Source of the DNA: a virus
Virus record (IMG/VR): IMGVR_UViG_3300045988_138996
Span: 1-64,000 of that record
DNA: 64,000 nt
Reading direction: 5' to 3' (one strand)
Shown: positions 1 through 64,000 of the stretch, piece after piece
Position numbering within the stretch: position 1 is the stretch's first letter
Layout of the letters: each line of letters begins with the position of its first letter
Notes under the pieces: model-generated
Databases searched by the model: none
What the model was told of the DNA's origin: nothing
The model's input: only the letters and a program-made list of their open reading frames with translations
Translations under genes and position numbers: made by a program

Positions 1-1
1 G

Positions 2-325
2 ATTCGCAATTATAATAAAATTCAAGATATTGTTGCTATTTTTAATAGCATTAAAGTAAGTCGTCGAGCTGTATTTGGCGAAGAAATTATGAAGAAGCAA
101 ACTATTAATGTTGAATTAGGAAAATTGTTTGTTAAACATAAAATACTTGACGACTATCCTGTCTTTAAAATTCTTGTGAAACTACTTGTTGCATGTTATA
201 ATAATCCTGAAGAAACGAATATTTCTGAGCTTAAGATTACTAACGATCTTACAGACGATGAAATTAAAGATATTTACGATGAATTAGATAAACAAATTAA
301 AGATAATCCAGGTATCTTCGCATGA
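2..325 (+). CDS. hypothetical protein; frame is open from the window edge (may be 5'-truncated), first ATG at 89
   Basis: ORF track 89..325; translating the same frame from nt 2 gives no stop before 89. Confidence 0.4.
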   Translation: MRNYNKIQDIVAIFNSIKVSRRAVFGEEIMKKQTINVELGKLFVKHKILDDYPVFKILVKLLVACYNNPEETNISELKITNDLTDDEIKDIYDELDKQIKDNPGIFA

Positions 326-618
326 ATTTGACAGTTAATCAAATCATGAGCCTAGAAGATCCAGAAGAATATATTCGCGGATTATTCGTAAGACTTTGCA
401 TTATCAATTATCGTATTAAGCAAAAAGGATTAACTAAAGAAGATCAATATGAAGTCATGCAATTAATCGAAAGTATCGCTAATACTGTCGGATATAAAGA
501 AGAAATTCTTAATAAGTGTATCGATATATTTAGCGTTACGATGAATATGCATCATGACTTTTACTTATCTTGGGATTTAGTCGATGAGTATTTAAAGGAT
601 AAAGTAAAGTTATCATGA
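322..618 (+). CDS. hypothetical protein
   Basis: ORF track; ATGA overlap with upstream ORF (translational coupling). Confidence 0.45.
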   Translation: MNLTVNQIMSLEDPEEYIRGLFVRLCIINYRIKQKGLTKEDQYEVMQLIESIANTVGYKEEILNKCIDIFSVTMNMHHDFYLSWDLVDEYLKDKVKLS

Positions 619-1046
619 TTTTTCTCAAAGAAAATGTTTTAAAACATGTCGACAAGATGATTGTCGACTTAAACTTTCCAGAACAAATTGGTAGTTTGCA
701 AGAATTAAAAGAAGTTATTACACAGGCAATTAATTATAGCACGAGTACTGATCGATCAGAACAATTGTATTTTAGTTTAAATGAAAAACGATTAATCTTA
801 TCGATCGATGAACAAAATCTCGGTACATTCTATTCTGAGGAATCAGATATGCCAATTATTTGGTCCGAAATCGAAGATTTTGTACCGTCGCCACATGAAG
901 ATGATCAATATATATATGTAAGTACTGTATATGAAACCATTATTATTAGTGATAAGTTAAAACCATTATTAGTCGGTTTATTCTTAGATATTAGTTCAGT
1001 GTTACCAGTTAATTATATTAGGAGTTTTAAATATGAATGTAAATAA
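615..1046 (+). CDS. hypothetical protein
   Basis: ORF track; overlaps neighbours by a few nt on the same strand. Confidence 0.45.
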   Translation: MIFLKENVLKHVDKMIVDLNFPEQIGSLQELKEVITQAINYSTSTDRSEQLYFSLNEKRLILSIDEQNLGTFYSEESDMPIIWSEIEDFVPSPHEDDQYIYVSTVYETIIISDKLKPLLVGLFLDISSVLPVNYIRSFKYECK

Positions 1047-1509
1047 AGCTATTAAAGAAATTAATAATGCACTGACTAATACTGTTGTCGAAATATACGG
1101 CGATAGTGGATCTGGTAAGAGTTATATAGCCGATAAAGTTGCTGAGACTAAAGATTTCGTTTTAATTGTCGATAGCTTAATGCAGCGTACAGAAGGTAGC
1201 TCTTATATCGTTCAATCTAATAAATTAGAAGACATCGAAGAATTAGCTAAGGATTTTGATCTAATTATTATCGACGACTTTTTTCAATTAACCGGTGATC
1301 CTCGGGATAATATTTACAAATTACAAGAATGGGTGTATAATAATAGAAAATTATCTATTATTTTAATTAATCAGATTCGTGCGAATTTTAATGAACGACG
1401 TCCAGAAAAATTTGTTCCGTATGCTGATTATTTATTACAACGGTATGCCGACCGGAGATTCTATACAGAATTTAAAGATGGCAAATATGTAATTACTCAA
1501 GTTAAATGA
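1033..1509 (+). CDS. small P-loop NTPase (RecA/KaiC-like fold suspected)
   Basis: Walker A GDSGSGKSY and Walker B-like LIIIDDF in the translated ORF. Confidence 0.55.
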   Translation: MNVNKAIKEINNALTNTVVEIYGDSGSGKSYIADKVAETKDFVLIVDSLMQRTEGSSYIVQSNKLEDIEELAKDFDLIIIDDFFQLTGDPRDNIYKLQEWVYNNRKLSIILINQIRANFNERRPEKFVPYADYLLQRYADRRFYTEFKDGKYVITQVK

Positions 1510-1518
1510 GGTGCACCT

Positions 1519-2115
1519 ATGATTATTGTAATTTCTGGCCCAAGTGGCAGTGGCAAAAGTACGTTAGCCGGTTTATTCGAAGTTAAAGGTTTTAAACGTA
1601 TCGTAACTTCGACTAATCGCGATCGTCGATTAAACGATCCAGAAGGTCAATACTATTTCGTTCCGAAAGAAGAATGGAACGATGACGACTACATTTGTGT
1701 CACTAATTATGGTGGCAATAAATATGGTATTGATAAAAGTTATTTTGACGAAATTAATAAAGACTTAAATTATATTGTCGTATTAGATGAAGCTGGTTTA
1801 AAAGAACTTAAAGAATACTACGACAATGTATATGGTTTTTATTTGAACGTAGTCGAAAAAACATGTCGTGAACGTATGGCTCAACGTGGTGATGCTGCTG
1901 ATAATATTGAGAAAAGAATTGCTTATGATAAAGAGCATGGTCGTTTTAATTATTTGATTGACGACGACGATTTATATAATCAAGCATTCTTTGGCGAAGA
2001 TCATCCATCTATGATCATGCGTCAAATTATGGATTACTTTAATAATAATCCAGATAGTAAAGAAATGATCGACGAAGGAGAAGAAATTCTCGCTATGTTA
2101 CATAAACAAAAATAA
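1519..2115 (+). CDS. gmk: guanylate kinase-like nucleoside monophosphate kinase
   Basis: GPSGSGKSTL P-loop, TSTNRDRR..EGQYYFV and GGNKYGI match the guanylate kinase pattern. Confidence 0.7.
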   Translation: MIIVISGPSGSGKSTLAGLFEVKGFKRIVTSTNRDRRLNDPEGQYYFVPKEEWNDDDYICVTNYGGNKYGIDKSYFDEINKDLNYIVVLDEAGLKELKEYYDNVYGFYLNVVEKTCRERMAQRGDAADNIEKRIAYDKEHGRFNYLIDDDDLYNQAFFGEDHPSMIMRQIMDYFNNNPDSKEMIDEGEEILAMLHKQK

Positions 2116-2128
2116 ATATGATATATAA

Positions 2129-2155
2129 AGCCCCTTTTCAGGGGCTATTTTTAAT
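2129..2155 (+). terminator. intrinsic terminator after gmk-like gene
   Basis: AGCCCC-TTTTCA-GGGGCT hairpin followed by ATTTTT. Confidence 0.6.
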
Positions 2156-2165
2156 GGAGGAAGTA

Positions 2166-2882
2166 ATGGCATATTCTGATAAAATCGAACAGGCTGCTGT
2201 GATTCTATTCGAAGAACGTGACGATCGTAATAAACTAAGTTTACGTATTCGCGATCTATGCAATATGGATTGGTCTACCGAAACGTTTACGTCATTTTCA
2301 GCTATGTGTGCTATCGAAATGGCTAAGAAGCATCATTGGGCTAAAGAATGGTCTAATATGAATTCATTACATATGGCACGTATCTGGTGTCTTTTAAATG
2401 CCGATGGCGATTCTTTGCGAGAACGTATCGATAATGCTGGCTTTACTGGTCAGAAGATTAACGAAATGATTATCGAAGGTGGCGGAACGCTAAGAAAACA
2501 AAAGTTTGATCAAGCTATTCGTTATAGCGAATGTTTTACCGATGCAGAAATTAAGCTTTTAGAAGCTATTAATAATAAGACTAAGAATAAACGTTTAGCA
2601 TCGATGCGTGAAAAGATTACGCCAGAACATCGTGAATTGGCAACGAAACATCGTTTAGAATCTGCTAAATATAATAAACGTAAAAAAGCTGCTAGTAAGA
2701 TCTTAAAAGAAACAGCTAAGACTGTTAAAAAAGTTAAGAAGTCAGCTCCACGATATGTTACGTATAAGTGTATCATTATCGATAGCAAGAAAAGTAAATT
2801 TGATAATATTGTCAATGCAATTAAATTAATTTTGAGTGGTAATTTTAAGGAAGTAAAGGAAGAAGTCCGTGAGTGTAATTAA
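2166..2882 (+). CDS. hypothetical protein (Lys-rich C-terminus)
   Basis: ORF track 2118..2882. That start lies inside the terminator, so I moved it to ATG 2166, which is preceded by GGAGG. Confidence 0.5.
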   Translation: MAYSDKIEQAAVILFEERDDRNKLSLRIRDLCNMDWSTETFTSFSAMCAIEMAKKHHWAKEWSNMNSLHMARIWCLLNADGDSLRERIDNAGFTGQKINEMIIEGGGTLRKQKFDQAIRYSECFTDAEIKLLEAINNKTKNKRLASMREKITPEHRELATKHRLESAKYNKRKKAASKILKETAKTVKKVKKSAPRYVTYKCIIIDSKKSKFDNIVNAIKLILSGNFKEVKEEVRECN

Positions 2883-3438
2883 AGATAATGACGGTGTTCG
2901 CATCGGTATTTTCGATAAAATGCTCGAAGAGCGAGTATTATTTATCGTAGGAGAGATTAATGATGAGTTGGCAAATTCTATCGTTGCCCATTTATTATAT
3001 CTTAATAGCAAAGATAGCCGTAAACCAATTACATTATATATTAATAGCCCTGGTGGTGTGATTACTTCTGGATTAGCTATTTATGATACGATGAAATTAG
3101 TTAAAGCACCAGTTCATACGATTGGTTATGGTATGTGTGCTAGTATGGCTAGTTTTTTATTAAGTATGGGCGATAAACGTAGTGTATTGCCTAATACATG
3201 TGTAATGATTCATCAGCCATTGGGTGGCGCACAAGGTCAACAAACTGAAATTGAAATCACTTATAAGCGAATTACGTCTCTTCGTGAAAAACTAGAAAAG
3301 ATGTATGCCGAAAAATCTAACGGCAAATCTTCTTATAAGCAAATTCACGAAGCTTGTGAACGCGATAACTATCTCGATGCTAAAGAAGCATTGGATATGG
3401 GTTTAGTCGATGAGATTATCGGAGGTGATGACGAATAA
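2869..3438 (+). CDS. clpP: ATP-dependent Clp protease proteolytic subunit ClpP
   Basis: ERVLFIVGEIND, SPGGVITSGLAIYDTM, catalytic Ser context GMCASMAS, IHQPLGG. Confidence 0.9.
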   Translation: MSVIKDNDGVRIGIFDKMLEERVLFIVGEINDELANSIVAHLLYLNSKDSRKPITLYINSPGGVITSGLAIYDTMKLVKAPVHTIGYGMCASMASFLLSMGDKRSVLPNTCVMIHQPLGGAQGQQTEIEITYKRITSLREKLEKMYAEKSNGKSSYKQIHEACERDNYLDAKEALDMGLVDEIIGGDDE

Positions 3439-3930
3439 TGAAATGTTCATTCTGTGGCAAAGATATCAACGATAATGAAAATAATCGAGTAACCTTTAGT
3501 TCTTCCGTAGACGAAAATATTTTCATCTGTCAAGATTGCGTTGAAAACATGAGTATTCAGTTAGTCGAAGATAATCCAGATTTAAATTTCGGTGTTAATT
3601 TAGAAGAAGATTTTGGTCTCGAAGATAAGCCAAAACCAAAGGTTAAAAAATCTAAATTATTGCCTTCACAAATTAAAGAATATTTAGATGAAAGTGTAAT
3701 TAATCAAGATTACGCTAAAAAGATTCTAAGTGTAGCTGTAACTAATCATACTAAACTGTTAGAATATAATGCTATGAAAAAAGAAAAAACTGGAGTCGAT
3801 GTAGAAAAAGGATGCGTCCTTATGATTGGCTCGAGTGGTGTTGGCAAAACGTTTTTAATTAAACAAATTTCTAAAAAATTAAAACGTCCATGTGTAATTG
3901 TCGATGCAAGTAGTCTCACCAAATCGGGGT
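3438..3930 (+). CDS. clpX: ClpX unfoldase, exon 1 (zinc-binding domain to Walker A)
   Basis: CSFCGK..CQDC zinc ribbon and Walker A GSSGVGKTFL. The frame breaks after ..DASSLTKSG, where ClpX continues G[YF]VGEDV. Confidence 0.85.
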
Positions 3931-4210
3931 TGACACAATAAGCCCTCTCTGATAAAAGTACAAATAAGTCAGAGTAATTAATGTGATCAAAATCGGTGAA
4001 GAGCCCATGTGGAAAATACCGAGGTAATCAAAAAATTTAAAAGATTTTTGACACCGTAACGCGTAGGAATTGAACCTTATAATATAAGAATAAAATATTC
4101 CCAAGAGTGATCGCCTCAGTTTGTATACTATTTTTACTGAGAAAATGTACGCTGAACTTGCAGGTGACTGTAAGAGCTATAGGATAAAAAGCCTATAGGG
4201 TAACAAATTG
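3931..4210 (+). ncRNA. ORF-less group I intron (280 nt) inside clpX
   Basis: The 5' exon ends in U (3930), which pairs as a G:U with G3942 in a P1 helix (exon GGGGU / intron GCCCU, 11-nt loop). The intron ends in G (4210). Splicing restores SG-F-VGEDVNSII..IVYIDEIDKI in frame. Confidence 0.7.
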
Positions 4211-5010
4211 TTGTTGGTGAAGACGTAAATAGTATTATTGGCAGACTGTATCGTGAAGCTGGTGAAGATATTTCTAAGGCTGAACAAGGTATTGTCTATA
4301 TCGACGAAATCGATAAGATTGCTGCTCGTGATCCTGAAAATGCAGGTGCTCAAGGTAGTGATATCGGTGGTCGTGATGTGCAGTACGAATTATTAAAACT
4401 TGTCGAAGGTGGCAAAGTAGCTATTAAGACAGGCGGTATGTTAGGTCAAGGTTCAACAGTCGAAATCGATACGACAAATATATTGTTTATTTGTGGCGGT
4501 GCATTTACCGGTATCGAAAAGAAAATTGCTGAACGTCTAAATAAATCTGTCGATAACGGTTTCGGCTTTACAAATGTAAAGTCCGAAAACGAAATTCAGG
4601 ATGAAATTACATATAATGGTTTAATCGATAATATCTTACCAGAAGATTTAAGTAATTTCGGTATTATTCCAGAATTATTAGGTCGATTACCAGTTATTTG
4701 TCCATTAAAAGAACTAAGTATCGAAGATTTAGAAAATATTTTAACGCAACCTAAACATGCTATATTTAAACAGTTAAAAGAGCTAGTAAGTATGTATGGT
4801 GTCGAATTAGAATTTGATAATGATACAATTCATACGATTGCTAAATTAGCTTATGAACGTAAGACTGGTGCCCGTGCGCTACGTAGTGTATGTGAAGCAT
4901 TAGTCGACGATAAGATTTTCGAAATCACTCCAAAGACTAAGAAAATTAAAATTACTAAGGAAGATGTCGAAAAGAAATTCGAATATTACCTAAAGAAGGA
5001 GGAAGAATAA
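4211..5010 (+). CDS. clpX: ClpX unfoldase, exon 2 (pore loop, Walker B, C-terminal domain)
   Basis: Hand translation from 4211 gives (F)VGEDVNSIIGRLYREAGEDISKAEQGIVYIDEIDKIA and runs in frame into track ORF 4378..5010 (GARALRS sensor motif). Confidence 0.85.
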
Positions 5011-5015
5011 TAAAG

Positions 5016-5879
5016 ATGTACGATTTAGTATCTCTTACTGAAGCAGCTTTAATTATAGCTATCGATAAATTAGCTAATAATGCTGATAAATTAACAGTCG
5101 ATGAAATTAGATTGCTTCATGAAATGTATATTGCTGGTACTATCGAAAAACTTCAACAAAAATTTAAAGCTGCTGAAAAAGATGCTCAAGAATTCTTAGC
5201 TAAAGAAGAAGCTAATGAAACTACTGCATCTGAAATCGTAACGGCTAAGGAAGAAGTTAAAGAAGAAAAACCTAAAACTAAACGTGGTCGTCCTAAAGCT
5301 AAAGCTAAAGAAGAAGATGTACCGGTAACAGATTTCGAAGGTAATGTATTGCCTCCAGAAAAATTAGCTAAAGGTAGTGAAGATAAAGTTCACGATGAAG
5401 AACCAGCTTTCGTACCCAGTAAAGCAGAAGTTAAACCTGAAGTCGTTGTCGAAGAAGCTTCTGCAGCTGAAAAAGCAACAAAATCTTTAGAGTTTAACGA
5501 AGCTCAATTAGATTGTTATGTATCTGAATTTAAACGTGAAGAAACATTCGAATCTAATCCTGAAGCAAAAGCTAAACTTACGCCTCAACGTAAGAAAATT
5601 AATGCTTTCGTAAAAGAAGCCGAAGGCAATAAAGCAGTATTACGTAAATATTTCGATGAAATTTTAGACGACGCCGATAAAGGTATGTCGTTTAAAGAAA
5701 TTACGCCTTTCTATGTCGATAATTTAGCTCATTACTTAACATTACGTGAAGAATTAGCACGTTATAATGAAGATCAAATTGTCGAAAAAATGAAAGAAAT
5801 TTCCGGCGGAGTATTACACGATATCTCTCAATTGAATCGGTATAATATCGAAGCCATTTTAACAGTTCTTAAAGCATAA
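5016..5879 (+). CDS. hypothetical Lys/Glu-rich protein
   Basis: ORF track; RBS GGAGGA upstream. Confidence 0.5.
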   Translation: MYDLVSLTEAALIIAIDKLANNADKLTVDEIRLLHEMYIAGTIEKLQQKFKAAEKDAQEFLAKEEANETTASEIVTAKEEVKEEKPKTKRGRPKAKAKEEDVPVTDFEGNVLPPEKLAKGSEDKVHDEEPAFVPSKAEVKPEVVVEEASAAEKATKSLEFNEAQLDCYVSEFKREETFESNPEAKAKLTPQRKKINAFVKEAEGNKAVLRKYFDEILDDADKGMSFKEITPFYVDNLAHYLTLREELARYNEDQIVEKMKEISGGVLHDISQLNRYNIEAILTVLKA

Positions 5880-5935
5880 TATATGCTTAAGATATATATG
5901 TAAATAATTTTATTTAAGAAAAGGAGACAATTAAC

Positions 5936-6370
5936 ATGTCCATGAACAAATTGATTTTACAAGGTCGTATTCCTACAAGTGAAAAGTTTAGATTCGACGT
6001 TCGTTTCGGCGATGGCGAAAATGAACGTTCTTTTGCTAATTTCCAAATGTCTGTACGTCGTAATTGGAAACCAAAAGACGAACAATACTATCCAGAAGAT
6101 ATCTTTAATGTAGTAGCTTATGGTCCTAATGCTGACGTTATTGGCAAACACGTAAAACGTGGCGAAGAATTCTTGATTGCTTGTCATTTGCAAAATAGAA
6201 CGTACGAAGACAAGAATGGTAATACCGTATATACTAACGATATTATTGTCGACGAATTCTATTTTGAGGATCATCGTTCTGGTGGTAATAGCGAATCTAA
6301 TTTCGATAATTTCAGCGATGCACCAGCTAATAGTGCGACTGAAGATGACGACGACGTTCTCGATATCTAA
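5936..6370 (+). CDS. ssb: single-stranded DNA-binding protein
   Basis: OB-fold SSB pattern (LILQGRI.., FNVVAYG..A..I.KHVKRGEEF..) and an acidic tail DDDDVLDI. Confidence 0.85.
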   Translation: MSMNKLILQGRIPTSEKFRFDVRFGDGENERSFANFQMSVRRNWKPKDEQYYPEDIFNVVAYGPNADVIGKHVKRGEEFLIACHLQNRTYEDKNGNTVYTNDIIVDEFYFEDHRSGGNSESNFDNFSDAPANSATEDDDDVLDI

Positions 6371-6405
6371 TAATTGTTAAATTAGCCATCGTATGTTATA
6401 ATTAT

Positions 6406-6440
6406 AGTGGGTATACACAGTGTATGCCCACTATTTTTAT
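6406..6440 (+). terminator. intrinsic terminator after ssb
   Basis: 12-bp stem AGTGGGTATACA / TGTATGCCCACT (one G:U), 3-nt loop, then ATTTTT. Confidence 0.65.
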
Positions 6441-6459
6441 TATATTTGTGAGGTGGCTC

Positions 6460-6840
6460 ATGGACCAATTAGAGCATATCGATTCCCAGATACAAGACTG
6501 GGAGAAATTTTTTAAATTAGATAATGAACTTAGAAGTAATCTAAATCAAATTTCAGAATATGTCGGAGAGAAACTTGCTAAAGGTAAATTTGGTGAACCT
6601 ATTCAAGTCGAATTCGACGACAAAATATTTCAATTTGTATTTAGAGTCGGTACTTCTGGTTTACGTGGTCGTGTCGATTCTTATATCGCTAGTAGTAAAT
6701 TGTTAATTAAACCTAGAGGATTTAAAGCACAAGTTGATTTTAATCAAGACGTATCATTAGCCGAGACGATTGGCGAAACGGCTCGAGGTATTTTGTATCG
6801 TTACTATGATTTAATCGATGATGAAGATCACGTTTATTAG
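6460..6840 (+). CDS. hypothetical protein
   Basis: ORF track 6424..6840. That start lies in the terminator; ATG 6460 is preceded by GAGGTGG. Confidence 0.45.
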   Translation: MDQLEHIDSQIQDWEKFFKLDNELRSNLNQISEYVGEKLAKGKFGEPIQVEFDDKIFQFVFRVGTSGLRGRVDSYIASSKLLIKPRGFKAQVDFNQDVSLAETIGETARGILYRYYDLIDDEDHVY

Positions 6841-7152
6841 AACGAGCTTATAAGTAGTTAATAATATTGACAAAACGATATATAAGTGGACATTTATATC
6901 TTATATACCGTTACTTGTAAGACCGTTTCTAGCCCTGGTGATTGTGTCTAACGAAAGTTATTTGCGAAATGAACCAAGTTATTGGAAAAAGTTAAAAACT
7001 CACCAGCAGATGTAATCTTCAGTCGGCTGCTCTGAGAATATTAAACCAAGAAACTCTGCTAATGTCCTGCAGAGATAACAGGAATAATATATGAACTTCC
7101 TGATGACATGGGCAAGAAGAAAAATTCTCCTTTATAAAGGAAGGTGGCAGAG
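6841..7152 (+). ncRNA. putative IscB omega-RNA (HEARO-type) region
   Basis: A 312-nt ORF-free block directly 5' of iscB, which is where IscB guide RNAs are encoded. Hairpins are visible, e.g. CTCTGC-N-GCAGAG at ~7055-7078, and it is richer in G+C than its flanks. Confidence 0.55.
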
Positions 7153-8391
7153 ATGCTTAAAAAATATTCGTTCGTACTAGATGCAGATGAAAAACAATTA
7201 GATCCTACAATCGAACAAAATACATGGCGACTTATTCGACAAGAAAAAGCATGCTTGATTTCTAAATTTCCTATGATCATTAAATTAAACAAAATCGTAA
7301 AAAATCCGAATCAAGATGAAATACGCTGCGGAATAGACGATGGCACAAACCACGTAGGATTGGCTCTTGTTCAAAAATGTCAGACAAGAAACAAAGTTTT
7401 ATTTAAAGGCGTTATAGAACAAAGAAAAGATGTAAAGCACCTTATAGATGTAAGAAGAAATTATCGGAGATATCATCGTTATCATAAACGCTACCGTCAG
7501 CAAAGATTTAATAATCGTGCTTCTTCTAAAAGAAGTGGACGATTACCGCCATCAATAAAACAACGGAAACAAGCAATAATTCGCGTAATCAATAGATTAT
7601 GTAAATGGATACGCATTAATAATTACTGGTTAGAAGATGTTAAAATAAATATTCGTGCTTTAACTGATGGATTTAAACCTTATAAATGGCAGTATCAAAA
7701 ACCAAATAGATTAGACAATAATTTAAGGCTTGCAGCTATTTATCGAGATAGTTGCCAATGCATTGAATGTGGCAAGAAAAATACTCGTTTTGAAGTACAT
7801 CATATAACACCTCAATCAAAAGGCGGTGCAGATACTATCAGCAATTTAGCAACCCTTTGTCCAGAATGTCATACTAAAACGTTCAGACAAGAAGAACAGT
7901 TTGCCGATCGATATTATTCTCTGATAGGATCTACTGGTAACATTAATGGATTAGCCGATGCACAAAGAGTTATGCAGGGAAAAACCTGGCTTAGAGAACA
8001 ATTAACGCAACATGGAAGATTGTTTTTAACAACGGGTGCAGATACAGCAAATAAACGCGATGATTGGAATATAGTTAAAACTCATTCTAACGATGCAATA
8101 TGTATAACGGATTTAGAACCAGAAAATATAGATATAGAAGAATGGATTATAAAGCCAATGCGCCGTAAAAGTAAAGCTCGAACTGAGCAAGTTTGTGGCT
8201 TTCGCCATCGAGATTTAGTAACTTACACATATCGAAATGGTGAAATACATATGGGATATGTAACGGCATTATATCCAGATAAAAATAAATTGAGCTTTCA
8301 ATCTCCAACAAAACGTTGCACAGGAGTAAATGCTTTAAAAACAAAGTTATTATGGAGATTTAACAAGATTTATTGGTTAAAATATTCGTAA
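7153..8391 (+). CDS. iscB: IscB RNA-guided nuclease (PLMP-like N-terminus, split RuvC, Arg-rich bridge helix, HNH)
   Basis: N-terminus [28 protein letters not shown]; Ruv[34 protein letters not shown]; Ruv[41 protein letters not shown]; Ruv[12 protein letters not shown]. Confidence 0.8.
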
Positions 8392-8401
8392 GTTTGTATA
8401 T

Positions 8402-9379
8402 ATGTCTATATTTTATAATGTTTTTAAAAGGAATTTTTATATGTTTAAAAATATGATTTGCGGTCTACGTAATTATTTTAAGAATACTTATAATAATAAC
8501 ATCGACGCACAATATTTAAGTATTTTAACTAATATTATTGCTAATGGTACTCGCAAAGAAAACCGTACAGATACTGCTGCGTATAGTATTCCGCATCAGC
8601 GTATGTCTTTTGATTTATCAAAAGAATTTCCATTATTAACCAGTAAATTTGTCGGTCTTAAAACAGCGACAAAAGAAATGTTATGGATTTGGCAAGATAA
8701 ATCTAACGACGTTAATGTATTAAATAAAAAATACGGCGTTAAAATTTGGAATGAATGGAAACGTACTGACGGTACTATCGGCAAAGCGTATGGGTATCAG
8801 TTAGCAAAACAATATAAGTATTTCGACGTCGATGCTAATAATGCTTTTAAGCTTAAAAAAGATGGCAAAATTAGTGATTATCGCGTCGGTAAAAATGGCG
8901 AAATCTACATGGATCAAGTCGATAAATTAATTTACGATTTACATTATAATCGTGATAGTCGACGTATGGTCGTTAGTTTGTGGAATGTCGAAGATCTTAA
9001 CGATATGGCATTGCAACCTTGTGCATTTTTAACAGAATGGAATGTTACCGATGGTAAATTACATTGTCTACTCAATCTCAGATCGAGCGACTGGTGCATT
9101 GGGAGCCCCTATAATATAGCACAATATGCAATGTTAGTATTGGTATTAGCTAAAACTAGTGGATTAAAACCTGGTAAGTTTACCGTTATGATTAACGACT
9201 GTCATGTATATGAAAATCATTTAAAAGGTGCTGTTCAACAATTAGCTAATAAAACATATACATTACCAAAAGTAACGTTAAAAGAAGGCTTCGACAGTTT
9301 TTATGAGTTCGATGCTGACTGTTTTGAAGTTAAAGATTATAAACATAGTGGCAAAATCGAATTTGAGGTTGCCGTATGA
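8402..9379 (+). CDS. thyA: thymidylate synthase ThyA
   Basis: NGTRKENRTDT, FPLLTSKFV, EMLWIWQ, LQPCAF (catalytic Cys), LRSSDW..GSPYNIAQY. Confidence 0.9.
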   Translation: MSIFYNVFKRNFYMFKNMICGLRNYFKNTYNNNIDAQYLSILTNIIANGTRKENRTDTAAYSIPHQRMSFDLSKEFPLLTSKFVGLKTATKEMLWIWQDKSNDVNVLNKKYGVKIWNEWKRTDGTIGKAYGYQLAKQYKYFDVDANNAFKLKKDGKISDYRVGKNGEIYMDQVDKLIYDLHYNRDSRRMVVSLWNVEDLNDMALQPCAFLTEWNVTDGKLHCLLNLRSSDWCIGSPYNIAQYAMLVLVLAKTSGLKPGKFTVMINDCHVYENHLKGAVQQLANKTYTLPKVTLKEGFDSFYEFDADCFEVKDYKHSGKIEFEVAV

Positions 9380-9852
9380 TTAATATGATTGTTTGTAAAA
9401 ACAACTTTGACTATATCGGTAAAGATAATAAAACGCTATATCATATTCCGAAGGATTTAGCATTTTTTAAGCGCAAAACCGTTAATCATATAATTATAAT
9501 GGGTCGTAAAACATTTGAAAGTTTGCCTGGTATGTTACCTAACCGTGAACATTGGGTTATTACCAGAGATCAGAGCTTTAATAAAGCTCGTTCATTTAAT
9601 AGTATCGATGACGTTCTAGAGGCCATCGATCCAAATGTAGACTATTATATTATTGGTGGCGGTGAAATATATAAACAATTTATGCCGTATGCCGATTGTT
9701 TATATATAACAGAAGTCGATGATTTTAAAGTAGGTGATGTTAGATTTCCACCGATTAATATGACAAAATGGAGTCTATCTGTTTCGCGTACTGATATCGA
9801 TGAAAAATCTAATTTAACCTTACGATTTAAGAAATATTTACGAAAGGGCTAA
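9376..9852 (+). CDS. folA: dihydrofolate reductase
   Basis: IPKDLAFFKRKT..IIMGRKTFESLP, YIIGGGEIY; ATGA overlap with thyA. Confidence 0.85.
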   Translation: MINMIVCKNNFDYIGKDNKTLYHIPKDLAFFKRKTVNHIIIMGRKTFESLPGMLPNREHWVITRDQSFNKARSFNSIDDVLEAIDPNVDYYIIGGGEIYKQFMPYADCLYITEVDDFKVGDVRFPPINMTKWSLSVSRTDIDEKSNLTLRFKKYLRKG

Positions 9853-9857
9853 ACCTT

Positions 9858-10442
9858 GTGAATAATTTCATTAATATAGCCGGAACTCTGTGTGACATTA
9901 AAAAATCTCACACAGAACGTTCTGGTCAAGATATATATTCTGCTAACGTTAGTATGAATATTGAAAAGAAACATATTAAAGTACCTGTTCAATTTAAAGA
10001 TAATGTTAAACAGGTCTATAATTTAAAAGAAGATTCACACGTAAATTTGTACGGTGAATTACGAACAAAAAATCTTAAACAAGATAATGACAAAAGCAAA
10101 CTAAGTGTATTTGCTTTTATTACACAAGGTAATCGACAAGTTAGTAATTATAACGAAGTCGTATTAACTGGTTTTATTTGTAAAAAAAGTAAAATCATTA
10201 ATAAGAAAAGTCATAATATCTGTAGCGTGATCATTGCTGTTAAACGTAATAATGATACAGTACATGACTTTATTCCTTGTGTCGGTCACAATTTAAATGC
10301 TAATCTATTTCGAGATATGAAATTACGAACTAATATTAAAGTTATCGGTAAATTTGTTAATCGAGAATATTACGATCACAAAGAACAATGCACAAAGACG
10401 ACTTACGAAGTGCTCGTAAGAGATATTCAGGTGTTACCATGA
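9858..10442 (+). CDS. hypothetical protein
   Basis: ORF track. Confidence 0.45.
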   Translation: MNNFINIAGTLCDIKKSHTERSGQDIYSANVSMNIEKKHIKVPVQFKDNVKQVYNLKEDSHVNLYGELRTKNLKQDNDKSKLSVFAFITQGNRQVSNYNEVVLTGFICKKSKIINKKSHNICSVIIAVKRNNDTVHDFIPCVGHNLNANLFRDMKLRTNIKVIGKFVNREYYDHKEQCTKTTYEVLVRDIQVLP

Positions 10443-11188
10443 TCAATCTTCATAAACCAATCGTACGATTCGAAAAAGATTCGTTATATCGCGTGACAAA
10501 AGAACCCGATACATATCTTAAAATAGAAAATCGTGTATATTATTTTTACACACGATTAAACAATTATCTTAATTATAATATGCATATGCGATATCTAATC
10601 GTTACTAAGCAAGGATACTATAAAGTAGTTAATGGCGAGATGTTCGATATTGGGCGAAAACAAAAAATCATCACTTTATCTAATAATGACGATGAAATTG
10701 TGGCAATCGAACCATTATACTCAAATTTATTCTACGTTGTCACGACACATAATAAAATTCTTTTAGTCGATATCGAATTTAAGCCAATGAACTTACGTAC
10801 GACACGTGAAAGTGCCGGTAAAAAGAATCTTGTTAAATTAAGCGACGGCGAAGAAATTAAACTTGTTCTTAATCGTTTCTATGAACAAGAACTTAATAGC
10901 CTACTTATTATTAGCGATCGTGGAGAAATTAAGGTCATCGACGATGCCCCACATCGAAGAAAAGGTAATTTGCCGAAACCTATCTCCAAAGATATCCCAA
11001 TTAAATTAATCGTTCCTTTAAATAAATTAAATAATTCAATTATCGGTATCGATAATTATATATATTTACTTAGTGAATATGATTTTAAAGATTACGTTAA
11101 AAAATATAACGGAATGTTTAAAAAATATCCTAAATTTAAAGGAAAAGTATTTACGAACTATGAGCTCGTTAAAGGTGTAACATATTAA
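10439..11188 (+). CDS. hypothetical protein
   Basis: ORF track 10388..11188; preferred start is ATG 10439, which overlaps the upstream stop (ATGA). Confidence 0.45.
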   Translation: MINLHKPIVRFEKDSLYRVTKEPDTYLKIENRVYYFYTRLNNYLNYNMHMRYLIVTKQGYYKVVNGEMFDIGRKQKIITLSNNDDEIVAIEPLYSNLFYVVTTHNKILLVDIEFKPMNLRTTRESAGKKNLVKLSDGEEIKLVLNRFYEQELNSLLIISDRGEIKVIDDAPHRRKGNLPKPISKDIPIKLIVPLNKLNNSIIGIDNYIYLLSEYDFKDYVKKYNGMFKKYPKFKGKVFTNYELVKGVTY

Positions 11189-11481
11189 TGGACACAACTC
11201 ATTTAGAAACGTCTTTAGCTTCGTATGTCGGTATGTTCTCTCAGACATTACAGGGAACGAATACCGAAAAGAATCAAGCAATTATTAGCACTTTTTTAAA
11301 AGTAATTAATAATTTAATGAATGCCGAAGACGTACAAAAAGATGTTGCTATTAAACCTATAATTATGTTAGTATTAGAATACTTAGTAGACTATAATAAT
11401 TTGCTTGCTAAAAATGGTAAAGCCGATCAAGATGTAGCTACGGCAATTAAAGTACTTAATACTATTTCGAATAGACAATAG
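11188..11481 (+). CDS. hypothetical protein
   Basis: ORF track; start overlaps the upstream stop. Confidence 0.4.
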   Translation: MDTTHLETSLASYVGMFSQTLQGTNTEKNQAIISTFLKVINNLMNAEDVQKDVAIKPIIMLVLEYLVDYNNLLAKNGKADQDVATAIKVLNTISNRQ

Positions 11482-11490
11482 GAGGGTTAA

Positions 11491-12666
11491 ATGGCAAGAA
11501 AAAAAGCAGAAGTCGTTGTCGAAGATAAAACTAAAGTAACTGATGTAGAACGTAGAAAACGTATCGAATTAGTAATGGCTAATCTTCGTAAGAAAAATGA
11601 TGGTATCGTTGTCGGGAAATTGACAGATCCTGAAGTTCAAGAACAAATTCATATTGAATTTATTCCGACGCCGTCAATTAATTTTAATTCTGCAACTGGT
11701 GGTGGTATTCCTAAAGGTAATATTTGTATACTCGCAGGCGTTGAAGATTCCGGGAAGACATCATTAGTTCTTGAAACAATCGGTAAGATGCATCGTGAAA
11801 ATCCAGAAGGTCATTTTGCCTTATGGCTTGAAAGCGAAGCATCATTAAATTTAGATTATATGGTTAATCAGTTTGGTATTGATCCAGAACGATTTTTCTT
11901 TATTCAATTCGATCGAAATCATTCGGCTGAACAATGCTTAGATCAAGCTGAAGCATTATTACAAACCGGTGTTATTGATTTATTCTGTATTAATACATTA
12001 AAAGCATTAATTCCAGAATCTGAAATGAATAAATCAATGGAACAAGTTAATGTCGGTGCTGCTGCGCGTATGAATAGTCGTATGATGGGTAAATTTGTAC
12101 CACTAATTAAACAATATAAAACAGCAATGGTATTAGTTCAACATTTAACGACTAATATCGGTGGTTTTAGTATGTATGGCGATAATTTGATTTTAGCTGG
12201 CGGTCGTGCTATTCGCACAGCAAGTATGTTAACTGTCGAAATGCGTAAGGCAAGCGTATTAGATACTGATCCTATTGGAAAAGAAGATGGTATCAAAATC
12301 AATTGTAAGATTACTAAAAATCACTGCATTCCAAGAGAGTTTCCATATCGTAAATTTACGTATTATGCAATCTTTGGTGAAGGTATCGAACAAATCCTTA
12401 GTACCCTTGATGAATTAATCGATATGGGTGTTATTCATAAAGCTGGTGCTTGGATGCAACAGCTTGATCCAGAAACTGGAGAAATTATCGATAAGTGGAA
12501 TGGTCGTAATGCCTTTAGAGAAGACATGAAAGCTAATCCTGATAAACTCGAGAAACTTAAATCTTTAGTTCATGGTAGTTTCGAAACGCTTAGCGAAGAA
12601 GAAGTCGTCGAAATTAAAGAACAAGAAAAATTAGCCGAAGAAGCTGAAGAGGCTACTAATGGCTAA
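11491..12666 (+). CDS. RecA-family recombinase
   Basis: GGGIPKGNICILAGVEDSGKTSLVLE (Walker A in RecA context), LVQHLTTNIGG, acidic C-terminus. Confidence 0.8.
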   Translation: MARKKAEVVVEDKTKVTDVERRKRIELVMANLRKKNDGIVVGKLTDPEVQEQIHIEFIPTPSINFNSATGGGIPKGNICILAGVEDSGKTSLVLETIGKMHRENPEGHFALWLESEASLNLDYMVNQFGIDPERFFFIQFDRNHSAEQCLDQAEALLQTGVIDLFCINTLKALIPESEMNKSMEQVNVGAAARMNSRMMGKFVPLIKQYKTAMVLVQHLTTNIGGFSMYGDNLILAGGRAIRTASMLTVEMRKASVLDTDPIGKEDGIKINCKITKNHCIPREFPYRKFTYYAIFGEGIEQILSTLDELIDMGVIHKAGAWMQQLDPETGEIIDKWNGRNAFREDMKANPDKLEKLKSLVHGSFETLSEEEVVEIKEQEKLAEEAEEATNG

Positions 12667-13282
12667 TTGTTTATTCGGAGATCAGTGGTATACATGTCTT
12701 ACTATTACGGGAAATAAATGTACAGAATGTATCAAACATGACTCTGAAATAAGTAAAAAAAAATTAAAACAAACTAAATTTAAAGCCCGTCCGGATAAAC
12801 GGATGGGCTCAAAATTTGAGTTAAAGAATCATAATGCTAACGAAGCTTTAGTTAACGATGTCGTTAATCGTATGACTCCTAATAGTGGAGCTGGTAAGAT
12901 AAAAGGCGACCAGGAAATTAAAGGAATTATTAGCGTTAGCGAAGAATTAAAAACTCAAGTAGCTGAAAAAGCTCGCGGAAAGAAAACATTTACGATCCAT
13001 AAAGAATGGCTTGACAAATTAAAGCGAGAATCTCAAGATCGAGAATTCTACTACTTAAAGTTTTGTTTTCATGAAAGTGAAGATAATGTATTTGTCGTCG
13101 TCGATCAAGAAATCATTATGTCAATGATAAAAACTATGATTGAGGACCGGAGAAAGGCTAATAATGCTGATCATTTGATACGATTAGCTAATCTTGAACG
13201 AGATAAAGTAATAGCTGAAAATAATTTGTTGAGAGCCGAGAAGGCATTATTGGAGGAAAAATTAAATGAGCCTACTGAATGA
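12659..13282 (+). CDS. putative PD-(D/E)XK / Hjc-like resolvase-type nuclease with N-terminal Cys cluster
   Basis: GSKFE..R..PNSGAGKIKGD..VSEELK resembles the E..SG..D..ExK layout of Hjc/RecU-type nucleases. It sits next to the recA-like gene. Confidence 0.35.
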   Translation: MANCLFGDQWYTCLTITGNKCTECIKHDSEISKKKLKQTKFKARPDKRMGSKFELKNHNANEALVNDVVNRMTPNSGAGKIKGDQEIKGIISVSEELKTQVAEKARGKKTFTIHKEWLDKLKRESQDREFYYLKFCFHESEDNVFVVVDQEIIMSMIKTMIEDRRKANNADHLIRLANLERDKVIAENNLLRAEKALLEEKLNEPTE

Positions 13283-13889
13283 AGCTCGTAGTAAACATGC
13301 CGAACGCATCTGGAATGAATATTTAGAAAATTACAAACAGTATCCAGTGCCAGAATACGTAAAGCAAGACTTACTGCTTCCTATCAATTCTGAACCTGAA
13401 AAGCGTAGCGATATTTTAATTATTAAAGATCCGTATCCAGAAAGTACGTCGGTATTTAATAAGGATCATGTATATGCTTCAGTGTTCAAGGTATTAAATA
13501 AGAATATTCCGATTAAAGGTAATACTGTTATCGATTGTTTACCATATACTCCATTCGTTACGATCGGAGATAAAATTAAATATCGTGCGCCAAATCTTGA
13601 AGAGCAAAAGATTGCACGACAATATTTATATGAATTAATTGATTGCATTAATCCTAAGCTAATTATCCTGTTCGGAAATATTTCTTTACATATGTTTAAA
13701 GAAGATAGTACTATCTTAAAAGATAGAGGTACGGCTTTTACCAGTATGGGTCATTTGTTTTTTCCAATGTATAGTGTAAATTACATTAAAAAATTGGAAG
13801 GAGAGATGAAGAAAGAAGCCGAATCTGTTCTAATTAAAGATATCGAAACGTGTAGTGCACTATATAAAACAATTATGGAGGAAAATTAA
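13266..13889 (+). CDS. uracil-DNA-glycosylase-superfamily-like protein (divergent)
   Basis: Weak pattern match only (LIIKDPYPE.., LIILFGNISL.., FFPMYSVNYI in place of the HPS motif). Confidence 0.3.
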   Translation: MSLLNEARSKHAERIWNEYLENYKQYPVPEYVKQDLLLPINSEPEKRSDILIIKDPYPESTSVFNKDHVYASVFKVLNKNIPIKGNTVIDCLPYTPFVTIGDKIKYRAPNLEEQKIARQYLYELIDCINPKLIILFGNISLHMFKEDSTILKDRGTAFTSMGHLFFPMYSVNYIKKLEGEMKKEAESVLIKDIETCSALYKTIMEEN

Positions 13890-14611
13890 TGCCATTAGAT
13901 AAAGATTTTGATCTATTTGACGAAATTGAAAACGAAGAAGTACCTGGTCTAGATACTGAACTTAAAGAAGAATCTAAACCAGATCTTATTACAGATGAAG
14001 ATACTGTTACTGTAGAAGAAGCAGTAACAGAAGAAACTAATGAAGAATCTATTAAGGAAAATGAAGATGAAGTTGTCGAAGACAACGAAGATAAAGAAGC
14101 GCCTGCTATAGAACCAATTAAGAAAATTAAAACGACAGGTGAAACATTTAATCGTATCAGTGATTTTATTGTCAATCCTGTAGCTGACGATGAATGGGAA
14201 CGCTTTAAAAATGATACTTTGATTAAAATGTCTGGCATTCAAATTAAAGAGAATATTCCGCCTAACGTTATTTTACATGTAGCAGCAGATTTAGATAGTA
14301 TGTATAGTTCTATCTATGATAAATACATGGAAACTAAAACTGGCCTTGAAAATCTTACGAATAAAGAAGACGGTATTTTAGCTGTAATTAAAGCAACAAA
14401 TGCTAAAGGTTCTAACGAAACAGAACGTAAAGCCAATGGTGTTGCTGCAGCTGAAAAATATAAAATCGACAAGACTACTGTTAATCTGTTCCATTTGATT
14501 GCTGAAACACGTAGTCGTTTGAATTTCTTGCAAGGGATTATTGATCAAGTTCGCTTTAAAAAAGATTTATTAGTGACAGCATCTGCTGCAATTAAAGTAT
14601 TAAATAAGTAG
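13889..14611 (+). CDS. hypothetical protein with acidic N-terminal region
   Basis: ORF track. Confidence 0.45.
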   Translation: MPLDKDFDLFDEIENEEVPGLDTELKEESKPDLITDEDTVTVEEAVTEETNEESIKENEDEVVEDNEDKEAPAIEPIKKIKTTGETFNRISDFIVNPVADDEWERFKNDTLIKMSGIQIKENIPPNVILHVAADLDSMYSSIYDKYMETKTGLENLTNKEDGILAVIKATNAKGSNETERKANGVAAAEKYKIDKTTVNLFHLIAETRSRLNFLQGIIDQVRFKKDLLVTASAAIKVLNK

Positions 14612-14679
14612 ACAAATAGCTTCTTTTAAGATATAATAGTTGTATAAACAATGTAAGTATTTTAAAAGGAGCTTTCTCT

Positions 14680-15306
14680 ATGCTAACACTTAAAGAAATT
14701 TTTCAAACAAGAAATATTACTCAAGACTTTTTTAAGTCTAATAAGTATGTAAATCAAGGCGCATCATATTTAAGTATCGATGATGTTACTATGATTCTTA
14801 ATGAGTTGTTTAATGGCAACTGGTCTTTTGAAGTAGTACGTACTTGGTCAGAAACATATCTAGCTTATAATCAAGAAAAATCTGATAGTAAATTAGAAGA
14901 CACATATTTCTATGCCCACGGTCGTTTAACTATTAATACATTAAACGAAGACGGATCTCCTTTACAAATTATTAAAGAAGATATTGGCAGTAATTGTGTT
15001 CGTAAATCTGATAAAAATAACCGTATGGATTATTCTAGCGGGTATAAATCTGCTGTAAGTAGTGCTTTAAAAGGCTGTGCTGCTAATCTAAATATAGCTG
15101 TATTTAAAGATGATAATTTCGACAATATTAAAGAATTTATTAATAAGAAAAAACTTAAAGCTTATAAAGCTCAGGATGGCAAACGTTTTAGTGAAACTGT
15201 AACTAAGTTTGCAGAAAAAAATAATATTAGTCCGAAAGAAGCTTTAAACGATCGTAAATTCTTAAATATGCTAGTATTATACATCGAAAGAGAACACTTT
15301 GAATAA
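14680..15306 (+). CDS. Rad52/Sak-like single-strand annealing protein
   Basis: YLSIDDVTMILNELFNGNWSFEV and KSAVSSALKGCAANLNIA resemble the conserved Rad52-family blocks. Confidence 0.45.
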   Translation: MLTLKEIFQTRNITQDFFKSNKYVNQGASYLSIDDVTMILNELFNGNWSFEVVRTWSETYLAYNQEKSDSKLEDTYFYAHGRLTINTLNEDGSPLQIIKEDIGSNCVRKSDKNNRMDYSSGYKSAVSSALKGCAANLNIAVFKDDNFDNIKEFINKKKLKAYKAQDGKRFSETVTKFAEKNNISPKEALNDRKFLNMLVLYIEREHFE

Positions 15307-15349
15307 ATAGAATTATTAATAGAAATATTTATATAAGGAAACAATACTG

Positions 15350-16504
15350 TTGTTAAAAAGTTTTAAAACTGAAATTAATCCTACAAAAAAACAAATTATA
15401 AAAATAAATAAAACTATAGGAGCTTGCCGATATGTTTATAATTTTTATATTGCTTATAATAAAGAACTTTATGAAAACAATAAAGAATTTATGTCTGGAA
15501 AAAGTTTTAGTGTTTGGCTTAATAATGAATATATTCCAAACAATCCAGATAAAAAATGGATTAAAGAAGTATCATCTAAGTCTGTTAAAAAATCAATAGA
15601 AAATGGTAATACTGCTTTTTTAAACTTTTTTAAACATAAAAGTAATTTCCCTAAATTTAAAAAGAAAAATAATTCTAATATTAAAATGTATTTTGTTAAA
15701 GATAATAAGACTGATTGTCTATGCGAACGTCATAGAATTAAAGTTCCAACTTTAGGTTGGGTTCGTTTAAAAGAAAAAGGATATATTCCTATATCTAAAG
15801 ATGGTTTTATTGTTCGAAGCAGAACTATTTCATATAAAGCTGGAAGATATTACATATCTGTTTTAATTGATATGCCAGAACAAAATACTCAAATCAATAA
15901 TAATCCTGGCATTGGTATAGACTTAGGATTAAAAGAATTTGTTATTTGTTCAGATAATTCTATTTTTCAAAATATAAATAAAACAAATAATATCAGAAAA
16001 GTAGAAAAGAAATTAAGACGAGAACAAAGAAAATTATCTCGTAAAATTATTTTAATAGAGAAAGGGGAACCTGCTCAAAATAATTTTGTAAAACAAAAGT
16101 TAAAAGTACAAAAGCTTTATCAAAGATTAACTAACATTAGAATAGATTATTTAAATAAAACAATAAATAGTATAGTGAAAACTAAGCCATCTTTTATTGT
16201 TATTGAAGATTTAAATATATCTGATATGATGAAAAATAAACATCTTTCTAAAGCTGTAGCACAACAAAAATTCTTTGAATTTAAAACTAAATTAATTAGT
16301 AAATGTAAAGAATATAACATTGAATTAAGAATTGTAGATAGATTTTATCCGTCATCTAAACTTTGTCATAATTGTGGTCATATTAAAAAAGATTTAAAAC
16401 TATCTGATAGAATTTATATTTGTTCTGAATGTGGTTACACTGAAGACAGAGATATTAATGCAAGTCTTAATTTAAGAGATGCTAAAACTTATACAATTAT
16501 ATAA
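15350..16504 (+). CDS. tnpB: TnpB RNA-guided nuclease (IS605 OrfB family)
   Basis: N-terminus LKSFKTEINPTKKQ; RuvC D (GIGIDLGLKEF), E (IVIEDLNISDM), zinc finger CHNCG..CSECG, RuvC-III EDRDINASLNL. Confidence 0.85.
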   Translation: MLKSFKTEINPTKKQIIKINKTIGACRYVYNFYIAYNKELYENNKEFMSGKSFSVWLNNEYIPNNPDKKWIKEVSSKSVKKSIENGNTAFLNFFKHKSNFPKFKKKNNSNIKMYFVKDNKTDCLCERHRIKVPTLGWVRLKEKGYIPISKDGFIVRSRTISYKAGRYYISVLIDMPEQNTQINNNPGIGIDLGLKEFVICSDNSIFQNINKTNNIRKVEKKLRREQRKLSRKIILIEKGEPAQNNFVKQKLKVQKLYQRLTNIRIDYLNKTINSIVKTKPSFIVIEDLNISDMMKNKHLSKAVAQQKFFEFKTKLISKCKEYNIELRIVDRFYPSSKLCHNCGHIKKDLKLSDRIYICSECGYTEDRDINASLNLRDAKTYTII

Positions 16505-16680
16505 TAAATATAATGTATAAGTATGTACCGAAGGCTTATTCGGGAATTTACGACTGTGGAGTATACAAGAACTTGTGAGTAGCATATTTAATTTTATTAA
16601 ATTGCAAAAGCATATACGTTGAAGCAGTAAGTAAAAACTGTGAAGTTTTACAAGTCTCATTATAGATATGTGTCTATAAT
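16505..16680 (+). ncRNA. putative TnpB omega/reRNA scaffold and element right end (may begin inside the tnpB 3' end)
   Basis: ORF-free tail with hairpins CCGAA-GGCTTA-TTCGG and ATTATAGA-N6-TCTATAAT, in the expected position for a TnpB guide RNA. Confidence 0.4.
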
Positions 16681-16896
16681 TTGAGTAGCAGAAAGTGGCG
16701 AATAATGATTATTTCAGATCCAGAGGATAAAGTATATTTTAAATGTCCTCGATGCGGGAATCGACGATTCGAAAAGGTCGAGTTATTTGAGTTCAAAATG
16801 TTCCCACGACAAAATGAATATACTGCATTAAAAGATGCGGATGTTTATCGTTGTCATAACTGTAAACATGTCGTAACGAAAGATCAAGTCCGTTAA
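16681..16896 (+). CDS. small zinc-ribbon protein
   Basis: CPRCGN..CHNC pairs; an alternative ATG start lies at 16705. Confidence 0.5.
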   Translation: MSSRKWRIMIISDPEDKVYFKCPRCGNRRFEKVELFEFKMFPRQNEYTALKDADVYRCHNCKHVVTKDQVR

Positions 16897-16913
16897 GGGC
16901 TTGGTCTTTTTTT
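16882..16913 (+). terminator. intrinsic terminator
   Basis: 10-bp stem GATCAAGTCC/GGGCTTGGTC (two G:U) followed by T7. Confidence 0.6.
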
Positions 16914-16931
16914 ATTAGTATAGGAGAGAAA

Positions 16932-17546
16932 ATGTTAATTAATTTGTACGATTATCGAATTAATATTAGAACGGCTGGCCCATCGATGCACGATAATTTG
17001 CGAAGTGAATTATACTTCGCTGGTTGTCAACGTGCTATGGATGGTACTCCATGTAAAGGTTGTTTTAACTATGATCTATGGCAAAGTGATACAGGTAGTA
17101 TGATCGATCACAAATTAATAGTTCGTAAGTTAAACGACATGGGATCTGTTAAAAGTGTTACGATTGTCGGTGGTGAACCTACTGATCAGATCGATGGCTT
17201 AGTTGAATTATGTAAAGAACTAAAAGCCAACGGTTATCATATCATCGTAATTACTTGGAAATCGTTAGAAGATATTTGGAAGTTTAACGACGTTGATAAA
17301 TATATCGAATTATTTTATCAGATCGATATGTTAGTCGACGGTGTATACGACGAACACCAACGTATCTATGACGATACAGAAACAGTTCCGTTATATAGTT
17401 TTGTCGGTAGTTCTAATCAATTAATTCATGACTTTAGTAAGTATACTAAAGATCATAAAGTTCTTAAATCATATCGCATCACAAAAGATGTTATCGATAT
17501 GAAGATTCGTAAAGATGGAGGGGCTGAATTTGTCCGACGTAATTAA
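16932..17546 (+). CDS. NrdG-like radical-SAM activase paralogue with atypical Cys spacing
   Basis: YFAGCQRAMDGTPCKGCFNYDLW (C-x8-C-x2-C instead of C-x3-C-x2-C) and VTIVGGEPT. Confidence 0.5.
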   Translation: MLINLYDYRINIRTAGPSMHDNLRSELYFAGCQRAMDGTPCKGCFNYDLWQSDTGSMIDHKLIVRKLNDMGSVKSVTIVGGEPTDQIDGLVELCKELKANGYHIIVITWKSLEDIWKFNDVDKYIELFYQIDMLVDGVYDEHQRIYDDTETVPLYSFVGSSNQLIHDFSKYTKDHKVLKSYRITKDVIDMKIRKDGGAEFVRRN

Positions 17547-18006
17547 TATTAAAGAAACGTTAATTAGCACATCATTAATTTTAGATCAAGATAAAAAAGA
17601 CTTTTCTATCAAATACGATCTTACTATCGATGAAGATGATGCTGTATTAAATTTTACAATTACAAATGCTGATAAAAAAGAAACGATCAGCGAACATTTA
17701 GATTGGGACGACGACGTTGTCCCGATGTTAAGTAAATGCATTAAAGGCAAATGTGCATTAACAGATCTAAAACAATATAAAGATTATGTTAACACATTGG
17801 TTGCCGAAAAATTTGTATTAGATTTTCTTAATGGCTTTGTCGACACTCTCGAAGTATTCTACAACGAAGTATGCAAAATTAGTAATCGAACTATTGCCGC
17901 TAAACTTAATAGTGGTTTTACTGGCGCCATTAAGACTATCGATATCTTTGTTTCTCAAATGAATGAATATCTCGAAGAAGATAGAAAAATTAGTTTAGGT
18001 GCTTAA
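17515..18006 (+). CDS. hypothetical protein
   Basis: ORF track; an alternative TTG start at 17530 lies behind GGAGGGG. Confidence 0.45.
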   Translation: MEGLNLSDVINIKETLISTSLILDQDKKDFSIKYDLTIDEDDAVLNFTITNADKKETISEHLDWDDDVVPMLSKCIKGKCALTDLKQYKDYVNTLVAEKFVLDFLNGFVDTLEVFYNEVCKISNRTIAAKLNSGFTGAIKTIDIFVSQMNEYLEEDRKISLGA

Positions 18007-18026
18007 TATTTAATAAATAAAAGGAA

Positions 18027-19670
18027 ATGAAAATGGATAATCTTAAATTAATTAACATGGGTAAGGGTAATGGCTATCGCCCTGTCGTATGGATTAAATC
18101 TTTTGAACGTGAACGTGCGATGTCTTATGTATTTAATCTTATCGACGAAGATAACCGTAGTTTAGGTTCTTCCGATTTAGAAGATTGTTTCGCAGAAACA
18201 GAATCTAAAAAAGTATTAGTTTTGTCTCCTGAAAGATTTTTGGGAGAATTTAATCTTAATTCTTTGAAAAACAAAAAAGAACGTTCTTTCGATTATAACG
18301 AAGACATTAAAATAATCGATACACTTAAAAATAAACAACAAATTCGTAATGCATTAATGGCATTAGAAGCTTTAAAAGAAAACGAATTAAAAGGCTTGCC
18401 TGCATTATTTATTGAACCGAATTTGTTATTTACTAATGAAACGTATTTGTATTTATTTAGCAATATGATTAATTTTAAAGCTGACGGTTCTGCAATTTAT
18501 GTCGTATCAACAGTAAATCCTAATGAAAAAATTAAGAACTTATGCTACGAAGTAGATCTCGATGCACTTACATTAAAAGAAATTAAACGTTACTTAAATA
18601 AATACGAATGTGAAGATGTCGATAAATGTGCCGAAGCTTTATTAGGTCTTACTTATATTCAAATGTTACAAACTATTGAATATGTAGCTAAAGGTAAAAC
18701 TATTAATGAGGCTGATATTCATAAATTTAAATCTGAAAACTTCGATACGAGTATGTTAGAAGTTAGTCATCCAACTATGTCTGTTGACGACATGGGTGGT
18801 TATAAAGAATTTAAAGATTATGTAAAAACATTACCGATGTTCTACACAAAAGAAGCACGCGAAAAGCATATCAAGTCTCCTAAAGGTTTTATTGCCTTCG
18901 GTGTTCCTGGTTGTTCTAAAACTGTATCGGCTAGTATTATCGCAAACACATTAAATGTTCCGTTAGTTAATATTAATTTGAGTAAGATTATGCAAGGCTT
19001 TGTCGGTGCTTCTGAAGCCAATATGGAACAAGCACTTAACCAAGTAAAGCAGCTTAAATACTGTGTCTTGCTTTTGGACGAAGCGGAAAAACTCTTCGGA
19101 GGTTACGCCTCCTCAAATAGTACGGACGGAGGCACTCTTTCTCGTGTTATGAGTCGTTTGTTAACATTCTTACATGAGAATGAAAATACACTTACTATCT
19201 TTACCAGCAATGATATCACGAAATTACCTCCAGAATTATTACGTGCTGGACGTATTGATAGTCAATGGTATTTCCCAGTACCTAGCAAAAAAGAAGCTCG
19301 TGAAATCTTAGATATCTATTTAGCAAAATATGATATCAAAGTAACACCAGCTATGATGAAACATTTAATGTCTGGTATCGATAAGTTTACTGGTGCTGAA
19401 ATCGAACAAACTGTAATTAATTTACAACGTGTATTGTTCTTAAATCAAACAGAAACGTTGACTAAGAAATTAATCGAAGAAGCATTAAGTACTATCGTAC
19501 CAGTAACACGTAGTTCTACCGATGCAATTCGTATGCTCGAAGAACATGCTCGTCGCTTTGCCGTGTATGCATCTAAACCAGAAACTGATCTTATCGATGA
19601 TAATGAAGACGAAGATTATTCTGTGTTTCAAGACGACGAAGAAGACGAAGCCGTAAGTATGTTTAAATAA
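18027..19670 (+). CDS. AAA+ ATPase (classic-clade, Ycf46/FtsH-like module)
   Basis: GFIAFGVPGCSKT (Walker A), CVLLLDEAEKLF (Walker B), TSNDITKLPPELLRAGRID (second region of homology). Confidence 0.8.
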   Translation: MKMDNLKLINMGKGNGYRPVVWIKSFERERAMSYVFNLIDEDNRSLGSSDLEDCFAETESKKVLVLSPERFLGEFNLNSLKNKKERSFDYNEDIKIIDTLKNKQQIRNALMALEALKENELKGLPALFIEPNLLFTNETYLYLFSNMINFKADGSAIYVVSTVNPNEKIKNLCYEVDLDALTLKEIKRYLNKYECEDVDKCAEALLGLTYIQMLQTIEYVAKGKTINEADIHKFKSENFDTSMLEVSHPTMSVDDMGGYKEFKDYVKTLPMFYTKEAREKHIKSPKGFIAFGVPGCSKTVSASIIANTLNVPLVNINLSKIMQGFVGASEANMEQALNQVKQLKYCVLLLDEAEKLFGGYASSNSTDGGTLSRVMSRLLTFLHENENTLTIFTSNDITKLPPELLRAGRIDSQWYFPVPSKKEAREILDIYLAKYDIKVTPAMMKHLMSGIDKFTGAEIEQTVINLQRVLFLNQTETLTKKLIEEALSTIVPVTRSSTDAIRMLEEHARRFAVYASKPETDLIDDNEDEDYSVFQDDEEDEAVSMFK

Positions 19671-19686
19671 GGAATTAGATTAATAG

Positions 19687-20058
19687 ATGGCAATTATTAA
19701 GTTTAATGCTAATGCAAATGCTAAAAAAGAATCTAATTCTGAAAAAGCTAAAGCATTAGCAAAACAATTAAATGAAAAAGCTGATAAAAAATTGAAGGAG
19801 GAGGCGCAAATTCTCATTCGAGATATCAATGTCTGCCTTCAATCTCTTCAAGCTTTCGAAGCATTAACAGAAGACGTATTTCCTGTAAGTGAAGTACTAG
19901 CCGATACATTATCGACTATTACACGAGTTATTGTTGACTCAAAAGGAAATACGTTCTATAATGATAATAAAGCAGTTGAACTTCGTCAAAAGGCGAAAAA
20001 AGGCTATATTAAACGAACTTTTCCTAAAGAATATAAGTTCGTCAAAGAAAATATCTAG
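19687..20058 (+). CDS. hypothetical protein
   Basis: ORF track. Confidence 0.45.
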   Translation: MAIIKFNANANAKKESNSEKAKALAKQLNEKADKKLKEEAQILIRDINVCLQSLQAFEALTEDVFPVSEVLADTLSTITRVIVDSKGNTFYNDNKAVELRQKAKKGYIKRTFPKEYKFVKENI

Positions 20059-20137
20059 GTAATATATAACTATAGTATTATAGTTATTTTTACACATATA
20101 TGTACATATTTTATTTTAAAACAGGAGGACAATTACA

Positions 20138-20545
20138 ATGTCTAAATACGTACGTCAACAAATTGAAACTTTATCTGATGTGGATCAAAATGTATTCATG
20201 CAAATGATGCAAGACGATCGTTTTGAAAAAGGCTTTACTGTCGACTTCGACGATAAACGCCTTGCCGACAATTACTATGGTGTAACAGTACCAAAAGATC
20301 AACGAGACGTTGATTGCACTGTTCGTATCGATGGTAAAACTCAAGTCGGTCTTGTATTCAAAGAAGACGGTAAACTTGAAATCCGTGGTGATTTCTGGGG
20401 CACTAACATGTCTTTGAAAACTTTGTCTGAACAATTGGGTATGTTGTATCAAGCATATAACTTTGCTTATCAATTGGACGCTATGAATTTCATGGGTCAA
20501 ATCGAACAAACTCAAGATTATATCGAACTTACTTATACTCGATAA
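20138..20545 (+). CDS. DUF1257 (Ycf35)-like protein
   Basis: Size and pattern recollection only. It sits between the AAA+ ATPase and the DUF2997-like ORF, as in known DUF1257/DUF2997 gene pairs. Confidence 0.4.
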   Translation: MSKYVRQQIETLSDVDQNVFMQMMQDDRFEKGFTVDFDDKRLADNYYGVTVPKDQRDVDCTVRIDGKTQVGLVFKEDGKLEIRGDFWGTNMSLKTLSEQLGMLYQAYNFAYQLDAMNFMGQIEQTQDYIELTYTR

Positions 20546-20555
20546 TATAAATAAT

Positions 20556-20590
20556 AAGGGGTCGTTTTTCGGCCCCTTTTATTTATTTTT
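20556..20590 (+). terminator. intrinsic terminator
   Basis: GGGGTCG-TTTTT-CGGCCCC hairpin followed by TTTTATTTATTTTT. Confidence 0.65.
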
Positions 20591-20619
20591 TTAGTTAATC
20601 AGAAAAGGAAGATTTAAAA

Positions 20620-20808
20620 ATGCAAGAAATTAAAATTCGTATTACAAAAGACGGTCAAGTTACATATGAAACTCAAGGTTTTCAAGGTCAATCTTGTGAA
20701 CAAATTGTTCAACAAGTAATGGTATCTAACGGTAAAGTCGAAGAAGATACTAATAAACCAGAATACTATGATAGTGTTCCTGAATTTATTAATAACATTG
20801 GCCAATAA
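20620..20808 (+). CDS. DUF2997-like small protein
   Basis: IKIRITKDGQVTYETQGFQGQSCEQ...KPEYYD matches the remembered DUF2997 pattern. Confidence 0.5.
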   Translation: MQEIKIRITKDGQVTYETQGFQGQSCEQIVQQVMVSNGKVEEDTNKPEYYDSVPEFINNIGQ

Positions 20809-20823
20809 TAAATAAGGAAAATA

Positions 20824-20851
20824 AGCCGGCAGTTAATTCTGCTGGCTTTTA
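20824..20851 (+). terminator. intrinsic terminator
   Basis: AGCCGGCAG / CTGCTGGCT 9-bp stem (one G:U) followed by TTTT. Confidence 0.6.
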
Positions 20852-20915
20852 TATATTTTAATAGTTTAGGCATATAGCCTGCTATATGTTTTATATTATA
20901 AATATAGGAGGCTTT

Positions 20916-22883
20916 ATGTCTAAGTTATTAGAAGGTTTAAATGAACAACAATTACCTGTAGCAAAACGTATCGAAGGAAAATTTATCGTTAATGCTGGCG
21001 CAGGATCTGGTAAGACTTCAACGATTGTTACTCGTACTGCTTATATGATCGAACAAGGTATCGATCCTGCAAATATTTTAATGTTTACGTTTACTCGTAA
21101 AGCAGCACTCGAAATGAAAGAACGTATGATCGCTAAAATCGGTGCAATTGCTAAACCAGTAACAGTTTGCACATATCACTCTTTTAGCTCTATGTTATTA
21201 AGAAAATTTTCCTATCTTATTGGATATGAAAATAACTTCACAGTATGTGATGCTGACGAGAGCGAAAAAATTATTAAAGATATTTGTGGTTCCAATATTA
21301 AATTAAAAGACGTTGCGGTCACTATGATCGGTCAATGGAAAACACAAGGTTTAACATATACTGAAGCTAAGCAAGATAAAGAAATCCAAGCTAATTTTAC
21401 ATTGGCTGCTGATGTATATGAAAAGTATCAACGCAAATTAGAATCCGAAAATATGATGGATTTTAATGATTTAACTATGTTAGCTGCTCGTATTTTGAAT
21501 AACTATACAGAAGTGCAACAATACGTATGGAATAAATATAAATATGTTATAGTCGATGAAGCCCAAGATAGCGCAGTTTCTAACTGGTATTTCATTAATA
21601 AGATCGCTGAAGGTAATGAAAACTTATGCATGGTTATGGATAATAATCAAAGTATTTATGCATTCCGTGGTGCTGAAATCGATTTCATCTGTAAACAAAT
21701 TGTCGAAGGTAGTTTCGATCAATATGTATTAGAACAAAATTATCGTTCGACAAGCAACATCGTTAATGCAAGTAATGCCGTTGTCGACAACAATCCAGCT
21801 ATTATTAAGAAAGAAGCATTTAGTAAACAAGATGCTGGTACTAAAATTTACGTTAAACAAGTTAATGATCAAACTGCTGAATCTGAATATGTCGTAAGAA
21901 GTATTCATGCCGCAGTTAAAGGTGGTCTTAACTATAAAGATATTTGTATTTTAGCTAGAACTAAACGTCAGTTTGAAATTTTTGAAAAAACATTTTTAAA
22001 ATGTGCAATTCCTTATACATTAGTAAGTGGTTTACCATTTTGTAATCGTAAAGAAATTAAAGATATTCTAGCTGTATTAAGATTACTATTAAATAATAAA
22101 GACGAAGAAGCGTTAAAACGTATCATTAATATTCCTAAATGTGGTATTGGCGACGCATCCTTTAATAAATTAATGTTAGAATGTGGTGAATCTAGCGTTA
22201 TCGAAAAAGTTAAGAAAAATGTAATGTTATTAAAAGGCAAAGCTAAAAAAGGCGCCGAAACATTCTTAAAGAAATTTGATAAAGTTGTAAAATTTGCTCA
22301 AGAAAATGTTGAACCTGCTTTGATTATCGAATATTATTTAAATGAATTTGATTATAAAAATTATTTAATCGAATCGTATAGATCTGAAGAAGATAAAGAA
22401 AAAAATGACGAAGATAAAACTCAAAACGAAGCTTGGACTCGTCAAAAAAATGTCGATGAATTAATTCGTATTGCAGAAGAATATGATTGTGTGAGCAATC
22501 TATTAGAATCGACATTAGGTTTCGATGAAGAATCTATCGAAGAAGAAGAACGTGATGCTGTTAACCTTATGACTATTCATGCATCTAAAGGTCTTGAATT
22601 CGATATGGTATTTATCGTTGGCGGTAACGAAGGGTTATTCCCTCATCAAAATTCTTTAAACGATATTGCACAAATTCAAGAAGAACGTCGTCTATGGTAT
22701 GTAGCTATGACACGTGCTAAAAGCATTTTAAGTATTTCTTACTTTAATTTATATAAACAATTTGGTCAAACTAAAGTGTTAAAAGGCAGTCGTTTTATCG
22801 AAGAGATCCCGACAGAATTTAAAAAAGAAAGTTTAATGGAATCTAAAAAAGTTAAAGTTGAGAATATTGATAATTTATTTTAA
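20916..22883 (+). CDS. UvrD/PcrA/Rep-type SF1 DNA helicase
   Basis: AGAGSGKTSTIV, TFTRKAA.EM, VDEAQDS, NYRST, TIHASKGLEFD, YVAMTRAK. Start moved from track 20886 to ATG 20916, which follows AGGAGG. Confidence 0.9.
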   Translation: MSKLLEGLNEQQLPVAKRIEGKFIVNAGAGSGKTSTIVTRTAYMIEQGIDPANILMFTFTRKAALEMKERMIAKIGAIAKPVTVCTYHSFSSMLLRKFSYLIGYENNFTVCDADESEKIIKDICGSNIKLKDVAVTMIGQWKTQGLTYTEAKQDKEIQANFTLAADVYEKYQRKLESENMMDFNDLTMLAARILNNYTEVQQYVWNKYKYVIVDEAQDSAVSNWYFINKIAEGNENLCMVMDNNQSIYAFRGAEIDFICKQIVEGSFDQYVLEQNYRSTSNIVNASNAVVDNNPAIIKKEAFSKQDAGTKIYVKQVNDQTAESEYVVRSIHAAVKGGLNYKDICILARTKRQFEIFEKTFLKCAIPYTLVSGLPFCNRKEIKDILAVLRLLLNNKDEEALKRIINIPKCGIGDASFNKLMLECGESSVIEKVKKNVMLLKGKAKKGAETFLKKFDKVVKFAQENVEPALIIEYYLNEFDYKNYLIESYRSEEDKEKNDEDKTQNEAWTRQKNVDELIRIAEEYDCVSNLLESTLGFDEESIEEEERDAVNLMTIHASKGLEFDMVFIVGGNEGLFPHQNSLNDIAQIQEERRLWYVAMTRAKSILSISYFNLYKQFGQTKVLKGSRFIEEIPTEFKKESLMESKKVKVENIDNLF

Positions 22884-22936
22884 TTTTAAGCGTAATATAA
22901 TAGTACGGTTAAGATTTAAATAAAAGGATATTCTCT

Positions 22937-23563
22937 ATGCAATTTGTTAAATTATTATTTAAAACACTGAAAGAATTTTATACTAAGCATAAGATAATAT
23001 GCTGGGTTATATTAGCAATTATTATTATGATAGTAACTAATTTATTTCAGTATTTTGTCGATCAAAAAAAATATGAGGATTTTGATCGCAAACATCATGT
23101 AACTAGCTATAGCCTTGAAGATCAAAAGAATATGTCTTATAATGACAAACTTACTTTTGATAATATGCGGAGAGGGCTAATAAATGAAAGAAGCGCTCCG
23201 GTCGTTCAAGAAGTAGTTAGAACTCAATATGTATATGGTCAAGAACCTCAAACTGTATTTAAAGAAGTTCAATACGTTGCTCGTGGCGGAGAATCTAATA
23301 TTATTAGTCAAAAGACACAAGAAGCGATTCGTGGTAAAGCTGACGAAACTAAAATTATCGAAGAAGAAAAAAGTGTCGACGTATATAAGATTAATCACGA
23401 GAAAAAATTTAAATTAAAAGTCGGAGCTACTTATCTAGACGGTAAAGGCTATATGAACTATGGCGTTCAATATAAACGTGTCGAAGGTATTGTTCATACT
23501 AAAGATATGAATCCAAGTCATATCGATGGCGGTACAGTAATGTGGACGGCATATCAACGATGA
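22937..23563 (+). CDS. membrane-anchored hypothetical protein
   Basis: ORF track; one N-terminal hydrophobic segment (ICWVILAIIIMIVTNLF). Confidence 0.45.
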   Translation: MQFVKLLFKTLKEFYTKHKIICWVILAIIIMIVTNLFQYFVDQKKYEDFDRKHHVTSYSLEDQKNMSYNDKLTFDNMRRGLINERSAPVVQEVVRTQYVYGQEPQTVFKEVQYVARGGESNIISQKTQEAIRGKADETKIIEEEKSVDVYKINHEKKFKLKVGATYLDGKGYMNYGVQYKRVEGIVHTKDMNPSHIDGGTVMWTAYQR

Positions 23564-23868
23564 TGTGTCAGAAACTAATAAGCCCTAATGAATTATTAAA
23601 CCAGTATATTAAAGAAACTGGTATGACAACAAAAGAATGGGCTACGATATTAGATGTACCTTATAGAAAATTAAAATTAATAAGAATCGGCGCAGAGGAT
23701 GTCGATCTTACATTACTAACAAAATTAAGTATGGCTACTAAAACTTCATATCGTACATGGAGCGATTGCTTTTGGGCATATAAAGCTTATGTCTATAGCC
23801 AAGCAATACTAGATAAACTTCCGACAAAACTTAAGAAAACTATTAATAAATTAATAGGATATGAATAG
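23560..23868 (+). CDS. hypothetical protein, possible HTH
   Basis: ORF track 23542..23868; ATG 23560 overlaps the upstream TGA (ATGA); TKEWATILDVPYRKL resembles an HTH. Confidence 0.35.
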   Translation: MMCQKLISPNELLNQYIKETGMTTKEWATILDVPYRKLKLIRIGAEDVDLTLLTKLSMATKTSYRTWSDCFWAYKAYVYSQAILDKLPTKLKKTINKLIGYE

Positions 23869-23896
23869 ACGGTCTCATTGAGGCCGTCTTTTTTTA
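23867..23896 (+). terminator. intrinsic terminator
   Basis: AGACGG..CCGTCT stem with an inner CTC/GAG helix, followed by T7. Confidence 0.65.
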
Positions 23897-23916
23897 TTGC
23901 AATAAAGGAATAAAAA

Positions 23917-26145
23917 ATGAGAGACTTAATTATTATGCGTGGCTGTCCAGGTTGCGGCAAAAGTACAGCTATTGAAGAATCTGGTCTTAAAGATTATGTA
24001 TTAAGTCCAGACGATATTCGATTAATGTTGCGTGCTCCAGAAGTAAACGAAGATAGTGAATATCGTATTAGTCAACAAGACAATGCATTAGTATTTAAAA
24101 TGTTGGATGAAATGCTTGTTCACCGTATGGAAAATGGATCGCCAACAATTATCGATGCGACCCATTGTAGTTCTGGTAAATGGCATACTAAACAAATTAA
24201 TCGATATCGCGATTTAGCTAAACAATATAAATATCGATTATTTTATTGGGAGCCAGAACGTGAAGATGTCGAAGTGTATGTCGAACGAAATAAATATCGT
24301 GATGAATTAAATAGAGTTCCAGAAAATATAATTCGTAATATGTATCATAATTGGGAAACAATTAATTTACCAAAAGATTTTACTAAATTAGAAAAATTAA
24401 GATTTCGTGATGATTTTAGTAACTTAGTAAAAGATACGGCAAAAACATATGATCAAGTTATTATCGTTGGCGATATTCATGGTTGTAATACAGCATTACA
24501 AGAATTAATTAAAGAACACGATATCAAAGACGAAAAGAATTTGTATGTTTTTGTTGGCGATTATTTTGATCGTGGTATCGAAAATTTAGAAGTATTAGAT
24601 ACTTTATTTGACGTTGCCGAACAAAAAAATGTTATCTTACTGGAAGGCAATCATGAAGCTCATTGGGCCGACTGGGCTTTCAATCGAGATGAAGATCGTG
24701 ATGATAATGGCATGATCCGCTTTAAAGAAACAACATTAAAACAATGGCAAACAAAATATACGAGTGAAAAAGATCTTAAGAAGCAATTAAGAATTTTATA
24801 TCGTAAAATGTTACCAGCTTATTTCTTTAAATTTTTAAATAAAGAATATATCGTAACGCATGCCGGATTAGGTTGTTTGCCAAGACAAAATATGGCTGCA
24901 TGGCAATATATTAATGGTCATGGCGGTTACGATTTTGAAATAACACAAGCTTATGAATCTCGTGCTAATTTTGACGGATATCCAATTCAAATATTCGGAC
25001 ATCGTCGAGCATTAACGACAAAACATTCGATTGCTCTAGAAGGCCAAGTTGAATTCGGCGGGTTTTTGAAATATCTCGTTATTAATAAAGATGGTCATGA
25101 AGTGTATCAAATTAAAAACGAAGTATATAACAAAAATTATTTGAAAATTGAAAATGAATTATCTAAATATTTTAAAGGTACTTATATTGCAACATTAGAT
25201 GAAGAAGTAAATGCTATTGCTAATAGTCGTCATATTATTGCTAAAAAATTACCTGATAATTTAATGAGCCTAAACTTTAATAAAGGTACATTCTATCATG
25301 CTATATGGAATGATTTAATAGTAAAAGCTCGAGGTTTGTTTGTCGATCAAACTACAGGAGCTGTTAAGGCGAGGAGTTATAATAAATTCTTTAATTTTGG
25401 CGAACGTGGCGATGAACAAGAAGAATTTAATAATTTAGTGTATCCTGTTCATATTTCTCGAAAAGAAAATGGTTTCTTAGGCATTATTTCATGGGACGAA
25501 GAACATCAAAAAATTATCTTTGCAAGTAAGTCGACGACACAAGGCAATTTTGCTCCGATGATCAGAGATGTATGGGATCGATGCTTAGAACATAACCGAG
25601 ATTTGATTATTAATCTATGTAAAAAATATAATGCAAGTGCTGTATTTGAAGTATGTCATCCTGGTGACAATACACATATGATTGATTATAAAGGCAAAAA
25701 ACATTTATTCTTATTAGATTTTATCCCGAATCAGTTACATCTTAACGGTGTTAATATCGATATTGAATTTTCCGATAAGCTTTGTAAAGAATTTATCGAT
25801 AATTATAAACCTGAAAAAGATAGTCTTATGGCTTGTACCTTAAATATTAAAGCTAATTGTCGTGAACAGTTAGAACATTATATTAAAAGTATTTTTATGG
25901 CAGAACCAAAAACAGAAGGATATGTTATTACCGATGCGACTGGCAAAATGTATAAACAAAAATTTCCTTATTATTTAATTTGGAAACGCCGTCGTTATTA
26001 TTTAGATTGTATTAAGAGTGGTAAAGAATTACCAGAAATTGATTTACAAGATGATATAGACTTTGTTAATTTTATTAAAGATAAAAACTTTAATACGATT
26101 ATCGAAGCTAGAAAGGCATATATGGAAAGGAATAATCATGCCTAA
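23917..26145 (+). CDS. Pnkp-like RNA repair enzyme: polynucleotide kinase + metallophosphatase + RNA ligase-like domains
   Basis: P-loop MRGCPGCGKST; phosphoesterase motifs VGDIHGC, GDYFDRG, GNHE, THAG, GHR; C-terminal KENGFLG (ligase motif I-like KxxG). Confidence 0.65.
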   Translation: MRDLIIMRGCPGCGKSTAIEESGLKDYVLSPDDIRLMLRAPEVNEDSEYRISQQDNALVFKMLDEMLVHRMENGSPTIIDATHCSSGKWHTKQINRYRDLAKQYKYRLFYWEPEREDVEVYVERNKYRDELNRVPENIIRNMYHNWETINLPKDFTKLEKLRFRDDFSNLVKDTAKTYDQVIIVGDIHGCNTALQELIKEHDIKDEKNLYVFVGDYFDRGIENLEVLDTLFDVAEQKNVILLEGNHEAHWADWAFNRDEDRDDNGMIRFKETTLKQWQTKYTSEKDLKKQLRILYRKMLPAYFFKFLNKEYIVTHAGLGCLPRQNMAAWQYINGHGGYDFEITQAYESRANFDGYPIQIFGHRRALTTKHSIALEGQVEFGGFLKYLVINKDGHEVYQIKNEVYNKNYLKIENELSKYFKGTYIATLDEEVNAIANSRHIIAKKLPDNLMSLNFNKGTFYHAIWNDLIVKARGLFVDQTTGAVKARSYNKFFNFGERGDEQEEFNNLVYPVHISRKENGFLGIISWDEEHQKIIFASKSTTQGNFAPMIRDVWDRCLEHNRDLIINLCKKYNASAVFEVCHPGDNTHMIDYKGKKHLFLLDFIPNQLHLNGVNIDIEFSDKLCKEFIDNYKPEKDSLMACTLNIKANCREQLEHYIKSIFMAEPKTEGYVITDATGKMYKQKFPYYLIWKRRRYYLDCIKSGKELPEIDLQDDIDFVNFIKDKNFNTIIEARKAYMERNNHA

Positions 26146-26626
26146 TTGGTTAGAAGGCATCGTTAAATTTCGTAGTAAATATAACGATATAAAAAAATTC
26201 TTAGAAGAAGAATTAATCGAAATCGATATGGATTTCACACAAGATCCACCAGTATCCATTATTAGTAATAATGTTACGACTGATGAATATGGCGACATTC
26301 AAGGCATTAGTGTTAGTAATACTTGGTTTAAAACATTTAAACGAGCTTACATTAGTGAAATGTGGTCTTATTCTATTTATGAAGATGATGGCAATAGTGA
26401 TAGAATCTTTTGTGCTAATGTAAAAAGCGCATGGGATTTAAGTATCGAAGAAGTATTAGAAGTGGCCAAATTATATCATATCGATATTAAAGGTCATATG
26501 TTTGAATCTGGTATGTGCTTCGAACGAGATTTTGAGGTCGATCGTAACGGCAATACTATTAAATATGAAGCTGTTGAACATAATAATTATACTTGGGATT
26601 CTATTAATCCATTAATAGGTGGTTAA
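26138..26626 (+). CDS. hypothetical protein
   Basis: ORF track 26063..26626; preferred start is ATG 26138, which overlaps the end of the upstream gene. Confidence 0.45.
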   Translation: MPNWLEGIVKFRSKYNDIKKFLEEELIEIDMDFTQDPPVSIISNNVTTDEYGDIQGISVSNTWFKTFKRAYISEMWSYSIYEDDGNSDRIFCANVKSAWDLSIEEVLEVAKLYHIDIKGHMFESGMCFERDFEVDRNGNTIKYEAVEHNNYTWDSINPLIGG

Positions 26627-26627
26627 T

Positions 26628-26912
26628 ATGGAAAACGTAGAAATTACTATTAATGATGACGGCACTAGAACAATACATATGTATTATGCTGTCGTTCAAA
26701 AAAAGGGTCAAGATTGGTCATATTGTGAAATCAATTTTGGTATTAGTAATAAAGATATTCCAGATGGCTCTTTAGAAAAAATTAATACTATGTATATGAA
26801 TTTCTTCTTCGAAGAATTAAAATTTTATGACGCTAGACTCTGTACAAAAGAAGAATATTTAACCTCTTGTGATGAAACTAAATATGATTGTCAGCATTGG
26901 GAAGTTAAATAA
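26628..26912 (+). CDS. hypothetical protein
   Basis: ORF track 26619..26912; ATG 26628 follows AGGTGG. Confidence 0.45.
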   Translation: MENVEITINDDGTRTIHMYYAVVQKKGQDWSYCEINFGISNKDIPDGSLEKINTMYMNFFFEELKFYDARLCTKEEYLTSCDETKYDCQHWEVK

Positions 26913-27211
26913 TGGAAGTCTATTACGACATTAAGCTGAGAAAGAAATGGATTAAAATCCTCGATACGTTTATATATAAATATAGTAATAGCTGTAATTT
27001 AGATATTCTTATATGTGAAACTAATAAAAAGAATATATATGGTGAAGCTATATTTGATAATAAATCGGCATTAATTAAAATTAATTTTAATGTTGGCGAT
27101 ATCGAGGATACGTTTATCCATGAATTAGCTCATTGTATTAGTCAAGAACGATCTCATAAATTAGCATGGCGTCGTTGTTATAGGAGATTAAATGAATTTA
27201 ATAATGGATAA
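26912..27211 (+). CDS. small HExxH zinc-metallopeptidase-like protein (SprT-like)
   Basis: FIHELAHCI motif. Confidence 0.4.
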   Translation: MEVYYDIKLRKKWIKILDTFIYKYSNSCNLDILICETNKKNIYGEAIFDNKSALIKINFNVGDIEDTFIHELAHCISQERSHKLAWRRCYRRLNEFNNG

Positions 27212-27428
27212 AGTTACCGGAATTTTTACTGGATGCTTGATTATTCTTTTATTTGCTTCTTTGTTCTCATTATTTTATACATTAACGTTAGATAAAGACG
27301 GAATTATTTTTAAGTATTTAAATAAAACTTTTTTAGTTTTATCAATAATTTCAGCTATCTTTTTAATATTAGTTGCAATATATTTATTAATATTTGCAAT
27401 GGTTAAAACAACTATGTTTTTATTGTAG
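27192..27428 (+). CDS. small membrane protein (two TM segments)
   Basis: Hydrophobic stretches in the ORF-track protein. Confidence 0.4.
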   Translation: MNLIMDKVTGIFTGCLIILLFASLFSLFYTLTLDKDGIIFKYLNKTFLVLSIISAIFLILVAIYLLIFAMVKTTMFLL

Positions 27429-27437
27429 GAGGTGTAT

Positions 27438-27851
27438 ATGGGCAATAGAGCAGTTATTACATGGAAAGAAGATCCTAGTATTCACGATGATAAATCATTA
27501 GGTATTTATGTTCACTGGAATGGTGGCCTTGATAGTGTAACAGCATTTTTAGAATATTGTAAACGATCTGGATTTAGAGAACCTGATTATGATGATTATG
27601 GATATGCTCGATTAGTTCAAGTTATTTGTAATTATTTGTCTGATCGTGACGGATTAAGTGTCGGTATCGACACATTAGATAAACTTGATCTTGAAGGAGA
27701 TAACGGTACATACATCTGTAAAGGCTGGAAGATCGTTGATCGTAAATATGCTCCGAGCAAAAATATTGAATTCTGTGATCGAGATTATATCGAGAATATG
27801 ATCGAATCAATCGATGAATCGATGCCAAACGGAATGAAAATTTTAAAGTAG
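27438..27851 (+). CDS. hypothetical protein
   Basis: ORF track 27432..27851; ATG 27438 follows AGGAGG. Confidence 0.45.
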   Translation: MGNRAVITWKEDPSIHDDKSLGIYVHWNGGLDSVTAFLEYCKRSGFREPDYDDYGYARLVQVICNYLSDRDGLSVGIDTLDKLDLEGDNGTYICKGWKIVDRKYAPSKNIEFCDRDYIENMIESIDESMPNGMKILK

Positions 27852-27859
27852 GTGAATAT

Positions 27860-28633
27860 ATGAAAGGCTATGAAACGATTTCATATCCAGAAGTTAAAAC
27901 AGATTTAGAAGCAGGTAAATGTAAAAAAGTTGAAAACTTTTACGTATATCCAGATAAAATTGTAAATCCGACCGATCATTATGGTTTTCGTATCGTTAAA
28001 GGTACATACGACAAGATTAGAGGATATGTCGTAACGACTCCACAAAGTTTAGCTAGATATTCTGTAGCTCATTTAAAAGCTCGAGCATTTTTGATTGGAG
28101 ATTCAAAAGAAAAGTTTTTCGTGTCTTTTAAAGATGGTAATCCAGCTAATAATAATTTAGATAATTTAGAAGTACGATATATTAAAAAGAAATTCTGTAA
28201 ACATTGTGGTAAGAAAATGAAATACGATGCTTTACATGAATATTGTTTAGATTGTCGTATGGAACATACAGAATATAGCAAAACTAATGATCGCAAATTA
28301 GAACGACGTAAAGATCTGTTAAAAGATATCGATATCGAAGCTCTTGAAAAAAAACAAAAAGAGCGCGCCAAACTATATCTTGAAGGTTGGACGCTTCATG
28401 CAATTGCTAAAAAACTCAATGTAACACGTCAAGCAGTCGATCAGTCAATTAAAAATATTGCTAAAAATAACAAAGAAGCAAAACGTATGCAACGTAAACT
28501 TACTAAAGTTAATAAAGAAATTCAATTATTAAATTCTAAGATTGAAAAGTATCGACAAAAGATTGATCGATGTCAAGAAGAAATAAATATAAAACAAGTC
28601 TACTATAATTCTTTATTAGAAAAAACAGTTTAA
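27860..28633 (+). CDS. HNH_3-like (degenerate) domain protein with sigma-70 region-4-like HTH and C-terminal coiled coil
   Basis: VSFKDGNPANNNLDNLEV (HNH_3 pattern with Phe where the His is expected); LYLEGWTLHAIAKKLNVTRQAVDQSIKNI. Confidence 0.4.
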   Translation: MKGYETISYPEVKTDLEAGKCKKVENFYVYPDKIVNPTDHYGFRIVKGTYDKIRGYVVTTPQSLARYSVAHLKARAFLIGDSKEKFFVSFKDGNPANNNLDNLEVRYIKKKFCKHCGKKMKYDALHEYCLDCRMEHTEYSKTNDRKLERRKDLLKDIDIEALEKKQKERAKLYLEGWTLHAIAKKLNVTRQAVDQSIKNIAKNNKEAKRMQRKLTKVNKEIQLLNSKIEKYRQKIDRCQEEINIKQVYYNSLLEKTV

Positions 28634-28636
28634 CTG

Positions 28637-28665
28637 TTGACTAATGAATGTTAATAGTGTATATT
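28637..28665 (+). promoter_or_regulatory. sigma-70-type promoter for the HU gene
   Basis: TTGACT - 17 nt - TATATT. Confidence 0.45.
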
Positions 28666-28710
28666 AACTATAGACTTAATAAATAATTTTGTTTTAAGAG
28701 GTAATTAACA

Positions 28711-28989
28711 ATGAACAAAAAAGAACTTGCTACTAAACTTGTAGAAAAAGAATTGGTATCTACTAAAACAGCTGCAGAAGTTATTGTAAACGAAGTATTT
28801 GCTACTATCGTCGAAGAAGTTAAAAAAGGCGAAAAAGTCGCAATTGCTGGTTTCGGCTCCTTTGAAAAAGGTGAACGTGCCGCTCGCGAAGGCCATAACC
28901 CTGCAACTGGCGAAAAAATTCATATTGCAGCATCTCATACTTTTAAATTTAAAGTATCTAAAACAGTTAAAGATGCATTGAATGCATAA
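28711..28989 (+). CDS. hup: HU/IHF-family DNA-binding protein
   Basis: MNKKELA..., GFGSFEKGERAAREGHNPATGEKI.I.AS....FK. Confidence 0.9.
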   Translation: MNKKELATKLVEKELVSTKTAAEVIVNEVFATIVEEVKKGEKVAIAGFGSFEKGERAAREGHNPATGEKIHIAASHTFKFKVSKTVKDALNA

Positions 28990-28999
28990 TTAAATAATT

Positions 29000-29026
29000 A
29001 GCGGTATCGAAAGGTACCGCTTTTTT
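29000..29026 (+). terminator. intrinsic terminator
   Basis: GCGGTA-TCGAAAGG-TACCGC followed by T6. Confidence 0.7.
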
Positions 29027-29040
29027 AATGGAGTAATAAC

Positions 29041-29286
29041 ATGTATGATTTTGTATTAATGTTTACTAAAATCAGATACGCTAAAGAATTCGAAGAACGA
29101 CTTAAAGCTTCTGAATATAGTAAATATTTTAATGGCTATGATGATGTCGCTTCGATTTTATTAAGCGGCGAAGCAACCGATATTAAAGATTTTTGGAACA
29201 CTATAATCAAGATTATCGATAAATATGTTGACAGTATCGAAACATTAGATCAAGATAGCCGAGAGTTTTATAGTTTAACATTTTAA
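29041..29286 (+). CDS. hypothetical protein
   Basis: ORF track. Confidence 0.4.
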   Translation: MYDFVLMFTKIRYAKEFEERLKASEYSKYFNGYDDVASILLSGEATDIKDFWNTIIKIIDKYVDSIETLDQDSREFYSLTF

Positions 29287-29312
29287 CTATTATATAAAAG
29301 GAGTATTCTGAT

Positions 29313-38565: not shown

Positions 38566-40026
38566 ATGTACTTGAGCAAAGAAAAATGTGAAAATTTTAT
38601 AAAAGAAAAATGTTGGAATAAATTAAACGAACTACAATTGCCAAGTGCATATGTCGATCGTTTAAATAAAGAATTAAATATATTAGTTAAACAAGATATG
38701 TGCGAATATATCTATATCGTATACGACTATGTTCAATTCTGTCGTAGAGAAAATATCGCTACTGGATATGGTAGAGGAAGCAGCGTCGGCAGCTTAGTGT
38801 TATATCTATTAGATATTAATAAAGTTGATCCTATTAAATTTGAATTAAGTTTCGAACGATTTAGTGCTGGTCATAATGCCGATATCGATTTGGATGTCGA
38901 TACAGTACGACGTGACGAAGTATTTGAATACATATTAAATAAATACAAAAAATATGCTTATCGACTATATACTGTTAATAAGAATGGCAGCAAACAATTG
39001 CATCCGTCTGGTATCGTAATTGATCTACATAATAATTATGATTATATTATGATAGATGGCATTCGTTGCATTAATAAAGATCAATATAATAATTTGCCTA
39101 AGTTCGATATTTTAAGTTTGCGAAATTTAGGCTTATATCAAAATATTGTTCAAAAATATAATATTAATATTAATTTCGACGATCAAAAAGTATGGGAATA
39201 TATGTGGAATAATCCAGATGATTTGTTCTTATTAGGTGGTGAAGTTAAGAAATATATTAAAGACTTTAAACCTAATAATATTAAAGAGCTATGTAATTTA
39301 TTAGCTCTTGTACGATCGCCTGAAGGTGTCGAAACATATACTGAACGAAGAGATGGTAAATGGTTCAGAAAAAGTCCGTACTATAGTTTTGTTAAAGACA
39401 CTTATGGTATTATTACGTATCAAGAACAATTATTAAATATTATCAGTATATTTTTTAAGTTAGAAGATGCTTATGTTTTAATGAAGGATAAAAATAAAAT
39501 TCATAAACAATTAGTCATTGATATGTCTAAAAAGTATAATTGCAAATGGCTATATCAATTATACGATATGAATAAGTATCTATATAATAAATCTCATGGC
39601 ATTGCATATGCTCATGTAAGCTATATCAATGCATATTTAAAATATTATTATCCTGATGAATTTAAAGAAGATACAGTAGTCGAAGTTCAAAATATATTTA
39701 AATATAAAAAGTTAACGTTAGAATCTAAATTTAAAACCGAAATTGAAAATGAAGAAATTATATGTGGTTTTGATAAGATTAAAGGATTTGGTGAAACTAC
39801 GTACAATGAATTAAAAATTGTTGATAAAAAGAAAATATTAAATTTCATATATAATATGAATAAAAATATTGCGCAACAATTAATTCGCTTAGGCGTGTTT
39901 AACGAAGTATTAGAATTATCATCTGTCGATATTTTTAATATGTATTTAGAAAATAAAGGTATTAAAAACCGAGTTAATTATATCGATCAAGATAAGGAGT
40001 ATGAAAAAATATATGGAATTTGGTAA
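38566..40026 (+). CDS. DnaE-like (Pol III alpha, family C) polymerase core lacking the N-terminal PHP domain
   Basis: GYGRGSSVGSLVLYLLDINKVDP, FERFSAGHNADIDLDVD..RRDEVFEYILNKY, FDILSLRNLG, ITYQEQLLNI, NKSHGIAYA. Confidence 0.7.
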   Translation: MYLSKEKCENFIKEKCWNKLNELQLPSAYVDRLNKELNILVKQDMCEYIYIVYDYVQFCRRENIATGYGRGSSVGSLVLYLLDINKVDPIKFELSFERFSAGHNADIDLDVDTVRRDEVFEYILNKYKKYAYRLYTVNKNGSKQLHPSGIVIDLHNNYDYIMIDGIRCINKDQYNNLPKFDILSLRNLGLYQNIVQKYNININFDDQKVWEYMWNNPDDLFLLGGEVKKYIKDFKPNNIKELCNLLALVRSPEGVETYTERRDGKWFRKSPYYSFVKDTYGIITYQEQLLNIISIFFKLEDAYVLMKDKNKIHKQLVIDMSKKYNCKWLYQLYDMNKYLYNKSHGIAYAHVSYINAYLKYYYPDEFKEDTVVEVQNIFKYKKLTLESKFKTEIENEEIICGFDKIKGFGETTYNELKIVDKKKILNFIYNMNKNIAQQLIRLGVFNEVLELSSVDIFNMYLENKGIKNRVNYIDQDKEYEKIYGIW

Positions 40027-41149
40027 TATTATTGAATTCAATACATTCATTAATCATATTATTAGTGAATTCAAAATTAAAATCTATCATACCGAAGAAG
40101 ATTTTAACGAAGAATATTATATTCTTAATGCTTTATTTAAAGCATTAATGTTATTTGAAATACGAGATTATTATGATATTGATTATGATCAAGAAACTAA
40201 ACAAGCTATCATAAAAGAAATAAATAATATCTTAGATCATGGTGTTACAAGAAGTTTTTATAATGACGGGACGTATTGGCTTCTTAGTAAGATATATAGT
40301 TATCGGCGTCAAGATTTTGAAACGCTTATAAAATTACAAAAAAATTCTGAATTTAATAAAATTAAAACTGAAGCACCAGCTACATTTTATATATTAATAT
40401 TTTCATTATTTCTAAAATCATTATATTCTTTAAAAAAAGATCTTGTTAATAATCATCAAGATGTATTTATTAAAATATTAAGTGATTTCGATAGTTTAAT
40501 TCCTAATAAAATATTTATTAAAACAAATTGTGAAATGAAAAATCCAAAAATTATTTATAATTGTTTGTTAAATATATTATTAGGTATTCCATCTTTTGAT
40601 TATTCATCTGTCTGTAATAATAATTTCTATTTAGGAAATAATTTAAATCAAGCAGATTTTTCACCTAGTGTATTGTCAAATGGCGATATTATTAATCCTA
40701 TATTTATTGATGACAATACTAATAAATCTAGAACATTTTGGTTTGTTAGTAATGAAATGGTTATACAAAATGGAGAACTTATCAATAATCGACCTGGATT
40801 ATGCAATATATATGCAGTAAAAGCAGGAGAAGTTCCTAAATTTAGTTATGTATCAGATGTAGAATCTGATAATAAAAGGAAAGAAATTATTCTTAATGTA
40901 CCGACAAATATAAGAGAAAAATCTAATAAGAAATTATTTAAATCTTTGTTGCCTGTACAAAAGAAATTTATTCCTTTATATTTATTGGAAAAACAATTAG
41001 GCGGCAAAATTAAAGATACATATATCTTTGGTGATATCGTTCGTGGTTCTAAAATTAAATTCGATGGCGATAAAAATATTATTATTCGCGATCGCATCGT
41101 TCCAGAAATTCAATATTTTAATAATACAGGAAAGGGCAAGTTGTATTAA
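40001..41149 (+). CDS. hypothetical protein
   Basis: ORF track; overlaps the dnaE-like 3' end. Confidence 0.45.
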   Translation: MKKYMEFGNIIEFNTFINHIISEFKIKIYHTEEDFNEEYYILNALFKALMLFEIRDYYDIDYDQETKQAIIKEINNILDHGVTRSFYNDGTYWLLSKIYSYRRQDFETLIKLQKNSEFNKIKTEAPATFYILIFSLFLKSLYSLKKDLVNNHQDVFIKILSDFDSLIPNKIFIKTNCEMKNPKIIYNCLLNILLGIPSFDYSSVCNNNFYLGNNLNQADFSPSVLSNGDIINPIFIDDNTNKSRTFWFVSNEMVIQNGELINNRPGLCNIYAVKAGEVPKFSYVSDVESDNKRKEIILNVPTNIREKSNKKLFKSLLPVQKKFIPLYLLEKQLGGKIKDTYIFGDIVRGSKIKFDGDKNIIIRDRIVPEIQYFNNTGKGKLY

Positions 41150-44100
41150 TGGATACTCAATTTAAAATGGAAGATTTACTTGTTGAAAATCCAATGATTG
41201 TAACATTGCTTTTTCAACAGTATCAAGATACGTTTTCAGCATCTTCTAGGATTCATTCTGATTTTAAGACATATGTACTTATCGAAATCAATAACGTAAC
41301 AGTTAAACAAGCTAATGTCGTCGAACATTGTTTTCAATATGCTGGTCAAGATCAATTCCGTAAAGTTTATAACATATTAAATAATAATATGTATAGTGGT
41401 ATTGAGCCATATTTCTTTAACAATAGTCGAGATGCATGGGTCGAATCATTAGAAGAAAGTAATCGTCAATATATTTTTAAAGATCGTTCTTGTTATATGT
41501 TATTTTTAAATCGTTCCGAAATCGGTATGACAATTCCAGAATATAACAACATGGATCAGAAAGATCTATTAAGAAAATATGACGATGAAATTAAGAACTT
41601 TATCTTTGAATACTTAGTCGAATATAAATCTCGACGATATCTCAATACGTTTATTCACAAAGAATTTATCAAAGAATTCTTTAATCATTATTTAAGAACT
41701 TCTGATTCTGAAGTTAGAAAAGTTTTTAATATTAATTCATCTGAAAAATTAGGAATTACTAACATCACTTTACCTAGTGCAGATAAATATGCTCATTTTG
41801 TTAATGATCAGATTAGTAGTATTATTTCGATGTCTAACATTAATTACGAACAACAAGAAACTAAATTATCTGATTATATTTTAGATAATGTTAAAGATCT
41901 TGCTGAATTAATTAATGAAAATTCTGAAATCGTATTTGATCCTAATCATGGCTTAGATCAAGAAGTTAAAGATTTTGGTGACTATTTAAATTACAAACGC
42001 AGTTTTAAATTATTTGACAATCAAAAGAATATTATCAATGCCTTTACTCGCTATTTCAAAAAAGAAAGAGCGGGTTTTTTAATTTCTCAACCAGGTTCTG
42101 GTAAAACTTCGATGGCTATTTCTATTAGTAATCTATGGAAACCTAATAAGAATAAAAACATATTCGTATTATGTCCGCCACATCTTAATAAAAAATGGTC
42201 TATGGACATCAGTGTATTAGCTCAAAATGCTATGGTGTATGAATGCGATAGTGTTCAAGACTATATTAATAAAATTGAACCAGAAATTTCTAAACGTAAC
42301 TGTACTAATTTCATTCTAGTAAATCCTAAGTTATTAAAACACTCATATGGTTATCAATTAGATTGGGATGATACATTCTTATATCATATGTATAATTTAA
42401 GGAAAAAGAATTTATTGTTTGCAGATAAGATATATGCGCCTAATCGTGATCGAGTTACGCGAGATAAACAATATCTTCCATATCATCAATATATTTCGAC
42501 ATATAAAGAAAAGAATGAAGAGCATCCAGATATAAAAACAATATATAGATTTGGTGCAGCTCCTAAAATTATTAAAACTTGTTATGATAGTAATAAAGAA
42601 TTAGATAAACTATTAAGTAAAGCGTTTACAACCTTTAGACATGTTTCATTATATTATAATAATGGTCCAATTCTTGATCGAATAATTAATCAATCTGTTG
42701 GCGAAAAAAAAGTTAATTCTAATTTTGTAAGCCTAGATTGGTATTTACAACGTAAAGGCCGTCATAATGTCGATTTCTTTATTATCGATGAGATGCACTT
42801 ATTCTTAAGTGATTCGATGCAAGGCGAAGGCGCTCAACGTATTGCTAGCTGTGCGAAAAAAGTATTAGGTTTAACCGGTACTGTATTTAATGGTATGGTT
42901 ACAAACCTATTCTTTATGTTAAGAAACTTTTTCCCAGCTAAGCTAAAAGATTTAAAAGGATTTTATTTTAACCGTAATAATCTTGCTGCGTCTAAGACTA
43001 ATTTTAAGAATTATTATGGCAACAAGGAAAAAGTAGCCAGTCCTTATTCTGTCGATGTTAATCGTATGAGACTTGAAGGATCTCGTGTAACCGAAACACT
43101 TAATCAACGTCCAAGTAAAATTAATAGTATTGGATATACATATATAGATCAAGATGGTAATATTCGACAAGACAGTACAGGATTTAATGAATATAAAGTT
43201 AAAGATATTCCTGGTATTAATCCAGAAATCTTTACACAAGTTATGTCATCTTGCTGTATCTTTATGACGATGTCAGATATGTCTAATGAATTACCAGAAA
43301 TTAACGAATCTGTTATTAGCTGTGATTTAGATTCTAATATTAAAGATGCTTATGATAAACTATTGAGCGAGATGAAGGCATCTGATACGCCTAATCTTGT
43401 TAAAGCTCAGAAGATTAATAAAATTGCCGGCTGGTTAGATCACCCTTGTATTATTCCAGACAATCATTTTAATTTTAGAAGTTGTGATGGTAATAATAAT
43501 AAACTAGACGAACTATTAAAAATAGTTAATCATCATGATAATGAATGCATCTTAGTTTATACATATTATGACAAGCATAGTCCAATTAATAATGAAATTC
43601 TTCAAACATTAATTAGTAATGGTATTAAAGCTAATATCTTAACAGATTCTGTAGCACCAGCTAAACGTATCGATTGGTTTAAAAAACAAAAAGATAATGG
43701 CGTTCGCGTAGTTATCGTTAATCCTAAACTAATCGAAACAGGTTTAGATTTGTTAGACTTTACGACTATCGTATTCTATCAGTTGAATTCTAACTTCTTT
43801 ACGATGCGTCAAGCTTCTCGAAGAAGTTATCGATTGAATCAAAAGAATAACGTAAGTTTGTATTATTTATATTATAAAGGTACTGTTCAAGAAAATATTA
43901 TTAGCGTAATGGCTGAACGATTGAAAGCTGTTAAGATATTGGAAGGCGACTTCGAAGACGAAGGTCTCGAAGCTATGACTAATGCTGATAAATCAGATTC
44001 TTCTGATGAGATCTTTAACAAGATGATCACGAATGAAGAATATGTAAACGACGATACTGTACTCGGACTAAATAAGTACGCTCAAAAAATCGAAAAACTT

Positions 44101-44271
44101 GTCGATAATACGACATTTGAAGTTCATAAAGTAAGTTTTGTTAAAAAGCCTATGAACAAAAAGAAGATTGATTTTAAACATGTATATATTAATCTTCAAG
44201 ATAAAGTTACTATGTATAATGTGATGAAAGATCCGAATGAGAAAATTAAATTAGAAATTTCTAACTTTTAA
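41149..44271 (+). CDS. large SF2 (SNF2/DEAD-like) helicase, 1040 aa
   Basis: ISQPGSGKTSMAI (motif I), FFIIDEMHLF (motif II), LTGTVFNG, ETGLDLLDF, RQASRRSYRLNQ (motif VI). Confidence 0.6.
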   Translation: MDTQFKMEDLLVENPMIVTLLFQQYQDTFSASSRIHSDFKTYVLIEINNVTVKQANVVEHCFQYAGQDQFRKVYNILNNNMYSGIEPYFFNNSRDAWVESLEESNRQYIFKDRSCYMLFLNRSEIGMTIPEYNNMDQKDLLRKYDDEIKNFIFEYLVEYKSRRYLNTFIHKEFIKEFFNHYLRTSDSEVRKVFNINSSEKLGITNITLPSADKYAHFVNDQISSIISMSNINYEQQETKLSDYILDNVKDLAELINENSEIVFDPNHGLDQEVKDFGDYLNYKRSFKLFDNQKNIINAFTRYFKKERAGFLISQPGSGKTSMAISISNLWKPNKNKNIFVLCPPHLNKKWSMDISVLAQNAMVYECDSVQDYINKIEPEISKRNCTNFILVNPKLLKHSYGYQLDWDDTFLYHMYNLRKKNLLFADKIYAPNRDRVTRDKQYLPYHQYISTYKEKNEEHPDIKTIYRFGAAPKIIKTCYDSNKELDKLLSKAFTTFRHVSLYYNNGPILDRIINQSVGEKKVNSNFVSLDWYLQRKGRHNVDFFIIDEMHLFLSDSMQGEGAQRIASCAKKVLGLTGTVFNGMVTNLFFMLRNFFPAKLKDLKGFYFNRNNLAASKTNFKNYYGNKEKVASPYSVDVNRMRLEGSRVTETLNQRPSKINSIGYTYIDQDGNIRQDSTGFNEYKVKDIPGINPEIFTQVMSSCCIFMTMSDMSNELPEINESVISCDLDSNIKDAYDKLLSEMKASDTPNLVKAQKINKIAGWLDHPCIIPDNHFNFRSCDGNNNKLDELLKIVNHHDNECILVYTYYDKHSPINNEILQTLISNGIKANILTDSVAPAKRIDWFKKQKDNGVRVVIVNPKLIETGLDLLDFTTIVFYQLNSNFFTMRQASRRSYRLNQKNNVSLYYLYYKGTVQENIISVMAERLKAVKILEGDFEDEGLEAMTNADKSDSSDEIFNKMITNEEYVNDDTVLGLNKYAQKIEKLVDNTTFEVHKVSFVKKPMNKKKIDFKHVYINLQDKVTMYNVMKDPNEKIKLEISNF

Positions 44272-44272
44272 C

Positions 44273-44301
44273 TTGACGGATAAAAAATAATTTAGTACTA
44301 T
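44273..44301 (+). promoter_or_regulatory. sigma-70-type promoter directly after the helicase stop codon, facing the ORF-free block
   Basis: TTGACG (44273-78) - 17 nt - TACTAT (44296-301). Confidence 0.5.
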
Positions 44302-44304
44302 AAT

Positions 44305-44968
44305 AGTAACAGATAGACAACTAAATAGAACCGCACGGATTTGCGGGGTTCGCCTGAACTCAAGGGAAGTCGTTAAGACATATCTTTAGCTTTAGTGAGT
44401 TTGCTAACTATCAACAAGTTGATTACTTGCTTTAGCCGGACCAAGGTGGATTTCTTGTTACTCATGCAATGCATCTGGAGTAGAAAACAAGAAGTTTGGC
44501 CAGCTCATTCAGTAGAATCGGCCCGGTATTACAATTCACGCATTCAAACATCTAGGCTACATTAGAGTAGCTGTATATAGCTAATATAAACGTTCTGTAT
44601 TTAATCGTTTTAGCTTATTACAATAGATGGAGTTGTAATAACGTCAGGGGTTAAGAAGCGTACGAAGACCTCTGCCTAAGGGATAAGTCTGTCCAAAAGA
44701 CAGTATAAGGAACAGGGTATCCTATGGTTAAAAGTACGACGCGGTGGTTTCTAGACTTTAAGTTCATCGAAATCTTAGAGTCAGGTCATTATAAGTTAGC
44801 ATATTTTCCAGGAGAGTACGGTTTAATCCGAAAGGATTGAATGTGAGGGTGATAGATAATCACTAATACCGTATAGAAGACCAAGGTTAGCCGTAAGGTT
44901 AATACAGTCTGAAAGCTTTATTTGAATGTACGAGAAGTTAAGCATACAGAAATGTATGCTATTTTTTA
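44305..44968 (+). ncRNA. candidate large structured ncRNA (~0.65 kb), class unknown
   Basis: No ORF; promoter and terminator on the + strand; local G+C of 42-45% in two hand-counted 60-nt lines; many nested helices and GNRA loops (see findings). Confidence 0.55.
44941..44968 (+). terminator. intrinsic terminator closing the candidate ncRNA
   Basis: AGCATACA-GAAA-TGTATGCT perfect 8-bp stem followed by ATTTTTTATT. Confidence 0.75.
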
Positions 44969-44980
44969 TTACAAAAAATA

Positions 44981-45046
44981 TACTTACTTCGGGGTAGAAG
45001 ACTCTGCCGTCGTAAACGACGGGAGAAGTCTATCAAGAAGTAAGTA
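44981..45046 (+). ncRNA. stand-alone 66-nt extended hairpin element
   Basis: TACTTACTTC (44981-90) pairs with GAAGTAAGTA (45037-46). Inner helices are AGACT/AGTCT and CCGTCG-TAAA-CGACGG. Confidence 0.4.
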
Positions 45047-46257
45047 AAACGTTCTCGTAAAAATTGACAATGTATATATAATTAAAAATTTGATGTTTAT
45101 TCTTTTGCAGCTTTAAACTTAAGCTTGTTGAAAATCACCCTATAAAAGCTAATAAGATGACAACGAATCAAATTTTTAATTCTTTCAAAACTTTGTCTTA
45201 AGTGACGTTGATTCAGAAAGAGTTCTCGCAATGTTTATATAATAAAGCCAACGATGTATAAAACATATGTTCTATGTAGTAGGCCAGGCTGTTAATAATG
45301 ACAATATGCCGGCCGTTACCAATGCTTCATAGTTGATATCTTTTGACTAAGTTGGTTGAAGATCTCTAAGTCATAATATTATTTTTTCAGAAGAAAACGT
45401 ATATAATGGCTTCCCTAGCTCTTTGACAGGTTCAAGTAGCAAGAATCTGGCCACATGGCAAGTAGCTTATTGAGATCGGCTACAGTTGTTACGATTGAGA
45501 ATGTATATATAGTTAATTGCTAAAGTTGGTATAATTATTTAAGATAATTTACATAGTAACGTCATTATACATAAATATTCACACTAAACGATTTTTAACA
45601 CATATTTAGTATAAATATTTTTTTAATGTTCAAAAACCTTTTACGACTCAGATGACGTTACTGATTTACGCACATAATACTAACGATGGCGTTTACGAGA
45701 TATCGTAAAGAGCTTTAATCCTGATAAGATCTATTAAGGAACAATACACTATATCATTATGCGCCCGTTAACAGCATTGATACGGCTTATGGGAATAAAA
45801 TATTTAAATGACATAGTGTAAATATTTCGGTAACGACAGCATTGACAATAGATATATTTTTGTTTTATGTATTTAATTAACACTAACACTAACACTATAA
45901 TACAATTCATCAAAATTAGCTGCTATAACATCTTTTTGTGATTCTTATATTTAACGACATACAATCTATCAACAACTGAAACCGAGTGGCACTCGGGGAT
46001 AGCCTATTGTCAAGAACAAGACGTATTATAAGCTTTTGTTTATGATATGCTTCTAATGAATAGGAACCTCTTAAAGAGGATGCCAGCAACAACTGATCAC
46101 AATACATGTTAGATTAAACTTATTGTTACAGCAGTTAATACATATCTATTGTCGATATGTCGTATGAGTATCTATACCATTAATAGATATTGATCCGACA
46201 TATTGACGTAATATATCTTTACAGTAAATACATATTTAAAGTAAAGGAATATATATC

Positions 46258-46626
46258 ATGCGTGATGCATATAGAATACGACGAGTCATTTGGCCACAAG
46301 ACTTAGTCGTTAGTTCAATTAGTGGCGATCGAATCCATTATCCAGAATTTTATATCGAACACATTAATACTGGCTGTGTGTTATCGATGAAAGAATATCA
46401 AAAGATTCGCAAAGAACAAGTCGAATCAGAATTTGTCGATCCGTATCCAGATCATGACAATACATATATGAATGAATATTATAAAGATATTCGTGAAGAG
46501 ATTGTCGATAAGTTTAATGATTCTCTTGATTGTATGACACGAGAAGACATCGTCGGCAAAGAAGCTATTCCTGGTAAAAAATGGAAAGTTGTCGACGGTG
46601 AACTCGTAGCAGTTGACAATCGATAA
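46258..46626 (+). CDS. hypothetical protein
   Basis: ORF track; AAAGGAA RBS. Confidence 0.45.
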   Translation: MRDAYRIRRVIWPQDLVVSSISGDRIHYPEFYIEHINTGCVLSMKEYQKIRKEQVESEFVDPYPDHDNTYMNEYYKDIREEIVDKFNDSLDCMTREDIVGKEAIPGKKWKVVDGELVAVDNR

Positions 46627-46707
46627 AATGTTCGATATAATAATTATGCCAGTTGTTAAAAGTTAGCAGACAGCTGGTATTGCTCTCTTTGTCTTAAAGC
46701 GAGAATA

Positions 46708-46742
46708 AGCACAACTATTTCCTCCGTAGTTGTGCTTTTCTT
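46708..46742 (+). terminator. intrinsic terminator in the intergenic region
   Basis: 10-bp stem AGCACAACTA/TAGTTGTGCT followed by TTTCTT. Confidence 0.55.
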
Positions 46743-46806
46743 GCATTTATAGGATATTTCATGTATACTATTAATATAAATTATATATTTAATAGGAGCT
46801 ACGCTA

Positions 46807-46917
46807 ATGAAACTAGAAGATGCCTGCGAACACTTAATTAATTTATTATTATTAGCTCGAGATACCGAAGAGTTTAAAGCTGCTTGTGAGTATTTTGATG
46901 TTAAGGCCTCTGAATAA
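46807..46917 (+). CDS. small hypothetical ORF (36 aa)
   Basis: Hand translation MKLEDACEHLINLLLLARDTEEFKAACEYFDVKASE; AGGAG RBS; followed by hairpin AGGCCTCT..GAGGTCT plus a T tract. Confidence 0.3.
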   Translation: MKLEDACEHLINLLLLARDTEEFKAACEYFDVKASE

Positions 46918-46949
46918 GAGGTCTTTTCTTTTGGAAGGATTTGATACAC

Positions 46950-47477
46950 ATGAAGTATATTGTTAAGAATACGATCGATTCTGTAGCATGTTATATTCTT
47001 CGTAATGATATGACATGTACACCACAGAAATTACGATATTTATTATATTTAATTTATTCTGATTATTTAAGCGTATACAATGATATTGTCGATACGATGG
47101 GTCGACCATTTTATGCTAAAGATTATGAATGTAATTTATTATTCGACGGACAGTTTATTGCCGACGTTAAAGGTCCTAAAGTTGTTGTCGATCAATATGC
47201 GACCGAAGAAGAAATATATGATTTAGGCGCTTATATCGACGATGATTTAGAAGATCTTATCGATAAAGATTCGCTTAAGTTTTTAGAAGCGTCTCTAAAT
47301 CAATATAAAGGATATAATACTCGCTTTCTCAAGATGTTGGCTAAGCAATCTTATGACTATCAAGAAACATATAAACATTGTGAGTCTGAAGATAAAGTAA
47401 TTCCGATCGACGTTATGTTTACTGCTAATTTATTAGCTGATTCTGTTAGCTCTTGCTTTAAAACTAAGAGGATGTAA
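46950..47477 (+). CDS. hypothetical protein
   Basis: ORF track 46941..47477; ATG 46950 follows GGAAGGA. Confidence 0.45.
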   Translation: MKYIVKNTIDSVACYILRNDMTCTPQKLRYLLYLIYSDYLSVYNDIVDTMGRPFYAKDYECNLLFDGQFIADVKGPKVVVDQYATEEEIYDLGAYIDDDLEDLIDKDSLKFLEASLNQYKGYNTRFLKMLAKQSYDYQETYKHCESEDKVIPIDVMFTANLLADSVSSCFKTKRM

Positions 47478-47479
47478 TT

Positions 47480-50400
47480 ATGGCAAAAGACGTCAATGCT
47501 AATATACTTCATATAGCAGACTATTATCAAAAGAAATATAATACGACCGATACATTTAAACAATGTTTCGTCGGGCAAATGGTTCATGAATCAGGTAATG
47601 GTACTTCAGCATTAGCTATACAAGATATGAACTATGGTGGCTTAGGTGCTATTGAAGGTCAAGCTCATGATCCAGATGAACCTCGTTGGGCTAAATTTAG
47701 TTCTCTCGAAGAAGAAGCCGATTATGTATATAAAGTATTTTATAGTCATTATCCAGAAATTCATCAAGTTAAAACAGCTAAAGAATTTATGGATATTTTA
47801 TGGAATAATCAGTATGTTGTAGCTGAAGGTAATGAAAATCCTACAGAAGTATATAATAATTATCTTCAAGCTTTAACAGAATATACTGGCGAGACATTTA
47901 ATCCGACTAATCCACCGGCAGGTAGTGCTGCCGATGCTAAGGGCGGTGTAATGTCTAAGACAGCAGCTTCTGATACCGGTGTACAAAGCACAGTAGCTGG
48001 TAAAAGAAAAACGCCTAAGACATATACGATTTACAATATGCAAAAACTTGCGAAGGGTAAAACGTATTGTGCGCCAGTATATCCTGATATTATTTCTGTA
48101 TATAATCAAGTACCAGAATGGGCATTAGGTTCTAATTTAAAAGCTAATACCCAAGAAGATACGTCTGTTAAAGATGCGACTGAAGTTAAAAATACATCTC
48201 AAGCTGATAAGAATAATAACGAATCTGGTGCAAAAATTGAGACGACTAAAACTGCAGAAGAAAAACCTAAAGAAGAAGTCGCTCAGAAAGAAGCTCAGAA
48301 TAAGAAAGTTCAGAAAACTGCAGTCGGTGACGGTGGACTAGTTACTGTTACGACTGATAGCAAGCCTAACGAAGCTAAAGACGACTCTAAGACTAAGACA
48401 GAATCGACAAAGACTGAAGATACAAAAGAAGAACATGTCGAAGAAAAGACGCAAGGTATTCCGTTATATGCATATGAAACACGTGATAATGAAAAAGGTT
48501 GTTTCGATGTTGGTTTGCCATTAAGTTCTATTGCAGCATATGGTAGTGAAGCAGCTAAATATCAAATGAGTCGGATGCAATCAATTGCTCAACGTCAGAT
48601 TCAATTTGATCCGACAAAACACGATAATGCTGTTAAGGTACCGACTCCTGGAATGGTGCCTAATAATAAAGATGCATTTCCAGTCGATCTTAGAATTCGA
48701 GACTTAGAATATCATCAACCACGAATTGTTCGTGAAACAATTAAAGCAACTGAATTCGAAGAACAAACAGCTAAAGCATTACTCGCTATGGGTGGTAACG
48801 TTGAAAAACGTATGGTTCAAGTCGAAAATCATTTATCAACTGTAACACGGTATTTATTTAGATTGGGTTCTATTGTGCCGATTAACGATATGTATTATGG
48901 TGGTAATTCTACGTTTGAAAAATATAAATCTGTTCGTCAATTAACAGATGATCGAGTTACTGACGGTATGCAAACACAAATCGATCAGTATATGACGTCG
49001 ACTCGATTAGAGCCGATTATTGGTCAAACGTATGAAATCCTTAATCAGGTCGGTGCTAATTTATCAGTTATCTTAGACGATAACCAGTTATCATATTCTA
49101 ATATGAAACACTACTGTGATCTTATCGATATTAAACGTTATCAAGAACCATTGAAATTAGCAAGTATTAATGAAGGTGCTTCGTTAACTAAGTCTGGCGA
49201 TCAATCTGAGCAAGAATTAAATTCAGTATGGCCAGAAGGTTTTAAAATGGATTGGAAGTTAGTTCCGGTTGAAGAACAAGTACCTATTATTAACTGGCGT
49301 CAATCTATTATTGACGACGGTTCTGATTTAATGAATTCTGCTGGCATGTATGGTAATGGTAATGCTGTCGGTTCTGCATTAACTGGTACGACTAATAATC
49401 TCTTCTATAAAACTGCTATCGAATTAGAAGACACATCATTAAAACAATTTAAAGCCGTTGTCGATAAAGCTAAACAATCTATTAAAGGATATGAAGATCA
49501 AGCTAAGAATATTGCTAAGTCTAAAGATACGTATATGAAGATGAAAAAAGATATCGAAGGCGCGCAACTCCATAAAGATTTTACGGGTCCAGTTATCGCT
49601 GCGATTATGTGTGTTACTAATATATCGGATTCTAATAGTATTATTAACAGTCTTAAAAGTTTAACTAAAGAGCTTAAAGATAATTCTTTAATAGATAATC
49701 CATTATTAGTTGCTCTTGCTTATTTTTCAGAAAAAGCTAATATTATTGGCGATAAGCCGACTAAAGATCCTTCCGAAAAGAAGAAAGAACATGAGGATCT
49801 TAAGACCCGTTTAGATTATGTATATAAGCTTGTATCAAATTCTGGCAGCCAAAATGGTGGCGGTGAATCTAAGCAGTATTTCAATCTTGATATTAAGAAT
49901 CAAGGCGCTTGGACATTTACTCAATTCTGGGAACCATATTCTGTTAACGATTCTAAGAATCGTAAAGATCCGGTATCTCCATCTGATAAGCTAAATAAAC
50001 TTATTGAACTTTGTATCGTATTTAAAGAAATCTCTAAAAGTTTCTATGAATCAGAATTTGATAATGACCAATGGGGGTTCTTCTGGAAAGCCGAATATAT
50101 TCCTGAAATGAAATTAACAGGTTTCCCAGGAGAACAACGTGACGGATATACGCATCAAGGTATGGACGTCGTATTCCAACCAGATTCTCCTAAGCCTGAA
50201 ATTCTTTCAATATGTGATGGTACTGTAGCTGATACTGGTTGGGGATTAAATGCCGTAATGGTTAATGCTGCTAACGGTACGAATAAAACGATTATATATA
50301 TGCATATGTCTCAATTATTTGTTAAACCAGGCGATACCATTAAACGTGGTCAACCTATCGGAATTATCGGTGGTCATGGCACTAAAGATGGTGTAGAAAC

Positions 50401-50581
50401 GGACAATGCTTATGATGAACATCTTCATATCGAAGTATGGTCTGAACTAAATCGTGGAGGATCCTATGGGTCGATTGGCGATTTATATCCTGGTATTTTC
50501 CAAGATTACTGTACGACTCGTATAAAACTTGGAAAAGGCGTAGAATTAAGATATTCTGATTTTACAAATAAAACTTATTAG
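47480..50581 (+). CDS. large peptidoglycan hydrolase: N-terminal glucosaminidase/lysozyme-like domain + C-terminal M23 peptidase (virion-associated lysin type)
   Basis: N-terminus FVGQMVHESGNGTSALA..NYGGLG; C-terminus HQGMDV .. GTVADTGW .. YMHMS..VKPGDTIKRGQPIG .. HLHIEV. Confidence 0.7.
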   Translation: MAKDVNANILHIADYYQKKYNTTDTFKQCFVGQMVHESGNGTSALAIQDMNYGGLGAIEGQAHDPDEPRWAKFSSLEEEADYVYKVFYSHYPEIHQVKTAKEFMDILWNNQYVVAEGNENPTEVYNNYLQALTEYTGETFNPTNPPAGSAADAKGGVMSKTAASDTGVQSTVAGKRKTPKTYTIYNMQKLAKGKTYCAPVYPDIISVYNQVPEWALGSNLKANTQEDTSVKDATEVKNTSQADKNNNESGAKIETTKTAEEKPKEEVAQKEAQNKKVQKTAVGDGGLVTVTTDSKPNEAKDDSKTKTESTKTEDTKEEHVEEKTQGIPLYAYETRDNEKGCFDVGLPLSSIAAYGSEAAKYQMSRMQSIAQRQIQFDPTKHDNAVKVPTPGMVPNNKDAFPVDLRIRDLEYHQPRIVRETIKATEFEEQTAKALLAMGGNVEKRMVQVENHLSTVTRYLFRLGSIVPINDMYYGGNSTFEKYKSVRQLTDDRVTDGMQTQIDQYMTSTRLEPIIGQTYEILNQVGANLSVILDDNQLSYSNMKHYCDLIDIKRYQEPLKLASINEGASLTKSGDQSEQELNSVWPEGFKMDWKLVPVEEQVPIINWRQSIIDDGSDLMNSAGMYGNGNAVGSALTGTTNNLFYKTAIELEDTSLKQFKAVVDKAKQSIKGYEDQAKNIAKSKDTYMKMKKDIEGAQLHKDFTGPVIAAIMCVTNISDSNSIINSLKSLTKELKDNSLIDNPLLVALAYFSEKANIIGDKPTKDPSEKKKEHEDLKTRLDYVYKLVSNSGSQNGGGESKQYFNLDIKNQGAWTFTQFWEPYSVNDSKNRKDPVSPSDKLNKLIELCIVFKEISKSFYESEFDNDQWGFFWKAEYIPEMKLTGFPGEQRDGYTHQGMDVVFQPDSPKPEILSICDGTVADTGWGLNAVMVNAANGTNKTIIYMHMSQLFVKPGDTIKRGQPIGIIGGHGTKDGVETDNAYDEHLHIEVWSELNRGGSYGSIGDLYPGIFQDYCTTRIKLGKGVELRYSDFTNKTY

Positions 50582-50642
50582 TACTTGCATATATAATTAT
50601 TTTATAATATAATAATATGTGTAAGGTAAGTATATAAAAAAC

Positions 50643-50680
50643 GTGCCTCGCATGATCTACACTACGAGGCACAATTTTTA
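50643..50680. terminator. bidirectional hairpin terminator
   Basis: GTGCCTCG (50643-50) / CGAGGCAC (50665-72), with T-rich runs on both strands. Confidence 0.6.
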
Positions 50681-50956
50681 ACATGGTCAATGTTACGCAA
50701 AAACACATCATATTTTGCTCCTTTCTGTAATAAAAAATGATTAACTAGCTTAAAGCGACATAATAATACCTCCCTGTAATATCCCTTATCTTTTGTTTGT
50801 CGCTGGCTCATAGAACACACAATAATAAAGATCTAAATACTGTATATTTTTCTCTCCTTTCTTAAAAATAAAGTATTATAAAAAATCTCTTCTATTAAAA
50901 CACACACACTCACTCTATATAAATGAACGGAACGCGTAACATTGACCATCCCCTAT

Positions 50957-51034
50957 GGCGGGGTAGTCCAAATGGCAGAGACACGAGTCTCATAAGCTCG
51001 TCTAGTGCAAGTTCGACTCTTGCCCCCGCACCCA
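50957..51034 (+). tRNA. tRNA with CAU anticodon (Met, or Ile if lysidine-modified); position 1:72 looks mismatched
   Basis: Hand fold: acceptor GGCGGGG/CCCCGCA, anticodon arm CGAGT-CTCATAA-GCTCG, T arm GCAAG-TTCGACT-CTTGC, encoded CCA. Confidence 0.6.
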
Positions 51035-51038
51035 ATAT

Positions 51039-51104
51039 TGCAGAGTAAAACAGCATGGAATTGGGTCCATGTCTGAAATGGTTTGACTCCATTCTCTGCG
51101 ACCA
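51039..51104 (+). ncRNA. aberrant 63-nt tRNA-like element (+CCA) with only three arms
   Basis: Acceptor TGCAGAG/CTCTGCG, T arm AATGG-TTTGACT-CCATT, discriminator A + CCA. Only one further hairpin is present (CATGG(A)-ATTGGG-(T)CCATG). Confidence 0.45.
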
Positions 51105-51105
51105 T

Positions 51106-51193
51106 GGAGAAGTGGCCGAGTGGATTAAGGCTACAGTCTTGAAAACTGTCGTACGGAAACGTACCGTGAGTTCGAATCTCACCTTCTCCTCCA
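51106..51193 (+). tRNA. tRNA-Ser (UGA)
   Basis: Acceptor GGAGAAG/CTTCTCC, anticodon loop CTTGAAA, long variable arm GTACGGAAACGTAC, T arm GTGAG-TTCGAAT-CTCAC, CCA. Confidence 0.85.
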
Positions 51194-51200
51194 TATATAT

Positions 51201-51285
51201 GTACAGGTGGCCGAGTGGTTAAAGGCAGCAGACTGTAAATCTGCCGACATTGTCTATGTTGGTTCAAATCCAACCCTGTGCACCA
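51201..51285 (+). tRNA. tRNA-Tyr (GUA)
   Basis: Acceptor GTACAGG/CCTGTGC, anticodon arm GCAGA-CTGTAAA-TCTGC, long variable arm, T arm GTTGG-TTCAAAT-CCAAC, CCA. Confidence 0.85.
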
Positions 51286-51289
51286 GTAT

Positions 51290-51366
51290 GGTTCCATGGA
51301 GTAATTGGTCATCTCGTCACCCTGTCAAGGTGAAGATTACGGGTTCAAATCCCGTTGAAACCGCCA
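51290..51366 (+). tRNA. tRNA-Asp (GUC)
   Basis: Acceptor GGTTCCA/TGAAACC (one mismatch), anticodon arm TCACC-CTGTCAA-GGTGA, T arm ACGGG-TTCAAAT-CCCGT, CCA. Confidence 0.8.
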
Positions 51367-51368
51367 GT

Positions 51369-51421
51369 ATCCTAACATAGAATTTTTTCTGATTATCTGT
51401 ATTCTGTGTTAGGATTTTTTT
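51369..51421 (+). terminator. long hairpin + T7 inside the tRNA cluster
   Basis: ATCCTAACA/TGTTAGGAT plus AGAAT/ATTCT helices, followed by TTTTTTT. Confidence 0.55.
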
Positions 51422-51425
51422 ACTT

Positions 51426-51503
51426 ACTCCTGTAGCTTAGAGGCTAAGCACCCGGCTCATAACCGGGCATTTTACCCTGGTTCGAATCCAGGCGGGAGTA
51501 CCA
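51426..51503 (+). tRNA. second CAU-anticodon tRNA (Met/fMet/Ile2 undetermined), unusual 8-nt variable region
   Basis: Acceptor ACTCCTG/CGGGAGT, anticodon arm CCCGG-CTCATAA-CCGGG, T arm CCTGG-TTCGAAT-CCAGG, CCA. Confidence 0.65.
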
Positions 51504-51797
51504 TAAATAATACTAAGTACAGTATTAGTTCTATTTTTTTTAATATGGAAAGGAAAAACTTGAGTTTAAAATCCGATTCATATATAAGATTCAATCAGAA
51601 CGAGCTTATACATTATACATTATAAAAGTAAAGCTGTAGACTATTTAAGTCTTAGGCCTTAGAAGCCGATTTGGACCGGCTTAAAAGAATAAGGGCTTTT
51701 TTAGCCAAACTTCTTAATAGAGAAAACTTTTAAAAGCTCTCTTAGAATTATATGATTTAATCATATAAAGTTCAATTAAATACTGTGCTTATGTATT

Positions 51798-51893
51798 ATT
51801 CTATTACTGAAAACTGATATACTGCTTTTTTTTAGTGGTTTCTTCATTTTCCCTTACTCCTTTGAGTAGTATATCAGTTTTGAGTAATAGAAT
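51798..51893 (+). repeat. 26-bp inverted repeat (1 mismatch) separated by 44 nt
   Basis: ATTCTATTACTGAAAACTGATATACT (51798-823) against AGTATATCAGTTTTGAGTAATAGAAT (51868-893), with inner hairpin TACTC-CTTT-GAGTA. Confidence 0.7.
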
Positions 51894-51899
51894 TATATA

Positions 51900-51929
51900 A
51901 TCCTTGTCTTTATGACAAGGATATTTTTG
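51900..51929 (+). terminator. intrinsic terminator-like hairpin just upstream of the 51947 ORF
   Basis: ATCCTTGTC-TTTAT-GACAAGGAT followed by ATTTTT. Confidence 0.55.
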
Positions 51930-51946
51930 TATGAAAGGATATTAAA

Positions 51947-52336
51947 ATGATTAGAAAATTAAGACGTGCAAATGCTTATACAATAAGAAAATTTTGTTCT
52001 GATTATGCAATCGAACATGTTATTCCAAGATCATTCGGGGAGATCCCGATTAAAATGAGATATAAATCTATGTATGTTAACAATATTAAATCATTATCAG
52101 ATATTATGTTTAAATATCCTGAACGATCTAAACGTATTGTCTTTACGACAGCTAATGGATATAAACCTCAATATGAATATAAGTTTCGACATGTTAATTA
52201 TGAAAAAGCTATTAAAATGGTTCAATTTTTTAAACCTAAAATTCATATTAGATTTAACCTTGATACGTATGATAATCATATTCGTAAGTATAAATCTAAT
52301 ACAATTTTTAAACGTCGATATAGAACAAGGTGGTAA
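51947..52336 (+). CDS. hypothetical basic protein
   Basis: ORF track; Arg/Lys/Tyr-rich. Confidence 0.4.
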   Translation: MIRKLRRANAYTIRKFCSDYAIEHVIPRSFGEIPIKMRYKSMYVNNIKSLSDIMFKYPERSKRIVFTTANGYKPQYEYKFRHVNYEKAIKMVQFFKPKIHIRFNLDTYDNHIRKYKSNTIFKRRYRTRW

Positions 52337-52338
52337 TT

Positions 52339-52557
52339 ATGGAACTATATAAAATATTATTTATTATCGGAGCAGTACTTGTAATTATTGGATTAATTCC
52401 TGCAGTTGTTGATAGTATTAAAACAATTAAAGATATTTTACATGATTTTAAAGAGGATAAATCATTTATATTTGAAGTCTTAATGTTTACGATTGCAATT
52501 GTATGTTTTATTCTCGGGATTATTATTATGATTATAACGAAGGTGTATAATGGATAA
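52339..52557 (+). CDS. small membrane protein (2 TM)
   Basis: ORF track 52330..; ATG 52339 follows AAGGTGG. Confidence 0.4.
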   Translation: MELYKILFIIGAVLVIIGLIPAVVDSIKTIKDILHDFKEDKSFIFEVLMFTIAIVCFILGIIIMIITKVYNG

Positions 52558-52870
52558 GGATATAAATAATATATTATTAAAAAAGATTATTCATATATAC
52601 ATATTGTTTTCGATTATCATATATATGATTAATTTAATAATCGTTAATCTATTTATGTATTTTATCGTAGACGATACTGTATATCGAACTACGTATTTTA
52701 CGGTTAATGATTTTACATTACAAACATTTCCAGTTATTTCAATGTTAATAGCTGCGATATTGTTTTGCCTAATTAATATTAATATTAGTCAAGAAATTGA
52801 CAATGAAAATAATATTATATACTATGAATTATCAATTGGTACATTATTTAAAGCAAAGTTAAAGAAATAA
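52550..52870 (+). CDS. small membrane protein
   Basis: ORF track; hydrophobic segments. Confidence 0.4.
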   Translation: MDKDINNILLKKIIHIYILFSIIIYMINLIIVNLFMYFIVDDTVYRTTYFTVNDFTLQTFPVISMLIAAILFCLININISQEIDNENNIIYYELSIGTLFKAKLKK

Positions 52871-52872
52871 TT

Positions 52873-53328
52873 ATGTTTGTATATAAAACTGGTAATATAT
52901 TAAAATCAAAAGCTGAATATATTTTTAATGCTGTTAACACTGTCGGCATAATGGGCAAAGGTTTAGCTCTTCAAATTAAACAAAAATATCCAGACTGTTT
53001 AAAAGATTATGAAGAAGCGTGTCGTGATAAACGACTTAAACCTGGATCAGTATTAATTACATATTTAGTTAAAGAAAAAATTAATATCGTTCAGTTTCCG
53101 ACGAAAGCACATTGGCGCGATCCTTCTAAATATGAGTATATTGAAGAAGGATTAAAATCGTTCACAATATTCTTAAAGAATCATAATATTCAAAACGTAA
53201 CAATTGCTATTCCTAAATTAGGGTGTGGCAATGGTAAGCTTGAATGGAAACAAGTATTAACTTTAATTAAACAATATCTGTCTGAATTCGACGATATTGT
53301 ATTTGAAATTTATGGTGAAAACGTTTAG
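52873..53328 (+). CDS. macro-domain (ADP-ribose binding/hydrolase) protein
   Basis: GNILKSKAEYIFNAVNTVGIMGKGLALQIKQKYP, PTKAHWRDPS, IPKLGCGNG. Confidence 0.75.
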   Translation: MFVYKTGNILKSKAEYIFNAVNTVGIMGKGLALQIKQKYPDCLKDYEEACRDKRLKPGSVLITYLVKEKINIVQFPTKAHWRDPSKYEYIEEGLKSFTIFLKNHNIQNVTIAIPKLGCGNGKLEWKQVLTLIKQYLSEFDDIVFEIYGENV

Positions 53329-53344
53329 TTAGAAAGGAGTCGTA

Positions 53345-53431
53345 ATGGATCAATATATTATCTATTCAATTCTTAATTCTTTATTAGCTCTACTTCTAGT
53401 AGTTTCTGTATATAAGATTATTAAACACTGA
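53345..53431 (+). CDS. tiny hydrophobic peptide ORF (28 aa)
   Basis: Hand translation MDQYIIYSILNSLLALLLVVSVYKIIKH; AAAGGAG RBS. Confidence 0.3.
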   Translation: MDQYIIYSILNSLLALLLVVSVYKIIKH

Positions 53432-53441
53432 GGTATTTGTT

Positions 53442-53714
53442 ATGTCGAAAAATAAAACCATATTATATATATATTTTACTTTATTACTAGTGACAGGTGT
53501 CGGATCTAAAATCATATCGTTTTTAGATTTTTTATTTTATATTTTAATGATACCACTAGCAATATGTATGGTTTTATTTGTTTTGATTGTTACAGTTATT
53601 ATTACATATATATCAGTATATAATTTATTGCATGTATTTGGAATTGAATTATTTGATAATATAAAGATACCGATAAAATTTATCTATGAACAAAAGAATA
53701 AAGATGATCATTAG
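53442..53714 (+). CDS. small membrane protein
   Basis: ORF track; two or three hydrophobic segments. Confidence 0.4.
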   Translation: MSKNKTILYIYFTLLLVTGVGSKIISFLDFLFYILMIPLAICMVLFVLIVTVIITYISVYNLLHVFGIELFDNIKIPIKFIYEQKNKDDH

Positions 53715-53865
53715 AACTATTAAAAAACGATATCGTAAAAAGCATTTGAATGAAGTTTATTATTTACGATTCTCTAAAGAATTTTTGGAAGTAGACAAAT
53801 GAATCTATTTAACTTAGTATTACTAATAGCTATTATTGTATTTTTATATGAGTATAATAAAAAAT

Positions 53866-53895
53866 AAGCCCCTCGATTGAGGGGCTTTTCTTATT
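53866..53895. terminator. bidirectional terminator between convergent genes
   Basis: AAGCCCCTC-GATT-GAGGGGCTT with T tracts on both strands. Confidence 0.7.
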
Positions 53896-55081
53896 TAAAA
53901 CTAATAAAGTATGTAGCATAACGACCTTCATCTTTGTTTAACATTAATAGTTTTTGACCTGCTTTCGAGAACTTGCGTCCATCGACAGCATATCGATCAC
54001 TACCACAAAGTGAAGGATTTACAATCATTTCGACACCTTTGAGATCAGCTTCTCTAGAATGATGGAAATGACCCATAACAATATAATTAGGTATTTGTTT
54101 TGTAAATAGTGCCAAATTATCGATAGCTCGGTTATAATTATCTTTATGTCCATGAACACCGATAATTATTTGTTCACAAACTTTAGCTACGATAATTTCG
54201 TCGTCAACAATATTTTTATTAAAATGAATGCGTTCATTTCCTTTAAGACGTTCTTTTAAGAACCAAGGAATAATATCGTTGAACGATTCGCCATTCATTG
54301 CTTCTTCTTTAGAAGGAGTGACACGATCATGATTGCCACGACAGAAATATAATTCTAGGTTGAATTCTTGACTTAGATTATTAAATAAATGACTAAGTGC
54401 TTCGCTGACGCCGATCGTTTGTTCGATAAGATTTTCTTGAGATTCGATTCGTGTTTGTACATGAATACCGCCATTAATCATATCGCCTAGTGTCATAATA
54501 TGAATTGTTTTAATGTTATTTAATTTACAATATTCTCGTGTCTTATTCATTAGATGTTCGACACGTTGATGGAATATTTCGTCGTTAAATTTATTAAAGT
54601 AGTTATCACTAACTTGGCCCTTGTGCCAGTCACTAATAAGAAGGACAGCTTCACTTTCGCCAGTAGCTAGTTTTTTAAATTCATATTTAAGTGGTTCAAG
54701 TTTATTAATTGATTCTGCTATTAATTCTTTTAATAGAAATTGATTAGATACTTCTTTTAACGTACGATTTAATTCTTGACGATGTTTACTATTAACATTT
54801 TTAGCATGAGCATTTAATAACAAGTCTCGTGCTGTTTCTGTTATACGTTCTTGTGTCATTACTGGAGTTACTGATTTTCTAAAATCATTAAAGTAACTCC
54901 CTATCGTAGCTGTATCTAAAGTAATGTCGAAAAACATTTCTGCCATAGTAGAAATACGTTTATATGTTAATTTAGTATTATTTTGTCGTTCTTCATACAT
55001 ACGATATAACCAACTAATTAGATCTTCGCCATCTAATGCTGAATAGTTAATCGTAACAGATTGTTTTGTTTCTTCAGCCAT
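53891..55081 (-). CDS. calcineurin-like metallophosphoesterase with ~150-aa N-terminal extension (the only minus-strand gene)
   Basis: Motifs LISDWH, TLGDMINGG, RGNHDR, GVHGHKD, MGHFHH. Start set at MAEETKQ, which follows AGGAGGA (track gives 55111). Confidence 0.7.
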   Translation of the reverse strand: MAEETKQSVTINYSALDGEDLISWLYRMYEERQNNTKLTYKRISTMAEMFFDITLDTATIGSYFNDFRKSVTPVMTQERITETARDLLLNAHAKNVNSKHRQELNRTLKEVSNQFLLKELIAESINKLEPLKYEFKKLATGESEAVLLISDWHKGQVSDNYFNKFNDEIFHQRVEHLMNKTREYCKLNNIKTIHIMTLGDMINGGIHVQTRIESQENLIEQTIGVSEALSHLFNNLSQEFNLELYFCRGNHDRVTPSKEEAMNGESFNDIIPWFLKERLKGNERIHFNKNIVDDEIIVAKVCEQIIIGVHGHKDNYNRAIDNLALFTKQIPNYIVMGHFHHSREADLKGVEMIVNPSLCGSDRYAVDGRKFSKAGQKLLMLNKDEGRYATYFISFK

Positions 55082-55360
55082 GTATATCCTCCTGAAAATA
55101 AAATGAAACAAATTCTTCCTTTATTATATAATATTTGCATAACTAAGTAAACTAGTGTTTATAGGATTTTTTGAAAAATCTAATTATTTGAGATATATAT
55201 TTTTACTTATAAATATTAGACTTTATGAAAATCCTAGATTATACTATAAATATATTATGATTATTCTGTATATTATAATATACTATATGTAGTATGTGCT
55301 ACAGTAATATAATACTACATCTTCTTTTTAGTTGCGCAACGAAAGGAAAATTATTAACTA

Positions 55361-55767
55361 TGGAAAAAGTATTATTTGGTGGAAACAATGATATCCAGGT
55401 GCCGATGGCAACTCGATTAATCGGAACATTCTCTACCGGAACTGACGAAATTATTCTTGATGGGAATAAACAAGAACGAATCGTACAATTTAATTATGAA
55501 GGTAAACAAGTATTAAAACAATATACATTAAAGCATTTATATGCTCCATATACTAAGATTATCGAAGTATCGGATAATGCATATTGGTATACTGGTAAAG
55601 AACCAAAACAAAATCCTTCGATTAAAGATATCGTGCGTTTCGACGTATACGATAAAGGTTGGATCATCGAAGATATAAAAGATATCGAAGCCGACGCTTA
55701 TTCTATTATTAGCAATTCTCAAGAATTAATAGTAGTCATAGAAGGTACAGAACTTTTGATCAAATAA
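55361..55767 (+). CDS. hypothetical protein
   Basis: ORF track 55294..; ATG 55361 (MEKVLFGG) follows GAAAGGAAA. Confidence 0.4.
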
Positions 55768-55817
55768 TATTTATATATATTTTATTAACAGTATTATTGT
55801 ATTAAAAGGATTTTTAA

Positions 55818-56969
55818 ATGATTGTAATTAAAAGAGACGGTCGCAAGGTTGATTTTGATAAATCTAAGATTATTGTTGCTATAAATAAGGCACAACATTC
55901 TTTACTTAAAGATAATGAAAAAATAGCTAATGCTATTGCAGAAGAAATAACGCAAGAAGCTCTTATGCTTCAAGAAATCGATATTAAACGTATCGAAAAA
56001 ATGGTATTCGATCTTTTGGTTAAACATAAACAAAAAGACGTAGCTCGTTCTTATGAAGGTTATCGTGCTGTACGAGAATATAGAAGAATTACTAATACTT
56101 CTGATAAAGATATTTTAGAATTAATTGCTGGTAGTAATAAAGAAACTATCAATGAGAATTCTAATAAGGATGCTTATATTATTCCGACTCAACGTGATTT
56201 AATGGCTGGTGAAATTTCTAAAGATATTGCTAGAAGAAAATTGATCCCGATTGATATTATGGAAGCGCACGATAAAGGAGTGCTGCATTTACATGATATC
56301 GACTATCAATTACAACCAATGAATAATTGTGGTCTTCCAGATTTTAAAGATATGCTTTCTAATGGTACTGTTATCAATAAGAAAAAAATCGAACCTCCAA
56401 AATCTTTTCAAGTAGCATGTACAGTACTCAGCCAGCTGTTCGCCGTCGTAGCAAGTTCTCAATATGGTGGCCAAACAGCAAATCATATTGAAGAAATATT
56501 AGCTCCATATTTAAGAAAGTCTAAACAAAAATATGAGAAAATATTTCAAAATGAAAAAAATAAAGAAACGTTAGTTGATTTAATGGTCAAGAAAGAATTA
56601 AAAGACGGAATTCAGACGTTGCAATATCAGATAAACACATTGATGACTTGCAATGGCCAAAGCCCTTTTCTGACTTTATTTATGCACTTTTTACCAGGTT
56701 CAGAGTACGAGGAAGAATGTGCTATGATCACAGAAGAAATTCTTCGTCAAAGAATTGAAGGAATGAAAGGTCCGGACGGTGTTACGATTAGTCCAACATT
56801 CCCTAAACTAGTTTATGCATTAGATGAACATAATGCTAAACCAGGTAGTAAATATTATTATTTAACTAAACTAGCTGCAGAATGTACAGCTAAAAGAATG
56901 ATGCCTGATTATGTATCGGCTAAAATTATGCGACAAGTAAAAGATAGCCAAGTATTTGGCCCAATGGGT
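55818..56969 (+). CDS. nrdD: anaerobic ribonucleoside-triphosphate reductase NrdD, exon 1
   Basis: ATP-cone MIVIKRDGRKVDFDKSKI; NrdD body; ends ..QVFGPMG, just before the conserved CRSFL. Confidence 0.9.
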
Positions 56970-57201
56970 TAACACATAACGGCCCATGTAAAACGATGTG
57001 AACTGTATCATAAAACAGGTGTCCCTTATGGGGCTAACGGTGAATCCTTAATGGCAATACCGTGCTAAGCGTATTATTACGACAGTGTAGAGACTATTGG
57101 TGATGAATGTAGCCAAGTAGAGTAGAGACGTGCTACTCGATGCGCATCGCATTTATTATTTAAATAAATGAAGAGATAGTCCAGCTTAATTAATTAAGTT
57201 G
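56970..57201 (+). ncRNA. ORF-less group I intron 1 in nrdD (232 nt)
   Basis: P1: exon AUGGGU pairs with intron GCCCAU (56982-87), with a G:U at the splice site. R/S-like cores GTAGAGACTAT (57086-96) and AGATAGTCC (57172-80). The intron ends in G57201. Confidence 0.8.
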
Positions 57202-58078
57202 TGTAGAAGTTTCCTATCAGTTTGGTATGATAAAGAAAATAATCCTATTATAGATGGACGCTTTAATAAAGGTGTTGTAACATTAAATCTCCCTCAATGT
57301 GCTATTGTTGCAGATGGAGATATTAACAAGTTTTGGAAATTATTAGATGAGCGTTTGGAATTATGTCATAAAGCTCTTAAGTTCAAAACGGAAAGACTAC
57401 TCGGTGTAAAAGCTTCTGTTGCTCCAACATTATGGATGTATGGTGCTTATGCTAGAAAAAATGCTGATGATATATTAGATGATTTAATGGTTGGTGGCTA
57501 TTCTACATTAAGTTTAGGCTATATTGGTTTATATGAAACTATTAAATTATTAACAGGCGAATCTAATACTAAACATCAAAATTTAGCATTAAAAATTACT
57601 CGATATATGGCAGATAAATGTGAAGAGTGGAATAATCAAGAAAATTATGGTTATTCTTTGTATAGCACTCCTGCCGAAAGTTTGTGCTATAGATTTGCTA
57701 AATTAGATAAAGAACAATTCGGTGAAATTAAAGATGTTACTGATAAAGGCTATTATACTAACTCGCATCACGTTGATGTGAGAGAAAATATTAACATATT
57801 TGATAAGATAGATTTTGAAGCGCCTTTCCAAGAAAATGCTACTGGTGGATTTATTGGTTATGGCGAAATTCCTAATATGACGAATAACATTGAAGCATTA
57901 GAAACTATTATTCAATATATTTATGACCATGCTATGTATTGGGAATTTAATACTAAACTTGACCATTGTATGAAATGTGGCTTTGATGGCGAAATTTTGC
58001 CTGATGGTCATGGTGATTGGATTTGTCCTAAATGCGGAAACCAAGATCATAATACATTAAAAGTTATTCGAAGAACGT
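57202..58078 (+). CDS. nrdD: NrdD, exon 2
   Basis: Begins CRSFLSVWYD..; contains the C-terminal zinc site CMKCG..CPKCG; ends ..VIRRT plus the first nt of the Cys codon. Confidence 0.9.
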
Positions 58079-58336
58079 AGACATACATGCGTTCTATAAA
58101 CAACCTATATGCGGGAAGTCCCTTAGAGCTTTAATTACTAAGCTATTGACAAAAGAAAATAGTGGCAAGAATAATTACCTTGGTATAGTAAAAAGATTAA
58201 AGATTGGGTAATCCGCAGGGAAGCACCGTATAGGTGAACCCTCAGAGACTACCATGGTTGGCAATTTATTGTATGGTATAGTCCAGGCCGTCTACATATG
58301 TAGAGTTAAAGTACTAGGAAACTAGCGGTATTGCGG
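58079..58336 (+). ncRNA. ORF-less group I intron 2 in nrdD (258 nt)
   Basis: P1: exon AGAACGU pairs perfectly with intron GCGTTCT (58089-95), with a G:U at the splice site. R/S-like cores TCAGAGACTAC (58251-61) and ATAGTCC (58287-93). The intron ends in G58336. Confidence 0.8.
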
Positions 58337-58410
58337 GTGGCTACCTCGGAGATAACTTCTGGAATGAAGGTCGTACTAAAGAAATTCAGTCCAGAGTTCT
58401 TCATATTTAA
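58337..58410 (+). CDS. nrdD: NrdD, exon 3 (glycyl-radical tail)
   Basis: Splicing gives RRT-C-GYLGDNFWNEGRTKEIQSRVLHI*, the canonical RxCGY glycyl radical motif. Confidence 0.85.
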
Positions 58411-58417
58411 TAATTAA

Positions 58418-58470
58418 TAGGCATAAAATAGTTCCTTTGATTTTTGGAAAGTATCTTTACTATTCGCCTA
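58418..58470 (+). repeat. structured repeat copy 1 (R1)
   Basis: TAGGC..GCCTA and AATAGT/ACTATT helices separated by an ATAA/C internal loop; conserved AGTTCCTTT. Confidence 0.65.
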
Positions 58471-58505
58471 TTGATTTTAATTTAATAATATAATATAATA
58501 ATTGT

Positions 58506-58564
58506 AAGGCATAAAAAAGTTCCTTTTATAATATTGGATGAAGAATAACTTTACTTTTCGCCTT
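58506..58564 (+). repeat. structured repeat copy 2 (R2)
   Basis: AAGGC..GCCTT and AAAAGT/ACTTTT helices with the same ATAA/C internal loop. Confidence 0.65.
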
Positions 58565-58575
58565 ATAATATAAAA

Positions 58576-58637
58576 TCTAGACATAAGGAAGTTCCTTTTA
58601 AAAAGACTGATTATTTTTTTGTTACTTCTCGTCTAGA
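58576..58637 (+). repeat. structured repeat copy 3 (R3)
   Basis: TCTAGAC..GTCTAGA and GGAAGT/ACTTCT helices with the same ATAA/C internal loop. Confidence 0.65.
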
Positions 58638-58648
58638 TATTGCTTATT

Positions 58649-58685
58649 AAGGCTACGTATATTTTGTACGTAGCCTTTTATTATT
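58649..58685 (+). terminator. intrinsic terminator after the repeat triplet
   Basis: GGCTACGTA / TACGTAGCC 9-bp stem followed by TTTTATTATTTT. Confidence 0.7.
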
Positions 58686-58698
58686 TTAAGAAAGGATA

Positions 58699-60594
58699 AT
58701 GATCATGGATGATATTCTAGAACTACAGAAATCCGTTCTATATTTATTTAAATCTGTATTGCCTATCGAAACAAAAGCTAAGTGTAACTATTTAGATTTG
58801 TTATTAGAAGGCGTGTATATTATGCCGGAAGCCAGACAATATCTTGATGAAAGATTAAAAAGCTTCTGTACTAGAGAATTTGGTAATAATGTAGTTCATT
58901 ATAATAGAGCGACATTGTTCGAATCATTTAAAGATGTTGATCGAGCAAATGTCGAACGATTATTAGTCGACCAGTTAGATCATTATCTTTCTGTATATAC
59001 GCAAACAGAAGAAACGTCTAGCAAGCCTATTAACAGTTCTTTAGTATACGTTCCAGTTAAAAGTGAAACATATGAATGTGAACCTTTTATCTTTAATACA
59101 ACAGTGATCTCTATTATTACTGAAGAAGAATTAATTAAGCGCGCTACAGATTTGCTTTCTTCTGGTATTGCGTTAAATTCAGCTACACAAGAAAGTTTAA
59201 TTAATATCTTTAAAGCTTATAAAGATAAGTTCGATATTAATACTATTAAAAATAAAGAATTCTTAATGTATGTTTGTAAAGAATTAAATTTAGTACCTAA
59301 GAAAGCTGAACAATTATTACGTTATTGTGTATATAGAATGACATCTAGTCCAATGATTATTAATAGTGCTAGAGAACGCAAACATTTATATACATTAGTA
59401 TATTCTTATACAACTACTATTAATAGAATATTAAGGCAATATGTCGAAGAAAATGGCGTCGAACCTATTGCTCGACAATTTAATAGATATCGTAAGTTAT
59501 GGATTATTTTAAAACATGCTGGTAAAGATGCTGCTACTATTATTAATAGAGCTAGAAAATTATCCAACAAGTTGAATTGTCCTCATAAACTTCAAGTATT
59601 AGATCGTATTAACGATAAAAATATCGATATCGAAGACGTTAAGAAAGAACTTGAAAAAGTTACGATATTTAAAAAGTTTTCTTTATTGAATGCTATTTAT
59701 AACGCTAAGTCTAATGATAAGATGTATATTATTCGTAATGGTCATACATATTCTACGACTAAAGAACATACGTCAAAAGCATCGTTTAAAGTTAAGAATT
59801 TAATCTTTAATTCTATTAAAAAAGATATCGGTAAGAATATTAAAGGTAAACGTTTCTATATTCCAGAAGGAATTATGTATGCGGTACCGACAAGTCAAAA
59901 GAATTTTATCGATAATATTCCGATATATACTCGATATAAAATGGATAAGAATTCTATTATCGGTATTCATTGGACAAATTCTGAAGATGGACGTGTCGAC
60001 TTAGATTTACATTATACATCTAAGAATATCCATATTGGTTGGAATAGTCGTTTTGATTCTAAAGAAAATATTCTTTATACTGGTGACTTAACTGATGCAC
60101 CAACCCCTAAAGGTGCTACCGAAGCTTTTTATATTAAAGATACTTTAAAAAATGACTTCGGTATGATTAGTGTTAATAATTATTCTGGAAATCCAGGCTT
60201 GTTCGAACTATTTATCGGCGCCGATCCTGATAAAAAAATCTATGATCGTAACGGTATTATAAATGCTGAAAATTTAGCATTTAAATTCACTGGATTATCT
60301 ATGAATGACGATAATGAAAAATGCTTTGGCATTATTGATTCACAAGAAAATTCTCGTGAATTTATTTTTGTCGATAGTTCATCTGGATTTGATCGAGTAC
60401 CTGCATATAGCGCTCAAAAAGAAGTTATGCTTAGCGCAATTAGATCGATGGCTAAAAATCGATTATATCTTAATGAATTAATCGAAAAGCTTGGCGGCGA
60501 AGTTGTATTAGATAAAGAATCGGCTGACTATGATTTATCAATTAATAATCTTGTCAAAGATTCATTTAATTTCTTGTTTAAGGCTGATGTTTAA
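58699..60594 (+). CDS. large hypothetical protein with TerD-like C-terminal region
   Basis: IGIHWTN..GRVDLDLHYT..IGWNS..YTGDLTDAP..GATEAFYI resembles the TerD layout (GW..DLD..GD...E). Confidence 0.4.
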   Translation: MIMDDILELQKSVLYLFKSVLPIETKAKCNYLDLLLEGVYIMPEARQYLDERLKSFCTREFGNNVVHYNRATLFESFKDVDRANVERLLVDQLDHYLSVYTQTEETSSKPINSSLVYVPVKSETYECEPFIFNTTVISIITEEELIKRATDLLSSGIALNSATQESLINIFKAYKDKFDINTIKNKEFLMYVCKELNLVPKKAEQLLRYCVYRMTSSPMIINSARERKHLYTLVYSYTTTINRILRQYVEENGVEPIARQFNRYRKLWIILKHAGKDAATIINRARKLSNKLNCPHKLQVLDRINDKNIDIEDVKKELEKVTIFKKFSLLNAIYNAKSNDKMYIIRNGHTYSTTKEHTSKASFKVKNLIFNSIKKDIGKNIKGKRFYIPEGIMYAVPTSQKNFIDNIPIYTRYKMDKNSIIGIHWTNSEDGRVDLDLHYTSKNIHIGWNSRFDSKENILYTGDLTDAPTPKGATEAFYIKDTLKNDFGMISVNNYSGNPGLFELFIGADPDKKIYDRNGIINAENLAFKFTGLSMNDDNEKCFGIIDSQENSREFIFVDSSSGFDRVPAYSAQKEVMLSAIRSMAKNRLYLNELIEKLGGEVVLDKESADYDLSINNLVKDSFNFLFKADV

Positions 60595-60608
60595 TCATCA
60601 GCCTTTTA
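60581..60608 (+). terminator. intrinsic terminator
   Basis: AGGCTGATG-TTTAAT-CATCAGCCT followed by TTT. Confidence 0.6.
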
Positions 60609-60612
60609 CTAT

Positions 60613-60927
60613 ATGGAGGAACTATTGGATACAAGAGAAGAATTAAATAAAACTGTATCTGAAATGAATCATATTATTAAAGACATAATTAAAGTTGCTA
60701 ACATGTCTAATCAAGAAGAAAAATCTAAGATTTCAATTTTACAACAATTGTTAAATAAAACTGAAGATTTAATAGATGTTGTTAAAACTCCTCAAAAAGA
60801 TTTAAATGTAATTCTTGATGAGCAGCGTCGATGGATTCTATTAGATATGGAAGATAGAATTCGTAGATCTGAACTAGAGATGTTAGATAGAATAAAGTAT
60901 TTATTAGAACGTGAAAGGAATCATTAA
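60613..60927 (+). CDS. hypothetical coiled-coil protein
   Basis: ORF track. Confidence 0.4.
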   Translation: MEELLDTREELNKTVSEMNHIIKDIIKVANMSNQEEKSKISILQQLLNKTEDLIDVVKTPQKDLNVILDEQRRWILLDMEDRIRRSELEMLDRIKYLLERERNH

Positions 60928-61616
60928 TGAGCTTTAATAATAAACGAGCAAAACTTATTGTTCTTGATGGTGGCGATGGTTGTGGTAAAAATACACAGAC
61001 ATTAAAACTTGTTGAACGATTACAAGCTGAAGGTAAAAAAGTTAAATATTTAACATTTCCTGATTACAACAAAGATACGTCTATATTTGTTAAAAAATAT
61101 CTTAACGGTGATTTTGGTGATCGAGAATCTGTTAAACCTCAAGTCGCTTCATTATTCTTTGCATTAGATCGATATGCAACGATTCAAGAATGGAAATCTA
61201 TTTTTGAAGATCCTGAAATGATTGTAGTTTGTGATCGATATGTAACGTCTAATATGTTATATCAAATGGTTCGTTATGAAAATAATGATCAACAATTAGC
61301 ATTTTTACGTTGGTTAGAAACAACTGAATATGATTTATTAGATTTACCGGCACCAGATATCGTATTATTTTTAACATTACCATTATATGTCAGAAAAGAT
61401 ATGTTATTAAATCGTTTAGGCAAAACTGGTGGTAGTACTGGTGATATCCATGAAAAAGACATGGATTATTTGCGACAAATTGACGAAGCGCAATATAAAT
61501 TAATTAATAAAATGAATATGGTTCAGATCGATTGTTCTAATGAAGATACAGTTAAATCAATCGATGAAATTCATAAATTAATTTATAATACATTGCAAGA
61601 GAAAGGAATGATCTGA
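60927..61616 (+). CDS. tmk: thymidylate kinase
   Basis: LIVLDGGDGCGKNTQ, FALDRY, CDRYVTSN. Confidence 0.85.
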   Translation: MSFNNKRAKLIVLDGGDGCGKNTQTLKLVERLQAEGKKVKYLTFPDYNKDTSIFVKKYLNGDFGDRESVKPQVASLFFALDRYATIQEWKSIFEDPEMIVVCDRYVTSNMLYQMVRYENNDQQLAFLRWLETTEYDLLDLPAPDIVLFLTLPLYVRKDMLLNRLGKTGGSTGDIHEKDMDYLRQIDEAQYKLINKMNMVQIDCSNEDTVKSIDEIHKLIYNTLQEKGMI

Positions 61617-61784
61617 ATGCCAGAAAAAGTATATATCGTTATGGTCGATGGTCAAATCGAAGCACTATATTATAATGAAGCTAATGCTCGAGAAGATATC
61701 GAAGAACGTATCGAAGAAGGATATGCTCCTGAAGACGTAGCTATTCGAACTTGTTACATTAATGATTTTAACGAGGAAGAATAA
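61617..61784 (+). CDS. small acidic hypothetical ORF (55 aa)
   Basis: Hand translation MPEKVYIVMVDGQIEALYYNEANARED..; fills the gap exactly and overlaps the tmk stop. Confidence 0.35.
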   Translation: MPEKVYIVMVDGQIEALYYNEANAREDIEERIEEGYAPEDVAIRTCYINDFNEEE

Positions 61785-61786
61785 CT

Positions 61787-62119
61787 ATGATCGATAAAAA
61801 TGATCCTTTATACAATCAAAAAATATCGATAGCGTTAGAATTAAATCGTTTAGAAAAAGAAGTATCTGGTTATGCACCAGATGATGATTATTTAGATATT
61901 ATGAATGATTTAGAAATTTCAATCGATAATCTTTATAAGAAGGTAAACATGATCGAAACCATTTATGCTTTATTAGCTTATTCTGATGATTTTGATTCTC
62001 CATTAATTGGTGTATATGAATCATTAGATAAAGCTGAAGAAAAGCGTCAAGAATATATCGATAACAATATTATTAGCGAAGATATGATCTTTGTCGAAGT
62101 TCAACATATTATTAAGTAG
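61787..62119 (+). CDS. hypothetical protein
   Basis: ORF track. Confidence 0.4.
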   Translation: MIDKNDPLYNQKISIALELNRLEKEVSGYAPDDDYLDIMNDLEISIDNLYKKVNMIETIYALLAYSDDFDSPLIGVYESLDKAEEKRQEYIDNNIISEDMIFVEVQHIIK

Positions 62120-62127
62120 GTGCTATT

Positions 62128-62460
62128 ATGAAAGTATTTTTATCTCAACCGATGCGTGGTAAAACACATGAAGAAATTCTAAGTAGTATTCGTGAAGTTC
62201 AAGAATTTTTAACTAAATATCTTGACTCTACGAATATTGAAATTATCGAAAGTTATTCTCCTCGTAATAAAGATAAAGAACCATTAGTAGCACTTGGCGA
62301 TTCTATTAAAGACTTAGCAAAAGCAGATTTAGCAGTATTCTTAAATGATTGGAATCAATATCGCGGTTGTATTATTGAGCATCATACAGCTAAGATTTAT
62401 GAAATTCCTCATATTTCTATTAAAAGTGAAAATGGTTTATTGAAAGTAGTTGATAAATAA
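62128..62460 (+). CDS. hypothetical protein, possibly DUF4406 / nucleoside deoxyribosyltransferase-like
   Basis: MKVFLSQPMRGKT N-terminus; weak. Confidence 0.3.
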   Translation: MKVFLSQPMRGKTHEEILSSIREVQEFLTKYLDSTNIEIIESYSPRNKDKEPLVALGDSIKDLAKADLAVFLNDWNQYRGCIIEHHTAKIYEIPHISIKSENGLLKVVDK

Positions 62461-62972
62461 TGAACTACGGTCAAATTCGTGAATACGATATTGCTAATGG
62501 TGTCGGCATTCGTGCTACGTTATTCGTAACTGGATGCTCTCACCATTGTCATAATTGTTTTAATCCAGAATATTGGAGTCATGAAGCTGGTCAACTATTT
62601 GATGATGTGGCAGCACATAGACTCGTTGATTATTTAAAGCATCCACAAGTATCTGGTCTAACTATTCTTGGCGGAGAACCTTTTGAAAATGTCGATGGTC
62701 TTGTTAATTTTATTAAGACATATATAAAAGGACAAGAATGGTTTAACAATAAAGATATTTGGTGTTATTCTGGATATACACTCGATCAAATTATCGAAGA
62801 TCCTAATAAGGTTAAATTATTAGAATTAGTCGACGTATTGGTCGATGGTAAATTTGTCGAAGAGTTAAAAGATCCGTCTTTAAAATTCAGAGGATCATCT
62901 AATCAAAACATTTATAAAATTAAACATGTAGATAATCATATATGTGCAGATTTTTATTCTGAATTAATGTGA
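62460..62972 (+). CDS. nrdG: anaerobic RNR activating protein NrdG (radical SAM)
   Basis: ANGVGIRATLFVTGCSHHCHNCFNPEYW (C-x3-C-x2-C), LTILGGEP. Confidence 0.9.
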   Translation: MNYGQIREYDIANGVGIRATLFVTGCSHHCHNCFNPEYWSHEAGQLFDDVAAHRLVDYLKHPQVSGLTILGGEPFENVDGLVNFIKTYIKGQEWFNNKDIWCYSGYTLDQIIEDPNKVKLLELVDVLVDGKFVEELKDPSLKFRGSSNQNIYKIKHVDNHICADFYSELM

Positions 62973-62983
62973 GGTATTGTATT

Positions 62984-63157
62984 ATGGGACTTAAAGCAGC
63001 ATTTAAAAAAGCGTGTAATCATGTTAACGATATGTATCACGATTATACATTAACTCCAAAAAAAGATTGGGAAATTCAAAAGCTTAAACGTCAACTTGAA
63101 GAGGAAAAGGCTAAGAATCGATTCCCTCATGTATCTATTGCCAAAAAATCACGGTAA
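62984..63157 (+). CDS. small hypothetical protein
   Basis: ORF track 62969..; ATG 62984 follows GAGG. Confidence 0.35.
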   Translation: MGLKAAFKKACNHVNDMYHDYTLTPKKDWEIQKLKRQLEEEKAKNRFPHVSIAKKSR

Positions 63158-63250
63158 TATTATAATACTAGTGTCCGGTATAATGAGTTGTACCGAAGAA
63201 ATAGCGGTGAGCCCACGGACACTAGTTTTAATAACGAAAGGATATTCACT

Positions 63251-63460
63251 ATGGACAATGCATTAGAAATTATTACGAAAAACTTTGAAGATATTATTAC
63301 ATCTGATAAAGGACACTGTACTAGAGTTATTGCTAGTAAGGATAATAAAACTTGGTACTTTGATATTTATCAAGATATGGTATTAGTATTCGATGGTATT
63401 AATGAACAAATCGAATTAAATACCGAAGAAGAATTAAAAAATTATATTGCAGATTGCTAA
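63251..63460 (+). CDS. hypothetical protein
   Basis: ORF track 63188..; the upstream part is a hairpin, and ATG 63251 follows AAAGGA. Confidence 0.4.
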   Translation: MDNALEIITKNFEDIITSDKGHCTRVIASKDNKTWYFDIYQDMVLVFDGINEQIELNTEEELKNYIADC

Positions 63461-63461
63461 T

Positions 63462-63623
63462 ATGAATACATATTTAACAGCGTTATCAATCGCTGTCTTT
63501 TTAACAGAATTAATCAATCGATTATTCTTTCATTTTGAAACCATCTATACAATTCTATATTGTTTTATTATAGTAACGTTATTTTATATAACGTTGTTAG
63601 TATATTTCAAATACAGGAAATAA
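63462..63623 (+). CDS. small membrane ORF (53 aa)
   Basis: Hand translation MNTYLTALSIAVFLTELINRLFF.. Confidence 0.3.
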   Translation: MNTYLTALSIAVFLTELINRLFFHFETIYTILYCFIIVTLFYITLLVYFKYRK

Positions 63624-63624
63624 A

Positions 63625-63780
63625 ATGGAATCACGTATTATTCCTGGCGAAATCCTAATTTTTTCTAAAAGGGCTGTTGTATTTGTAGAACATGTCGATA
63701 CCGAAAGGATTAAAGTTCAAGATATTAACAATAAACAAGAGAAAATAGTATTAGCCAAGGATTGCAAAAAGCAGGCTTAA
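63625..63780 (+). CDS. small hypothetical ORF (51 aa)
   Basis: Hand translation MESRIIPGEILIFSKRAVVFVEHVD.. Confidence 0.3.
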   Translation: MESRIIPGEILIFSKRAVVFVEHVDTERIKVQDINNKQEKIVLAKDCKKQA

Positions 63781-63799
63781 AATCTTTAAGCTGCTTATT

Positions 63800-63848
63800 G
63801 GAGGTGAGCTGTCCCCCTATCGGGGGCCACTCACCTCTTTTTTTCTTT
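63800..63848 (+). terminator. strong intrinsic terminator
   Basis: GAGGTGAG..CTCACCTC outer and CCCCC-TATC-GGGGG inner helices, followed by T8. Confidence 0.75.
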
Positions 63849-63913
63849 CTATTTTTCTGTTATAATTAATACATATAGTTATATTTTTGTATTTCTTTCT
63901 CGAGGATTAGTAA

Positions 63914-64000
63914 ATGAAAAAATATGTGATTTATCTCCCAAACGAAATTATTAATTTTTGTGAAGACCCTGGCGATAGTATTGTGTATTCAGTACTTGAT
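63914..64000 (+). CDS. hypothetical protein, 3'-truncated by the window end
   Basis: ATG 63914 opens MKKYVIYLPNEIINFCEDPGDS.. and stays open to the edge. Confidence 0.3.
   Translation, partial: MKKYVIYLPNEIINFCEDPGDSIVYSVLD

Follow-up and report, generated by a model that had tools for sequence, protein, structure and literature searches.

A phage IscB/omega-RNA element with the looks of a natural RNA-guided gene drive

What keeps an RNA-guided nuclease gene of the IscB family in a phage genome, where no transposase accompanies it? IscB is the ancestor of Cas9. Most iscB genes stand without a neighbouring transposase, what maintains them in nature is still debated, and the sole role demonstrated for the protein is that of restoring an excised transposon. 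As far as can be judged from sequence comparison, the element described here resembles a natural RNA-guided gene drive that passes between phages.

It lies in a stretch of 64,000 nucleotides that we call the window (positions 1 to 64,000 of IMG/VR record IMGVR_UViG_3300045988_138996). This DNA is phage-like: nearly all of its genes are on the + strand, a cluster of five tRNA genes spans 50.9-51.5 kb, and there is a module for replication, recombination and nucleotide metabolism, where genes for SSB, RecA and a Rad52-like protein sit together with the element. Genomes of this lineage have a size of roughly 230 kb, the longest IMG/VR contig reaching 236 kb. The lineage is known from metagenomes only; a megablast search of deposited phages with the locus gave no match, and no close relative of the window is found among them.

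Limits of the element and its empty alleles

Between the TAG stop codon of an ORF of 126 amino acids and the Shine-Dalgarno sequence of thyA, and in the same direction as the operon, the window carries a single insertion of 1588 bp that is absent from 17 related phage contigs. It comprises a 312-nt omega-RNA scaffold (6841-7152), iscB down to its stop at 8391, and a tail of 37 nt.

6461-6840, + strand: upstream ORF, 126 aa, without a Pfam family; the gene is also called in L048 and L050, and its last 16 nt are the predicted guide
6841-8428, + strand: whole mobile element, 1588 bp, delimited by the limits of nucleotide identity and by the empty alleles
7153-8391, + strand: iscB coding sequence, 412 aa, with an in-frame GTG at 7144 as alternative start
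8392-8428, + strand: tail of the element; its last bases, ...TTTTTAAAAG, reconstitute the 5' half of the Shine-Dalgarno sequence of thyA
8429-8434, + strand: start of the right flank, reading GAATTT, where the candidate target-adjacent motif is placed

The empty allele of this site, termed site A, is carried by 16 IMG/VR contigs (L030-L045), retrieved with the 126-aa ORF as query, and by L050. All 16 IMG/VR contigs fuse window position 6840 to a position within 8429-8438, L050 shows a like fusion, and it is for this reason that the element is placed at 6841-8428. Their flanks are 79-94% identical to those of the window, 15 of the 16 at 92-94%. In the empty alleles the upstream gene ends, with its stop codon, right against the ribosome-binding site of thyA, as in L033, which reads ...GATCACGTATATTAG^GAGTTTTTATATGTTT (^ marks a junction); the filled junctions of the window read ...GATCACGTTTATTAG^AACGAG...TTTTTAAAAG^GAATTTTTATATGTTT. 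The first bases to the right are GAGTTT, GAGCTA, AGGTTT, AGGTGT, AGGCTT or GGTGTT according to the empty allele. Comparison with L008 and L028, whose IscB proteins are 86-88% identical, gives much the same limits: a nucleotide identity of 86% with the window is confined to 6838/6842-8424, and the flanks are unrelated.

An empty site in related phages had been proposed as a check in the earlier note on this DNA, and the 17 contigs provide it, without the element between the same neighbours, while the window and L048 are filled. That note had wedged the gene between ssb and thyA; the thyA side stands, but on the other side the 126-aa ORF separates ssb (5936-6370) from the element. Similarly, the unit that it had drawn from 6841 to 8391 keeps its left end and runs on, at the right, to 8428.

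The true start of thyA is the ATG at 8441, and the ribosome-binding site of this gene is restored by the element's own 3' end. Such sites are rebuilt because the 3' ends of the copies always read ...AAG, ...TAG or the like. In many copies the final 2-7 nt duplicate the end of the left flank (L008 shares 7 nt with it, L050 shares 5), which could be a short duplication left by staggered cutting, or a coincidence where the sequence is A/G-rich. Insertion at a 'GG core', in the manner of serine-recombinase-like enzymes, was considered and discarded: the copies of the window, L028, L048 and L055 begin with AAC, which leaves the left junction without GG.

The protein and its RNA

The intact IscB ORF recognised at the outset is borne out by three comparisons. 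The frame 7144-8391 (+ strand) matches the Pfam families RRXRR (1.6e-44) and HNH (7.6e-15); it passes the NCBIfam model NF040563 guided_IscB, an RNA-guided endonuclease IscB equivalog, with 272 bits for a cut-off of 175; and its nearest solved structure is HfmIscB (9k2z, E 2.7e-167), with residues 7-413 aligned. Translation probably starts at the ATG at 7153, a choice made from the sequence because the context AGARATG is conserved in all relatives, with GGAAGG as Shine-Dalgarno sequence ahead of it.

The domain order is that of OgeuIscB, of GstIscB (ISGst5) and of the ISC and IS200/IS605 elements, namely an N-terminal region at the place of the PLMP motif, RuvC-I, an Arg-rich bridge helix, RuvC-II, HNH, RuvC-III and a C-terminal TAM-interacting domain. 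The layout described in the earlier note is retained for its domains; the N-terminal region that it called PLMP-like does align, from profile position 2 onward, but the motif reads QLDPT, for PLMPT in OgeuIscB and PLAPT in HfmIscB. Over the aligned core the window protein is about 25% identical, or less, to OgeuIscB (7xht), and in that alignment all of the RuvC and HNH catalytic residues are kept, as had been anticipated: the RuvC-I aspartate (GIDDG), the RuvC-II glutamate (LEDV), the HNH histidine pair (EVHHITP) and the RuvC-III histidine and aspartate (THSNDA), with counterparts of the catalytic D61, E193, H247, H340 and D343, the roles of which were described for OgeuIscB (PMC9640706). The C-terminal TAM-interacting domain (residues 322-413) aligns end to end with HfmIscB, while no sequence alignment to OgeuIscB is obtained there. 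In the 9k2z chain an HNH histidine is replaced by alanine (EVAHI), as expected of a catalytically dead construct. The gene is under strong purifying selection, with dN/dS values of 0.04-0.13 among nine copies. Sister phages also hold shortened iscB copies, of 77-371 aa. Being compact (412 aa) and near a solved structure, this clade of IscB proteins has some practical appeal.

The region upstream of the ORF, of about 310 nt, had been taken for an RNA of the omega/HEARO type. A scaffold of 312 nt is indeed recognised there, by a HEARO match and by covariation in 22 relatives, and it is divided as follows:

6841-6930, + strand: guide-adaptor domain, enlarged and branched in single-sequence folds of 20 homologues
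6931-7141, + strand: omega-RNA core scaffold, with a GCC/GGC nexus stem, a central stem, a pseudoknot hairpin and a terminal hairpin

The Rfam family HEARO (RF02033) matches 6917-7127 on the + strand (E 9.4e-5), and this is the only meaningful Rfam match in the 5' non-coding block. The covariance-model check advised in the earlier note thus found its match in the right place and orientation, but under the curated threshold: the score is 34.0 bits for a gathering score of 83, which by Rfam's own rule leaves the RNA outside HEARO. The copies in Staphylococcus phages score 32-33 bits.

The RNA was examined independently by covariation. The sample consisted of 22 phage contigs from IMG/VR that encode IscB relatives (54-88% identity) and of three Staphylococcus phage copies; the 22 upstream regions were aligned and a consensus was computed with RNAalifold. 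It comprises 38 pairs, 26 of which display compensatory changes among the 22 relatives, and it is paired in 98.8% of the alignment cells. None of 500 column shuffles reached any of five measures, and when the 3' partners were slid by 1-3 columns as a control, pairing fell to 27-40%. Scaffolds are 87-95% identical between copies with a dS of 0.3-1.4 at synonymous sites. By these comparative measures the upstream RNA is a conserved, structured IscB omega-type RNA, divergent from the Rfam seed. Protein and RNA together are classed, on their sequences, in the IscB/OMEGA family, and nuclease activity is predicted.

In the window the nexus stem, the invariant GCC/GGC pair of the alignment, lies at 6932-6934, and the terminal hairpin of the core overlaps, in the predicted fold, the ribosome-binding site of iscB. 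The adaptor domain is predicted to be closed by pairing of AACG (6841-6844) with CGTT (6924-6927), followed by a second, covarying stem made of CTTATAAGTA (6847-6856) and TACTTGTAAG (6912-6921); an inner hairpin (6876-6910) is variable between copies. In 17 of the 20 homologues folded, it is the initial 3-4 nt of the element that close this domain, with differing sequences, mostly GACU...GGUU, and AACG/CGUU in the window. Branched and roughly 90 nt long, the domain is enlarged relative to that of OgeuIscB and GstIscB, and it differs from that of the Staphylococcus phage copies, where it is shrunk to a simple hairpin. A sigma-70 promoter inside the element (TTGACA, 6867-6872) was rejected, having no acceptable -10 box and being conserved in the closest clade only.

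Guide, target and other insertion sites

In OgeuIscB the guide is located directly 5' of the guide-adaptor hairpin, the nexus stem coming next (PMC9640706). When IscB is borne by an insertion sequence, the guide is drawn from flanking DNA on the omega-RNA side and the motif lies on the other side, so that an empty site consists of a guide match followed by the motif (PMC10055086). The window is arranged as are OgeuIscB and GstIscB, with its omega RNA directly 5' of the gene, a guide in the flank and a motif at the far end, and the logic, cutting of the empty site included, is the published one. What is distinctive is the branched guide-adaptor domain and, presumably, a target resembling a Shine-Dalgarno sequence. 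The sequences to be considered are these:

4983-5002, + strand: empty site C, ATATTACCTAAAGAAG^GAGG; filled in L055, the guide of which has two mismatches with it
6825-6840, + strand: predicted omega-RNA guide and protospacer, AGATCACGTTTATTAG, in the left flank, TAG stop included
11466-11485, + strand: empty site B, TTCGAATAGACAATAG^GAGG; matches the guide of the sibling L050 at 16 of 16 positions

The adaptor domain being closed by the first bases of the element, we place the start of the scaffold at 6841 and accordingly model the guide as the 16 nt of left flank at 6825-6840. The 16 nt ahead of the scaffold are unrelated between sites, though the scaffolds themselves are so similar. This guide matches the empty alleles of L030, L032 and L038-L041 at all 16 positions (6 of the 17), and the others with one or two mismatches, the commonest of which is a synonymous change of GTT to GTA, seven bases from the 3' end and within the presumed seed. 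Elsewhere in the 64-kb window no second match with three mismatches or fewer was found. Another candidate, the 16 nt that immediately precede the conserved core (CGTTACTTGTAAGACC, with its Staphylococcus equivalent), was set aside: it is unmatched in the empty sites and near-identical between copies at different loci, and its bases are the 3' strand of the guide-adaptor stem.

The eight filled/empty pairs have junctions that are clean within 0-3 nt, without obvious target duplication, and all eight sites for which both alleles are available read NAG^G(A/G/T)G(G/A), the Shine-Dalgarno sequence belonging to the gene that follows. We infer from this that the target-adjacent motif is G-rich and Shine-Dalgarno-like, about GAGG, in a register uncertain by one base, by contrast with the AT-rich TTCAT of GstIscB and the NWRRNA of OgeuIscB. 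In the window the protospacer runs directly into AACGAG, with which the scaffold begins, instead of a G-rich motif; the distinction between self and non-self would then hang on very few positions, GAG as opposed to GAC or AAC. If this target rule is true, every copy would point the same way as the gene downstream of it, insertion would be harmless, and transcription of the guide could depend on read-through. A single rule, NAG^GAGG before genes, could account for harmless insertion and guide expression together. No promoter dedicated to the guide was found upstream of it, and a promoter scan yielded no more sites than did shuffled sequences.

Siblings carry the element at other boundaries. Site B, between an ORF of 97 aa and recA, is filled in L049 and L050, the site A of which is empty, while the window has the converse arrangement and reads, at its own site B, TTCGAATAGACAATAG^GAGGGT; site C lies ahead of an ORF of 287 aa. 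A second phage lineage offers another reciprocal filled/empty pair, L017 as compared with L022, L024 and L025. The link that the earlier note had drawn between this placement and the nucleotide-metabolism cluster finds no support: placement does not seem to depend on that cluster, the element being found at gene boundaries of many kinds, each time at a Shine-Dalgarno sequence. On one contig two copies of the element are found 2 kb apart.

Homing and its alternatives

We take the locus to be a non-autonomous IscB/omega-RNA element (OMEGA, ISC-type) that homes into co-infecting phage genomes, and give this reading a probability of about 0.72. Read-through from the upstream gene would produce an RNA in which the last 16 nt of the flank (AGAUCACGUUUAUUAG) act as guide, directly followed by the 312-nt scaffold, and IscB would load this guide-scaffold RNA. 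Upon co-infection with a relative devoid of the insertion, the complex would find the intact junction, made of the guide match and of the G-rich motif (about GAGG), and cut both strands there with HNH and RuvC. Repair from the element-bearing genome by the phage's RecA, Rad52-like protein and SSB would then copy the element in, which is homing, or a gene drive, and neighbouring markers may be co-converted in passing. The carrier genome would be spared because its protospacer runs into the scaffold (AAC...) and the motif is absent. Finally, occasional jumps to fresh NAG^GAGG gene boundaries would re-specify the guide automatically.

A homing role had been suggested in the earlier note, and it gains support, at the level of sequence, from the match between left-flank guide and empty alleles and from the siblings that carry the element at other boundaries. 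That only 6 of 17 empty alleles match perfectly is a point against it. The comparison of the window with L048 speaks of the past of site A: the two copies differ from each other no less than their flanks do (87-97% identity per 200 nt), hence the insertion there is old and not freshly homed, and there is no sign of recent homing between these two phages. Recent co-conversion around the element was likewise discarded, the identity profile of this pair being without a block of raised identity.

The same molecular steps would also serve warfare. In this alternative the element is mainly an inter-phage weapon, its guided cut destroying insertion-free competitors or excluding their markers; the gain goes to the carrier phage and to the neighbouring thyA/ssb/recA module, and copying is a by-product. 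The target is present in related phages only, the elements of sibling phages are aimed at each other's empty sites, the element's long stay at site A, under purifying selection, agrees with its being of use to the carrier, and free-standing homing endonucleases of phages are known to work in this way (review PMC13565253). We nevertheless consider it unlikely: with flanks that are 92-94% identical, repair from the carrier should be efficient rather than lethal, even if the steps are those of homing to the point that sequence data cannot tell the two apart.

Less likely still is an ordinary passenger of the IS200/IS605 type, moved solely by a TnpA transposase provided in trans by the host or by another element, with IscB only restoring the excised element on sister genomes and no transfer from phage to phage. 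Clean junctions without obvious target duplication, beside a short motif, would be expected of it, as would the many insertion sites and the related copies that stand alone in bacterial chromosomes. Only some 1.5% of iscB loci have tnpA nearby, and the remainder, about 98%, are counted among IS200/IS605 all the same (PMC10055086), the window element being like most iscB loci in this respect. Yet no Y1 (HUH) transposase TnpA was found in the element, next to any of the copies inspected (roughly 50) or in 20 other ORFs of the window. Nor does the iscB-distal end form a convincing subterminal hairpin (z 0.0 and 0.55 in the window, -0.4 to -1.7 in relatives), while the omega-RNA end folds strongly (z -2.5). 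Moreover, the same site filled in diverged phages, together with reciprocal empty sites that match guides, is what spread between genomes would produce.

That the locus is an intact-looking relic, its protein made without a usable guide or put to some other role, so that nothing is cut, is very improbable, for the HEARO score under threshold, the truncated copies in sister phages and the missing dedicated promoter upstream of the guide are set against the low dN/dS of iscB, a scaffold conserved far beyond synonymous sites, catalytic residues that are all kept, and a repeated recent colonisation of new sites that points to an active family.

Beyond homing at one site, a wider proposal is possible, and we make it tentatively: phage IscB elements at large might be self-retargeting RNA-guided gene drives, with the core of the Shine-Dalgarno sequence as target-adjacent motif, reaching new sites through cuts made by IscB without TnpA. 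Were this true, the motif would place the elements at gene boundaries in sense orientation, the operon would transcribe the guide and the end of the element would mend the ribosome-binding site. Each jump would create a new drive, and sibling phages would hold drives against one another.

The logic of cutting and then copying has precedents. It is shared with the plasmid gene drive of the IS605 TnpB nuclease (PMC11870625) and with 'transposon non-restorative homing' (PMC13565253). The TnpB drive was shown on plasmids (PMC11870625); for IscB and for phages a review of 2026 describes such a process as theoretical and cites a TnpB drive on plasmids as the sole case (PMC13565253), and in the literature searched we found no report of IscB homing between phage genomes. 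With the free-standing homing endonuclease genes of phage T4 (Seg and Mob) the element has in common its presence or absence between conserved neighbours, its location in modules of replication and nucleotide metabolism, and the spread by co-infection, with co-conversion of flanks, that is expected of it. Seg and Mob recognise DNA through a protein-DNA interface and owe self-immunity to sequence differences, whereas the window element would use a 16-nt RNA guide re-specified by each insertion and would be protected by interruption of its site. This locus makes a natural test bed, with an intact nuclease and its RNA, seventeen empty alleles that carry the predicted protospacer and siblings filled elsewhere, and with it guide-dependent homing from one phage genome to another can be put to a direct test.

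Unlike OgeuIscB and GstIscB, the window element belongs to large phage genomes of the virulent type and its iscB-distal end has no clear hairpin. Its counterparts in Herelleviridae phages of Staphylococcus (JDF86, Golestan101-M, VL10 and the CIFT_MFB_MRSA series) encode proteins 50-55% identical to the window's, with an alignable scaffold. The CIFT phages are recorded as carrying HEARO (PMC13346280), and no proposal for the function of these Staphylococcus phage elements was found in the literature searched. They too are insertions, of roughly 1.54 kb, with empty alleles in close relatives: in three Staphylococcus phages the element occupies three different loci, each empty in relatives with flanks 94-99.6% identical. 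The VL10 copy lies within the first codons of a resolvase gene, the N-terminus of which is provided, in recoded form (ACAAATAGTAAAAAAAAAGGT becoming ACAAATTCGAAGAAAAAAGGT), by the 3' end of the element; the result is four guide mismatches beside a retained motif. To judge by the cellular IscB copies nearest to it, the host of the phage lineage is probably one of the Selenomonadaceae or Veillonellaceae. Solitary relatives of the element occur in bacterial chromosomes, those of Selenomonadaceae (78% identity), Clostridia and Bacilli, and hint at the host range.

A TnpB element and interrupted genes

The IscB element is not the only candidate of its kind in this phage, as window 15295-16689 is, on its predicted content, a second OMEGA element. 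It comprises the following features:

15350-16504, + strand: TnpB ORF with the Pfam domains OrfB_IS605, Cas12f1-like TNB and HTH_OrfB_IS605
16553-16630, + strand: RAGATH-18 RNA (75.6 bits against a gathering score of 44.9), located 3' of the TnpB ORF

RAGATH-18 is an RNA type associated with IS607-family TnpB. Because the sibling contig L050 is devoid of the entire 1.4-kb block, this region is an insertion polymorphism too.

Two genes of the window are also interrupted. That for the anaerobic ribonucleotide reductase, nrdD (55818-58080), consists of two ORFs covering positions 1-250 and 264-539 of the NRDD profile, separated by a gap at 56973-57198. A sub-threshold group I intron match (57013-57200; 21.3 bits, E 0.0023) falls there, and a small intron is therefore likely. 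The gene for a ClpX-like ATPase is broken into ORFs 3438-3941 and 4378-5010. It is split by an insert of approximately 289 bp (3924-4212), with a relatively high GC content (0.41), for which an Rfam search gave no match; the insert is missing in L050, where the gene is a single 431-aa ORF.

Surroundings of the IscB element

Directly 3' of ssb, at window 6404-6434, lies a perfect 14-bp hairpin followed by a T-run, which extends over the start annotated for the following ORF. Its probable role as the ssb terminator speaks for ATG 6461 as the true start codon of that 126-aa reading frame.

On the other side, thyA is itself the site of insertions in two sibling phage contigs, both absent from the window:

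L032, locus 4889-6786: insertion of about 1.9 kb, corresponding to window 8904/8909
L042, locus 5051-6177: insertion of about 1.1 kb, corresponding to window 9066/9095

These are further mobile elements, perhaps of the intron or endonuclease type.

IscB copies in other phages

A single phage contig (L054) carries two IscB elements, at 2194-3776 and 4307-4597, with different guides; they are some 0.5 kb apart (2.1 kb between starts), with one 111-aa gene between them. Upstream, the first copy has a neighbour encoded on the other strand, and the guide of this copy therefore cannot come from read-through. In the protein cluster of P0004, public records name copies 88% identical to the window's IscB 'NinG recombination protein' or 'HNH endonuclease', and the cluster includes shortened versions of 77-371 aa, on contigs of 223-233 kb.

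In Staphylococcus phage VL10 (L003 5262-5300), compared with Remus (L005 1411-1440), the IscB element sits within the start of the resolvase gene. It supplies a substitute N-terminus, synonymously recoded (MTNSKKKGD to MLNLTNSKKKGD), which resembles the target-site immunisation known from protein homing endonucleases. In Golestan101-M, another Staphylococcus phage (L002 5274-6048), the allele of a PhoH-like gene is exchanged, 24 nt past the right junction of the IscB element. The new allele has no nucleotide similarity to that of its relatives and looks like sequence brought in together with the element. A 'transposase' ORF is found 1.4 kb downstream (L002 6667-7776).

Follow-up and report, generated by a model that had tools for sequence, protein, structure and literature searches.

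Three similar hairpins follow one another immediately downstream of nrdD in IMG/VR record IMGVR_UViG_3300045988_138996, and the question that they raise is what they are and to which gene they belong. The window examined here is the whole stretch of 64,000 nt, positions 1 to 64,000 of that record. An earlier, sequence-only reading had described the hairpins as copies of one structure whose differences preserve pairing, and had proposed that they are a new family of small structured RNAs carried on the nrdD transcript. We found the three tandem copies on the plus strand where that reading had placed them, with the common architecture and folding that it had described. Their positions and those of the neighbouring features are given in Table 1.

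Table 1. Hairpin copies and flanking features in the 64,000-nt window
Feature	Position	Strand	Evidence or remark
R1 hairpin copy	58414..58474 (core 58418-58470)	+	covariance model 53-63 bits; fold
R2 hairpin copy	58502..58568 (core 58506-58564)	+	covariance model 70-74 bits; fold
R3 hairpin copy	58574..58639 (core 58576-58637)	+	covariance model 58-66 bits; P1 is UCUAGAC/GUCUAGA
Putative sigma70-like promoter, TTGATT-17-TATAAT	58471..58499	+	consensus match only (10/12 positions)
Intrinsic terminator, predicted	58649..58687	+	consensus match only; 13-bp stem (5 G-C pairs), 3-nt loop, U-rich tail
Shine-Dalgarno sequence (SD), AAAGGA	58691..58696	+	from sequence; 8 nt before ATG 58705
TerD-like partner gene, 629 aa	58705..60594	+	ATG at 58705; start at 58699 in the open reading frame list
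Last nrdD exon (exon 3) with stop codon	58337..58410	+	CGYLGDNFW...VLHI, glycyl-radical motif

Each copy is approximately 60 nt long and consists of an outer helix (P1, drawn with 7 bp and at least that long in the window copies), an internal loop with AUAA opposite a C, an inner helix of 6 bp (P2), the box UCCUnU, a variable apical part and a final UU. In the window copies P2 ends in AGU/ACU and the box reads UCCUUU. All three fold as they had originally been drawn, with folding z-scores of -2.2 to -2.7, and the 5' strand of P1 is fully different among them (AAUAGGC, GUAAGGC and UCUAGAC) yet still paired. For the 17-nt box CATAANNNAGTTCCTTT there are exactly three occurrences in the 64-kb window, each of them at the hairpin array, and AGTTCCTTT occurs four times against 0.67 expected. 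When a covariance model built from the wider family described below was run over the whole window with filters off, only R1, R2 and R3 were returned, at 53-70 bits; the next-best match scored 13.5 bits (E = 0.42).

The copies are set among predicted transcription signals. The nrdD gene in the window is split, its last exon ends at 58407 and is followed by a double stop, and R1 begins 1 nt past these stops. The putative promoter lies between R1 and R2, and its -10 hexamer ends 3-7 nt before R2. Downstream, the strong terminator noticed earlier is the single terminator-like site in 58000-58800 (58649-58677 plus the U tail), and it sits between the hairpin array and the ribosome-binding site. No U tract follows any individual hairpin copy in the window, and between the terminator and the SD and start codon of the next gene there is no space for a separate promoter.

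A search for relatives, which had been suggested as a way to check the first proposal, returned a family in which pairing is kept. The initial search used an exact structured pattern on IMG/VR and gave 32 contigs of 12-236 kb, each with a single locus of 1-3 tandem pattern matches; one locus with a single match (L014) was later found by the covariance model to hold a second copy. Additional members came from the loci of distant protein homologues, from a relaxed pattern scan filtered by pairing, from a metagenome scan and from cultured phages. The relaxed single-copy DNA pattern gave mostly chance matches, and these were removed by the pairing requirement and the covariance model. The carriers now include low-GC metagenomic contigs, a contig from a rumen metagenome-assembled genome (MAG), cultured cyanophages and a gut phage that uses genetic code 15; hosts are established for the cyanophages only.

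The compensatory changes described among R1, R2 and R3 were correct, and they extend through the family. A seed of 23 hand-picked sequences has 96% of its pair cells paired and compensatory change in 11 of the 13 pairs, whereas sliding the 3' partner by 1-3 columns reduces pairing to 34-50%. When 71 distinct sequences were aligned with the covariance model, pairing held in 90.6% of the cells, compared with 68% after shuffling and 34-41% after sliding. As in the seed, 11 of the 13 pairs have changed on both sides, six of the seven in P1 and five of the six in P2, and the observed covariation score was reached by none of 500 shuffles. Many of the loci are near-identical relatives, and an alignment made with a covariance model leans towards the structure of that model, though the independent MAFFT alignment of the seed agrees with it.

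The consensus can be written ..gC AUAA NNNNGU UCCUnU ... UU ACNNNN c Gc.., in which the 6-bp P2 closes with G-C followed by U-A and the internal loop is asymmetric, with AUAA opposite one bulged nucleotide that is usually C. The internal loop and the box had both been called invariant. For the loop and the bulged C this is nearly, though not strictly, so; variants have AAAA or AUA in the loop and G or A as the bulge. The box had been given as AGUUCCUUU, but in the family the invariant box is GUUCCU instead, and the AGU/ACU end of P2 varies with compensation in homologues (CGU/ACG, UGU/ACA and ACU/AGU). The apical region is open and A-rich, ranges from 26 to 73 nt, and holds whole inserted hairpins in several members. 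A third helix, P3, formed by UCC and GGA, was considered as a defining feature and set aside: GGA is present in 31 of 71 apical regions against 12 expected, but is missing from more than half of the members, and the helix is facultative.

When Rfam 15 was searched, R1, R2 and R3 matched no family, either at the gathering score or at E <= 10. The same search on related loci returned tRNA and tmRNA, together with a single sub-threshold YrlA match in the Synechococcus phage S-CRM01. We found no near relatives of the window phage among deposited phages and no description of the motif in the published literature searched, and it is absent from the first 200 of the 408 supplementary files of Fremin and Bhatt 2021. 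Among the 185,579 species of a bacterial and archaeal genome collection (one genome per species) there was one true match, the phage-like rumen MAG contig. With one locus per window or contig and no U tract, the hairpins behave neither as a dispersed repeat (REP or MITE) nor as generic terminator hairpins. We conclude that the hairpins are copies of a new structured-RNA family, with strong covariation, that is under selection for its bulged-hairpin structure and is present as one array per genome.

To which gene the array belongs is answered by its neighbours. Among 102 arrays in the fetched loci, 88 have a homologue of the 629-aa protein no more than 600 nt downstream on the same strand, with a median gap of 83 nt. 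The other 14 comprise nine with too little flank, four without a homologue in the available sequence (in one of these, L207, the start of a homologue was seen by eye) and one with a homologue 2 kb away. Of the 93 arrays that had enough flank, 88 are thus followed by a homologue within 600 nt, a count that includes near-identical relatives. Ten loci that were sampled by protein alone, at 24-38% identity, are free of that redundancy, and the motif was found upstream of the homologue in nine of them (loci L033, L034, L036, L040, L042 and L247-L250). In the tenth, homologue P0073 (loci L038/L039), it was not detected. The link to nrdD that had been drawn from the window does not hold across the family, as the motif stands upstream of homologues of the downstream gene with no nrdD nearby in L014, L033, L034, L040 and L247-L250. 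These loci firmly indicate that the motif is inherited with one protein family, from cyanophages to large low-GC metagenomic phages.

The usual order in these loci is a sigma70-like promoter, 1-3 copies, an intrinsic terminator, an SD and the gene. In relatives (groups B, D and others) the first copy starts 6-8 nt past a putative TTGCAA- or TTGACA-17-TATAAT promoter, and a terminator is found in the equivalent place in nearly all subtypes. From this recurring layout we are confident that the motif would usually form the promoter-proximal part of the partner gene's transcription unit. All three copies had been assigned to the nrdD 3' UTR. That assignment stands for R1, which lies upstream of the internal promoter; R2 and R3 are behind it. 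Because a putative promoter lies between R1 and R2 in the window and ahead of the first copy in relatives, the array is, as judged from these predicted signals, mainly the 5' part of the downstream unit, and only R1 is nrdD 3'-UTR sequence.

A few loci depart from this arrangement. In Phass-1 (OQ749652) the homologue and the array share a strand, with the array 1.3 kb further downstream. The order there is a TTGACA-17-TATAAT promoter, six tandem copies, a tmRNA gene that starts 5 nt past the last copy (Rfam, 77.9 bits), and a terminator; the array and the tmRNA are not separated by a terminator. In L083 a promoter, one copy and a terminator precede tRNA genes, and no homologue was found within the 7 kb examined. 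The Synechococcus phage S-CBWM1 has a weak, divergent copy, recognised by eye only (covariance-model E 0.68-5.7), 15 nt before the homologue start codon, with no terminator between the two.

In S-CRM01 the homologue, g174, lies inside a tRNA gene array, with at least four copies of the motif between tRNA-Glu and g174 and one more directly after g174. One of these copies (L244 2107-2234) has an apical region with a T arm, an acceptor-like stem closed by UUCG, and a D arm, and gives the YrlA match, which is full length at 35.9 bits and E = 2.8e-6 against a gathering score of 69. Another S-CRM01 copy has a T-arm-like hairpin; neither the window copies nor most other members have the tRNA-like domain. 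Tandem tRNAs are a known source of artefacts in YrlA searches (PMC4201824). Such an artefact was considered for the S-CRM01 match and rejected, as its two acceptor strands are mutually complementary across a 4-nt loop.

The partner protein gave few clues by sequence. Pfam, PHROGs and PDB sequence searches with the 629-aa protein returned no match, and NCBIfam returned just a 23-bit local match to a RING/TerD-type family. In the AlphaFold model (pLDDT 86.8, pTM 0.85) approximately 340 helical residues are followed by a beta-rich C-terminal part. Full-length fold matches in BFVD were to uncharacterised proteins of Campylobacter virus IBB35 and Lactobacillus phage LpeD and to a 'putative tellurium resistant like protein', and the C-terminal domain matched TerD-like proteins. 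Against PDB folds the full-length model had one significant match, 9a6r_B ('GLPD-SCP2', an integrative model that gives no clue to function; E = 2.6e-4, TM 0.53 on the target), and nothing else significant, while the N-terminal domain modelled alone had no match, the best being generic helical repeats at E = 0.27. On these models, the protein is predicted to have a helical N-terminal domain and a TerD-like beta-sandwich C-terminal domain; no RNA-binding domain is recognisable in it. Identity with Ro60 was considered and is not supported: there is no Pfam TROVE or vWA match, no PDB sequence match and no Ro60 among the top 50 fold matches listed for either the full-length or the N-terminal model, and no match of the N-terminal model attains E <= 0.001. 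The family comprises at least 1186 clusters (50% identity) at E <= 1e-30. Its genes have as neighbours nrdD, tmk and nrdG (the window and L042), a NAPRTase gene, a PRPP-synthetase-like gene and Pnkp/RNA ligase (L034), Thg1 (L250), dUTPase (L247 and L248) and tRNA genes.

The hairpin RNA and the ~630-aa protein probably work as a pair. How they do so is less certain, and the reading we favour, to which we give a probability of roughly 0.45, is that the hairpin is a putative cognate RNA handle of the TerD-like protein, as its operator, as its partner in a ribonucleoprotein (RNP), or as both. Transcription would start at the array's own promoter, covering R2 and R3 in the window, with R1 reached by read-through from nrdD. 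Most transcripts would end at the intrinsic terminator, giving an abundant small RNA of ~180 nt with two or three handles, and polymerases that read through would yield the mRNA of the protein. The TerD-like protein would recognise the internal loop and the GUUCCU box, so that the RNA could feed back on the protein's own expression, be bound in an RNP, or do both, and the variable apical region would be free or serve as a cargo module. Where the transcripts end, that the protein binds them and what regulation would follow are all inferred.

The handle is favoured because arrays have one to six copies of a simple fold with an open apical region that tolerates insertions, because no antiterminator was found, and because arrays also precede non-coding genes and one member is modular in the manner of YrlA. 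A handle for a protein, rather than a pocket for a metabolite, is suggested by the conserved bases, which lie in the internal loop and at the base of the open loop. Against it, the order of promoter, motif, terminator and promoterless gene fits a cis-regulatory leader, including a riboswitch, equally well; homologue P0073 is without a detectable motif, and TerD domains have been discussed as ligand sensors.

The strongest competitor, though in our estimate unlikely, is a tandem riboswitch, in which each hairpin would be an aptamer for a metabolite or ion tied to the function of the TerD-like protein and would govern read-through at the terminator. The array stands where riboswitches classically do, with promoter, structured RNA, intrinsic terminator, SD and gene in that order; the leader has a conserved, covarying structured domain with conserved unpaired bases between its helices, and the association with one specific gene extends to very distant phages. 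Tandem aptamers are known, those for glycine and guanidine (guanidine-II) being examples. The partner, too, could suit such a role, as TerD domains have been proposed to sense nucleoside-like signals (PMC7824862). However, we did not find an expression platform of the riboswitch type. In minimum-free-energy folds of 12 representative leaders the hairpins and the terminator coexist, and in nine leaders truncated before the 3' half of the terminator its 5' half is free or in weak local pairs without a conserved partner; neither set has a pairing that competes with the terminator. Arrays of up to six copies, one array that precedes a tmRNA and another that precedes tRNA genes also fit poorly with a riboswitch, as does an apical region that is open and variable, without a closed pocket, junction or pseudoknot.

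Two candidate pairings within the leader were considered and rejected. In the window the 3' strand of R2, GCCUUAUAA, could pair with the 5' half of the terminator, UUAUUAAGGC, as an antiterminator, but there is no consistent competitor across subtypes. Similar antiterminator-like pairings are also seen in L034 and L040. The UCCUUU box is complementary to the SD AAAGGA in the window and could act as an anti-SD, but this pairing is not conserved in relatives, where the SDs are GAGGAGG (L040), AAGGUG (L014) and GGAGGAA (L042) and where the box of L034 is UCCUAU.

Less probable than a riboswitch is that the hairpins are free-standing processed small RNAs, co-transcribed with tRNA or tmRNA, that would engage a host factor, perhaps by acting as decoys or sponges for a defence protein that binds or cleaves RNA. 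The TerD-like gene would then be a functional neighbour and not a physical partner. Repeated hairpins with one conserved loop box resemble sponge RNAs, in S-CRM01 and Phass-1 copies lie directly against the ends of tRNA and tmRNA genes, and among the neighbours are genes of RNA repair and counter-defence (Pnkp/RNA ligase, Thg1 and NAPRTase). However, the motif is carried by very different phages, and a host target would need to be conserved across them all. This reading also leaves unexplained the near-obligate site of the motif just upstream of one gene and within the transcription unit of that gene.

Ranking just after it, and likewise improbable, is processive antitermination of the put or nut type, in which RNA polymerase would become resistant to the next terminator through the hairpins, with or without the help of a factor from host or phage. 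The hairpins begin a few nt past a strong promoter, a strong terminator follows, there is no antiterminator, and the downstream gene is without its own promoter. The put RNA of HK022 is built of paired stem-loops with conserved internal loops, and the hairpins share this design. However, the motif has a single site per genome and is tied to one gene family, not to operon starts generally, and no terminator lies between the array and the tmRNA in Phass-1 or after the weak copy of S-CBWM1. Co-evolution with the TerD-like protein is also unexplained unless the protein is the factor, in which case this explanation merges with that of a handle.

The two remaining alternatives are contradicted by the comparative data. 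That the array is an nrdD 3'-UTR element, for mRNA stabilisation, processing or UTR-derived small RNAs, would suit the start of R1 directly past the nrdD stops and the place of the array between nrdD and the terminator in the window's phage group, but it is very unlikely given that in many loci the motif occurs without nrdD and tracks the downstream gene, and that a putative promoter lies inside or ahead of the array. Lowest of all we place a DNA-level element, such as sites for a dimeric regulator, a replication origin or a recombination site: the hairpins are inverted repeats and two P1 helices include palindromic hexamers (TCTAGA and GCCGGC), but these palindromes vary among variants, there are no conserved half-sites, the arms are 26-73 nt apart and change freely with complementarity kept, the inner pairs include G-U, and the conserved bases are the asymmetric, unpaired ones.

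The choice between RNA and DNA had been left open, with the remark that inverted repeats alone could not settle it. An RNA-level role is favoured because the arms vary freely while pairing is kept, because inner G-U pairs are tolerated and because the flanking signals are on the same strand. At two inner pairs there are 17 G-U against no A-C combinations. Over all pairs the counts are 30 G-U and 23 A-C, which does not settle the strand, and the strand assignment rests mainly on context: the flanking promoters, terminators, tRNA genes and tmRNA gene are all on the same strand as the motif. A reading of the minus strand, on which AAAGGAAC-N-UUAUG would be an SD and start codon, was considered and rejected. 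The mini-ORFs so defined differ in length and sequence among the three copies, the ATG is lost in L033, where the loop is AAAA, and every flanking signal and gene is on the plus strand.

Absent from Rfam 15 and well supported, the family joins a short list of phage-specific non-coding RNAs. It also provides a first functional handle on a very large, unannotated phage protein family that extends from cyanophages to large human-associated phages. As S-CRM01 and, more weakly, S-CBWM1 carry the motif and are cultured, the pairing of RNA and protein is open to direct tests. If the arrays were riboswitches, they would point to a signal that is sensed during infection. If they are RNP handles, they would belong to a Y-RNA-like system whose protein is not Ro and whose neighbours are genes for tRNA, tmRNA, RNA repair and NAD salvage, and loci of this kind are now linked to the contest between phages and host defences that target RNA.

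Several known systems can be compared with the array. The comparison with autogenous operators (T4 gene 32, regA and gene 43, the leaders of ribosomal-protein operons, and lambda nutL before N) concerns a hairpin in the 5' leader that is co-inherited with the gene; there is no likeness in sequence or structure, and binding by the TerD-like protein is putative. In contrast to these operators, the motif occurs in tandem (1-6 copies), a terminator follows the array, and in Phass-1 the array is apart from the gene. Tandem small riboswitches (guanidine-II/mini-ykkC and glycine) similarly have two or three small hairpin-like domains in a 5' leader upstream of an intrinsic terminator. The motif differs from them in having loops of 26-73 nt and not ACGR tetraloops, no Rfam match and no antiterminator, and its arrays also precede non-coding genes. 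For these riboswitches, as for the operators, the likeness is one of position alone. With HK022 put and other processive antitermination RNAs the motif shares promoter-proximal stem-loops with internal loops before terminators, but it has just one site per genome and is linked to a single gene. The sponge RNAs CsrB and RsmZ, like the arrays, consist of repeated hairpins that each present the same short motif. Here, however, the box is UCCU and not GGA, the GGA of the apical regions being a facultative partner of the box, and Rfam again gives no match.

In a possible way of working, the closest analogy may be the pair of Y RNA (YrlA, RF02553) and Ro60/Rsr, although the defining features place the motif outside that group. 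In both, one to several non-coding RNAs adjoin the partner gene on the same strand. Bacterial Y RNAs are encoded no more than 4 kb from the gene of the partner protein and on the same strand (PMC4201824); the motif lies within that distance, with the 88 of 93 arrays no more than 600 nt upstream and the Phass-1 array 1.3 kb downstream. Both have an end-to-end stem with conserved bulge or loop nucleotides and a variable distal module, which in the S-CRM01 copy with the 35.9-bit YrlA match is a closed tRNA-like domain, and both have RNA-repair and tRNA genes as neighbours. They differ in that the partner here is a TerD-like protein, without a TROVE or vWA match in Pfam, PDB sequence or fold searches, and in that ordinary hairpin members have neither a tRNA-like domain nor a YrlA match. 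In Y RNAs the 5' strand of this stem carries GNCGAAN0-1G (or GGUCCGA) as the motif that Ro binds (PMC4201824); it is absent here, where the conserved bases are C-AUAA and GUUCCU. A speculative suggestion, which we regard as doubtful, is that the TerD-like protein and its hairpins assemble into a phage RNP of a new kind, similar to Y RNA and Ro in its working but made of unrelated parts. If it were true, tandem modular small RNAs, with a conserved protein handle and a variable module that is tRNA-like in some cases, would be produced beside tRNA or tmRNA genes and loaded onto a ~630-aa protein that has a helical-repeat and a TerD-like domain. During infection such a particle would serve either the surveillance or repair of RNA or counter-defence.

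The phage Phass-1 (OQ749652; locus L245) carries a non-coding operon at 5503-6620, in which a promoter is followed by a short GC-rich hairpin, six copies of the motif, a tmRNA and a terminator (see the table for coordinates). The hypothetical protein CDS annotated over part of this array (5681-5980) is probably spurious. In the Synechococcus phage S-CRM01 (NC_015569; locus L244), tRNA-like pieces were found in the apical region of two motif copies. In one copy the tRNA-like domain is complete and closed and matches the YrlA model at 35.9 bits; in the other, a closed stem comes after a T-arm-like hairpin (GUAGGUUCGACUCCUAC). Motif copies are overlapped by g173c, a small CDS annotated at 2285-2431 on the opposite strand. 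Other phages have the TerD-like gene and the motif directly within or beside tRNA arrays, and the window itself contains a cluster of five tRNA genes as well as a full-length match to RAGATH-18.

In L054, L056, L070, L071 and related loci, a hairpin of approximately 50 nt is inserted in the apical region of the second copy and is accompanied by UCCU/AGGA pairing; this copy was missed by the covariance model and was recognised by eye. In two subtypes, the last copy has a palindromic hexamer in its P1 helix (UCUAGA and GCCGGC). As the palindromy is not conserved in variants such as UGUCGGC/GCCGACA, it is probably due to chance.

Features in the window and in homologous loci
Feature	Locus	Position	Strand	Detail
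RAGATH-18 (Rfam)	window	16553-16630	+	75.6 bits (gathering score 44.9)
Five-tRNA gene cluster	window	50957-51500	+	~7 kb upstream of array
nrdD intervening sequence 1	window	56970-57201		232 nt, ORF-less
nrdD intervening sequence 2	window	58079-58336		258 nt, ORF-less
Palindromic P1 hexamers, last copy	window; L001	58576-58582/58631-58637; 9974-9979		
Weak promoter-like match	window	58634-58663	+	TAGATA-18-TATATT, 9/12
Second copy with inserted hairpin (example)	L054	456-600		
Motif copies with tRNA-like pieces	L244	2107-2234; 2381-2464		
Six motif copies	L245	5670-6142		
tmRNA	L245	6147-6585		77.9 bits
Neighbour genes (NAPRTase pair, Pnkp/RNA ligase, Thg1-like)	L034; L245; L250	1-1996, 7473-8067; 1-528; 3526-4326		

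Among the genes near the TerD-like gene are an NAD-salvage pair (NAPRTase and a PRPP-synthetase-like gene), a fused Pnkp/T4-type RNA ligase and a Thg1-like gene, and in L034, L245 and L250 the neighbourhood is one of RNA repair and counter-defence. No motif was detectable at 2900-3001 of L038/L039, which encode P0073, the most divergent homologue sampled (24% identity); a TnpB-like gene (OrfB_IS605) is found near this homologue.

Downstream of the array in the window, the terminator loop contains the -10 hexamer of a weak promoter-like match. If this match is real, a transcript would begin within the terminator's 3' half and would escape termination.

Upstream of the array, nrdD is in three pieces separated by two intervening sequences. 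When the pieces are joined, ...GPMG|CRSFLS... and ...RRT|CGYLG... are restored, the latter being the glycyl-radical motif. The nrdD of L042 is also split, and that of L015, a relative, is interrupted at a different place by a sequence that holds a 243-aa endonuclease-like ORF. Rfam intron models returned no match to the intervening sequences in the window at E <= 10. Both have a U immediately before them and a G as their last base, the same boundaries as group I introns.
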